Part shown: in pieces, positions 1-32,000 of the stretch
Layout of the letters: the number at the start of each line of letters is the position of its first letter
Position numbering within the stretch: the stretch's first letter is position 1
Position numbers and translations under genes: made by a program
Notes under the pieces: generated by a model
What the model saw: only the letters and a program-made list of their open reading frames with translations
What the model was told of the DNA's origin: nothing
Database searches by the model: none
Origin: Coprobacillaceae bacterium
GTDB lineage: Bacteria; Bacillota_I; Bacilli_A; Erysipelotrichales; Coprobacillaceae
Reading direction: 5' to 3'
Assembly (NCBI GenBank): GCA_963675515.1
Contig: OY776328.1
Coordinates: 990,001-1,022,000 of the forward strand
DNA: 32,000 bases

Positions 1-55
1 ACAAGATGTATCTGGTGGCTAATTAAGTAAAATATCAGAAATATGAAAATATCTA

Positions 56-86
56 TTGACCTTAAGTTGAGTTAAGGTTGTAAGGT
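56..86 (+). promoter_or_regulatory. MerR-type promoter (site A): TTGACC, 19-bp spacer, TAAGGT, with an operator dyad in the spacer
   Basis: TTGACC at 56-61, a 19-nt spacer at 62-80, and TAAGGT at 81-86. A perfect inverted repeat ACCTTAA-gttgag-TTAAGGT (59-78) is centred in the spacer. It lies about 85 nt upstream of the 173 ATG. Confidence 0.55.
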
Positions 87-172
87 TTGTTTATCAAATG
101 ATTCGTTTGGGATATGAATCTCAGATGATTTATTTGTGAAAACTTAGCGAAATTAAAAGAGGAGTGTAAATC

Positions 173-754
173 ATGAGACATTTGATAGTCAGCTCACATC
201 CATATGACAAGAGTTTTAGCAACGGTATTGTTGAAACTATTGAAAAGGAAGCTTTGGAAAACGGGGCGGAAGTAAGAATCAGGAATCTTTACGAAATAGG
301 GTTTGATCCGGTGCTGGCAGGTTCCGACCTGTTGAATCTTCAAAGCAGTAATTATGCATCAGACATCAAAGTCGAACAGGAGCATGTTGAATGGGCGGAT
401 GTTATCACTTTTGTTTATCCGGTGTGGTGGGCAGGTATGCCGGCCATGTTGAAAGGATATGTGGATCGCGTCTTTGCGAACGGTTTTGCGTTCACGCATG
501 GTGAGACAGGTCCAACGGGTTTGCTCAAGGGTAAAAAGGCCTTGTTGTTCAGTACGACAGGATTCCCTAGTGAAATCTATGATCAGATCGGGATGCATAA
601 TTCAATGCAACAGACGTCAGACGAGGCAATTTTCAATTTCTGTGGTGTTGAAGTTGTCGGGCACGCATTCTTCGGTGCCATCCCAACATCAACAGCTCAG
701 CAACGCGAGCGGTATTTGGGCGAAGTCGCCAAGATTGTCAAAGAAAATTGTTGA
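173..754 (+). CDS. NAD(P)H dehydrogenase (quinone), flavodoxin-like fold family oxidoreductase
   Basis: 193-aa ORF. The N-terminus MRHLIVSSHPYDKSFSNG and the motif YPVWWAGMPAMLKGYVDRV are typical of the Flavodoxin_2/NQO family. A GAGGAG RBS at 157-162 precedes the ATG. Confidence 0.85.
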   Translation: MRHLIVSSHPYDKSFSNGIVETIEKEALENGAEVRIRNLYEIGFDPVLAGSDLLNLQSSNYASDIKVEQEHVEWADVITFVYPVWWAGMPAMLKGYVDRVFANGFAFTHGETGPTGLLKGKKALLFSTTGFPSEIYDQIGMHNSMQQTSDEAIFNFCGVEVVGHAFFGAIPTSTAQQRERYLGEVAKIVKENC

Positions 755-930
755 TAAATAAGTAATGATGTTCAATTTATTCGGCATCTCGATACATGAA
801 ATTCGATAACTAAAGTACTAATTTTGGAAATTGATGTGATACCATTGAAATGACGAGTGGTACGCAATTTATGAGTAAAGAATGTGACTTAAGGGAGGCC
901 CTTTGTGTTTTAGAAAGGAGAAAAACAATT

Positions 931-1341
931 ATGACAATAAGTGAAGCCGCCGAATTGACAGGCGTAAGTGTCGATAATCTTAGATACTATGAGCGGATTG
1001 GATTGATTCCCGAGGTTCCAAGAACCGAGTCAGGCATTCGTGACTACGATGAAATGTCCTTGAATTGGATTGATTTCGCCATGCGGTTCAAAAAAGGCGG
1101 GATGTCTCTTGAAGCCATCAGGGAATATATCCAGTTAGCCCTTCAAGGTGAGGCTACAAAGCCTGCAAGAAAGCTGATTTTGTTTGAAGCGAGACAGGAT
1201 TTGGAAAAGAAAATGGCTGACATCCAGGAAAGCCTGGATGTAATAAATTACAAATTGGACAATTATGAAGAAAAATGTGAACCATTTACTATGGACATGG
1301 TAAATGAATGGAAATCAAAGAAAGAAAACGCAAACAAGTGA
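931..1341 (+). CDS. MerR family transcriptional regulator
   Basis: MTISEAAELTGVSVDNLRYYERIGLI is a canonical MerR N-terminal HTH, and a C-terminal coiled-coil region follows. I moved the start from 850 to the internal ATG at 931 because AAAGGAG at 914-920 sits at the right distance. Product is 136 aa. Confidence 0.88.
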   Translation: MTISEAAELTGVSVDNLRYYERIGLIPEVPRTESGIRDYDEMSLNWIDFAMRFKKGGMSLEAIREYIQLALQGEATKPARKLILFEARQDLEKKMADIQESLDVINYKLDNYEEKCEPFTMDMVNEWKSKKENANK

Positions 1342-1357
1342 GAGAGGAATTTAAAGT

Positions 1358-1540
1358 ATGCCGGTAATCAATATCGAAGCAGGAAAACTGAACATAGATC
1401 AAAAGAGGGAACTTGTCAAAGAGATGACAGCGATAGCATCGAAAGTGATGAATGTTCCTGAACAGGCGTTCATTGTATTGTTGAAAGAAAATGAGACTGA
1501 GAACATCGGTCTTGGCGGAAAGTTGCTTTCGGACAGATAA
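1358..1540 (+). CDS. 4-oxalocrotonate tautomerase family protein
   Basis: 60-aa ORF starting MPVINIE (catalytic Pro1 after Met removal). Size and sequence are typical of 4-OT family monomers. It starts 17 nt after the MerR stop. Confidence 0.85.
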   Translation: MPVINIEAGKLNIDQKRELVKEMTAIASKVMNVPEQAFIVLLKENETENIGLGGKLLSDR

Positions 1541-1574
1541 GCCAGTTTCGTTTGAGATTTGAAAGGAGTACGCA

Positions 1575-2105
1575 GTGAAAATAGTCGTAATTACAGGAAG
1601 CCCTAGAAAAAAGGGGACATCCTCAGTTCTGGTGGAACAATTCATCAAAGGGGCCAATGAGGCGGGACATGGTGTCTATCGGTTCGATTCGGCCTTTGCA
1701 AATGTCAGTCCATGTAAAGGATGCAATTATTGCAAAACAAACGAATCATGTTGCATAAAGGATGACATGGAGGAACTGACCGGTGAACTTGTCAAAGCCG
1801 ATGTCATTGTCTTCGCCATGCCGGTGTATTACTTTGGAATGCCGGCCCAGATCAAGGCGGTTGTCGATCGAATCTATGCCCCGGAAAGCAAGATGTATGG
1901 CAACAAGAAGGTTGCACTGATGGCAACGGCCTATAATCCGGATGTCAAGGTCATGGCAGCACTCGTAAAACAGTATGACATGATTGTGGATTATATGAAG
2001 TGGGAGAATTTAGAAATGATTCTCGCATCAGGCTGCGGAGCAAGGGATGATATCACAAATACTGATTATCCTTTGAAAGCGTATGAGTTTGGAAAAAGTA
2101 TATAG
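1575..2105 (+). CDS. Iron-sulfur flavoprotein (Isf-like), NADPH-dependent FMN reductase family
   Basis: GTG start preceded by GAAAGGAG. MKIVVITGSPRKKGTS is an FMN_red-type N-terminus. The compact Cys motif CKGCNYCKTNESC (C-x2-C-x2-C-x5-C) matches the 4Fe-4S motif of Isf proteins. Confidence 0.8.
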   Translation: MKIVVITGSPRKKGTSSVLVEQFIKGANEAGHGVYRFDSAFANVSPCKGCNYCKTNESCCIKDDMEELTGELVKADVIVFAMPVYYFGMPAQIKAVVDRIYAPESKMYGNKKVALMATAYNPDVKVMAALVKQYDMIVDYMKWENLEMILASGCGARDDITNTDYPLKAYEFGKSI

Positions 2106-2143
2106 TGCAATTAGCTGGATTGAGAATATAAGAGGAGAAGAAA

Positions 2144-2656
2144 ATGGAATTTAATGAAGTAATCAAAAATCGTTTTTCATGTAAAAAATTTGACGGCCGC
2201 CAAGTTGATAAAGAACAGCTGGATGCAATTCTGGAAGCGGGAAGGCTCGCACCTACTGCAAAGAACCTTCAGGAACAGCACATTTATGTGGTTCAGTCAC
2301 AAGAAGGGCTTGCCAAGCTCGATAAGTTGACCCCTTGTAGATATGGGGCATCCACAGTTGCCGTAGTTGCCTTTGACAAAACAAACGTGTTTACCTATCC
2401 CGGTGAAAAACGGGATTCAGGTGTGGAAGATGCTACAATCGTGGCTACCCATATGATGTTGGCGGCTCACGCACAAGGTGTCGACAGCTGCTGGATCAAC
2501 TTTTTTGATCCGGAAATCATGGCAAAAGAATTGGGCATGAATGAAAACGAAGAAGTGCTCATGATGCTTGATCTTGGTTATGGTGTTGAGGGTACCCAAC
2601 CTCTTGTCACCCATAATAAGCGCAAGGATATCAGTGAATTAGTATCTTATTTATAA
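2144..2656 (+). CDS. Nitroreductase family protein
   Basis: 170-aa ORF. RFSCKKF near the N-terminus and LEAGRLAPTAKN are hallmark nitroreductase-fold motifs. An AAGAGGAG RBS is present. Confidence 0.88.
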   Translation: MEFNEVIKNRFSCKKFDGRQVDKEQLDAILEAGRLAPTAKNLQEQHIYVVQSQEGLAKLDKLTPCRYGASTVAVVAFDKTNVFTYPGEKRDSGVEDATIVATHMMLAAHAQGVDSCWINFFDPEIMAKELGMNENEEVLMMLDLGYGVEGTQPLVTHNKRKDISELVSYL

Positions 2657-2676
2657 AATACAGGAGGAAAACAATA

Positions 2677-3606
2677 GTGAATTTACCTAAAATAGCGATG
2701 GGCGCATGGGCCTGGGGCGACAAGGATGGATATTTTGGAAACACGATGACGGGAGAAGAATTCCGACCGATTTTCGATAAAGCGATGGAACTGGGATTCA
2801 ATCTGTGGGACACCGCAACAGCATACTCGAATGGCGAGTCAGAGAAAATTCTTGGTGGCTTTGTGAACGACGCTGGAAGAGAAAATGTAATCGTGTCGAC
2901 AAAATTCACCCCGCAAATGGCACCGATGTATGACAACAGCGTGGAAAAGATGTGCGACGCTTCATTGCAAAGAATGGGAATGACATATTTTGATATCTAT
3001 TGGATTCACAATCCGGTTGGAGCGCCGGAGTTCACGAGACAACTGATTCCACTTATCAAAAACGGCAAGGTTAAAAGCGTTGGTGTTTCCAACCATAGTC
3101 TCGCGCAGATAAAAGAAGCAAATGAAATTCTCAAGGCAGCCGGATACAAGATCTCCGCAGTCCAGAATCACTACAGCCTGATGAATTGTTCGTCGGAAGA
3201 ATCAGGCATATTGGATTACTGCAAGGCAAATGACATCGTATTCTATGGCTATATGACCCTGGAACAAGGTGCCCTTTCAGGTAACTATGATTCCAAGAAT
3301 CTCTTCCCTGAGGGTTCAGCCCGGGCCAAGGTGTTTAATCCGATCATGGACAAGATTGAAGTGATCACCGAGGAACTTGGAAAAGTGGCTGATGCCCACA
3401 GTGCCACAGTAGCCCAGATTGCAACCGCTTATGCCATCAACAAAGGTGTGCTTCCCATCCTGGGGGTGACCAAGATTTATCAAGTGGAGGAAGCAATCAA
3501 GATGGCCGACATCAAGCTTACCACTGATGAGATCACTGCTCTGGAAGAAGCGGCAAAGCGCTCAGGTGTGGAGTCGATCCAGTTCTGGGAAAGCAAAATG
3601 GACTAA
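2677..3606 (+). CDS. Aldo/keto reductase
   Basis: GTG start 9 nt after AGGAGG. Motifs GAWAWGD, WDTATAYSNGESE, STKF, IYWIHNP, GVSNH and QNHYSL fit the AKR catalytic framework. Product is 309 aa. Confidence 0.88.
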   Translation: MNLPKIAMGAWAWGDKDGYFGNTMTGEEFRPIFDKAMELGFNLWDTATAYSNGESEKILGGFVNDAGRENVIVSTKFTPQMAPMYDNSVEKMCDASLQRMGMTYFDIYWIHNPVGAPEFTRQLIPLIKNGKVKSVGVSNHSLAQIKEANEILKAAGYKISAVQNHYSLMNCSSEESGILDYCKANDIVFYGYMTLEQGALSGNYDSKNLFPEGSARAKVFNPIMDKIEVITEELGKVADAHSATVAQIATAYAINKGVLPILGVTKIYQVEEAIKMADIKLTTDEITALEEAAKRSGVESIQFWESKMD

Positions 3607-3977
3607 TCGTCCAATACCAAAGCACGGCCTGAGCAGGTACCCGATCGCGATTGGAAAATCAAAATGGGTTCAACTGTTTGGATGGCTGCAGTTATCCTGG
3701 CCGCCAAATTCATTAGTTGGCCACAAACATTATTTCTTCAACAATAATCCTGGAGTCACCTGTTTATAATGCGAAAAGCATGAACGTGATTCCCGGATTT
3801 TTTGTCCACATATTGCGTCTCAAACATCAACAGATTCAATAAAGATGAATATCCAAGTGAAAATTGTTGATTGTGAAAATCAATTTCGGATAGTGAGTTC
3901 AGTGATTACATTATCATGAATGATCGATGAGATTCCTGAAAAATGTCAGAATGCAAGCCAAAAGATTCCCTGCCCTC

Positions 3978-4008
3978 TTGACTTAAAGTTGACTTCATGT
4001 TGTATATT
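3978..4008 (+). promoter_or_regulatory. MerR-type promoter (site B) upstream of cbiM: TTGACT, 19-bp spacer, TATATT
   Basis: TTGACT at 3978-3983, a 19-nt spacer TAAAGTTGACTTCATGTTG, and TATATT at 4003-4008. The spacer shares the T-A-n-A-G-T-T-G and terminal TTG positions with sites A and C. It lies about 105 nt upstream of the cbiM ATG. Confidence 0.45.
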
Positions 4009-4114
4009 TAAAAGTGTTGCATCATTTTGTCTGAGTTTATGTGCTTCTCGATTCAAAAAGCCAAATCAGTGCAGTCGGTTGTTTAGACTGTGTAATCAAG
4101 GGAGAGTATATATT

Positions 4115-5131
4115 ATGCATATGGCTGACGCTTTGGTTTCCCCGGAAGTCGGGGGAGCTTTGTTTGTCGCTACGGCTGGCGTGGCGGCTTATTCACTTAG
4201 AAAAGTTAAAAATGATTTCGCGGATTACAAGGTTCCGCTCATGGGAGTCATGGGAGCTTTCGTCTTTGCGGCTCAGATGATAAATTTCACGATTCCCGGG
4301 ACCGGTTCAAGCGGGCATATCGGTGGGGGCATCCTGCTGGCGATCCTGCTGGGACCCTATTCGGGATTCCTGACGATGGCCTCGATCCTGGTAATCCAGG
4401 CCCTGTTTTTCGGGGACGGGGGCCTGCTGGCATTGGGATGCAATATCATCAACATGGGATTGTATACCTGTTTTGTCGCCTATCCGTTGATCTACAAACC
4501 GATAACGCAAAAGGGCTTGAGTCGCAAACGGATCTTCATCGGGGCGTTCCTGGCGGTGGTTGTCGGATTGCAAATGGGGGCCTTCAGTGTCGTGATGGAG
4601 ACATTGATTTCAGGCAAGACCGAACTGCCATTTGGGACCTTTGTAACGCTGATGCAGCCGATCCATCTGGCTATCGGAATCGTCGAAGGGATGATCACCG
4701 GATCGATTGTGGCCTTCATCTATCAGGCCCGGCCGGAATTGCTTGAAAACGCAAATAATGATAAATCAGGAAAATCATTTAGCTTCAAGAAAGTTGTGGC
4801 TACGATGGCGGTTTTGACACTGGTGGTTGGAGGTGTGCTTTCTTGGTTTGCTTCAAGCAATCCTGATGGCCTTGAATGGGCGATGGAAAGAACTGCCGGA
4901 ACTGCCGAGCTCGAGCAAGACGGGGAAGTCCATTCGATCTTGGGCGAAGTCCAGGAAAAGACAGCCTTCCTGCCTGATTATGGCTTTGGAGGAGAAGTGG
5001 GCGACACCATCACCCAGTACCTGGGAACTAGCGTTTCCGGGGTAGTCGGAGGTGGACTGACCCTCGGGTTATGTGCTACAATTGGTATGACGATAATTCA
5101 TGTGAGAAACAAGAAAGGTTCCACTTTATAA
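4115..5131 (+). CDS. cbiM: ECF transporter substrate-capture component CbiM/NikM fused to a C-terminal PDGLE domain (Co/Ni uptake)
   Basis: I moved the start to ATG 4115 (AAGGGAGAG RBS at 4098-4106), which gives the N-terminus MHMADALVSP; the Met-His N-terminus is the CbiM/NikM metal-binding signature. The body is multi-TM. The C-terminal part contains SNPDGLEW (PDGLE domain) and a final TM helix. Product is 338 aa. Confidence 0.85.
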   Translation: MHMADALVSPEVGGALFVATAGVAAYSLRKVKNDFADYKVPLMGVMGAFVFAAQMINFTIPGTGSSGHIGGGILLAILLGPYSGFLTMASILVIQALFFGDGGLLALGCNIINMGLYTCFVAYPLIYKPITQKGLSRKRIFIGAFLAVVVGLQMGAFSVVMETLISGKTELPFGTFVTLMQPIHLAIGIVEGMITGSIVAFIYQARPELLENANNDKSGKSFSFKKVVATMAVLTLVVGGVLSWFASSNPDGLEWAMERTAGTAELEQDGEVHSILGEVQEKTAFLPDYGFGGEVGDTITQYLGTSVSGVVGGGLTLGLCATIGMTIIHVRNKKGSTL

Positions 5132-5181
5132 GTGGAACCTTAATCTTCAAACAAATTGTTTCTAAAAAAGGAGGTGCGCCG

Positions 5182-5952
5182 ATGCTGAAAATACTGGCGG
5201 CCATGAACAATATCCGGCTGTTCGACGACCTGGCCCGCAAGGAATCGGCCATCCATTCGCTTCATCCCGGTGCCAAACTGATCACTACTTTCGCTTTTTT
5301 GATAACCTTGGTTTCCTTTGGGCGATACGAAATAATCGGACTGATGCCTTTTATGGCTTTTCCGCTGTTCATGATCATCAGGGCCGACCTGCCCATGGTG
5401 CCCCTGGGACAACGGCTGCTGGTGGTCGAACCGCTGATCATCGGGGTCGGGATCCTGAATCCGCTCTTCGATCCGGCCGGCTGGCTGATTTTCGCCTCAA
5501 TCATGATCAAGGCCACTTTGACAATAGTCGCCGCCCTGGTCCTGGTTGCCACAACCGGAATGGACAAGGTGGCATATGCCTTGCACAAGCTCAAGGTTCC
5601 GGATATGTTTGTTTTGCAGCTGACCTTGACCTACCGCTACATCTTCGTGTTGGTCGAGGAGCTGGTTGTGATGATGCGGGCCTATTCGTTGCGCAGCTAC
5701 ACCCAGAAGGGAATTGCCATCAAGGACAGCGGCCCTTTTGTCGGCCAGTTGCTGCTTAGAACCCTGGACCGGGCCAAACGAGTTCACGACGCAATGGGGC
5801 TTAGGGGATTCCAGGGCGTTTATCCCGACGACGGAAAAACTTCATTGAAGGCGAAGGACATGGTCTTCGCCATAGGGTGGATCGGATTTTTCTTGTTTGT
5901 CCGTTTATACAACTGGCCCGAATTGCTGGGTCAACTATTGGGAGGTATGTAA
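5182..5952 (+). CDS. cbiQ: ECF transporter transmembrane (T) component CbiQ
   Basis: Start is at ATG 5182 after AAAGGAGG (5167-5174). The protein is hydrophobic with the Arg-containing coupling motifs MRAYSLRS and AMGLRGF typical of CbiQ/EcfT. Its TAA stop overlaps the cbiO ATG (TAATG). Confidence 0.85.
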   Translation: MLKILAAMNNIRLFDDLARKESAIHSLHPGAKLITTFAFLITLVSFGRYEIIGLMPFMAFPLFMIIRADLPMVPLGQRLLVVEPLIIGVGILNPLFDPAGWLIFASIMIKATLTIVAALVLVATTGMDKVAYALHKLKVPDMFVLQLTLTYRYIFVLVEELVVMMRAYSLRSYTQKGIAIKDSGPFVGQLLLRTLDRAKRVHDAMGLRGFQGVYPDDGKTSLKAKDMVFAIGWIGFFLFVRLYNWPELLGQLLGGM

Positions 5953-6710
5953 TGAGTCATCATAAAATTGAAGTAAGGGATCTGGAATACAGCTATCCCG
6001 ATGGCTACCCGGCCATCAAAGACATTTCATTCACCATCCATCACGGGGATTCGGTGGGAATAATCGGGGCCAACGGTTCGGGCAAGTCGACCTTGCTGAT
6101 GCTGCTCCTTGGAATAATGTTTCCAAGCAAGGGGCAGGTGCTGGTCGGTGACGTCGCCCTGACCAAAAAGACCCTGGCCATGATCCGCCAGCGGCTCCAG
6201 CTCGTTTTCCAGGACAGTGATGATCAGCTGTTTACAACATCGGTCTATGACGATGTCGCCTTTGGACCGCGCAACTACAACCTGAGCCCATCCGAAGTCG
6301 AAGGCCGAGTCGATGAGGCGCTCGAACAGGTCGGCATCGCCCATCTCAAATACAAGGCACCATACAAGCTTTCGGGCGGCCAGAAAAAGGCCGCGGCGAT
6401 TGCCACGGTGCTGGCCATGCATCCCGATGTGCTGATCATGGATGAGCCGACTTCGGGACTCGATCCCAAGTCAAGGCGCCGCCTGATTGAAATCCTCAAC
6501 AGCTTCGACCACACCAAGATCATCACCAGCCACGATTTGGACCTGGTGCTGGACACCTGCGAGATCACAATCGTGATCAGTGAGGGCATGGTGGCTGCCA
6601 TCGGGCCCACTGAAGAGATCCTTTCCAATCGGGAATTGCTGGAAAGCTGCGATCTTGAAGTGCCATTGTCGATTCAAATCCGCAATCATCAAGGCAACTT
6701 GAAGGTATGA
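5952..6710 (+). CDS. cbiO: ECF transporter ATPase CbiO
   Basis: Start is at ATG 5952 (MSHHKIEVRDLEYSY). Walker A GANGSGKST, signature LSGGQKK and Walker B LIMDEPTSGLD are present. Product is 252 aa. Confidence 0.92.
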   Translation: MSHHKIEVRDLEYSYPDGYPAIKDISFTIHHGDSVGIIGANGSGKSTLLMLLLGIMFPSKGQVLVGDVALTKKTLAMIRQRLQLVFQDSDDQLFTTSVYDDVAFGPRNYNLSPSEVEGRVDEALEQVGIAHLKYKAPYKLSGGQKKAAAIATVLAMHPDVLIMDEPTSGLDPKSRRRLIEILNSFDHTKIITSHDLDLVLDTCEITIVISEGMVAAIGPTEEILSNRELLESCDLEVPLSIQIRNHQGNLKV

Positions 6711-6879
6711 TCATATTAACAAAGTGACAGATTTAAAAGGATCAGTTTATTTAAAACACTAATAAACGTGTAAAAATGGATTGGCCCTTTTTCCAATAAT
6801 ATGTTTGAATCAGCATGGAGATAAAATTGCAAGCATCTTTGTTTTTGATTGAACAGCCATATGAAATCTAAAATAATAC

Positions 6880-6910
6880 TTGACCTAGAGTTGGGTTTAA
6901 CTTGTAGGAT
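6880..6910 (+). promoter_or_regulatory. MerR-type promoter (site C): TTGACC, 19-bp spacer, TAGGAT
   Basis: TTGACC at 6880-6885, a 19-nt spacer TAGAGTTGGGTTTAACTTG, and TAGGAT at 6905-6910. It lies about 55 nt upstream of the 6967 ATG. The spacer contains the AGTT...AACT inverted repeat. Confidence 0.5.
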
Positions 6911-6966
6911 TGTATCATAGTCATTATCGCAATAATAAATGCAGTAATGAAAAAGGAGAAAGAAAA

Positions 6967-7836
6967 ATGGAATATGTCACATTGAATAACGAATTGAAAA
7001 TGCCAATCATGGGATTCGGGGTGTTCCAGGTCCCTGATAAAAAGGAGTGCGAAGAATCGGTATACCAGGCAATCAAAGCCGGATACCGTCTGATCGATAC
7101 GGCGGCGGTCTATACGAACGAGGATGCGGTCGGGACCGGAGTCAAAAGGGCAATCAGTGAAGGGATCTGCACAAGGGAAGATCTGTTCATCACCTCCAAA
7201 CTATGGGTTCAGGACATGAAAAGCTATGAGATGGCCAAAAAGGCAATCGAAGCTTCAATTGAAAAGTGCGGTCTGGAGTATATCGACCTGTATCTTCTGC
7301 ATCAGGCGATGGGTGATTATTTTGCTGCCTGGCGCGCCATGGAAGATGCCTATCAGGAAGGCAAGTTGAAAGCGATTGGTGTGTCCAACTTCTATCCGAA
7401 TATCCTGACGAATTTCTGCGAAACTGTTGCAATCAAACCGATGGTCAATCAGGTTGAACTGCATCCGTATTTCACCCAGGAACAGGCACTGGAAACAATG
7501 AAGCATTACGGCGTGATCCCTGAAGCATGGGCACCCCTTGGCGGAGGACGATACAATCCTTTCGAAGATGAGATGCTTCTTGCCATCGCCAATAAATACA
7601 ACAAAACAGTGGGACAGGTGATGCTTCGCTGGAATATCCAAAGAGGAGTGGTAGTCATCCCGAAATCAACCCACGTTGAAAGAATTATCGAAAACATCGA
7701 TGTTTTCGACTTCGAAATTGATGAAAACGAGATGAACCAAATCGCATCACTGGATCAGGGATACAGCGGTTCTAGAGCCAAACATTTTGAACCTGATTTC
7801 GTCCGCGGATGCCTGTCAGTAAAAATCCACGACTAG
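6967..7836 (+). CDS. Aldo/keto reductase (DkgA/YvgN-like 2,5-diketogluconate or glyoxal reductase type)
   Basis: I moved the start to ATG 6967 (AAAGGAG at 6951-6957), giving MEYVTLNNELKMPIMGFG. Motifs LIDTAAVYTNE, ITSKLW, IDLYLLHQA, IGVSNF, NQVELHPY and VIPKS are present. Product is 289 aa. Confidence 0.92.
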   Translation: MEYVTLNNELKMPIMGFGVFQVPDKKECEESVYQAIKAGYRLIDTAAVYTNEDAVGTGVKRAISEGICTREDLFITSKLWVQDMKSYEMAKKAIEASIEKCGLEYIDLYLLHQAMGDYFAAWRAMEDAYQEGKLKAIGVSNFYPNILTNFCETVAIKPMVNQVELHPYFTQEQALETMKHYGVIPEAWAPLGGGRYNPFEDEMLLAIANKYNKTVGQVMLRWNIQRGVVVIPKSTHVERIIENIDVFDFEIDENEMNQIASLDQGYSGSRAKHFEPDFVRGCLSVKIHD

Positions 7837-7923
7837 TTGACCATGGATGTTCGTCTGGATGAGTCGTGATCCTGTAATGTAGATTGATTAATCAAAGAAC
7901 TATGTTTAAAATTGATTTGAAAT

Positions 7924-7973
7924 GAAAAAAAGGGAGTGTCATGACTGGTAATGGTTGTGACATTCCCTTTTTG
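7924..7973. terminator. Bidirectional rho-independent terminator between the convergent AKR genes
   Basis: The stem pairs AGGGAGTGTCA (7931-7941) with TGACATTCCCT (7958-7968), with one G-U pair. An A-run lies 5' (7924-7930) and a T-run 3' (7968-7972), so it can terminate on either strand. Confidence 0.7.
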
Positions 7974-8149
7974 GCATCCATAAGAACGATGTATCCATAT
8001 ATGATGATGGGCCCTAACAATTCCAATGTGGTACAATTGTAGACTTATGCAAAAAAGGCGTAATGGACTCTTCAAAATTGGGGTTGATATTTCCTGAAGT
8101 GTGATTAGATCTCAATTCCAACTTCAGACTGATACGCAGAAAATTATGT

Positions 8150-8995
8150 TTACATCATATTGAGCATCATTTCGGTCCGCTGGTAATCCTGGGACGGGGT
8201 CGTGTTGTGCTCGACCATGTCGAATGTTGCCAGATAGTCCATTTCTGCCTCGGTCAACTCGAAACCGAAAAGATCCAGATTGTCTTCCATCCATTGTCTT
8301 TCCATCGGGCGGGTGATGACCGAAATGCCACTTTGCATCAGATATTTCATGGCAATCTGGCGGGGTGATTTCACGTATTTCTTGGCGATCTGTCCTACCT
8401 TGATGTCTTCATATACGTCTAGTGTCTCTTCCTTGCCAAAAACCTGATAGCCTTGCATGACTATATGGTTATCCTTCATCATATCATGAAGCTCGTTTCT
8501 CTGGCATCGCATAGTGGCCTTCACCTGATTGACAGCGGGGATGACCTTGTTGAAATGGATAAGATCGATCAGCTGGCTGGCCTGGTAGTTGGAAACCCCG
8601 ATTGCCCGGATCAGACCTTCCTCATGCATCTTTTCAAGCTCCCGCCACGCATGATAGGTGTTTCCATAAGGCCAGTGGATAAGAACGAGATCCAGATAAT
8701 CGGTCCGCAGCTTTTTCATCGATTCTTCAATTGATCTTCGGCAGGCGTCTCCTTCAAATTCGCTGATCCAGACCTTGGTGGTCAAGAAGATATCCTCTCT
8801 TGATATGCCGGCCTTTTCAAGCGCCGCTCCGACGATTTGCTCATTATGATAGATCTGGGCGCAGTCAAACAGCCGGTACCCGACCTCATAGGCCTCTTTG
8901 AGGACCTTTGTGCATTCCTCGACGTCCATGATATTCATTGTTCCAAAACCTGCAAGTGGCATTTTCAATCCGTTATTTAGTGTTGTGTATTCCAT
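8150..8995 (-). CDS. Aldo/keto reductase
   Basis: 281-aa ORF starting MEYTTLNNGLKMPLAGFGT. Motifs FDCAQIYHNE, LTTKVW, LDLVLIHWP and IGVSNY are present. An AGGAG RBS lies upstream on the minus strand (9001-9007). Confidence 0.9.
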   Translation of the reverse strand: MEYTTLNNGLKMPLAGFGTMNIMDVEECTKVLKEAYEVGYRLFDCAQIYHNEQIVGAALEKAGISREDIFLTTKVWISEFEGDACRRSIEESMKKLRTDYLDLVLIHWPYGNTYHAWRELEKMHEEGLIRAIGVSNYQASQLIDLIHFNKVIPAVNQVKATMRCQRNELHDMMKDNHIVMQGYQVFGKEETLDVYEDIKVGQIAKKYVKSPRQIAMKYLMQSGISVITRPMERQWMEDNLDLFGFELTEAEMDYLATFDMVEHNTTPSQDYQRTEMMLNMM

Positions 8996-9032
8996 AAGTT
9001 CTCCTTTTTCCGTTGATGTTTAATCTGAACAC

Positions 9033-9063
9033 ATCATAAAGTATTAGAGTTACTCTAAGTCAA
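9033..9063 (-). promoter_or_regulatory. MerR-type promoter (site D): TTGACT, 19-bp spacer, TATGAT, with a perfect operator palindrome
   Basis: Read on the minus strand: TTGACT (9063-9058), the 19-nt spacer TAGAGTAACTCTAATACTT, and TATGAT (9038-9033). A perfect palindrome TTAGAGT-A-ACTCTAA occupies 9044-9058, resembling the AdhR/NmlR class of MerR operators as I remember them. It lies about 30 nt upstream of the RBS and ATG at 8995. Confidence 0.6.
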
Positions 9064-9373
9064 TAGGGAAAATAGGAACATGATTATTTTTTTCTTATCG
9101 ACAATAATTCCGTGTCTTCCATTAGCAATATTATTGAACCTTTTGGATATGCTTAAATGGAGATCAACACTTTGAATGCATCTGGCAATACACTATGAGT
9201 ACTCGATGGAAACAGAACGGTTTCAAACCTATCCATATAATCTCGTTATCTTAGGTAAGAACCGATTGTCATTATTGTATCTAAAATCGATTTCTTTTCA
9301 AAACAGCATATAAGTGATACAATATGAGTGTTAAGTTATTTTTGAGTGTTTTTAGTTGGAGGGGAAGGTTAAA

Positions 9374-9916
9374 ATGAAAAAATTAGTTACCATAATATTG
9401 GCTGTCCTTATATTGACAGGATGCACAGGTGGTCAACCATCATCAAATTTGATAGAGGCAAACATCGAAACGGTTTTGACTAAGTTATTTACTTTGCCGG
9501 ACGATGATGCAAGACAGATTGCCTTGGACCAGGGGCTGGAAACATATGAACAGCTGATCCAAAGTGAGCAGTTGAACAATGAATATCTCCAGGTCCAACT
9601 GCCTGGTATGCTTGATTCTCTTGAAGAGCTCTGTGATGAGGACGGATTGGAAAGTGCCCGGAACATCCATTTTCTAAATGAACTGTATTACTGCTGCTTA
9701 CTTTCCGGGGCGGCATACCCGGAATCGATTGAGATCACCCGGGAAAACGATACATGGTACAAATTCACGATCAATGAATCCGCTTCATGGAGCGGTGAAG
9801 GTTTCGAGATTAACGGTGAGATTACCCTGAAAGACGGTAAGATTGCCAATATCCATGTCAATGATGGAGATATGAAGAACTTCTTTGATGATGGGAACAT
9901 CAGGATTGCCGGATAA
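9374..9916 (+). CDS. Hypothetical lipoprotein
   Basis: Start is at ATG 9374 (GGAGG at 9358-9362). The signal peptide MKKLVTIILAVLILTGC carries the lipobox L-T-G-C. I recognise no family for the mature part. Product is 180 aa. Confidence 0.7.
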   Translation: MKKLVTIILAVLILTGCTGGQPSSNLIEANIETVLTKLFTLPDDDARQIALDQGLETYEQLIQSEQLNNEYLQVQLPGMLDSLEELCDEDGLESARNIHFLNELYYCCLLSGAAYPESIEITRENDTWYKFTINESASWSGEGFEINGEITLKDGKIANIHVNDGDMKNFFDDGNIRIAG

Positions 9917-9962
9917 AGAAAAGAATGGTAATCTGCGGGTTGGTCTCACAAATCTATATCCC

Positions 9963-9985
9963 AAAAGGCCTCTAGGCCTTTTTTT
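9963..9985 (+). terminator. Rho-independent terminator
   Basis: AAAAGGCC-tcta-GGCCTTTT hairpin followed by a T-run, about 45 nt after the lipoprotein stop. Confidence 0.8.
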
Positions 9986-10188
9986 GTTCAAGAAGAATCA
10001 GTAAAAGGTGAATCATTCAATGAAATTGGATTTTTCCAATAGTCTCACAGCGTGGCGAAGTGTCATTGTTTGATATATTTCATAACTCTTAGTAATACCT
10101 GGTCCCTCTTTTGGAATATTATTTTCAGAATCGGCCAAATTTGATTATTTGAGTTATATTTGTGATAACATCATTTCGAGGTGAGAAA

Positions 10189-11048
10189 ATGATCAAGATG
10201 ATTGTCAGTGACATGGATGGAACCTTGCTTTCAAAAGGCGAAACCATAACAGAAAAAAACATATTCGCGATAAAAAAAGAAATGGAAAACGGTTGTAAGC
10301 TGGTCATTGCCAGCGGGAGAAACTATGGTGGTGTCAAGCCGATAATGGATCGTTATGATCTAAAAACAAGTATGATCCTAGGTAATGGCGCCCAATATAT
10401 TGATGAATCCGGGGAACTTAGAATCACAAATTACTATCCCAAGGATGCTTTGAAAGAAGTTATATCCATTTTCGAAAGACTCGATATATATTTCATGATT
10501 TTTGCCAGCAACGATACTTTTTACAGTGTCCAGGAGCCATGGACATCCAGACCGCCTTTTTGCATCGGTGCGCCAATCGGTTTGGCGGTATGACTTATGA
10601 AGAACTGTTGGCTGATCCAGCCAAATGTTATCCTTCCAAACATCTAAAAAAGATATCCGTGGAAGAGTTGGTCGCAAGTGACATCGACATCATAAAATTG
10701 GAAGCATTTGATACCGATACTTCCAAAATAGAGAAAGCCAAAATTGAATTGCGGGATGTCATGGAGATTGCCTATTTGTCTTCATTTGATGACAATGTCG
10801 AAGTTACGGCCAATATAGCGCAAAAGGGTTATATCTTGAAACAAGTCATTGAAATATTCAATATCGAAAAAGAAGAAGTGATAGTTTTGGGCGATGGCAT
10901 GAACGACATCACGTTGTTTGAGGAATTTCCATACAGTTTTGCTCCCGACAATGCCGAAGAAGAAATCAAAAAATTGGCATATATGGTGGTAAGCGACTGC
11001 AATAACGATGCAATTGCTCATGCTTTGGAAATTGCCAAAAAATTATAA
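10189..11048 (+). pseudogene. Cof-type HAD-IIB phosphatase, split by a frameshift near 10535-10540 (or an assembly error)
   Basis: ORF 10162-10593 carries the HAD motif I (VSDMDGTLL) and ORF 10539-11048 carries motif IV (LGDGMNDITLF). The two overlap in different frames and together equal one normal Cof-like protein of about 285 aa. The likely true start is ATG 10189 after GAGGTGA. Confidence 0.75.
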
Positions 11049-11060
11049 GGGAGCGGTAAA

Positions 11061-12440
11061 ATGGCTGAACCGGTAAAGAAATCTTTTTTCAACAGTAATG
11101 TGGATTTGTTGAATGGATCAATATTCAAAGCATTGATTGTTTTTATGATCCCTCTGTTCATTTCGAATATCTTCCAACAATTGTATAACACTGTTGATAC
11201 AATGATTGTCGGCAATTATCTGGGAGATGTGTCATTGGCGGCTATTGGCTCTTGTACTTCAATCTACGACTTATTGGTAGGATTTGGACTTGGGATTGGC
11301 AATGGCCTGGCTATTGTTACTGCAAGGAGTTTTGGTTCCAAAGACGAAAAACTGTTGAAAAAATCAGTTGCCAGCTCCATTGTAATTGGGATTGTGGCAT
11401 CGTTGATCATTACAATACTGGGTAGCCTGATTCTAAGACCGTTATTGGAGCTGTTGAATACCCCGCTTGAAATCATCAATGAAGCCTATAGCTATATCAG
11501 TGCAATCACATTGTTCATAATTGTGATGTTCGCATATAATCTTTGTGCCGGTTTGCTCAGGGCAATCGGCAATAGTATGGTCCCATTGATGTTTTTGATA
11601 TTGTCATCATGCTTGAATGTCGTTCTGGATATATTATTCATCACCAAATTCTCTATGGGAGTTCAGGGTGCGGCAGTAGCCACAGTTATTTCCCAAGGGG
11701 TATCCGTTGTTCTATGTGTTTTCTATATTTTAAAGAAAACACAAATCCTGATACCTGAAAAGGAACATTTCGAATACGACAATGAATTGTATAAGGAAAT
11801 GGTTGGTCAGGGATTATCAATGGGATTCATGAGTTCAATCGTGTCTGCGGGTTCGGTCATTCTCCAATCAGGAATCAATGGAATGGGGTATCTGACAATC
11901 GCTGGACACACGGCCGCTAGAAGGATTTTCATGTTCTTCAATATGCCGTTTTCATCCTTGGGACTGGCGATGAGTACTTTTGTGTCTCAAAACAAAGGAG
12001 CTGGCCAATATTCAAGAATCAGACACGCTATCAAGATCTGTTACATGTACAACGTCGTCATGACCACGATATGTTGTCTTATCTTATGGCTATTTTCCAA
12101 AGAACTCGTAGCGGCTGTATCGGGTTCAAGTGAAAGTGTTGTCTTAGCCAATGGTTCGCTTTATCTGATGGTTGTTGCCCCGTTCTATGGTATCTTAGGT
12201 GTCCTGATCCAGACAAGATTTTCACTTCAAGGCCTGGGTAAAAAGATGTTGCCGCTGGTATCAAGCATCATTGAGTTTGTCGGAAAGATAATTTTCGTAG
12301 CAATATTCATCCCACGATTTGGCTATCTGGCTGTTATATTCTGTGAACCGGTGATCTGGTGCGTGATGACAATCCAACTGGTTTATTCGTTTTACAACAA
12401 CTCTTATATCAGGAATGCCAATAATAAAGAATTTATCTGA
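11061..12440 (+). CDS. MATE family efflux transporter
   Basis: 459 aa with about 12 predicted TM segments. The N-terminal region LLNGSIFKALIVFMIPLFISNIFQQLYNTVDTMIVGNYLG is the canonical MATE signature region. The RBS is AAGGGAG. Confidence 0.9.
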   Translation: MAEPVKKSFFNSNVDLLNGSIFKALIVFMIPLFISNIFQQLYNTVDTMIVGNYLGDVSLAAIGSCTSIYDLLVGFGLGIGNGLAIVTARSFGSKDEKLLKKSVASSIVIGIVASLIITILGSLILRPLLELLNTPLEIINEAYSYISAITLFIIVMFAYNLCAGLLRAIGNSMVPLMFLILSSCLNVVLDILFITKFSMGVQGAAVATVISQGVSVVLCVFYILKKTQILIPEKEHFEYDNELYKEMVGQGLSMGFMSSIVSAGSVILQSGINGMGYLTIAGHTAARRIFMFFNMPFSSLGLAMSTFVSQNKGAGQYSRIRHAIKICYMYNVVMTTICCLILWLFSKELVAAVSGSSESVVLANGSLYLMVVAPFYGILGVLIQTRFSLQGLGKKMLPLVSSIIEFVGKIIFVAIFIPRFGYLAVIFCEPVIWCVMTIQLVYSFYNNSYIRNANNKEFI

Positions 12441-12580
12441 TGAACTTGTTGGCAATGGCATGCGACTGGTGTCAGCTTTTTAAATAGAGCAGGGGCTTGA
12501 TTACCATCAGTTGCCGGTAGCGGTTGCCTTGTGTTTATACCCTCAGGTTTTCCTGTAACAATCATATCATCGATTAAACA

Positions 12581-12636
12581 AAAAAGTAGAAACACAGTCA
12601 AGACGATTTGTCTTTATCGTGTTTCTACTTTTTTTT
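12581..12636 (+). terminator. Rho-independent terminator of the MATE gene (long stem with a nested hairpin)
   Basis: AAAAAGTAGAAACAC (12581-12595) pairs with GTGTTTCTACTTTTT (12619-12633). An inner hairpin AAGAC-gattt-GTCTT is present, and a T8 tail follows. Confidence 0.85.
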
Positions 12637-12848
12637 GATAGTCGAGAACACTCGCGACTTTAGTCGTGGAGATGAATCGACATTTTGGGGATTTTTTTAA
12701 CTGTGTTTGATGGTTGCTTTTGTTTTAAATCATATACTTTGAAACAATAATGAAATTGTACTTTTTGTCATACACATGTTAAAATGTATACGAGATAATG
12801 TGGACGGGGTTATTTAATAAGTCAAAAAAAAGAAATAAGGTGATGATG

Positions 12849-13988
12849 ATGTTGCACCATAAGGCATACAAGTTCAGGATCTACCCTAATAGTGAACAGG
12901 AAATATTGATCTGTAAAACGATCGGGTGTGCCCGGTTTGTCTATAATCATTTCCTGAATCTGTGGAATGAGGAGTATGACAGTACCGGTAAAGGTTTGAA
13001 TTACAATTCCTGCTCCGCCATGCTTCCGCAAATGAAGCGGGATGATAATACTATCTGGCTCAAGGACGTAGACAGCATTGCCCTCCAATCGTCATTGAAG
13101 AATCTCTCCGATTCATTCGCAAGGTTCTTCATGAAGCAAAACAGCCACCCAAGATACAAAAGCAAGAAGAATCCGGTTCAAAGCTACACGACCAAAAACG
13201 TGAACAACAGTATTGCCGTAATTGGCAAATCGATCAAGCTGCCCAAGCTAGGTCTGGTGAGATTCGCCAAGAGCCGGGAGATCAAAGGAAGGATCATTAA
13301 GGCGACTATTCGGAAAAATCCCAGTGGCAAATACTTTGTTGCCGTTGTCGTTGAAGAAAAGATTGAGCAATTGCCCAAAACAAATTCGACAATAGGTATT
13401 GACCTTGGTATCTGTGACTTCGCGACATTTTCAAATGGCAGAAAAGTCGCCAATCATAAGTTTACCAACCAAATGGAGAAGAAACTTATCCGTGAACAGA
13501 AAAAGCTGTCAAGAAGGGCGCTCCTTGCCAAAAGCAAAGGAATCAATCTTCTTGAAGCAAAGAACTACCAGAAACAAAGACGCATAGTGGCATTGCTTCA
13601 TGAAAAGGTAATGAACCAACGCAATGACTTTTTGAACAAGTTGACAACCCAGATCATCAAAAACCACGATGTCATCTGTGTCGAAGACTTGAACACAAAA
13701 GGAATGTTGCGTAATCATAGACTGGCTAAAAGCATATCCGATGTTTCCTGGTCGGCCTTTGTGGATAAGCTAATCTACAAGGCTGAATGGTATGGCAAAG
13801 AAATCATCAAGGTGGACCGCTGGTATGAGTCTAGTCAAAGATGCCACAAATGTGGCCACAAGGATGGCAAGAAGCCACTCCACATCAGGGAATGGACTTG
13901 TCCTATTTGCGGCAGCACCAATGACAGGGATATCAATGCGAGCAAGAACATACTGAAAGAAGGACTGCGCATAATAGCACAGTCCTAG
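12849..13988 (+). CDS. tnpB: RNA-guided DNA endonuclease TnpB (OrfB_IS605/IS1341 type)
   Basis: N-terminus KAYKFRIYPN. RuvC-I is IGIDLG, RuvC-II is VICVEDL, the zinc ribbon is CHKCGH...CPICGS, and RuvC-III is NDRDINASKNI; all catalytic residues are intact. I prefer the start at ATG 12849 (AAGGTGA RBS at 12837-12843); 12843, 12846 and 12798 are alternatives. Confidence 0.9.
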   Translation: MLHHKAYKFRIYPNSEQEILICKTIGCARFVYNHFLNLWNEEYDSTGKGLNYNSCSAMLPQMKRDDNTIWLKDVDSIALQSSLKNLSDSFARFFMKQNSHPRYKSKKNPVQSYTTKNVNNSIAVIGKSIKLPKLGLVRFAKSREIKGRIIKATIRKNPSGKYFVAVVVEEKIEQLPKTNSTIGIDLGICDFATFSNGRKVANHKFTNQMEKKLIREQKKLSRRALLAKSKGINLLEAKNYQKQRRIVALLHEKVMNQRNDFLNKLTTQIIKNHDVICVEDLNTKGMLRNHRLAKSISDVSWSAFVDKLIYKAEWYGKEIIKVDRWYESSQRCHKCGHKDGKKPLHIREWTCPICGSTNDRDINASKNILKEGLRIIAQS

Positions 13989-14120
13989 ACAATTACTAAA
14001 CCGTAGGAACTACGGGGATAGCTTGGTAAACAAGAGAAACCGCTGAGTATGGTGGATGCACCATACTCAAGTAAGCTCTGTTCCCAAGAATCCCGTGACT
14101 TCAGTCATGGGAGGTTCAAC
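13989..14120 (+). ncRNA. Putative omega RNA (reRNA) 3' scaffold of the TnpB element; the 5' end probably lies inside the tnpB 3' coding region
   Basis: A dense run of hairpins sits between the tnpB stop and the RE: CCGTAG-gaa-CTACGG (14001-14015), CTTG-gtaaa-CAAG (14022-14034), a perfect 10-bp stem GAGTATGGTG-gatg-CACCATACTC (14045-14068), and the RE hairpin (14092-14111). The position and orientation match where TnpB guide RNAs are encoded. Confidence 0.55.
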
Positions 14121-14150
14121 TTCCAAGTTCCTAGGAACTTTAAATTATGA

Positions 14151-15149
14151 TTAGTTGTGAGCTTCTTGGATAGCAACGGCAACAGCTACAGTAGCTCCTA
14201 CCATTGGGTTGTTACCCATACCGATCAATCCCATCATTTCAACGTGGGCAGGTACTGATGAAGAACCAGCGAATTGAGCATCACTGTGCATTCTTCCCAT
14301 AGTATCTGTCATACCGTATGAAGCAGGACCAGCGGCCATGTTGTCAGGGTGTAATGTACGTCCAGTACCACCACCTGATGCTACAGAGAAGTATTTTTTA
14401 CCTTGTTCCAAACATTCTTTTTTGTATGTTCCAGCAACTGGATGTTGGAAACGAGTTGGGTTTGTTGAGTTCCCAGTGATTGAGATATCAACACCCTCAC
14501 GGTGCATGATAGCTACACCTTCTTGAACGTCGTCAGCACCGTAGCAGTTTACTTTAGCGCGAGGTCCGTCTGAATATGATTTACGGAAAACTTCATTCAA
14601 TTCTCCAGTAGCATAGTCATATTGAGTTTCAACGTGAGTGAATCCGTTGATACGTGAGATGATTTTAGCTGCGTCTTTTCCAAGACCATCTAAGATTACA
14701 CGTAAAGGTTCTTTACGAACGCGGTTAGCCGCTTCGGCGATTTTGATAGCTCCTTCAGCTGCAGCGAAAGATTCGTGTCCAGCCAAGAAAGCGAAACATT
14801 TAGTTTCTTCCAATAATAACATTGATCCTAAGTTACCATGTCCCAAACCTACTTTACGTTGGTCAGCAACTGAACCTGGGATACAGAAAGCTTGTAAACC
14901 AACACCGATCATTTTAGCTGCTTCTACTGCAGTAGTTGATCCAGTTTTGATTGCGATTGCAGCACCAGTAATGTATGCCCAACAAGCGTTTTCGAAACAG
15001 ATTTGTTGTGTTGATTTTACGATATCGTAAACATTGACACCTTTAGCGTCACAGATAGCTTTGGCTTCATCCAAATCTTTGATTCCGTATTGAGCTAAAG
15101 TTTCGTTGATTTTATTAATTCTGCGGTCATAACTTTCAAATAATGGCAT
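14151..15149 (-). CDS. GGGtGRT-motif protein (uncharacterised conserved family)
   Basis: It contains the family-defining motif in SVASGGGTGRTLHPDN. Start is at ATG 15149 (MPLFESYDRR), 13 nt after the upstream stop, with AGGAGG between them. Product is 332 aa. Codon use is strongly biased (Ala mostly GCT, Gly GGT). Confidence 0.85.
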   Translation of the reverse strand: MPLFESYDRRINKINETLAQYGIKDLDEAKAICDAKGVNVYDIVKSTQQICFENACWAYITGAAIAIKTGSTTAVEAAKMIGVGLQAFCIPGSVADQRKVGLGHGNLGSMLLLEETKCFAFLAGHESFAAAEGAIKIAEAANRVRKEPLRVILDGLGKDAAKIISRINGFTHVETQYDYATGELNEVFRKSYSDGPRAKVNCYGADDVQEGVAIMHREGVDISITGNSTNPTRFQHPVAGTYKKECLEQGKKYFSVASGGGTGRTLHPDNMAAGPASYGMTDTMGRMHSDAQFAGSSSVPAHVEMMGLIGMGNNPMVGATVAVAVAIQEAHN

Positions 15150-15162
15150 TATCTTCTCCTCC

Positions 15163-15855
15163 TTATTCGCATCTTGGATCGATGTATTTAGCAGCATCTG
15201 CGAATCTACCGTAAGTTTTAGTAGCTTCTTTCATTGCTTCGTTAGCATCCATCCCTTTTTTGATTTTATCCATCATGATACCAAGAGAGATAAACTCATA
15301 TCCACAAGTTTCACCGTCTGCGTCTAAACCTAAACGAGTGATGTAACCTTCAGCCAATTCTAAGTAACGAGGACCTTTATCTTTAGTAGCGTAAGTTGTC
15401 CCAACTTGAGATCTTAAACCTTTACCTAAGTCTTCCAAACCGGCACCGATAGGCAATCCACCTTCAGAGAATGCAGTTTGGCTGCGTCCGTAAACGATTT
15501 GTAAGAATAATTCTCTCATTGCTGTATTGATCGCATCGCATACCAAGTCAGTATTTAACGCTTCCAAGACAGTTCTGCCAACGATAGCTTCTGAAGCCAT
15601 AGCCGCTGAGTGAGTCATCCCTGAACATCCGATAGTTTCAATTAATGCTTCTTCAATGATACCTTCTTTAACGTTTAACGTTAATTTACAAGCACCTTGT
15701 TGAGGAGCACACCAACCAACCCCATGAGTTAATCCTGAAATATCAGTGATTTGTTTTGAGTATACCCATTTTCCTTCTTCTGGAATTGGAGCGCAACCAT
15801 GCGATGCACCAATTTTGACACATTGCATTTGTTCTACTTCGTGTGTGTAATTCAT
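15163..15855 (-). CDS. NifU/IscU-like Cys-rich protein, the usual partner of GGGtGRT proteins
   Basis: It is about 230 aa with conserved-looking Cys residues (CVKIGASHGC, GWCAPQQGAC, IGCSGMTHS). It is translationally coupled to the downstream GGGtGRT gene. I prefer the start at ATG 15855 (MNYTHEV) because AAAGGAG lies about 10 nt upstream; 15876 is the alternative. The family assignment is from memory of how such neighbours are annotated. Confidence 0.65.
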   Translation of the reverse strand: MNYTHEVEQMQCVKIGASHGCAPIPEEGKWVYSKQITDISGLTHGVGWCAPQQGACKLTLNVKEGIIEEALIETIGCSGMTHSAAMASEAIVGRTVLEALNTDLVCDAINTAMRELFLQIVYGRSQTAFSEGGLPIGAGLEDLGKGLRSQVGTTYATKDKGPRYLELAEGYITRLGLDADGETCGYEFISLGIMMDKIKKGMDANEAMKEATKTYGRFADAAKYIDPRCE

Positions 15856-15926
15856 CTTTTGAAATACTCCTTTCATATTCTTAATGATTGCAACTTTTCT
15901 GTAGCGCCATAGCGACCACTTGCTAG

Positions 15927-15955
15927 ATTATAATAAAAAAGGGCTTATTAGTCAA
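15927..15955 (-). promoter_or_regulatory. Consensus sigma-A promoter for the NifU-like/GGGtGRT operon
   Basis: Read on the minus strand: TTGACT (15955-15950), an exactly 17-nt spacer, and TATAAT (15932-15927). It lies about 65 nt upstream of the 15855 ATG. Confidence 0.75.
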
Positions 15956-16077
15956 TGTTGCATTTCAAATATTATTCATTTTATCTTGCTTATTGCTTGA
16001 CAAATGTTCAAATGTAAATTTATCGATATTCAAACTTGCTTTTATATATGATATAATCGAACAAAAGAGGGAACGCT

Positions 16078-17157
16078 ATGAAAAAGAGAATAATATTTGT
16101 TTTAAGTTTGCTTGTAGGATTTTTAGGAATATTCGCGATTTATCTGACTGTCAACCAGAATCCCGACCAAGGGGAACCGACTGAAACGGCAACGGCCGGA
16201 GAGGCCGCGCAGCCAGAGCAGCAACAAGTTGAGGAAGAACCGGAGATTGTCAACACGACGCTGACCCTGTCGTTTGCCGGGGATGTGACCATGGGCAATT
16301 ATGCCGGAAGCTCTTATTCGGGAACGTTCGACGAGATGGCGGCCAGCCAAAGTGACGATTACTTCCTTAATAATGTAAAGGATGTGTTTGCCAAAGATGA
16401 CCTGACCATCGTCAACCTCGAAGGACCGCTCACCGACGCTTCGAGCCACCTTGACAAGAAGTTCGCCTTCAAGGGCGACCCAAGCTATGTCAATATTTTG
16501 AAACTTGGCAATGTCGATCTGGTTTCCTGTGCGAACAACCATTCCGAGGACTACTACCAGGAAGGCTTGGCCGACACGAAGGCGGCACTTGACGGGGCAG
16601 GTATCGGCTATTTTGGCTACGAAACCGCGGCCATCAGGGAAGTAAAGGGGATCAAGATCGGATTTCTAGGCTACCGGTCGCTTTCGCTTTCGATGAACAC
16701 GGCTGAAAAAAGGCCGATCATCCAGGCGGCCATCGATGATCTCAAGGAAAATCAGGGCTGCAACCTGGTTGTTGTCTACTACCACTGGGGCATCGAGAGC
16801 AGTTATGACTACAACTCCGACCAGCAGTCGCTGGCCCATTTCACGATCGATGCCGGGGCTGATCTTGTCATCGGGTCGCATCCCCATGTCTTGCAGGGCA
16901 CCGAGGTGTACAACGGCAAGCTGATCGCCTATTCGCTTGGCAACTTCTGCTTCGGTGGCAACAAGAACCCTTCCGACCAGGATTCGATGATTTACCAGGT
17001 GAAACTCGACTTTGAAAATGGTAGCCTTACCAATATGGCCGACACGATTATCCCATGCACGATCTCCTCGTCGACGAGCCGCAACAACTACCAGCCGACC
17101 CTGGCTACTGGGGCGAAAAAGGACGCAATCATCGCCAAAATAAAGGCCCATTCGTAG
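16078..17157 (+). CDS. CapA family protein (PGA_cap metallophosphatase-like), membrane anchored
   Basis: It has an N-terminal TM helix and then a low-complexity E/Q/P-rich linker. Motifs NLEGPLT, CANNHSEDY, YYHWGIE, GSHPHVLQG and SLGNFCFGG follow. An extended -10 TGATATAAT at 16049-16057 lies upstream. Confidence 0.85.
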   Translation: MKKRIIFVLSLLVGFLGIFAIYLTVNQNPDQGEPTETATAGEAAQPEQQQVEEEPEIVNTTLTLSFAGDVTMGNYAGSSYSGTFDEMAASQSDDYFLNNVKDVFAKDDLTIVNLEGPLTDASSHLDKKFAFKGDPSYVNILKLGNVDLVSCANNHSEDYYQEGLADTKAALDGAGIGYFGYETAAIREVKGIKIGFLGYRSLSLSMNTAEKRPIIQAAIDDLKENQGCNLVVVYYHWGIESSYDYNSDQQSLAHFTIDAGADLVIGSHPHVLQGTEVYNGKLIAYSLGNFCFGGNKNPSDQDSMIYQVKLDFENGSLTNMADTIIPCTISSSTSRNNYQPTLATGAKKDAIIAKIKAHS

Positions 17158-17180
17158 TCGAAAATTACCTAAAAAAATTG

Positions 17181-17209
17181 TTGGAAAAATAATACAACTG
17201 TGTTAATAT
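17181..17209 (+). promoter_or_regulatory. Promoter of the riboswitch-fhs-pur operon
   Basis: TTGGAA (17181-17186), a 17-nt spacer, and TAATAT (17204-17209) preceded by TG at 17201-17202 (extended -10). Confidence 0.55.
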
Positions 17210-17216
17210 GTCCTTA

Positions 17217-17283
17217 GTTATACGACTGACGGAAGTGGAATTGACCACATGAAGTATAATCTTGAGAGCCGACCGTCTGGGCA
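17217..17283 (+). promoter_or_regulatory. ZTP (ZMP/ZTP-sensing, pfl motif) riboswitch aptamer
   Basis: P1 pairs TTATAC (17218-17223) with GTATAA (17254-17259). The conserved junction is GACTGACGG (17224-17232). P2 is GTGG-aattga-CCAC (17235-17248). After a linker comes the 3' conserved block GCCGACCGTCTGGGCA (17268-17283). CCGTC can pair with GACGG of the 5' subdomain to form a pseudoknot. The genomic context (fhs, purH) is the classic one for this riboswitch. Confidence 0.8.
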
Positions 17284-17320
17284 CCTGCCTGGATTTGTCG
17301 AGCTCTTTTTTTGTTTTTTG
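17264..17320 (+). terminator. Intrinsic terminator (expression platform of the ZTP riboswitch)
   Basis: AGAGCCGAC (17265-17273) pairs with GTCG-a-GCTCT (17297-17306), giving 9 bp with one bulge, followed by TTTTTTTGTTTTTT. The 5' arm overlaps the aptamer P3/pseudoknot strand, so the two folds are mutually exclusive (ON switch). Confidence 0.75.
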
Positions 17321-17394
17321 ACTCATGATGTGACAAAATATTGAGTCTTGCTCGCAAAAATGGTATTCTAGTGGTAGGTGATTAAGAGGAAAGG

Positions 17395-19071
17395 ATGAAT
17401 GAAATGTTAAGCGATGTAGAGATTGCACAAAGCACAAAAATGGATCCGATCAAGGACATCGGAGCCACTGTAGGATTGGCCGAAGACGACCTGGAACTGT
17501 ATGGAAAATACAAGGCCAAGATTTCTTTGGAGGCGATTGAAAAACTTTCTGACAAGCCTGATGGCAAACTGGTACTGGTTACGGCGATCAACCCGACTCC
17601 AGCCGGTGAAGGGAAGACCACGACGATGATCGGTCTGGCCCAGGGATTGAACCAGATCGGGAAAAAGGCGATTGTCGCGATGCGCGAACCGTCACTTGGT
17701 CCATGTTTTGGAATCAAGGGTGGGGCTGCTGGAGGCGGTTATGCCCAGGTTGTCCCGATGGAAGACATCAACCTGCATTTTACCGGTGATATCCATGCGA
17801 TTTCAACGGCCAACAACCTGATCGCAGCGATGCTTGACAACTCGATCCATCAGGGGAACCCTTTGAATATCGATGTTAGACGCATTGTCTGGAAACGGGT
17901 GGTCGATCTCAACGACCGCGCCTTGCGCAATATTGTTATCGGTCTTGGCGGCGTGCTTCAAGGTGTGCCCCGTGAAGACGGATTCGACATTGCCGTAGCC
18001 AGCGAAGTCATGGCGGTATTGTGTCTGGCGACTTCGATGACCGATTTGAAAGAACGTCTGGGAAAAATGATTGTCGCTTACGATTTCAACAAGGAGCCCG
18101 TTACCGTGGCCGATTTGAAAGCTACCGGAGCGGTTACGCTTCTATTGAAGGATGCTTTCAAACCGAATCTGGTGCAGACTCTCGACCATTATCCGGTATT
18201 GGTTCATGGCGGTCCGTTTGCGAACATCGCCCATGGCTGCAACTCGATGATCGCAACCAAACTGGCATTAAAGCTTGGTGACATCGCGATCACCGAAGCG
18301 GGATTCGGTGCCGATCTGGGAGCGGAAAAATTCCTCGACATCAAATGCCGTCAGGGTGATCTCAAACCGGACATGGCGGTTGTCGTTGCGACGATCCGCG
18401 CATTGAAAATGCATGGAGGAGTGGCCAAGGGGGACCTGGCTGCTGAAGATCTTGAAGCGCTGCGGGGCGGATTCGCCAACCTGGAAAAACATCTCGAAAA
18501 CATGAACAAATTCGGATTGCCAGCAGTTGTTGCAATCAATGTCTTCCCTACCGATACCCAGGATGAAATCGACCTGCTTGAAGCGTTGTGCAAAAACATC
18601 AAAGTCGAGGTTTCCCTTTCAACCGTATTCGCAAACGGCGGAGCCGGGGCGATAGACCTTGCCAACAAGGTTGTTGCCACTTTGGAAAAACCAGGCAACT
18701 ACGCACCGATCTACCAGCTTGAGGACTCGATTGAAGACAAGCTGACAACGATTGCCAAGGAAGTGTACGGGGCCAGCGGAGTCATCCTGAGCTCGAAAGT
18801 CAAAACCAAAATCAGACAGTTCAACGCACAAGGTCTGAATGAACTGGCAATCTGCATGGCCAAGACCCAATACTCATTGAGTGACGATCCGACCAAACTG
18901 GGGCGTCCGGAAAATTTCGAAATCACGATTTCGGATCTGATCCCGGCTGCGGGAGCGGGATTTTTGGTAGCCATCTCCGGTTCGATCATGAGAATGCCAG
19001 GTTTGCCAAAAACACCGGCGGCAGTCAATATGGACATCGACGATGATGGCAAGATCACAGGACTGTTCTAA
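17395..19071 (+). CDS. fhs: Formate-tetrahydrofolate ligase
   Basis: 558 aa, with SDVEIAQ near the N-terminus and the P-loop region [11 protein letters not shown]. The start may instead be ATG 17404, which is better spaced from GAGGAAAGG. Confidence 0.95.
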
Positions 19072-19118
19072 AAAATAATAATCCAATAATAGACAAAGAC
19101 AAGGAAAAGGAAAAGAAT

Positions 19119-19826
19119 ATGGCAGAATTGTTATACGAAGGAAAAGCAAAACAAGTTTATTCAACAGACGATAAGGAAGTTTACCTGATTCACTTCAAAG
19201 ATGATGCGACTGCAGGAAACGGAGCGAAACATGACGTTTTCGCAAACAAGGGTGTGTTGAACAACACCATCTCGACAATCATCTACGGCATGCTTGAAGA
19301 AAACGGGATCAAGACCCACCTGATCTCAAAAGTCAATGACCGCGACATCCTGGTCAAGAAAGTGGATATCCTGCCATTGGAAGTCATCGTCCGCAACGTT
19401 CTGGCCGGATCAATCTGTGCTAGACTCGGTCTTGAAGAAGGACGCGTGCTTGAAGAGCCGATCTTCGAATTGTGCTGGAAAAACGACGAATACCATGATC
19501 CGATGATCAATGAAGACCATGCGGTATTGGCATTGAATGCGGCTACCCGTGAGGAAGTTGCTTACCTGAAAGACCAAACCCTTAAAATCAACGAATTGCT
19601 TAAGAAATTCTTCCTTGAAATCGGGCTCAAGCTGGTCGATTTCAAAATCGAATTCGGAAAAACAAGCGATGGTCAGATCATCCTGGCTGACGAAATCTCA
19701 CCTGACACTTGCCGTCTGTGGGATGTAAAAACCAATGCGAAGTTTGACAAGGATGTCTTCAGAAGAGACATGGGGAACTTGATTGACACATATAATGAAG
19801 TATTGAACAGATTGAATAGGAGATAA
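19119..19826 (+). CDS. purC: Phosphoribosylaminoimidazole-succinocarboxamide (SAICAR) synthase
   Basis: 235 aa, with LYEGKAKQVY at the N-terminus and ILADEISPDTCRLWD. It starts 47 nt after fhs with no terminator between. Confidence 0.95.
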   Translation: MAELLYEGKAKQVYSTDDKEVYLIHFKDDATAGNGAKHDVFANKGVLNNTISTIIYGMLEENGIKTHLISKVNDRDILVKKVDILPLEVIVRNVLAGSICARLGLEEGRVLEEPIFELCWKNDEYHDPMINEDHAVLALNAATREEVAYLKDQTLKINELLKKFFLEIGLKLVDFKIEFGKTSDGQIILADEISPDTCRLWDVKTNAKFDKDVFRRDMGNLIDTYNEVLNRLNRR

Positions 19827-19828
19827 CA

Positions 19829-20860
19829 ATGTCACAAAAATATCGTGAAGCCGGTGTGGATCTGGAAGCCGGATATGAATCAGTAAGATTGATCAAATCG
19901 CATGTAGCGCGTACTAAAATCCCAGGAGCGGTTGACTCGATCGGGGCTTTCGGAGGGATGTTCGACCTTAGCGTATTGAAAATGGAAGAACCGGTCCTGG
20001 TTTCGGGAACTGACGGAGTCGGAACGAAACTGATGGTTGCTTTCGACATGGACAAACATGACACAATCGGAATCGATGCGGTTGCGATGTGCGTCAATGA
20101 CGTACTGGTCCAAGGGGCGATGCCGATTTTCTTCCTTGACTACCTTGCAGTCGGGAAAAACGTTCCAACCAAGATCGAACAGCTGGTAAAAGGAGTATCT
20201 GACGGATGCGTCCTGTCACAGTGTGCCCTGATCGGTGGGGAAACTGCCGAAATGCCTGACATGTACAGCGAAAACCATTACGATATCGCCGGATTCTGTG
20301 TCGGTGCGGTTGACAAGAAAAACCTTCTTGACGGTTCGACTATCGCTGCCAACCAGGTCCTTGTCGGATTGCCTTCAAGCGGTTGCCATTCAAACGGCTA
20401 CTCACTGATCCGCAAGGTCCTGCTTAAAGACGGCGGACTTGATCTTAACGAATACCATGAAGAATTCGGAAAAACTTTGGGTGAAGAATTGCTTACTCCT
20501 ACCAAAATCTATGTCAAAGCGATCAAACACTTGTTGACAAACGGAATCAAGATCAAGGGGATGAGCCACATCACCGGTGGTGGTTTCTATGAAAACCTTC
20601 CAAGAATGCTTAAAGATGACCTGGGTGTGGAGATCGATGTCAACACATTCCCTACTCCTAAGATCTTCGATTTGATCTCGAAAGTAGGAAATATCGACAA
20701 CAAGGAAATGTACAATGTCTTCAACATGGGGATGGGATTTGTCATGGCTGTCGAAAGCGAAGATGTTGAAAAAGTATTGGAAATGCTTGAATCAATCGAT
20801 GAAAAAGCCTATGTTATCGGTAAAGTCACCGATGTTCCAGGAGTAGCTCTTAAATGGTAA
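19829..20860 (+). CDS. purM: Phosphoribosylformylglycinamidine cyclo-ligase (AIR synthase)
   Basis: 343 aa, with YREAGVDLEAGY, VSGTDGVGTKL and HITGGGFYENLPR. It starts 2 nt after the purC stop. Confidence 0.95.
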   Translation: MSQKYREAGVDLEAGYESVRLIKSHVARTKIPGAVDSIGAFGGMFDLSVLKMEEPVLVSGTDGVGTKLMVAFDMDKHDTIGIDAVAMCVNDVLVQGAMPIFFLDYLAVGKNVPTKIEQLVKGVSDGCVLSQCALIGGETAEMPDMYSENHYDIAGFCVGAVDKKNLLDGSTIAANQVLVGLPSSGCHSNGYSLIRKVLLKDGGLDLNEYHEEFGKTLGEELLTPTKIYVKAIKHLLTNGIKIKGMSHITGGGFYENLPRMLKDDLGVEIDVNTFPTPKIFDLISKVGNIDNKEMYNVFNMGMGFVMAVESEDVEKVLEMLESIDEKAYVIGKVTDVPGVALKW

Positions 20861-21447
20861 ACATCGCGGTGCTTGTCAGCGGTTCGGGGAGCAATCTCCA
20901 ATCGCTGATCGATCATCAAAAACATCATGATTTCGATGGGGAAATCAAGCTGGTCATCGCCAACAAGAAAAGCGCTTATGGTCTGGTTAGGGCAAGTGAA
21001 AACAATATCGACAATTACTATGTCCGCAATGATGACCATCGCTTGTTGGAATTGTTGAAAGAATACAAGATCGACCTGGTTGTCCTGGCCGGTTATCTTG
21101 CAGTGATTTCCGATGAGGTATTGGAAGAGTATGAAAACAAGATGATCAACGTCCATCCCTCATTGATTCCCTCATTTTGCGGTCCGGGCTTCTACGGTCA
21201 TCATGTCCATGATGCGGCATATGCCCGTGGGGTCCATTATTCAGGGGCTACGGTCCATTTCGTTTCAAAAGTCGTTGATGGCGGACCAATCATTCTTCAG
21301 GAAGTTGTCAGCGTCAAGGATGTCAAGAATGCCGATGAGATCGGGGAGCGGGTATTGAAAGTCGAACACGCGATTCTCCCTAAGGCAGTTGAATTGTATT
21401 GTGATAATAAATTGGAAGTCAAAGAAGGAAGGGTAATAATCAAATGA
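20854..21447 (+). CDS. purN: Phosphoribosylglycinamide formyltransferase (10-formyl-THF dependent)
   Basis: 197 aa, with IAVLVSGSGSNLQSLI, NVHPSLIPSFCG and GATVHFV. It overlaps the purM stop by 7 nt. Confidence 0.93.
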   Translation: MVNIAVLVSGSGSNLQSLIDHQKHHDFDGEIKLVIANKKSAYGLVRASENNIDNYYVRNDDHRLLELLKEYKIDLVVLAGYLAVISDEVLEEYENKMINVHPSLIPSFCGPGFYGHHVHDAAYARGVHYSGATVHFVSKVVDGGPIILQEVVSVKDVKNADEIGERVLKVEHAILPKAVELYCDNKLEVKEGRVIIK

Positions 21448-22970
21448 AAAAACGCGCATTAGTCAGTGTAACCGACAAAACAGGTGTAGTCGAATTTTGC
21501 CAGGAACTGGTGAATCTGGATTTCGAGATTGTTTCGACTGGCGGAACAATGACCAAATTGAAAGAAGCGAACATTCCTTGTATCGCCATCGATGACGTGA
21601 CCGGGTTCCCGGAAATCCTTGATGGTCGGGTAAAAACGCTCCACCCCAATGTCCATGGAGGATTGCTGTACCGTCGCGATCTTCAAGAACACGTGGACAT
21701 TGTCGCTAAGATGAATATCGCGCCAATCGATTTGGTTTGCGTCAACCTTTACGAATTCGAAAAAGCTTTGAAAAACAACGCTCCAATCGAGCATATGATT
21801 GAAAACATCGACATCGGTGGTCCTTCGATGATCCGTTCGGCTGCCAAGAACTACCAGGATGTCCTGGTTGTCACTGACACAAGGGATTATCCTGCTGTGA
21901 TCGAAAAGCTGAAAACCGGAACAGTCGATCTTGCTTACCGTCAAGTTTTAGCTGGAAAAGCTTTCTCTTTGACCGGTTCATACGATGCCGTGATTTCCCG
22001 TTATTTCAACAAGATCAACAATGATGAAATGCCTGAAATTCTCAATATCGCCTTGAAAAAAGACGAAGAGCTGCGTTATGGGGAAAACTCGCATCAACGC
22101 GCCAACCGTTACCATGACACATTCGTGCAAAACTCATTGCTTGACTATGAACAGCTTCATGGCAAAGAAATATCATTCAACAATGTCAACGACCTTTACG
22201 GTGGGGTTGCACTGGTCCGCGAATTCAAGGATGAAATCGTCACTGTTGCCATCAAGCATTCGACTCCTTGTGGAGTTGCCGTTGGAACAACCGGTTTCGA
22301 TTCATATATGAAAGCCTATGAAGCCGATCCGACTTCGATCTTCGGGGGAATCGTGGCGGTAAACTACAAAGTGGACGTCGCTACGGCCCAAAAGATGAAC
22401 GAGATCTTCCTGGAAATCGTGGCTGCGCCTGACTATGACGAAGATGCTCTGGAAGTGTTGAAGAAAAAGAAAAACCTGCGCATCCTCAAATTGAAAGATG
22501 TATACTGCCGTGAAGCTCTTTACGACATCAAATATCTTGAAGGTCAAGTACTTGTCCAAGACTTGAACAAAAAGATGATCGAGGAACTCAAAACTGTTAC
22601 CAAAGTCGCGCCAACTGCTCAACAGATCGCGGATATGGAATTCGGAATGAAAGTTGTCAAATACGTGAAATCGAACGCCATCTGCATCGTGAAAAACGGG
22701 GTTACCCTGGCTATCGGTGGCGGACAGACTTCACGGATCTGGGCGTTGCAAAATGCGATCATCAACAACTCAGATAAAGACCTTAGCGATTCAATTCTTG
22801 CTTCGGATGCCTTCTTCCCATTCGCGGATTCGGTTGACGTGGCTTACAAGGCTGGTGTGCGCGCAATCGTGCAACCAGGAGGATCGATCAAGGATCAGGA
22901 TACAATTGATTACTGTGATGAAGTGAAAATTCCAATGTGCTTTACTGGAATCCGTCATTTCAGACACTAG
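21444..22970 (+). CDS. purH: Bifunctional AICAR transformylase / IMP cyclohydrolase
   Basis: 508 aa, with KRALVSVTDKTGVVEF (MGS-like domain), GRVKTLHPNVHGGLL and the C-terminal end FTGIRHFRH. Its ATGA start overlaps the purN stop. Confidence 0.95.
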   Translation: MKKRALVSVTDKTGVVEFCQELVNLDFEIVSTGGTMTKLKEANIPCIAIDDVTGFPEILDGRVKTLHPNVHGGLLYRRDLQEHVDIVAKMNIAPIDLVCVNLYEFEKALKNNAPIEHMIENIDIGGPSMIRSAAKNYQDVLVVTDTRDYPAVIEKLKTGTVDLAYRQVLAGKAFSLTGSYDAVISRYFNKINNDEMPEILNIALKKDEELRYGENSHQRANRYHDTFVQNSLLDYEQLHGKEISFNNVNDLYGGVALVREFKDEIVTVAIKHSTPCGVAVGTTGFDSYMKAYEADPTSIFGGIVAVNYKVDVATAQKMNEIFLEIVAAPDYDEDALEVLKKKKNLRILKLKDVYCREALYDIKYLEGQVLVQDLNKKMIEELKTVTKVAPTAQQIADMEFGMKVVKYVKSNAICIVKNGVTLAIGGGQTSRIWALQNAIINNSDKDLSDSILASDAFFPFADSVDVAYKAGVRAIVQPGGSIKDQDTIDYCDEVKIPMCFTGIRHFRH

Positions 22971-22978
22971 GAGGCAAA

Positions 22979-24226
22979 ATGAAAGTACTAGTAGTTGGAA
23001 GCGGTGGCCGCGAACACGCCATCTGTTATAAATTGAATCAATCGGCTGATGTTGAAAAAATATATGCGATCCCGGGTAATCCGGGGATCGCGCAGCTTGC
23101 AACCTGTGTCGAAGGCAGCGTCGAAGATATCGAAGCGATTGTTGCCTTTGTCAAGGAAAACGCGATCGACCTGACTGTCGTGGGACCTGAAGTGCCACTT
23201 TGCCTGGGTCTGGTTGATGCGATCGAAGATGCCGGTTACCTGGCATTCGGTCCTAAAAAAGCGGCAGCAGCCCTCGAAGGATCAAAAGCCTTCTCCAAAG
23301 ATTTCATGGTGCGCCATGGAATCAAGACAGCCAAATATGTGGAAGTCGACACAATCGAAGAGGCTAAAAAAGCCTTGGCGGATTTCTCTTATCCGGTGGT
23401 AATCAAGGCCGACGGCCTGGCTGCTGGAAAAGGTGTTATCATCTGCGACGATGAAATAATGGCAAATGAGGCCCTTGAGGATCTTATGGTCACCAAGACC
23501 TTGGCGGATGCCGGGGACAAGGTTGTCATCGAAGAGTTCCTTAAAGGGTTTGAATGTTCATTGCTGTGTTTTGTCGACAACGACACGATCCTGCCGATGG
23601 TCTCAGTCAAAGACCACAAGCAGATCGGTGAAGGGAATACCGGTCTTAATACCGGAGGGATGGGAACTGTCAGTCCAAATCCATTTTTGCCTTTGGACAT
23701 CGAAGCCCGCTTTGAACAGGAAATTCTCGACAAATTCATGGCCGGTATCAAAGCCGACAACCTGGATTACCGCGGAATCGTCTTTATCGGTCTGATGATC
23801 GACGGGGAAGAAATCAGCGTGCTGGAATTCAATGTCCGTTTCGGTGATCCTGAAACCCAATCGATCCTGTTGCGTCTTGAATCCGACCTCGCTTTGGTGA
23901 TGAAAGCCTGTGCGACCAACACCCTTGCAACTCAAAAGCTGGAGTGGTCTGACAAGACTGCAGTAACCCTGGTTCTTTCAGCGCCAGGATACCCAGGAAA
24001 CTATCCTAAGGGATCTAAGATTTCCAATCTTGACAAGGCAGAATGCGTCGTGTTCCACGCCGGAACGAAAGAAGTCAACGGTGACATTGTGACCAATGGA
24101 GGCCGGGTTTTGAATATCTGTGCTTTGGGTGACGATCTTGACGATGCCCGGGCTAAAGTCTACAAAGATGCTCAGGTGATTCATTTTGATGGTATGTACT
24201 ATCGCAAAGATATTGGCTTAATTTAG
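22979..24226 (+). CDS. purD: Phosphoribosylamine-glycine ligase (GAR synthetase)
   Basis: I moved the start to ATG 22979 (MKVLVVGSGGREHAI), with a TAGGAGG RBS overlapping the purH stop. It has an ATP-grasp body. Product is 415 aa. Confidence 0.95.
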   Translation: MKVLVVGSGGREHAICYKLNQSADVEKIYAIPGNPGIAQLATCVEGSVEDIEAIVAFVKENAIDLTVVGPEVPLCLGLVDAIEDAGYLAFGPKKAAAALEGSKAFSKDFMVRHGIKTAKYVEVDTIEEAKKALADFSYPVVIKADGLAAGKGVIICDDEIMANEALEDLMVTKTLADAGDKVVIEEFLKGFECSLLCFVDNDTILPMVSVKDHKQIGEGNTGLNTGGMGTVSPNPFLPLDIEARFEQEILDKFMAGIKADNLDYRGIVFIGLMIDGEEISVLEFNVRFGDPETQSILLRLESDLALVMKACATNTLATQKLEWSDKTAVTLVLSAPGYPGNYPKGSKISNLDKAECVVFHAGTKEVNGDIVTNGGRVLNICALGDDLDDARAKVYKDAQVIHFDGMYYRKDIGLI

Positions 24227-24235
24227 GAGGGTAAT

Positions 24236-27200
24236 ATGAGCGTCAATCGAATTTATGTTGAGAAAAAACCAGGTTTTCGATCTCAGGCCAACAGCCTGAA
24301 AGAAGACCTGAACGAACAGTTAAAATTAAATATAAAAGATCTTCGAATCGTCAATTGCTATGACGTTACAGGAGTCGATGAAGCCGTGTTGCAAGAAGGA
24401 TTGAAAACAATCCTTTCGGAACCGATGGTTGATGACACATATCAGGAAACATTCCCGATCAAAGCCAATGAGCTTGTTTTCGGTGTTGAACCGCTGCCAG
24501 GTCAATATGACCAGCGTGCCGATTCATGCAAACAGTGTTTCCAGATCCTGACCGGAGAAGACAAGGTCAATGTCAAAACAGCAATCTTCTACTGTGTCGA
24601 ACTGGAAACTCCAACTGATGATGCATTGGAAAGCATGAAAAAATACATCATCAATCCGGTTGATTCACGGGAATGCACGACTGAAAAACCGGCTACTTTG
24701 GAAATGGAAGAGGTAGTGGTTGAGGATGTTCCGGTTTTCACCGGATTCAATGAATTGGATGACGCCGGATTACAAACCTTCCTTGAAGATTATTCTTTGG
24801 CCATGTCTCTGGATGATCTGAAAGTTACCCAGACTTATTTCAAGAGCGAAGAAAAACGCGATCCGACTGAAACCGAAATCCGCGTGCTGGATACTTACTG
24901 GTCTGACCACTGCCGTCATACGACGTTCGCGACAGTCATCGAAAACGTCGAGTTCGAAGACGGTCAGATGAAGGACGTCTATGAAAAAGACTATCAGGAT
25001 TACCTGGGCAGCCGCCATCTGGTATATGGAATCGACACCAAACGGCCGATCACGATGATGGACCTGGCGACAATTTCAATGAAGGAATTGCGCAAAGCCG
25101 GATATCTTGATGACCTTGAAGTTTCCGAGGAAATCAATGCCTGCTCGGTTGAAGTCGACATCAATGTCGATGGTCAGAGCGAACGATGGCTGCTGATGTT
25201 CAAGAATGAAACCCACAACCATCCTACCGAAATCGAACCTTTCGGGGGAGCGGCAACATGTCTTGGGGGAGCAATCCGCGATCCGCTTTCAGGACGTGCC
25301 TATGTCTACCAATCAATGCGCATCACCGGGGCCAGTGATCCCCGTGTCAGCCTTGAGGAAACAATTCCCGGGAAACTGATGCAACGCAAGATCTGCCAGG
25401 AAGCGGCTCACGGTTTCTCATCTTATGGTAACCAGATCGGTCTGGCAACCGGATATGTCCATGAACTTTACCACCCTGGTTATCAGGCAAAACGGATGGA
25501 GCTTGGTGCAGTAGTGGCAGCCGCTCCAAAAGAACAGGTTAAACGTCTGATTCCCCAAAAAGACCAGATCGTCCTGCTTTTAGGTGGGCGTACCGGTCGT
25601 GACGGGATCGGTGGAGCTACCGGTTCTTCGAAATCACACGATGTGAAATCGATCGAGACAGCGGGAGCCGAAGTCCAAAAAGGGAATCCCGTTGAGGAAA
25701 GAAAGATCCAGCGACTTTTCAGAAACATGGAATTCTCAAAACGCATCGTGCGCTGCAACGACTTCGGTGCCGGTGGTGTCTGCGTGGCTGTAGGCGAACT
25801 CGCTGACGGTCTTGATATCAACCTCGATGCCGTTTTGAAGAAATATGAAGGCTTGAACGGTACGGAAATCGCGATTTCCGAATCGCAAGAGCGGATGGCT
25901 ATCGTCATCAACAAGGAAGATGAGGCTTTCTGCCGTCAGGCGTGTGCCGATGAAAACCTTGAAGTTGTCCAAGTGGCGACAATCACTGACAAGAACCGTC
26001 TGACCATGGTGTACCGCTCACAGACAATCGTCGATATCTCTAGGGAATTCCTTGACGGTTCTGGAGCGAGTCGCTACCAGGAAGTCACCCTGACTTCTCC
26101 CGATTTCACAAATCTTCCATTCAGTGAAGGGGAAACCGAAGACTTCGAAAAATCGGTTGAGGAAGTCCTGACCCGTCTTTCTACCGCTTCCCAAAAAGGT
26201 CTGATCGAACGTTTCGACTCGACTATCGGGAACAATACCGTGCTTTCACCTTTCGGGGGCCGCAAATACCACAGCGAAACCGAGGGGATGGCAGCCCTGA
26301 TCCCGGTATTGAACAAGGAAACTACAAGCGCATCATTGATGACTTACGGTTATAATCCTTATATCGCTTCCTGGTCACCTTACCATGGTGCGATGTATGC
26401 CGTGGTTGAATCGGTGGCTAAGATTGTGGCTATGGGGGGCGACTATCATAAAATCCGCTTCTCATTCCAGGAATACTTCGAAAAACTGCTTGACGACAAA
26501 GTGAAATGGGGTAAACCATTCAGTGCCCTGCTTGGTGCTTACCGGGCCCAGAAGGAACTCAACCTTGCGGCAATCGGAGGAAAGGACAGCATGTCCGGTA
26601 CCTTCGAGGACATTTCAGTGCCACCGACATTCGTATCATTTGCGGTAGCCCTTGAAGATGTCGACAACATCATCACGCCGGAAATCGACGATTATGGAAG
26701 CCAGCTGGCGGAAATCATCGTGCCTCGTGATGAAAACCATATCTTCGACTTCGATGTGCTCAAAGACACATATGACAAGCTGACTGCCCTGATCCGTGAA
26801 GGAAGAATCCTTGCGGCATACACTGTCAAAGACGGTGGGGTTCTTGAAGCAGTTGCCAAGATGGCATTCGGTAACGGCATCGGGGTTGCCTTCAATCCTG
26901 ACTACGAATTGTCTTCATACCTGAACAAGGATTATGGAAACATCGTGGTGGAAATCGAATCCGAAAGCGATCTGAAACATATCGCCAACTACCGGATCGT
27001 GGCCACTACCATCAATTCATCTGTGCTTTCATACAAGGGAGCCAAGGTTGATCTTGACCATGCCTATGCCTTGAACAAGTCGGTGCTTGAAAAAGTCTAT
27101 CCGACAAGAAAACCGGCCTTGACAAATGACATCAAGATTGCCAACTGCAAGACTCGTTCGACTATGAGCCCAAAAGCCAAAGTTGAAAAACCGCTGGTTG

Positions 27201-27991
27201 TCATTCCGGTATTCCCGGGTACAAACTGCGAATGGGACAGCCAACGGGCCTTCCTTAAAGCGGGAGCCGACGTTGAGCTGGTGCAGATCCGCAACCTTAC
27301 TTCAGCTATGCTGGGAGAATCAATTGACGCATTGGAAGCCGCAATCAAAAAAGCGAACATCGTCATGCTTCCTGGTGGATTCTCGGCTGGTGACGAACCT
27401 GAAGGTTCAGCCAAATTCATCGCGACATTCCTGCGCAACCCTAAATTGAAGGCGGCACTGGAAGACCTGCTTGAAAACCGTGACGGTCTGATGATCGGTA
27501 TCTGCAACGGATTCCAGGCATTGGTTAAGTTGGGACTTCTTCCTTATGGCCACATCAAGGAGATGGATGCCAGCGATCCGACCCTTACTTTCAACACATT
27601 GAACCGCCACGTTTCGCAATTCGTCGATACCCGCATCGGTTCGGTGAATTCGCCATGGCTTGCCAATGTCGGTGTCGGTGATGTCCACACTATCCCGGTA
27701 TCACACGGGGAAGGACGCTTCGTAGCCAACGAGGAAGTCATCGAAGAATTGTTCAAGAACGGACAGGTATTTTCGCAATATGTCGACCGCGATTTCAAAC
27801 CGACGATGGAAACACCATACAATCCTAACGGATCGATGGCAGCCATCGAAGGTCTGGTTTCAAAAAATGGCCGGATCATCGGTAAGATGGGTCACAGCGA
27901 ACGTCAAGGCGACAACCGCTATAAAAACATTTATGGACGTTTCGATCAGATGTTGTTCGAAGCCGGTGTAAATTATTTCAAAAAAGGATAG
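24236..27991 (+). CDS. purL: Phosphoribosylformylglycinamidine synthase, single-polypeptide (PurS-like + PurL + PurQ domains fused)
   Basis: 1251 aa. An N-terminal PurS-like region is followed by FGAM synthetase domains ([25 protein letters not shown]) and a C-terminal glutamine amidotransferase domain with GICNGFQAL and HSERQ. Confidence 0.95.
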   Translation: [1251 protein letters not shown]

Positions 27992-28000
27992 GAGACTTAC

Positions 28001-29296
28001 ATGTTAGATAGATATTCACGTGAAGTGATGCGCAATATTTGGAGTGAACAAAGCAAGTTCGATGCCTGGTTGAAGGTTGAAATCCTTGCTTGTGAAGCCT
28101 GGTCTTCTTTGGGGGAAATCCCTGAAGAAGATGTCAAGGCTTTATGGGACAACGCTTCTTTCGACATTGACCGCATCTATGAAATTGAACAGGAAACACG
28201 CCATGACGTTGTTGCCTTCACCCGTGCCGTATCGGAAACTTGCGGACCGGAAAAGAAATGGGTCCACTACGGTCTGACCTCAACTGACGTTGTCGACACA
28301 GCTTATGGTTACCTTTACAAACAGGCAAACGTGATCCTGCGCGAAGATTTGAAAGCCTTCATGGAAACCCTGCACACCCAGGCTCTTAAATACAAAGACA
28401 CCGTGTGCATGGGTCGTACCCATGGAGTCCATGCCGAAATCACAACTTTCGGACTGAAATTCGCCCTATGGTATGAGGAAATGAAACGGAACATGGAGCG
28501 CTTCGAAGCTGCCTGCGGAGCAGTTGAAGCGGGAAAAATTTCCGGAGCTGTCGGTACATTCGCCAACACGCCACCTCAGGTCCAGGACTATGTCTGCGAT
28601 AAGCTGGGAATCAACTCATCGGCGATCTCGACTCAGACTTTGCAACGTGACCGTCATGCCCAATACTTCGCAACATTGGCTTTGATCGGTTCGTCTCTTG
28701 AAAAAATGGCTACTGAAATCCGTCATCTTCAAAGAACCGAAGTCCGCGAAGTTGAAGAATACTTCCGCAAAGGACAAAAAGGCTCTTCAGCGATGCCCCA
28801 TAAACGCAATCCGATCTCTTCGGAAAACATCTGCGGATGCGCCCGTGTGCTACGCGGTTACATGCTTACTTCATATGAAAACATTCCTTTATGGCATGAA
28901 CGCGACATTTCCCATTCATCGGCGGAACGTCTGATCGCTCCTGATGCGACAGCCTTGCTTGATTACATGCTTGTCCGTTTCAACGGAATCCTTGCCAACC
29001 TGACGGTTTTCGAAGACAACATGCTGGAAAACATCAACAAGACATATGGTGTTATCTTCTCGCAACGTTTCATGTTGAAACTAATCGAAAAAGGATGGAC
29101 CCGTGAGCAGGCTTACGACACGGTTCAGCCAAACGCAATCAAATCATGGGAAAACAAGATTCCATTCAAGTCATTGATGGAAGACACCCAGAAAGTCCGC
29201 GAAACTTTGACCCAGGAAGAAATCGATGATTGTTTCAATCCGGCTTACCAGGTCAAAAACGTCGACGTCATCTTCAAAAGAGTCGGCTTGTTATAA
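28001..29296 (+). CDS. purB: Adenylosuccinate lyase
   Basis: 431 aa, with the signature [11 protein letters not shown] and [10 protein letters not shown]. Confidence 0.95.
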
Positions 29297-29301
29297 TATT
29301 C

Positions 29302-29335
29302 AACTCTGTCTGTTTATCAGGCGGAGTTTTTCTTT
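29302..29335 (+). terminator. Rho-independent terminator of the fhs-pur operon
   Basis: AACTCTGTCTG-tttat-CAGGCGGAGTT (two G-U pairs) followed by TTTTTCTTT, 6 nt after the purB stop. Confidence 0.8.
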
Positions 29336-29373
29336 GCATCTGTTATTGTCGTTACTTCTATTTAACTTGAAAT

Positions 29374-29600
29374 ATGAAACTGAAGATTGTTTCCTTATTT
29401 CAAGTTGGTGATTCAAATTGAAATATGAGGATCGTTATTTTTTGGTCGTAACAAAGTTTACTGAAGATGATAGTATAGTCATGGCATAAGGTAAAAGAGT
29501 CGTTGACGATGAGTATTTGGCATTGATTGATATCATAAATTATTATGAAACAAAGGTGAAACTTGCTTTGGCAATAGATCCAGAGAAATCGGAAAGTTGA
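29374..29600 (+). pseudogene. Possible decayed small gene (one frameshift plus an in-frame TAA)
   Basis: ATG 29374 gives MKLKIVSLFQVGDSN followed by a stop. A second frame from 29418 reads LKYEDRYFLVVTKFTEDDSIVMA, then TAA (29487-29489), then continues in the same frame as GKRVVDDEYLALIDIINYYETKVKLALAIDPEKSES to TGA at 29598-29600. The text looks protein-like but is interrupted, and I recognise no family. Confidence 0.3.
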
Positions 29601-29649
29601 AATTTGAGACAGAATATAGAATAAAGGCCCTGCAAGAAAGGGTGATAAT

Positions 29650-29799
29650 ATGTGTAAAATTAAGAATGCTGCTAGTGTTAGAGAAATAGCCAGGAAAAAA
29701 CAAAGTAGCCAATATGGTATAGAGCAGATTAAATATAACGCAGTATCAAATAGAAGCCCCGTTTTTGATTACAGAGCTGCTGAGGGGAAAAAAAATTAA
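29650..29799 (+). CDS. Small hypothetical ORF (49 aa), below the ORF-track cutoff
   Basis: ATG 29650 is preceded by AAAGGGTGA. The translation is MCKIKNAASVREIARKKQSSQYGIEQIKYNAVSNRSPVFDYRAAEGKKN and it ends at TAA 29797-29799. There is no recognisable family, and it may be a gene fragment. Confidence 0.25.
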   Translation: MCKIKNAASVREIARKKQSSQYGIEQIKYNAVSNRSPVFDYRAAEGKKN

Positions 29800-29874
29800 G
29801 ACACAAAGTGCTACAAGTCAAGTAATGATACATTGATAATATTAGTCTTAAATTTCAATAATTGTAAATATCAT

Positions 29875-29906
29875 ACTCCGCATGTTTATCAGGTGGAGTT
29901 TTTTTT
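29875..29906 (+). terminator. Second copy of the purB-type terminator hairpin
   Basis: ACTCCGCATG-tttat-CAGGTGGAGT followed by T8. It shares the core TGTTTATCAGG(C/T)GGAGTTTTT and the flanking AATAT with the 29302-29335 terminator. Confidence 0.6.
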
Positions 29907-29933
29907 GTATAATGATTGAAGGAGGTAATGCAT

Positions 29934-30647
29934 ATGGATTTTACCAATAGAGTTGTTGTGATAACCGGGGGTGCCCGCGGGATCGGAGCGGCGATGGCCA
30001 AGGCATTCGAGAAGGCCGGGGCCAAGGTGGCAATCATCGATATCCTGGAAAACGATTATTTTGTGGGCGATATCGCCAAACCTGAAACGCTCGAGGATTT
30101 TCACGACAAGGTCATAAGTGATTTTGGCCATATCGACTTTCTTGTCAACAATGCCATGCCGCTGTTCAAGGGGATAGGCGCATGTTCCTACGAGCAGTTC
30201 AATTACGCCCTGCAGGTTGGAGTCAGTGCACCTTTCTATCTGACCAAGCTTTTCCTTGATGATTTTTCCAAGGATGGGGCAATTGTCAATATCTCGTCTT
30301 CGCGCGAGAAGATGTCCCAGCCCCAAAGCGAGAGCTATACGGCCGCCAAAGGGGCCATATCGGCGCTTACCCGTTCGCTGGCCATCAGCCTTGGCGGCAA
30401 GGTCCGGGTCAATTCCGTATCCCCAGGCTGGATCGACACGAGAAACCAGGAACACCATGGTCCGGATGCGACGCAACATCCCGTAAAAAGGGTCGGGAAA
30501 CCCGAAGATATCGTGAATGCGGTCATGTTCCTGTGCTCGAAGGAATCGGGATTCATTACCGGCGAAAATATCTGCGTCGACGGCGGGATGACCAAGCTGA
30601 TGATCTACCATGACGACTTTGGCTGGAGCTACAACGACAATGAGTAG
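29934..30647 (+). CDS. SDR family oxidoreductase (classical short-chain dehydrogenase)
   Basis: Start is at ATG 29934, 8 nt after GGAGG (29921-29925). Motifs are TGGARGIG (cofactor binding), NNAM, a Ser (ISSS) and YTAAK (the YxxxK catalytic motif). Product is 237 aa. Confidence 0.9.
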   Translation: MDFTNRVVVITGGARGIGAAMAKAFEKAGAKVAIIDILENDYFVGDIAKPETLEDFHDKVISDFGHIDFLVNNAMPLFKGIGACSYEQFNYALQVGVSAPFYLTKLFLDDFSKDGAIVNISSSREKMSQPQSESYTAAKGAISALTRSLAISLGGKVRVNSVSPGWIDTRNQEHHGPDATQHPVKRVGKPEDIVNAVMFLCSKESGFITGENICVDGGMTKLMIYHDDFGWSYNDNE

Positions 30648-30689
30648 ACAATCGGGTCAGGCAATAAGTCAAGAAGCGGAGGTGATTGG

Positions 30690-31574
30690 ATGTTTTTGAT
30701 GCAAAGAATCGAGGAGCTGATGGTCAATTACAAGGATGCCCGCCATACGGTCGGGGAATTTGTGCTCAATGAAAAAGCGAATCTGGCAAACTACACAATC
30801 GCCCAGATCGCCCAGAAGACATATACGTCCAAGGCGACGGTGGTCCGGTTCGCCAAGACATTAGGCTTTGAGGGCTGGAAGGAGTTCAAGAAAGATTATC
30901 TGATGGAGCTTAGCTATCGGGATAGCCACAGCAAGGATGTGGATGTCAATATTCCCTTTAAAAAAGGGGACAGCCTTGATTCGGTTGTGGCCAATATGAT
31001 GAACCTCCAGATCGAAAGTGTGAGAGATACAGCCGACCTTCTTGACTATGCCATGGTCGAAAAAGCGGTGACATACCTCAAACAGGCCCGCCACGTCGCC
31101 ATCTTCGGGGTCAGCCCCAACGATTATCTGGGCCAACTGTTCAAAAGGAAACTTCTTTCAATCTCCAAGCATGCCGATGTGGTGCAGTTCAGTGAAATCG
31201 GGCTGATGTCCAAATACCTTACCAAGGAGGATTGCGCCATCGTTATTTCCTATTCGGGCAACGTCAAATTTTCCGAACCGATGGGCAGCCTCAAGACGAT
31301 GATAAAAAACAAGGTTCCGATTATCGGAATCACCAGTGGCGGGGACAACTTCATCAGGAACAATGTCGATTGTGTTTTGACCATATCCTCAAGGGAAAGA
31401 CTCTATTCCAAAATATCGAACTTCGCTACTGAGAACTCGATCAACTTCATCCTGAATGTGCTCTTTGCAAGATATTTCATGGAAGATTACGATCGCAATC
31501 TAATCTACAAGATCCAGAATGCGAAAGATCTCGAGAGCGACCGGATTGCCACTTTGAAAGAAATGAAAGATTGA
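30690..31574 (+). CDS. MurR/RpiR family transcriptional regulator (HTH_6 + SIS domain)
   Basis: 294 aa. The N-terminal HTH is YTIAQIAQKTYTSKATVVRFAKTLGFEGWKEFK, and the SIS domain contains HVAIFGVSPNDYLG and VISYSGN. The RBS is GGAGGTGA. Confidence 0.9.
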   Translation: MFLMQRIEELMVNYKDARHTVGEFVLNEKANLANYTIAQIAQKTYTSKATVVRFAKTLGFEGWKEFKKDYLMELSYRDSHSKDVDVNIPFKKGDSLDSVVANMMNLQIESVRDTADLLDYAMVEKAVTYLKQARHVAIFGVSPNDYLGQLFKRKLLSISKHADVVQFSEIGLMSKYLTKEDCAIVISYSGNVKFSEPMGSLKTMIKNKVPIIGITSGGDNFIRNNVDCVLTISSRERLYSKISNFATENSINFILNVLFARYFMEDYDRNLIYKIQNAKDLESDRIATLKEMKD

Positions 31575-31576
31575 TG

Positions 31577-31600
31577 ACGACTGGATTCCAGTCGTTTTTT
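31577..31600 (+). terminator. Rho-independent terminator after the RpiR gene
   Basis: ACGACTGG-att-CCAGTCGT followed by T6, starting 3 nt after the stop. Confidence 0.85.
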
Positions 31601-31808
31601 CTCGTAAAAGTTCCATGAAGTTTCACGTTTTTTTAGTGCTGGATGCGTTTTCATGAAACTCCGGTTCACATTCGGGGGAATTGTTGAAAAAGGAAAATAT
31701 CGGTGCTAGTATCTAGTCATGGATGTTCGATACATCCGATTTTGTCGGGTCTAAGCTGGAATTGCATGCACCGGTTTGGATCGACCCAAAGTCCAAGAGG
31801 AGAAATAA

Positions 31809-32000
31809 ATGAGTAAAAAATATGAGAGCCTGGCCAAAGACATTGTCGCAAATGTCGGTGGCAAGGAAAATGTATCCAATGTATATCATTGCATGACTAG
31901 GCTGCGCTTCACTTTGGCAAACAACGCCAAGGCCGACAAGGAAGCCCTGGAGAGTCTTGATGGCGTGACGAAGGTCATCATCAATGCGGGAGTCTATCAG
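31809..32000 (+). CDS. PTS sugar transporter, EIIB domain of an EIIBC(A) permease (glucose/sucrose/MurNAc class); 5' partial that runs off the window
   Basis: It is not in the ORF track because there is no stop in the window. My translation is MSKKYESLAKDIVANVGGKENVSNVYHCMTRLRFTLANNAKADKEALESLDGVTKVIINAGVYQ. It contains the phospho-cysteine motif HCMTRLRF. A GAGGAG RBS lies at 31797-31802. Confidence 0.85.
   Translation, partial: MSKKYESLAKDIVANVGGKENVSNVYHCMTRLRFTLANNAKADKEALESLDGVTKVIINAGVYQ

Follow-up and report, generated by a model that had tools for sequence, protein, structure and literature searches.

In the window, the 32,000-nucleotide stretch of DNA analysed here, a tnpB gene lies between a MATE gene and a GGGtGRT-family gene with no tnpA beside it. 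What kind of element does this gene belong to, and which TAM would its nuclease require? A reading made from the letters alone, the sequence-only reading, had proposed a TnpA-less IS605-family insertion of about 1.48 kb at the MATE terminator, with an intact TnpB and TTGAT as target and TAM. The insertion is real. A 1.49-kb element adjoins the T-tail of the strong terminator hairpin (Table 1), and its assignment to IS200/IS605 is supported by TnpB domains, subterminal hairpins and a Y1 tnpA in sister copies. The motif is not supported. Very probably, the window carries one of ten copies with full-length tnpB of an ISDra2-like IS200/IS605 insertion sequence, with tnpA deleted internally, TTTAT as the family TAM and a TnpB-omega-RNA product expected. 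The element family would move as single-stranded DNA via the Y1 transposase TnpA ("peel and paste"), inserting 3' of TTTAT without target duplication and ending in TTCAA.

Table 1. Positions of the element, its parts and its neighbours in the window
Feature	Position	Strand	Basis or remark
MATE gene	11061-12440		MatE Pfam match
Terminator hairpin 3' of MATE gene	12580-12634	+	DNA fold -16.9 kcal/mol, z -6.0
IS200/IS605 element	12635-14119	+	1.49 kb; directly 3' of the MATE-gene terminator T-tail
Non-canonical left tip TTGATA	12635-12640	+	Alignment of 16 left ends
Conserved left-end core	12641-12685	+	41 nt, 100% identical to several sisters
Left-end interior / former tnpA leader	12686-12797	+	Only ~75% identical to sisters
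tnpA remnant	12798-12848	+	Degenerate start region plus last ~25 nt of tnpA; ~50 nt (L005 alignment)
RBS AAGGTGA of tnpB	12837-12843	+	
tnpB	12849-13988	+	379 aa; Pfam HTH_OrfB_IS605, OrfB_IS605, Cas12f1-like_TNB, all above cut-offs
Putative omega-RNA (reRNA) scaffold	14001-14119	+	30-sequence covariation, single-sequence fold, covariance model
H1	14001-14006 with 14010-14015	+	5' hairpin of scaffold
P2	14022-14026 with 14084-14088	+	Scaffold
P3	14033-14036 with 14076-14079	+	Scaffold
P4, variable hairpin	14042-14050 with 14063-14072	+	Includes 10-bp stem
RE hairpin	14092-14111	+	Loop UUCA at -20 to -17; scaffold 3' end GUUCAA
Right cleavage motif (TEM) TTCAA	14115-14119	+	Nine sisters and relatives end here; L002 empty site
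Predicted native 16-nt guide CTTCCAAGTTCCTAGG	14120-14135	+	Flanking DNA; length by analogy with ISDra2 (PMC10097598)
GGGtGRT-family gene	14151-15197	-	Convergent; its stop codon adjoins the predicted guide region

Ten full-length tnpB genes of this element family are present in the genome, the window copy included. The nine sister copies share 89-92% DNA identity with it across tnpB and the right end (RE), and each has a tnpA ORF of 122-142 aa. Y1_Tnp matches in the genome number ten, of which eight are intact, one carries a stop and one is truncated; sister tnpA matches the Pfam Y1_Tnp profile with E 3.7e-41. In the window copy, the ORF list and an alignment with a sister copy agree that 12635-12848 is without tnpA. 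Pairwise alignment with sister L005 shows ~370-385 bp of tnpA missing, and an internal microhomology deletion would have removed it. The remnant is joined at a TTAT microhomology, with the junction after 12813, and is in frame with tnpB, resulting in a 396-aa ORF from 12798. Because the genome carries tnpA-bearing sisters, eight of the nine with an intact tnpA, the window copy is a deletion derivative; tnpA is absent from this copy as proposed, but the copy is not a distinct TnpA-less kind of element. With tnpA deleted, it would be movable only with TnpA supplied by sister copies, and could in principle be mobilised by them in trans. Absence of tnpA does not exclude membership in IS200/IS605, since tnpB-bearing members often show it. 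A tnpA can be identified close to only ~25% of tnpB genes, and many ISGst2 copies in Geobacillus stearothermophilus are without one; for these copies, mobilisation in trans is predicted (Meers et al., bioRxiv 10.1101/2023.03.14.532601). The window copy differs in this from ISDra2 of Deinococcus radiodurans, yet biologically it is routine: the IS605 family is most commonly met as copies with TnpB and an omega RNA but no tnpA (Meers et al., bioRxiv 10.1101/2023.03.14.532601).

Structures of the ISDra2 TnpB-omega-RNA complex are available (8EXA, 8H1J, 8BF8). The window TnpB aligns full length with ISDra2 TnpB (8EXA, 8H1J; E 2e-84, residues 1-373, 43% identity), and the claim of an intact 379-aa protein with D-E-D triad and zinc ribbon is borne out by this alignment and by three Pfam domains. 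The RuvC triad D185/E279/D361 aligns with ISDra2 D191/E278/D361 and the cysteines C332/C335/C351/C354 with C331/C334/C351/C354 of its CCCC zinc finger (ISDra2 positions from PMC10097598). Relative to its sisters, tnpB has a dN/dS of 0.08-0.10 at dS 0.39-0.50. Eighteen nucleotide changes are unique to the window tnpB, and four of them alter an amino acid (E73D, R189C, K246I, I331R). The Lys replaced in K246I is invariant in 21 relatives and corresponds to ISDra2 K245, in a RuvC helix region contacting RNA; the change might weaken activity. From its sequence, the protein is predicted to be a guide- and TAM-dependent nuclease. It is 29 aa shorter at the C-terminus than ISDra2 TnpB, and the scaffold therefore lies almost wholly downstream of the tnpB stop codon.

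Which TAM this nuclease would use is best read from the sisters. In 15 other left ends (LE) in the genome, six variable bases separate TTTAT from GTCGAGAAC; the element begins with these six, and TTTAT is 18 nt 5' of the hairpin. TTTAT is equally far from the hairpin in relatives from Oceanobacillus, Ornithinibacillus, Cerasibacillus and an Erysipelotrichaceae MAG. One sister copy has an empty site in the genome G001, ...GGCCTTTTTAT/ATTGAGGAGG..., which reads ...TTTAT/ATTGAGG across the joint. The occupied sister site, ...TTTAT/TATCTGGTCGAG...GGTTCAA/ATTGAGGAGG, matches it exactly. Excision of sister L008 in silico with these boundaries gives a 134-aa ORF spanning the joint. The sister left ends, the relatives in other genera and the sister empty site thus all give TTTAT, not the TTGAT at 12635-12639. 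The family TAM is TTTAT, and that of the window TnpB itself would be the same. Insertion 3' of TTTAT without target duplication is seen for the family; the homologous flank of the window copy is TTTTT. In plasmid-interference assays, by ChIP-seq and with a TAM library, ISGst2 TnpB2 of G. stearothermophilus was likewise shown to use TTTAT as its TAM (Meers et al., bioRxiv 10.1101/2023.03.14.532601), a likeness drawn from the published description.

The residues of TnpB that contact the TAM are informative as well. In the window TnpB these positions are Y52, S56, S76, I77, Q80, V118 and N119. From ISDra2 to the window TnpB, the TAM contacts K76, F77 and T123 become S, I and V. Lys76 of ISDra2 reads the G of its TTGAT (PMC10097598), whereas Ser takes its place here and the family TAM is TTTAT. 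S76/I77 is found in the window TnpB and all sisters, and TTGAT is the flank of both Gracilibacillus relatives that have K76/F77. A third class in the TnpB clade has K52/F56/L77/A80 with a TTTAA flank. We give an even chance to the proposition that three features change together: TAM position -3 (G for TTGAT, T for TTTAT), TnpB residues 76/77 (K/F vs S/I) and the position 6 nt 5' from the foot of the LE hairpin (C vs A); were this causal, the clade would be a series of joint TAM and target reprogramming and the window TnpB a compact TTTAT-specific nuclease. The correlation between residues 76/77 and TAM is a small, testable aid for sequence-based TAM prediction.

The LE hairpin (12653-12668; stem CGCGAC/GTCGTG, loop TTTA) and the RE hairpin (14092-14111), both confirmed in sequence and fold, are related sequences and conserved in all copies; both are imperfect, and the element has no terminal inverted repeats, in line with IS200/IS605. 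IS608 of Helicobacter pylori likewise has subterminal hairpins, a left cleavage site ~18-19 nt 5' of the hairpin foot, a right cleavage site 10 nt 3' of the hairpin foot with no target duplication, TCAA as the right site and GAAT 5' of the RE hairpin (PMC3201880). Its target is TTAC rather than TTTAT, and the likeness is one of ends. Proposed TnpA guide bases, AACA at 12647-12650, lie inside the LE core, and TnpA would be directed to its cleavage site by the base that stands 6 nt 5' from the hairpin foot. The tentative pairing rule between guide and cleavage site holds for the RE and for the classes with TTTAT and TTGAT, but the TTTAA (type-2 hairpin) class does not fit it in the same register.

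Could the window copy nonetheless be a TTGAT user? The element would then start at 12640, with TnpA cleaving after TTGAT (12635-12639) and TnpB reading TTGAT as its TAM. That pentanucleotide is the exact ISDra2 target and TAM (PMC10097598), the window TnpB is a close ISDra2 relative, and the Gracilibacillus relatives of the same clade use it. However, cleavage would fall 13 nt from the hairpin foot, against 18 nt in the 15 sisters and the relatives; even the TTGAT-using Gracilibacillus copies have their cleavage site 19 nt away. The bases 5' of the window hairpin (GAGAACACT) are identical to those of TTTAT-flanked sisters, whereas TTGAT-flanked relatives (GCGCAAACT) differ at the position that would pair with G, according to a pairing rule inferred from IS608 (PMC3201880). 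The window TnpB also has S76/I77 and not K76/F77. We consider a TTGAT-specific window copy quite improbable. For anyone using the 379-aa TnpB, TTTAT rather than TTGAT is the motif to test, and the TAM should not be inferred from this copy's own flank because its left tip is atypical.

At that tip, TTGATA holds the place of the sisters' first six element bases (TAACTG, AAACTG or TATCTG). By homology with sister copies, TTTTT (12630-12634, the last five T of the terminator) occupies the TAM position. LE matches in the genome and family all start at 12640 or 12641 and none covers 12635-12639; a search of 81 genomes of the taxonomic family found no left end with a TTGATA tip like that of the window copy. 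Homology only places the element start at TTGATA and the flank at TTTTT. With this boundary, the unoccupied site is expected to be ...CTACTTTTTTTT joined to CTTCCAAG; the boundary first proposed would give ...TTTTTTGAT joined to CTTCCAAG. Because the tip is atypical (TTGATA for TAACTG, with TTTTT at the TAM position), excision of the window copy is possibly impaired. Precise excision would leave a donor joint of TTTTT and guide, probably a poor substrate for the element's own nuclease.

The same tip raises the possibility, tentative and on balance unlikely, of a normal TTTAT insertion that later lost its TAM and first six bases through a small rearrangement; with tnpA deleted there would be no excision, and TnpB and omega RNA would be decaying leftovers. 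A sharp break in identity is what such a history would leave: over 41 nt the LE core shows 100% identity with sisters, and then 5 of 11 upstream positions mismatch. A similar interior recurs in just one other left end (G000:1176528), and there the canonical TTTAT/TAACTG is present. The loss of tnpA and the K246I change at an invariant position fit as well. Decay, however, is hard to square with an intact ORF in which only four of the 18 unique nucleotide changes alter an amino acid, or with a scaffold whose covariance score equals the range of its sisters (135 bits vs 130-143). The six tip bases vary between genera, so that a tip may differ without having been truncated, and TTTT at the canonical distance would keep the three canonical pairs proposed for the AACA guide. 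We favour a deletion derivative with a TnpB-omega-RNA product. Its left-end interior contains a conserved extended -10-like motif, TGTTAAAAT, at 12777-12785, with TTGTAC 18 nt upstream (12756-12761). A promoter role for these motifs is conjectural; a consensus scan returned no site at 12756-12785.

Between the tnpB stop and the RE, an omega-RNA scaffold had been proposed as four consecutive hairpins. A scaffold is supported there by a covarying fold of 30 sequences, but it consists of a single hairpin at the 5' end, a stem nested in three tiers and the RE hairpin. The consensus fold has 24 pairs with 98.1% of cells paired and compensatory change in 8 of the 24; none of 500 shuffles was as good, and slid controls gave at most 3 pairs. 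The single-sequence fold has a z of -6.8. The perfect 10-bp stem pairs 14045-14054 with 14059-14068, as had been noticed. A covariance model (R1) finds 10 whole scaffolds and one split scaffold in the genome. No Rfam family matches the scaffold at its gathering score. A weak Rfam match to Ref70, an Enterococcus sRNA (E 0.6), was discarded, as it was not reproduced on Enterococcus relatives. Also discarded was a GGGAU/AUCCC helix of the single-sequence fold, which changes inconsistently across relatives and competes with the RE hairpin.

The RE hairpin tetraloop at -20 to -17 has the position of ISDra2 omega-RNA stem 4, and the GAA at -32 to -30, the scaffold end GUUCAA and a guide directly after the RE are shared with ISDra2 (PMC10097598). 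On the 5' side of the scaffold, H1 with its loop of 3 nt has no simple mapping onto ISDra2 stem 1 and pseudoknot. Separately, we observed that an ISDra2-like pseudoknot of the 3' UUC with an upstream GAA has two candidate partners, the H1-loop GAA and the GAA at -32 to -30, in columns that vary too little for covariation to test it.

The RE hairpin and TTCAA are recognition elements for TnpA on DNA (PMC3201880), and the conserved 130 nt after tnpB might serve solely as a DNA right end for TnpA and encode no RNA. We hold this to be most improbable. IS608 TnpA assays used RE substrates of 45-56 nt that held the hairpin, four guide bases and the cleavage site (PMC3201880), whereas H1, P2, P3 and P4 lie upstream of the region TnpA needs and show compensatory changes. 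The helices are kept from genus to genus, also where the hairpin for TnpA is of another type (T1 vs T2), and the tetraloop, the GAA and the 3' GUUCAA match in position the solved ISDra2 omega RNA. As an RNA gene, the scaffold would be transcribed from about 14000 to 14119 and processed, with a guide of ~16 nt drawn from the flank. The TnpB-omega-RNA nuclease would then cut DNA in which TTTAT (not TTGAT) is followed by a guide match. All copies diverge right after GGAGGTTCAA; nine sisters and the L002 empty site, whose joint is exactly after TTCAA, place the right end of the element at 14119. This agrees with the earlier suggestion that the RE ends in TTCAA and the guide starts near 14120. No second guide match (up to 3 mismatches) beside TTTAT is present in the genome.

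No empty site of the window copy was found in two other species of the genus (G001 and G002), which have no left-side synteny and in which the MATE gene is not adjacent to the GGGtGRT gene. Metagenome contigs scanned for exact patterns of the left and the right flank gave no hit, and looking up the GGGtGRT neighbour by its exact protein sequence gave none either. For the MATE protein, a single contig is known. The terminator hairpin 3' of its gene has a bidirectional look, with an A-tract on the 5' side and the T-tail on the 3' side.

The element begins directly after the T-tail of a strong hairpin, which lies downstream of the MATE-family gene and carries an A-tract on its other side. tnpB is the only long ORF of this 1.49-kb element, and no further protein domain was found between the left end (LE) and tnpB of the window copy. 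The genome of the window, G000, is one contig of 2.88 Mb and holds nine further copies, with 89-92% identity across tnpB and the right end (RE). All nine have a 122-142-aa ORF directly upstream of tnpB, overlapping or abutting its start and coding for a Y1 transposase (Y1_Tnp, E 3.7e-41). A whole-genome scan of G000 returned ten Y1_Tnp matches, of which eight are intact while one has a stop and another is truncated, and ten full-length tnpB genes of the family, the window copy being the sole one among them without tnpA. Aligned pairwise with a complete sister, the window copy retains the LE core, a diverged leader (~75% identity), ~30 nt around the old start of tnpA and the final ~25 nt of that gene. 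Some 370-385 bp are absent, and the deletion joint lies at a TTAT microhomology after 12813, where GGTTAT meets TTAATAAGTC. The tnpA remnant is in frame with tnpB, giving a 396-aa ORF that starts at 12798. The sequence-only reading had described a TnpA-less element; this holds for the window copy itself, but that copy arose by deletion from an autonomous IS, and the intact TnpA of its sisters is available in trans. Copies without tnpA are the commonest state among tnpB-bearing elements (bioRxiv 10.1101/2023.03.14.532601).

Features of the locus, the element and related sites in G000 (window coordinates unless a contig is named)
Feature	Position	Details
MATE-family gene	11061-12440	Pfam MatE match
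Strong hairpin downstream of MATE gene	12580-12634	-16.9 kcal/mol, z -6.0
LE subterminal hairpin	12653-12668	CGCGAC-TTTA-GTCGTG
tnpB ORF	ATG at 12849	379 aa; HTH_OrfB_IS605, OrfB_IS605, Cas12f1-like_TNB
H1	14001-14006 / 14010-14015	U-A to C-G in four sequences
P2	14022-14026 / 14084-14088	nearly invariant
P3	14033-14036 / 14076-14079	compensatory change in two pairs
P4	14042-14050 / 14063-14072	compensatory change in five pairs; contains the 10-bp stem first noted
RE subterminal hairpin	14094-14109, extending to 14092-14111	CGTGAC-TTCA-GTCATG
GGGtGRT-family gene	14151-15197	minus strand, convergent; stop codon 32 nt beyond the element's end
RuvC catalytic triad	D185/E279/D361	ISDra2 D191/E278/D361; residue roles PMC10097598
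Zinc finger	C332/C335/C351/C354	ISDra2 C331/C334/C351/C354; residue roles PMC10097598
Group II intron sites	G000:C1:2487420-2491729; G000:C1 ~2490700-2494550; G000:C1:1846608	first is sister copy L004; last on minus strand
TNB-domain fragments and weak covariance-model match	G000:C1:340253-340450; 343951-344148; 633551-633657	match of 27 bits

The related subterminal hairpins reported at both ends are real. The target motif is a different matter. G000 contains 16 LEs of the family, and 15 of them consist of TTTAT, six semi-variable bases and GTCGAGAAC. The six tip bases are TAACTG in 11 cases, the others being AAACTG, TATCTG, TAACCA and TAACTA, and the sequences upstream of TTTAT are unrelated. 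TTTAT also lies 18 nt from the hairpin foot in Oceanobacillus (two species), an Erysipelotrichaceae MAG, Ornithinibacillus and Cerasibacillus, where the six tip bases are quite different from those of G000. Sister L002 sits in a thrS leader, and its true empty site is present in G001, another species of the genus. The empty site reads ...GACGGAGGCCTTTTTAT followed directly by ATTGAGGAGGAAT..., and the occupied site reads ...GGCCTTTTTAT, then the element from TATCTGGTCGAG... to ...GGAGGTTCAA, then ATTGAGGAGGAAT.... Removal of sister L008 from a toxin gene in silico at equivalent boundaries yields a 134-aa ORF across the joint. Together, these LEs, the flanks of relatives, the empty site and the excision ORF indicate insertion 3' of TTTAT without duplication. 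This geometry agrees with the model for IS608, where cleavage occurs 19 nt 5' of the hairpin foot at the left end and 10 nt 3' of it at the right (PMC3201880). TTGAT, earlier taken as both flank and TAM of the window copy, is not supported by the sister LEs, the relatives or the L002 empty site, all of which have TTTAT. In Oceanobacillus locisalsi (L040), as at L002 in an unrelated genome, the element lies just downstream of a T-box leader; the match at L040:633-908 scores 86.7 bits, below the 93-bit gathering score, and ends ~145 nt before the TTTAT target.

How TnpB reads the TAM can be considered from ISDra2, in which Y52 and S56 read the -1 T of TTGAT, Q80 the -2 A, K76 the -3 G by a bidentate hydrogen bond anchored on F77, F77 and T123 the -4 T, and N124 the -5 T (PMC10097598). 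The window TnpB and all nine sisters share Y52, S56 and Q80 with ISDra2 and differ at S76, I77 and V118. Within one TnpB clade, three TAM classes follow these contact positions. Two Gracilibacillus massiliensis copies (L049, L055) with Y52/S56/K76/F77/Q80 are flanked by (TT)TTGAT, 19 nt from the hairpin. All members checked with S76/I77 (Y/S/S/I/Q) are flanked by TTTAT, and copies from Amphibacillus and Ligilactobacillus (L045-L048) with K52/F56/L77/A80 (K/F/S/L/A) by TTTAA; L040, L041, L044 and L058 were the other relatives compared. At the base 6 nt 5' of the LE hairpin foot, the TTGAT class has C and the TTTAT class A. Because TAM choice belongs to the protein, TTTAT is the predicted motif, and we consider it very probable that the window TnpB uses it. 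The same TAM has been characterised experimentally for TnpB2 of ISGst2 (bioRxiv 10.1101/2023.03.14.532601). The window copy is an ISDra2-like IS200/IS605 element with a predicted ISGst2-type TAM and IS608-type end geometry. What is gained is a correction of both TAM and left boundary, along with the correlation of residues to TAM.

The left tip of the window copy itself is unusual. A 41-nt core from GTCGAGAAC on is 100% identical to several sisters, and the bases 5' of it are TTTTTTTTGATA. By position, TTGATA stands in place of the first six element bases and TTTTT (12630-12634) in place of the TAM, and similarity matches to this LE, both in G000 and across 81 genomes of the taxonomic family, all begin at 12640/12641. 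We lean towards insertion at a near-cognate TTTTT within the terminator T-tail, with a diverged tip. The six tip bases are not kept between genera, the AACA (12647-12650) 5' of the hairpin is the same as in sisters, and several sister copies come after terminator T-tails ending in TTTAT; the family seems often to land at terminator ends. The abrupt stop of identity at the LE core would fit a later small rearrangement that deleted TAM and tip, as would the canonical TTTAT and TAACTG of the only other LE with a similar interior, and we hold this to be a less probable course. That the element starts after TTGAT, as first proposed, is very doubtful. We infer from IS608 (PMC3201880) a pairing rule between guide and cleavage site for TnpA. 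It suits the RE, where GAAT would pair with TCAA, and both the TTTAT and the TTGAT class, with CAAA against TGAT in the latter, but fails for the type-2 class in the same register. By this rule AACA would pair with T-T-x-T, so that TTTT would fit as well as TTAT and TGAT would not. Under either near-cognate insertion or rearrangement, precise excision would leave TTTTT and the guide, and since this joint lacks the A read by Q80, the element's own nuclease would probably cut its empty site poorly. The terminator palindrome, GTAGAAACAC...GTGTTTCTAC (12582-12636), is ~80% like a sequence repeated at least five times in another genome, G024, near contig ends (C12, C23, C27, C28, C34), and also found at G002:C1:1842621-1842681 in a second congeneric species. 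The G024 repeat appears to be the end of some other repeated element, ...GTGTTTCTACTTTTTATTATGC.

The right boundary stands as proposed. In all sisters and type-1 relatives the element closes with GGAGGTTCAA, and the flanks differ directly beyond it, which places the RE of the window copy at 14119 and the guide start at 14120. Its native 16-nt guide is predicted to be CTTCCAAGTTCCTAGG, and no second match with up to three mismatches adjoins TTTAT anywhere in G000.

For the omega RNA we aligned 30 sequences, comprising ten copies or relatives with the same RE hairpin type, other sisters, and 16 with a different, longer RE hairpin type. Conservation is high over the 100 nt upstream of the TnpA hairpin, including in sequences where that hairpin is exchanged. 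The RNAalifold consensus has 24 pairs, 8 of which vary on both sides, and 98.1% of its cells are paired. The observed covariation was not matched by any of 500 column shuffles, although this overstates significance because the sequences are related to one another. Better arguments are the slid controls, which gave at most three pairs, and the changes that arose independently in different genera. Folding of the single sequence gives a z of -6.8. A covariance model from the alignment recovers ten whole scaffolds in G000 (135 bits for the window, 112-143 for the other nine) and one further scaffold split in two; Rfam has no family for this RNA. The landmarks of the solved ISDra2 omega RNA, an RE hairpin tetraloop at -20 to -17, GAA at -32 to -30 and a 3' end of GUUCAA (PMC10097598), are likewise placed here, whereas its stem 1 and pseudoknot do not map simply onto the 5' part. 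The conserved fold supports a predicted omega-RNA scaffold 3' of tnpB, but in place of four consecutive hairpins it has a single hairpin and the RE hairpin, with a nested stem of three tiers between them.

Residues 1-373 of the window TnpB align with ISDra2 TnpB (8BF8, 8EX9, 8EXA, 8H1J) at E 2e-84 and 43% identity, and its three Pfam matches score over curated cut-offs. Comparison with sisters gives dN/dS of 0.08-0.10 at dS 0.39-0.50, which marks the copies as old lineages kept by purifying selection. The window tnpB has 18 unique nucleotide changes, four of which alter an amino acid (E73D, R189C, K246I, I331R). Position 189 is variable among relatives (T, S or R). K246 (codon 13584-13586) is invariant in 21 relatives and corresponds to ISDra2 K245, which sits in a basic RuvC helix region contacting RNA (PMC10097598). 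The nuclease had been called intact; its D-E-D triad and zinc cysteines are kept, but K246I, unique to the window copy, is the sole visible blemish and may reduce activity.

Across the 81 genomes searched from the taxonomic family, the element was confined to the window's genus. The closest relatives of the element, found in Bacillaceae, Enterococcus and Ligilactobacillus, suggest that it arrived horizontally. The single G001 copy (L027, G001:C47) and a copy in the MAG Erysipelotrichaceae bacterium STE_120 (L042, JAQVDW010000029.1) have an identical flank, which probably places the window's genus in Erysipelotrichaceae. Two sister copies carry group II introns in the LE hairpin region. There, ...GTGACTTTAGTCATG is followed by GTGCGAAACG..., a typical GUGCG intron 5' end directly after the hairpin; in L004, which has two Rfam Intron_gpII (RF00029) matches of 61 and 50 bits, the remainder of the LE picks up again beyond the intron 3' end. 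The intron seems to home to the IS hairpin as though to a terminator stem-loop. A 45-nt mini-element at G000:C1:2671291-2671345 (plus strand) has one hairpin, combining the 5' part of the LE with the 3' part of the RE, and consists of TAACTAGTCGGGAACACTCGGGACTTAAGTCTTGGGAGGTTCAA between TTTAT and ATTGTC; it may represent either a minimal derivative of PATE-like type or a relic of the family with fused ends. Outside the ten-copy family, two more TNB-domain fragments, whose open frames measure 153 and 118 aa and one of which has a stop, and the weak covariance-model match are probably relics of another TnpB lineage.

What the first reader, a model, noticed from the sequence alone, without database searches (positions are those of the whole stretch)
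14151..15955. GGGtGRT protein plus NifU-like Cys-rich partner: a conserved two-gene module with no known function, built for very high expression
The downstream ORF carries the diagnostic GGGTGRT motif of a protein family that, to my knowledge, has no assigned biochemical function. It is translationally coupled (13-nt gap containing AGGAGG) to a Cys-rich protein of about 230 aa, of the type usually labelled NifU-like Fe-S scaffold. The pair has its own perfect TTGACT-17-TATAAT promoter. Its codon choice (Ala GCT, Gly GGT, Thr ACT) differs visibly from the neighbouring capA and pur genes, which is what one expects of very highly expressed genes. Tight coupling of a putative Fe-S or metal-handling subunit to an unknown enzyme-like protein, in a genome rich in redox and anaerobe-type genes, suggests a two-subunit metalloenzyme or maturation system. 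This is my best candidate in the window for undescribed biology.
Basis: partly seen in the sequence, partly recalled or inferred. Interest (0 to 1): 0.72.

Follow-up and report, generated by a model that had tools for sequence, protein, structure and literature searches.

The report
Ultra-conserved GGGtGRT plus IscU-like gene pair
This is a real, tightly coupled two-gene operon for a GGGtGRT-family protein and an IscU/NifU-like cysteine protein; the pair is always found together in anaerobes of many phyla, is built for very high expression, responds to iron, and still has no known biochemical function or solved structure.

Summary
On the minus strand, a 230-aa IscU-like protein (15855..15163) is followed after 13 nt (GGAGGAG) by a 332-aa full-length PF14057 GGGtGRT protein (15149..14151). 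A TTGACT-17-TATAAT promoter, unique in the window, drives both.

- **Expression:** Codon bias is extreme (Nc 32/37 against 45-60 for neighbours) and has the signature of translational selection. The same holds in 50/50 loci from other species.
- **Synteny:** The pair is syntenic in 78/78 testable genomes from several bacterial phyla (also seen in one archaeal MAG). Both proteins are about 80% identical across phyla and co-evolve.
- **Relatives:** GGGtGRT has no relative of known function or structure by sequence, profile or Foldseek. The partner is only marginally IscU-like, has an extra C-terminal domain, and is not linked to a cysteine desulfurase.
- **Literature:** The pair is abundant in gut and rumen proteomes, drops 7-13-fold under iron limitation in two phyla, and appeared beside pfkA in a Bacteroides glucose-signalling screen.
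- **Divergent subfamily:** A ~52%-identical subfamily always clusters with phosphoglycerate mutases.

My best reading, which is inferred, is an abundant two-subunit Fe-S enzyme of central carbon metabolism. This is an ordinary member of a catalogued family, but the family is a genuinely important known unknown.

The parts
15927..15955 (-). Sigma-70-type promoter: -35 TTGACT (15955..15950), 17-nt spacer, -10 TATAAT (15932..15927)
   Evidence: it matches at 11 of 12 positions, is the only such site in the window, and appeared in 0 of 100 shuffles. The same TTGAC(T/A)-17-TATAAT is conserved upstream of the pair in related Erysipelotrichaceae loci.
15856..15922 (-). 5' untranslated leader with a small 5'-proximal stem-loop and the RBS AAAGGAG (15873..15867)
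   Evidence: The fold is weak in the window (-10.7 kcal/mol, z -1.1). Relatives have stronger 5' hairpins (z -3.3 to -4.0).
15163..15855 (-). Partner gene, 230 aa: an IscU-like domain (about aa 40-125) plus a unique C-terminal domain (about aa 126-230). Cys49, Cys77 and Cys106 are invariant, Cys56 is present in 83 of 84 sequences, and His44 and Asp107 are invariant.
15150..15162 (-). 13-nt intercistronic spacer GGAGGAGAAGATA carrying the RBS of the second gene (translational coupling)
   Evidence: Comparable gaps, mostly 11-21 nt, occur in 78 other loci. The genes overlap in the divergent subfamily.
14151..15149 (-). GGGtGRT gene, 332 aa: an N-terminal helical domain (7-111), a Rossmann-like alpha/beta domain (118-257), and a near-invariant C-terminal block (258-318)
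   Evidence: PF14057, E 1e-192; AF2 pLDDT 86.8, pTM 0.89; 126 of 332 positions at least 97% conserved
14355..14375 (-). Codons for the GGGTGRT motif (aa 259-265), a glycine-rich loop directly after beta-strand 254-257
14043..14070 (-). Terminator-like hairpin (12-bp stem) 81 nt past the stop codon. It lies inside the 3' end region of the neighbouring TnpB element, so its role as the operon terminator is uncertain.

Best explanation
The two genes encode the two subunits of one abundant cytoplasmic iron-sulfur protein complex of anaerobes, most likely an enzyme.

**Shown:**
- The genes are an obligate, co-transcribed, translationally coupled and co-evolving pair.
- They are under exceptional purifying selection and carry strong codon optimisation.

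**Taken from the literature:**
- Both proteins are abundant in vivo.
- Levels fall 7-13-fold when iron is scarce.

**Inferred:**
- The IscU-like subunit holds an Fe-S cluster on Cys49, Cys77 and Cys106, with Cys56 and possibly Cys202 of GGGtGRT as a further ligand. This would be a fixed cofactor rather than a transient scaffold product.
- GGGtGRT is the catalytic subunit. Its invariant His, Glu, Asp, Arg, Lys and Cys residues and its glycine-rich GGGTGRT loop sit at the C-terminal ends of the strands of a Rossmann-like sheet. That is the usual site for binding a phosphate-bearing substrate or cofactor.

**More speculative (about 0.2):**
- The substrate may be a phosphorylated three-carbon intermediate of lower glycolysis, around 2- or 3-phosphoglycerate.
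For: - **Synteny and order:** the partner lies directly upstream in 78/78 testable loci spanning Erysipelotrichales, Clostridia, Bacteroidales, Treponema, Geobacter, Desulfobacteraceae, Polyangiaceae and Syntrophorhabdus. The same holds in Vibrio, Persicobacter and a Methanobacteriaceae MAG.
- **Co-evolution:** pairwise identities of the two proteins correlate at r = 0.78 (Mantel p 0.001), or 0.96 when the divergent subfamily is included. In that subfamily both partners have dropped to about 51-52% identity together.
- **Conservation:** mean identity is 82% and 78% across phyla. Full-length proteins form essentially one 50%-identity cluster among 1.84 billion representatives.
- **Expression:** codon bias shows the translational-selection signature. 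The pair's Nc is below the flank median in 50/50 loci and below every flanking gene in 43/50. Promoter-like sites are stronger than for control genes. The proteins are abundant in chicken-gut, rumen and human faecal proteomes, and a monoclonal antibody reactive to Segatella copri recognises the GGGtGRT protein.
- **Iron dependence:** BT0173-74 fall 11- to 12.8-fold under iron limitation. The C. pasteurianum protein is 7.1-fold higher with iron excess, moving with [FeFe]-hydrogenase. This is the behaviour of an abundant iron-containing protein, not of an assembly machine.
- **Cluster site:** three invariant Cys and one near-invariant Cys sit on an IscU-like fold.
- **Enzyme-like features:** 22 invariant charged or His/Cys residues and a Rossmann-like domain.
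- **Link to glycolysis:** transposon insertions in BT0173-4 derepress Cur/Roc on glucose, alongside pfkA. All five independent contexts of the divergent subfamily place the pair next to an ApgM-type phosphoglycerate mutase that passes the NCBIfam equivalog cutoff, plus a His_Phos_1 protein. One context adds a bacterial iPGM and another a HAD hydrolase.
Against: - There is no direct evidence of metal or cluster binding. The Cys site could bind Zn, as in SufU.
- The AF2 model of a read-through fusion gave a poor IscU-like half and no usable interface (pLDDT 63.6).
- The GGGTGRT block itself is modelled with low confidence.
- In the main family the pair never clusters with metabolic genes.
- The link to phosphoglycerate mutases comes only from the divergent subfamily, in contigs that also carry a transposase, SSB and HTH genes.
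- B. thetaiotaomicron insertion mutants grow normally on glucose and show only a 2-fold effect.
- Cys202 is Ser in Persicobacter, and Cys56 is Ala in Vibrio.
Confidence: 0.4

Rival explanations
1. This is an Fe-S cluster biogenesis, carrier, storage or repair system. The IscU-like protein would be a true scaffold or reservoir, and GGGtGRT its accessory factor, for example a nucleotide-dependent chaperone or an iron or sulfur donor.
For: - The partner's only recognisable relatives are IscU, NifU and SufU.
- Three Cys plus Asp/His is the scaffold-type ligand set.
- GGGtGRT has a glycine-rich loop that could bind a nucleotide.
- Expression follows iron supply, as it does for iron-storage proteins.
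Against: - Scores fall far below every scaffold equivalog cutoff (27.5 against 187.9, 22.7 against 92.5, 22.2 against 192.4).
- The first scaffold Cys is displaced, and there is an extra 105-aa domain.
- An IscS-like gene lies within 6 kb in only 1 of 91 loci.
- From general knowledge, assembly systems are usually induced, not repressed, by iron shortage, and they are not among the most abundant proteins.
- This idea explains neither the 22 invariant catalytic-type residues in GGGtGRT nor its clustering with phosphoglycerate mutases.
Confidence: 0.25
2. This is a redox or stress-protective enzyme specific to anaerobes, detoxifying O2, peroxide, NO or reactive sulfur. It would be abundant for the same reason that rubrerythrin is.
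For: - It is found mainly in anaerobes, with a few facultative hosts such as Vibrio.
- It is listed with rubrerythrins among commonly expressed proteins in gut anaerobes.
- It depends on iron.
- A rubredoxin gene is adjacent in the one archaeal locus.
- The window is rich in reductase and detoxification genes.
Against: - There is no conserved link to redox partners in about 90 loci.
- No similarity was found to known detoxification folds.
- The glucose-signalling phenotype and the phosphoglycerate mutase neighbours point to carbon metabolism.
Confidence: 0.15
3. The unusual codon usage reflects recent horizontal acquisition from an AT-rich donor rather than high expression, and the pair is a passenger gene set.
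For: - GC3 is 0.29 against about 0.5 in neighbouring genes.
- A TnpB insertion element abuts the operon.
- Identity is about 80% regardless of phylum, which is compatible with some gene transfer.
Against: - C-ending two-fold codons rise (TAC 75 against 43%, CAC 69 against 32%, AAC 70 against 53%, TTC 87 against 66%, ATC 82 against 66%) and CGT rises (48 against 19%), while four-fold codons move to T or A. That is selection on codon choice, not AT drift.
- The same low Nc is seen in 50/50 loci, including GC-rich hosts.
- Proteomics shows abundance.
Confidence: 0.03
4. GGGtGRT is a distant member of a known phosphate-loop family. It could be a PFK/NAD-kinase-type kinase (GGDG motif) or an FtsZ/tubulin-type GTPase (GGGTG(T/S)G and GxGxNPxVG motifs).
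For: - The best Foldseek hits are T. brucei phosphofructokinase (155 columns, probability 0.99, E 3e-3).
- By eye, the motifs resemble the FtsZ T3 and T4 loops and the PFK MGR motif.
Against: - The TM-score is only 0.24 and no hit has E below 1e-3.
- The FtsZ-like motifs occur in the opposite order.
Confidence: 0.03

Closest known systems
Pfam PF14057 'GGGtGRT protein' with its adjacent 'iron-sulfur cluster assembly scaffold protein' (for example B. thetaiotaomicron BT0173-BT0174)
   Same: There is a full-length HMM match. The window proteins are 75-85% identical to homologues from many phyla, including Bacteroidales loci, and have the same gene order and spacing.
   Different: Nothing material differs, so the window pair is a typical member. 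The family itself has no assigned function or structure.
IscU / NifU N-terminal domain / SufU Fe-S scaffold proteins
   Same: The beta-sheet plus helix core is shared. The equivalents of IscU Cys63 and Cys106 and the 'DAI' helix are kept (partner Cys77, Cys106, Asp107). Similarity by Foldseek and HMM is at E 1e-4 to 3e-4.
   Different: - Only aa 43-113 align.
- The first ligand Cys is displaced (Cys49/Cys56 instead of IscU Cys37).
- There is an extra conserved 105-aa C-terminal domain with no known relative.
- Scores fall far below the equivalog cutoffs.
- There is no cysteine desulfurase neighbour.
- Abundance is very high and expression is repressed by iron limitation.
A. fulgidus IscS-IscU complex (PDB 4eb5/4eb7), in which, as I recall it, a [2Fe-2S] cluster is held by three IscU Cys plus one Cys of the partner protein
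   Same: This is the best PDB sequence hit for the partner. It offers a precedent for a cluster bridging an IscU fold and a second protein, which matches three invariant Cys in the partner plus the one near-invariant Cys202 in GGGtGRT.
   Different: GGGtGRT is unrelated to cysteine desulfurases. The bridging-cluster idea is an inference and was not tested. The ligand description of 4eb5 is from my memory.
Two-subunit [4Fe-4S] hydro-lyases of anaerobes (for example L-serine dehydratase alpha/beta, class I fumarase)
   Same: This is a functional analogy only: abundant, oxygen-sensitive, iron-dependent enzymes that use a cluster with three Cys ligands and act on small hydroxy-acids of central metabolism.
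   Different: No sequence or fold relationship was detected. This is an analogy from general knowledge, not a tested membership.

Membership tests
PF14057 GGGtGRT family | Full-length match to the family HMM above the gathering score | tested here: met
   639.6 bits against a cutoff of 27, positions 1-327 of 327
PF14057 GGGtGRT family | GGGTGRT motif and the invariant C-terminal block (HPDN, ASYGMTD, GRMHS, QFAGSSSVP, GNNP) | tested here: met
   All are present and at least 97% conserved in 84 sequences
PF14057 GGGtGRT family | IscU-like partner gene immediately upstream on the same strand | tested here: met
   Window gap is 13 nt. The arrangement holds in 78/78 testable loci
IscU/NifU/SufU Fe-S scaffold | Score above the curated family cutoff (TIGR01999 IscU, TIGR03419 NifU_clost, TIGR01994 SufU) | tested here: not met
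   22.2 against 192.4, 27.5 against 187.9, 22.7 against 92.5. The Pfam NifU_N hit is marginal at 23.6 against 22
IscU/NifU/SufU Fe-S scaffold | Three ligand Cys at the canonical positions (IscU C37, C63, C106) plus Asp39/His105 | tested here: inconclusive
   The equivalents of C63 and C106 are conserved (Cys77, Cys106). The C37 position is Gln, with Cys49 and Cys56 flanking it
IscU/NifU/SufU Fe-S scaffold | Genomic association with a cysteine desulfurase (IscS, NifS or SufS) | tested here: not met
IscU/NifU/SufU Fe-S scaffold | Transient cluster assembly and transfer to apo-proteins | not testable with these tools
   This needs anaerobic biochemistry
Phosphofructokinase / NAD-kinase-like kinases | Detectable profile homology and shared fold | tested here: not met
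   hhalign probability 0.2%. Foldseek TM 0.24, E 3e-3
FtsZ/tubulin GTPases | Profile homology, with the T3 and T4 loops in the canonical order | tested here: not met
   hhalign probability 0.9% over 12 residues. There is no FtsZ or tubulin among the top 50 listed Foldseek hits
Known anti-phage defence systems (PADLOC) | HMM match of either protein or of the divergent-cluster proteins | tested here: not met
   No hits for either protein of the pair. There is one insignificant PtuB hit (E 0.0056) for an unrelated neighbour

The most novel reading that the evidence does not exclude
The GGGtGRT/IscU-like pair is a previously unrecognised, very abundant Fe-S enzyme of anaerobic central carbon metabolism. 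It would be built on a fold with no characterised relative, use an IscU fold as a permanent cluster-binding subunit (possibly with an inter-subunit cluster completed by GGGtGRT Cys202), and act at or near the phosphoglycerate steps of glycolysis. This would add a missing, iron-dependent reaction or bypass to the metabolism of gut and rumen anaerobes.
Probability: 0.2. Interest if true: 0.85.

Novelty: new member of a known kind. Interest (0 to 1): 0.62.

Why it matters
Few proteins combine about 80% identity across bacterial phyla, top-tier abundance in gut and rumen microbes, and a complete absence of functional or structural knowledge. Whatever this complex does, it consumes a sizeable share of the protein and iron budget of dominant gut anaerobes such as Bacteroides, Segatella/Prevotella, Lachnospiraceae and Erysipelotrichaceae.

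A published screen ties it genetically to glucose sensing in Bacteroides. Assigning its reaction would fill a real gap in metabolic models of the microbiome and of anaerobic iron economy. It would also show a new use of the IscU fold.

The leads assembled here make the problem experimentally approachable:
- obligate pairing and co-evolution of the two proteins;
- a defined set of invariant Cys and His residues;
- iron dependence;
- clustering of a divergent subfamily with phosphoglycerate mutases.

Tried and rejected
1. **Sequence and profile searches against PDB.** GGGtGRT found nothing.
3. **PFK and FtsZ/tubulin motif resemblance.** hhalign rejected both.
4. **Modelling the complex.** I used a natural read-through fusion (P0064) with a block-diagonal alignment. 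MAFFT mis-aligned larger sets, so only 8+8 sequences could be used. The result was poor: pLDDT 63.6 and no interface.
5. **Conserved neighbours in the main family.** None were found in 80 loci. Housekeeping genes recur in at most 8 of the 80 loci each. Nothing was found in Vibrio or Persicobacter either.
6. **Riboswitch or leader RNA upstream.** None was found.
7. **Defence-system models.** None matched.
8. **Sub-domain Pfam scans at E up to 10.** Nothing new was found.
9. **Phage origin.**
   - IMG/VR holds 39 loci, but all are main-type.
   - Most sit at or near contig ends, which I read as host flank or assembly breaks.
   - Hits in GenBank 'Bacteriophage sp.' virome contigs are unannotated.
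10. **HGT as the cause of the codon bias.** Rejected on the two-fold codon pattern.
11. **Third gene of the divergent cluster** (2-TM protein, 317-332 aa). It has no Pfam, NCBIfam or PDB relative.
Full report
**What is in the window**

The features lie on the minus strand between 14151 and 15955.
- A promoter TTGACT-17-TATAAT sits at 15955..15927. It matches the consensus at 11 of 12 positions. It is the only TTGAC-N18-TATAAT in the 32 kb window, and none appeared in 100 shuffles.
- A leader of about 70 nt carries the RBS AAAGGAG.
- A 230-aa gene runs 15855..15163.
- A 13-nt spacer, GGAGGAGAAGATA, follows.
- A 332-aa gene runs 15149..14151.

The ORF lister offers longer starts (15876 and 15197). 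Homologues begin at MNYTHEV/MIYSKEV and at MPLFESY/MALFESY, and the ribosome-binding sites sit before those codons.

The downstream protein matches Pfam PF14057 (GGGtGRT) over its full length, E 1e-192. The motif is encoded at 14375..14355. The upstream protein gives only a marginal, partial NifU_N hit: 23.6 bits against a cutoff of 22, over aa 55-113. It falls far below every NCBIfam scaffold cutoff.

**Surroundings**

The window comes from an Erysipelotrichaceae bacterium.
- Upstream on the plus strand lies a TnpB-only IS605-family element (12798..13988). Its 3' structured end runs up to the stop codon of the GGGtGRT gene.
- On the other side, transcribed divergently, are capA, then a ZMP/ZTP riboswitch (17212..17289), fhs and a pur operon.
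- The left part of the window holds flavodoxin-fold, nitroreductase and aldo-keto reductase genes and an ECF cobalt/nickel transporter.
- None of these neighbours recurs next to the pair in other genomes.

**Built for high expression**

The two genes have Nc of 32.3 and 37.3 and GC3 of 0.29. The 24 other genes have Nc of 45-60 and GC3 of about 0.5.

The direction of the bias is informative. Four-fold families shift to T or A (GCT 62 against 19%, ACT 75 against 22%, GGT 57 against 29%). Two-fold families shift to C (TAC 75 against 43%, CAC 69 against 32%, AAC 70 against 53%, TTC 87 against 66%, ATC 82 against 66%). CGT rises from 19 to 48%. From established knowledge of Firmicutes codon usage, this is the classical pattern of translational selection. 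It is not what import from an AT-rich donor would give.

The trait is general. In 50 loci from other species with at least four flanking genes, the pair has lower Nc than the flank median in 50/50 and lower than every flanking gene in 43/50. Sigma-70-like sites of at least 10/12 occur upstream of the pair in 47% of loci, against 21% for control genes (Mann-Whitney p 3e-7). The controls include operon-internal genes, so this is only supportive.

Independent literature agrees.
- It and 'NifU' appear in rumen and human faecal metaproteomes (PMC7035244, PMC13041051).
- A monoclonal antibody reactive to Segatella copri recognises it (PMC12078515).

**An obligate, co-evolving, ultra-conserved pair**

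Both proteins saturate the homologue search at more than 8000 hits each. The listed hits are about 78-100% identical to the query, artefactual assemblies aside. The best 80 come from Erysipelotrichales, many Clostridia, Bacteroidales, Treponema, Geobacter, Desulfobacteraceae, Polyangiaceae and Syntrophorhabdus, all at 75-85% identity.

In 78 of these 80 the partner lies directly upstream on the same strand, usually 11-21 nt away. In the other two the contig ends before the partner could appear. The same arrangement holds in Vibrio, Persicobacter and a Methanobacteriaceae MAG.

In a library of 1.84 billion 50%-identity representatives there are only 1963 hits. Nearly all are fragments or chimeras of one cluster. 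Mean pairwise identity is 82% for GGGtGRT and 78% for the partner. The two distance matrices correlate at r = 0.78 (Mantel p 0.001), or 0.96 with the divergent subfamily included. A 569-aa read-through fusion exists (P0064).

**What the proteins look like**

*GGGtGRT.*
- AF2 with 81 sequences gives pLDDT 86.8 and pTM 0.89. The model has an N-terminal helical domain (7-111), a Rossmann-like alpha/beta domain (118-257), and a C-terminal segment. In that segment the most conserved stretch, GGGTGRT...ASYGM (260-281), is modelled with low confidence.
- 126 of 332 positions are at least 97% conserved. They include H104, H125, E126, E132, C202, H267, D269, D282, H288, H302, E304, and several Arg and Lys.
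- The conserved motifs AGHES, CYGA, TGNST and SGGGTGRT each directly follow a beta-strand.
- No PDB relative appears by phmmer, by family profile or by Foldseek. The best hit is T. brucei PFK at E 3e-3 and TM 0.24.

*Partner.*
- Its aa 43-113 resemble IscU at E 1e-4 by profile and 3e-4 by Foldseek.
- Cys49, Cys77 and Cys106 are invariant. Cys56 is present in 83 of 84 sequences. His44 and Asp107 are invariant.
- The canonical first scaffold Cys is replaced by the flanking Cys49 and Cys56.
- The C-terminal 105 residues are conserved but have no known relative.

**Functional leads**

1. **Iron.** BT0173-74 fall 11- to 12.8-fold in iron-limited B. thetaiotaomicron (PMC10434189). The C. pasteurianum protein is 7.1-fold (early phase) and 2.2-fold (late phase) higher with iron excess, in parallel with [FeFe]-hydrogenase (PMC5395762).
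2. **Glucose signalling.** Transposon insertions in BT0173-4 were one of only three loci, with pfkA and an M16 peptidase operon, that derepress the Cur-dependent Roc protein on glucose. The effect was 2-fold and growth was normal (bioRxiv 10.64898/2026.04.10.717545).
3. **Divergent subfamily.** A subfamily about 52% identical keeps a co-diverged partner (51% identical, with overlapping start).
   - All five independent contexts lie in an operon with an ApgM-type phosphoglycerate mutase and a His_Phos_1 protein. In the three contexts whose sequence continues past the GGGtGRT gene, a 2-TM protein of unknown function follows it.
   - The two ApgM proteins scored (L081, L088) pass the NCBIfam equivalog cutoff (517 and 491 against 489).
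   - One context adds a bacterial iPGM (656 against 331) and another a HAD hydrolase.
4. **No desulfurase.** An IscS-like gene is nearby in only 1 of 91 loci.

**Interpretation**

The following is shown: one transcription unit, coupled translation, universal pairing, co-evolution, extreme conservation, and codon optimisation.

I take the abundance and the iron dependence from the literature.

The following is inferred.
- The products form a complex.
- The IscU-like subunit carries a stable Fe-S cluster.
- GGGtGRT is the catalytic subunit and binds a phosphate-bearing ligand with its glycine-rich loop.

The phosphoglycerate mutase neighbourhood and the pfkA-like phenotype make lower glycolysis the most likely area, but weakly so (about 0.2).

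A scaffold or storage role is the main rival (0.25). The following count against it:
- there is no desulfurase nearby;
- the pair is repressed rather than induced in low iron;
- the protein is very abundant;
- GGGtGRT has an enzyme-like conservation pattern.

A stress-protection enzyme (0.15) is not excluded.

**Comparison and novelty**

The window pair is an ordinary member of a catalogued family (PF14057 plus what PGAP names an 'iron-sulfur cluster assembly scaffold protein'). The operon has been mentioned in the literature as BT0173-74, so its existence is not new.

What remains open is the function. A 2025 paper still states that its role 'remains unclear'. None of the 13 papers containing the family name assigns a function. 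The family lies far from any characterised system. I therefore rate it a new member of a known but uncharacterised kind. Interest is moderately high because of the family, not because of this instance.

**Limits**

- No confident heterodimer model was obtained.
- Codon usage could not be compared with ribosomal-protein genes of the same genome.

Noticed in passing
window 12798-14150: A TnpB-only IS605/IS1341-type element (396 aa: HTH_OrfB_IS605, OrfB_IS605 and Cas12f1-like TNB domains). It is followed by about 160 nt of hairpin-rich sequence, which I presume to be the omega-RNA/right end. That sequence ends exactly at the stop codon of the GGGtGRT gene, so the operon's native 3' end and terminator may have been replaced by the element.
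   Followed up: partly
window 17212-17289: A ZMP/ZTP riboswitch (RF01750, 52.8 bits against a gathering score of 39) lies upstream of fhs (formate-tetrahydrofolate ligase) and the purC-M-N-H-D-L-B operon. This is the expected arrangement.
   Followed up: no
window 10162-11048: A Hydrolase_3 (HAD/Cof-type) gene is split into two overlapping ORFs. They cover profile positions 1-111 and 126-255. This is probably a frameshifted pseudogene or a sequencing error.
   Followed up: no
L081 3997-8606; L085 2572-8580; L088 391-6859; L093 842-6141; L095 301-5405: A ~52%-identical GGGtGRT subfamily lies in an operon with an HTH regulator, an ApgM-type phosphoglycerate mutase, the partner, GGGtGRT and a His_Phos_1 protein; a conserved 2-TM protein (317-332 aa, no known family) follows GGGtGRT where the contig extends that far. 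Some contexts add an iPGM or a HAD hydrolase. Some contigs also carry a transposase, SSB and zinc-ribbon genes, so the cluster may be mobile. The host taxon was not determined.
   Followed up: partly
P0001, P0005, P0009, P0121, P0123, P0357; IMG/VR loci L097-L135: Many database entries for both proteins carry internal duplications, frameshifts or truncations. 39 IMG/VR 'viral' contigs hold the gene, most of them at or near a contig end. The likely cause is that near-identical nucleotide sequence across species breaks or mis-joins metagenome assemblies at this locus. Prophage-boundary overcalls are also possible.
   Followed up: partly
L001-L004, about 100 nt upstream of the partner start; window 15856-15922: Related Erysipelotrichaceae loci share an inverted repeat AGGTGA-N4-7-TCACCT right after the -10 box. 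Of two tested, both fold well (z -3.3 and -4.0). It could be a 5' mRNA-stabilising hairpin or an operator. The window has only a weak counterpart (z -1.1).
   Followed up: partly
17 of the 80 GTDB loci, antisense to the gene pair (for example L049 5175-6728); window 14638-15030: Long stop-free ORFs of up to about 517 aa run antisense to the GGGtGRT/partner genes in many species. This is most likely a by-product of the extreme codon bias, not a gene.
   Followed up: no
L090 (Vibrio sp. THAF191d) and L091 (Persicobacter psychrovividus): Two of the four loci with a substitution at an otherwise invariant residue are these marine genera, which are not strict anaerobes. In Vibrio the partner has Cys56 to Ala and GGGtGRT has Glu304 to Ala. 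In Persicobacter GGGtGRT has Cys202 to Ser.
   Followed up: no
window 173-3606 and 6910-8995: There is a dense set of small redox and detoxification genes: two flavodoxin-fold/FMN reductases, a MerR regulator, a nitroreductase and three aldo-keto reductases. They flank a cbiM(-PDGLE)/cbiQ/cbiO ECF-type cobalt or nickel transporter.
   Followed up: no
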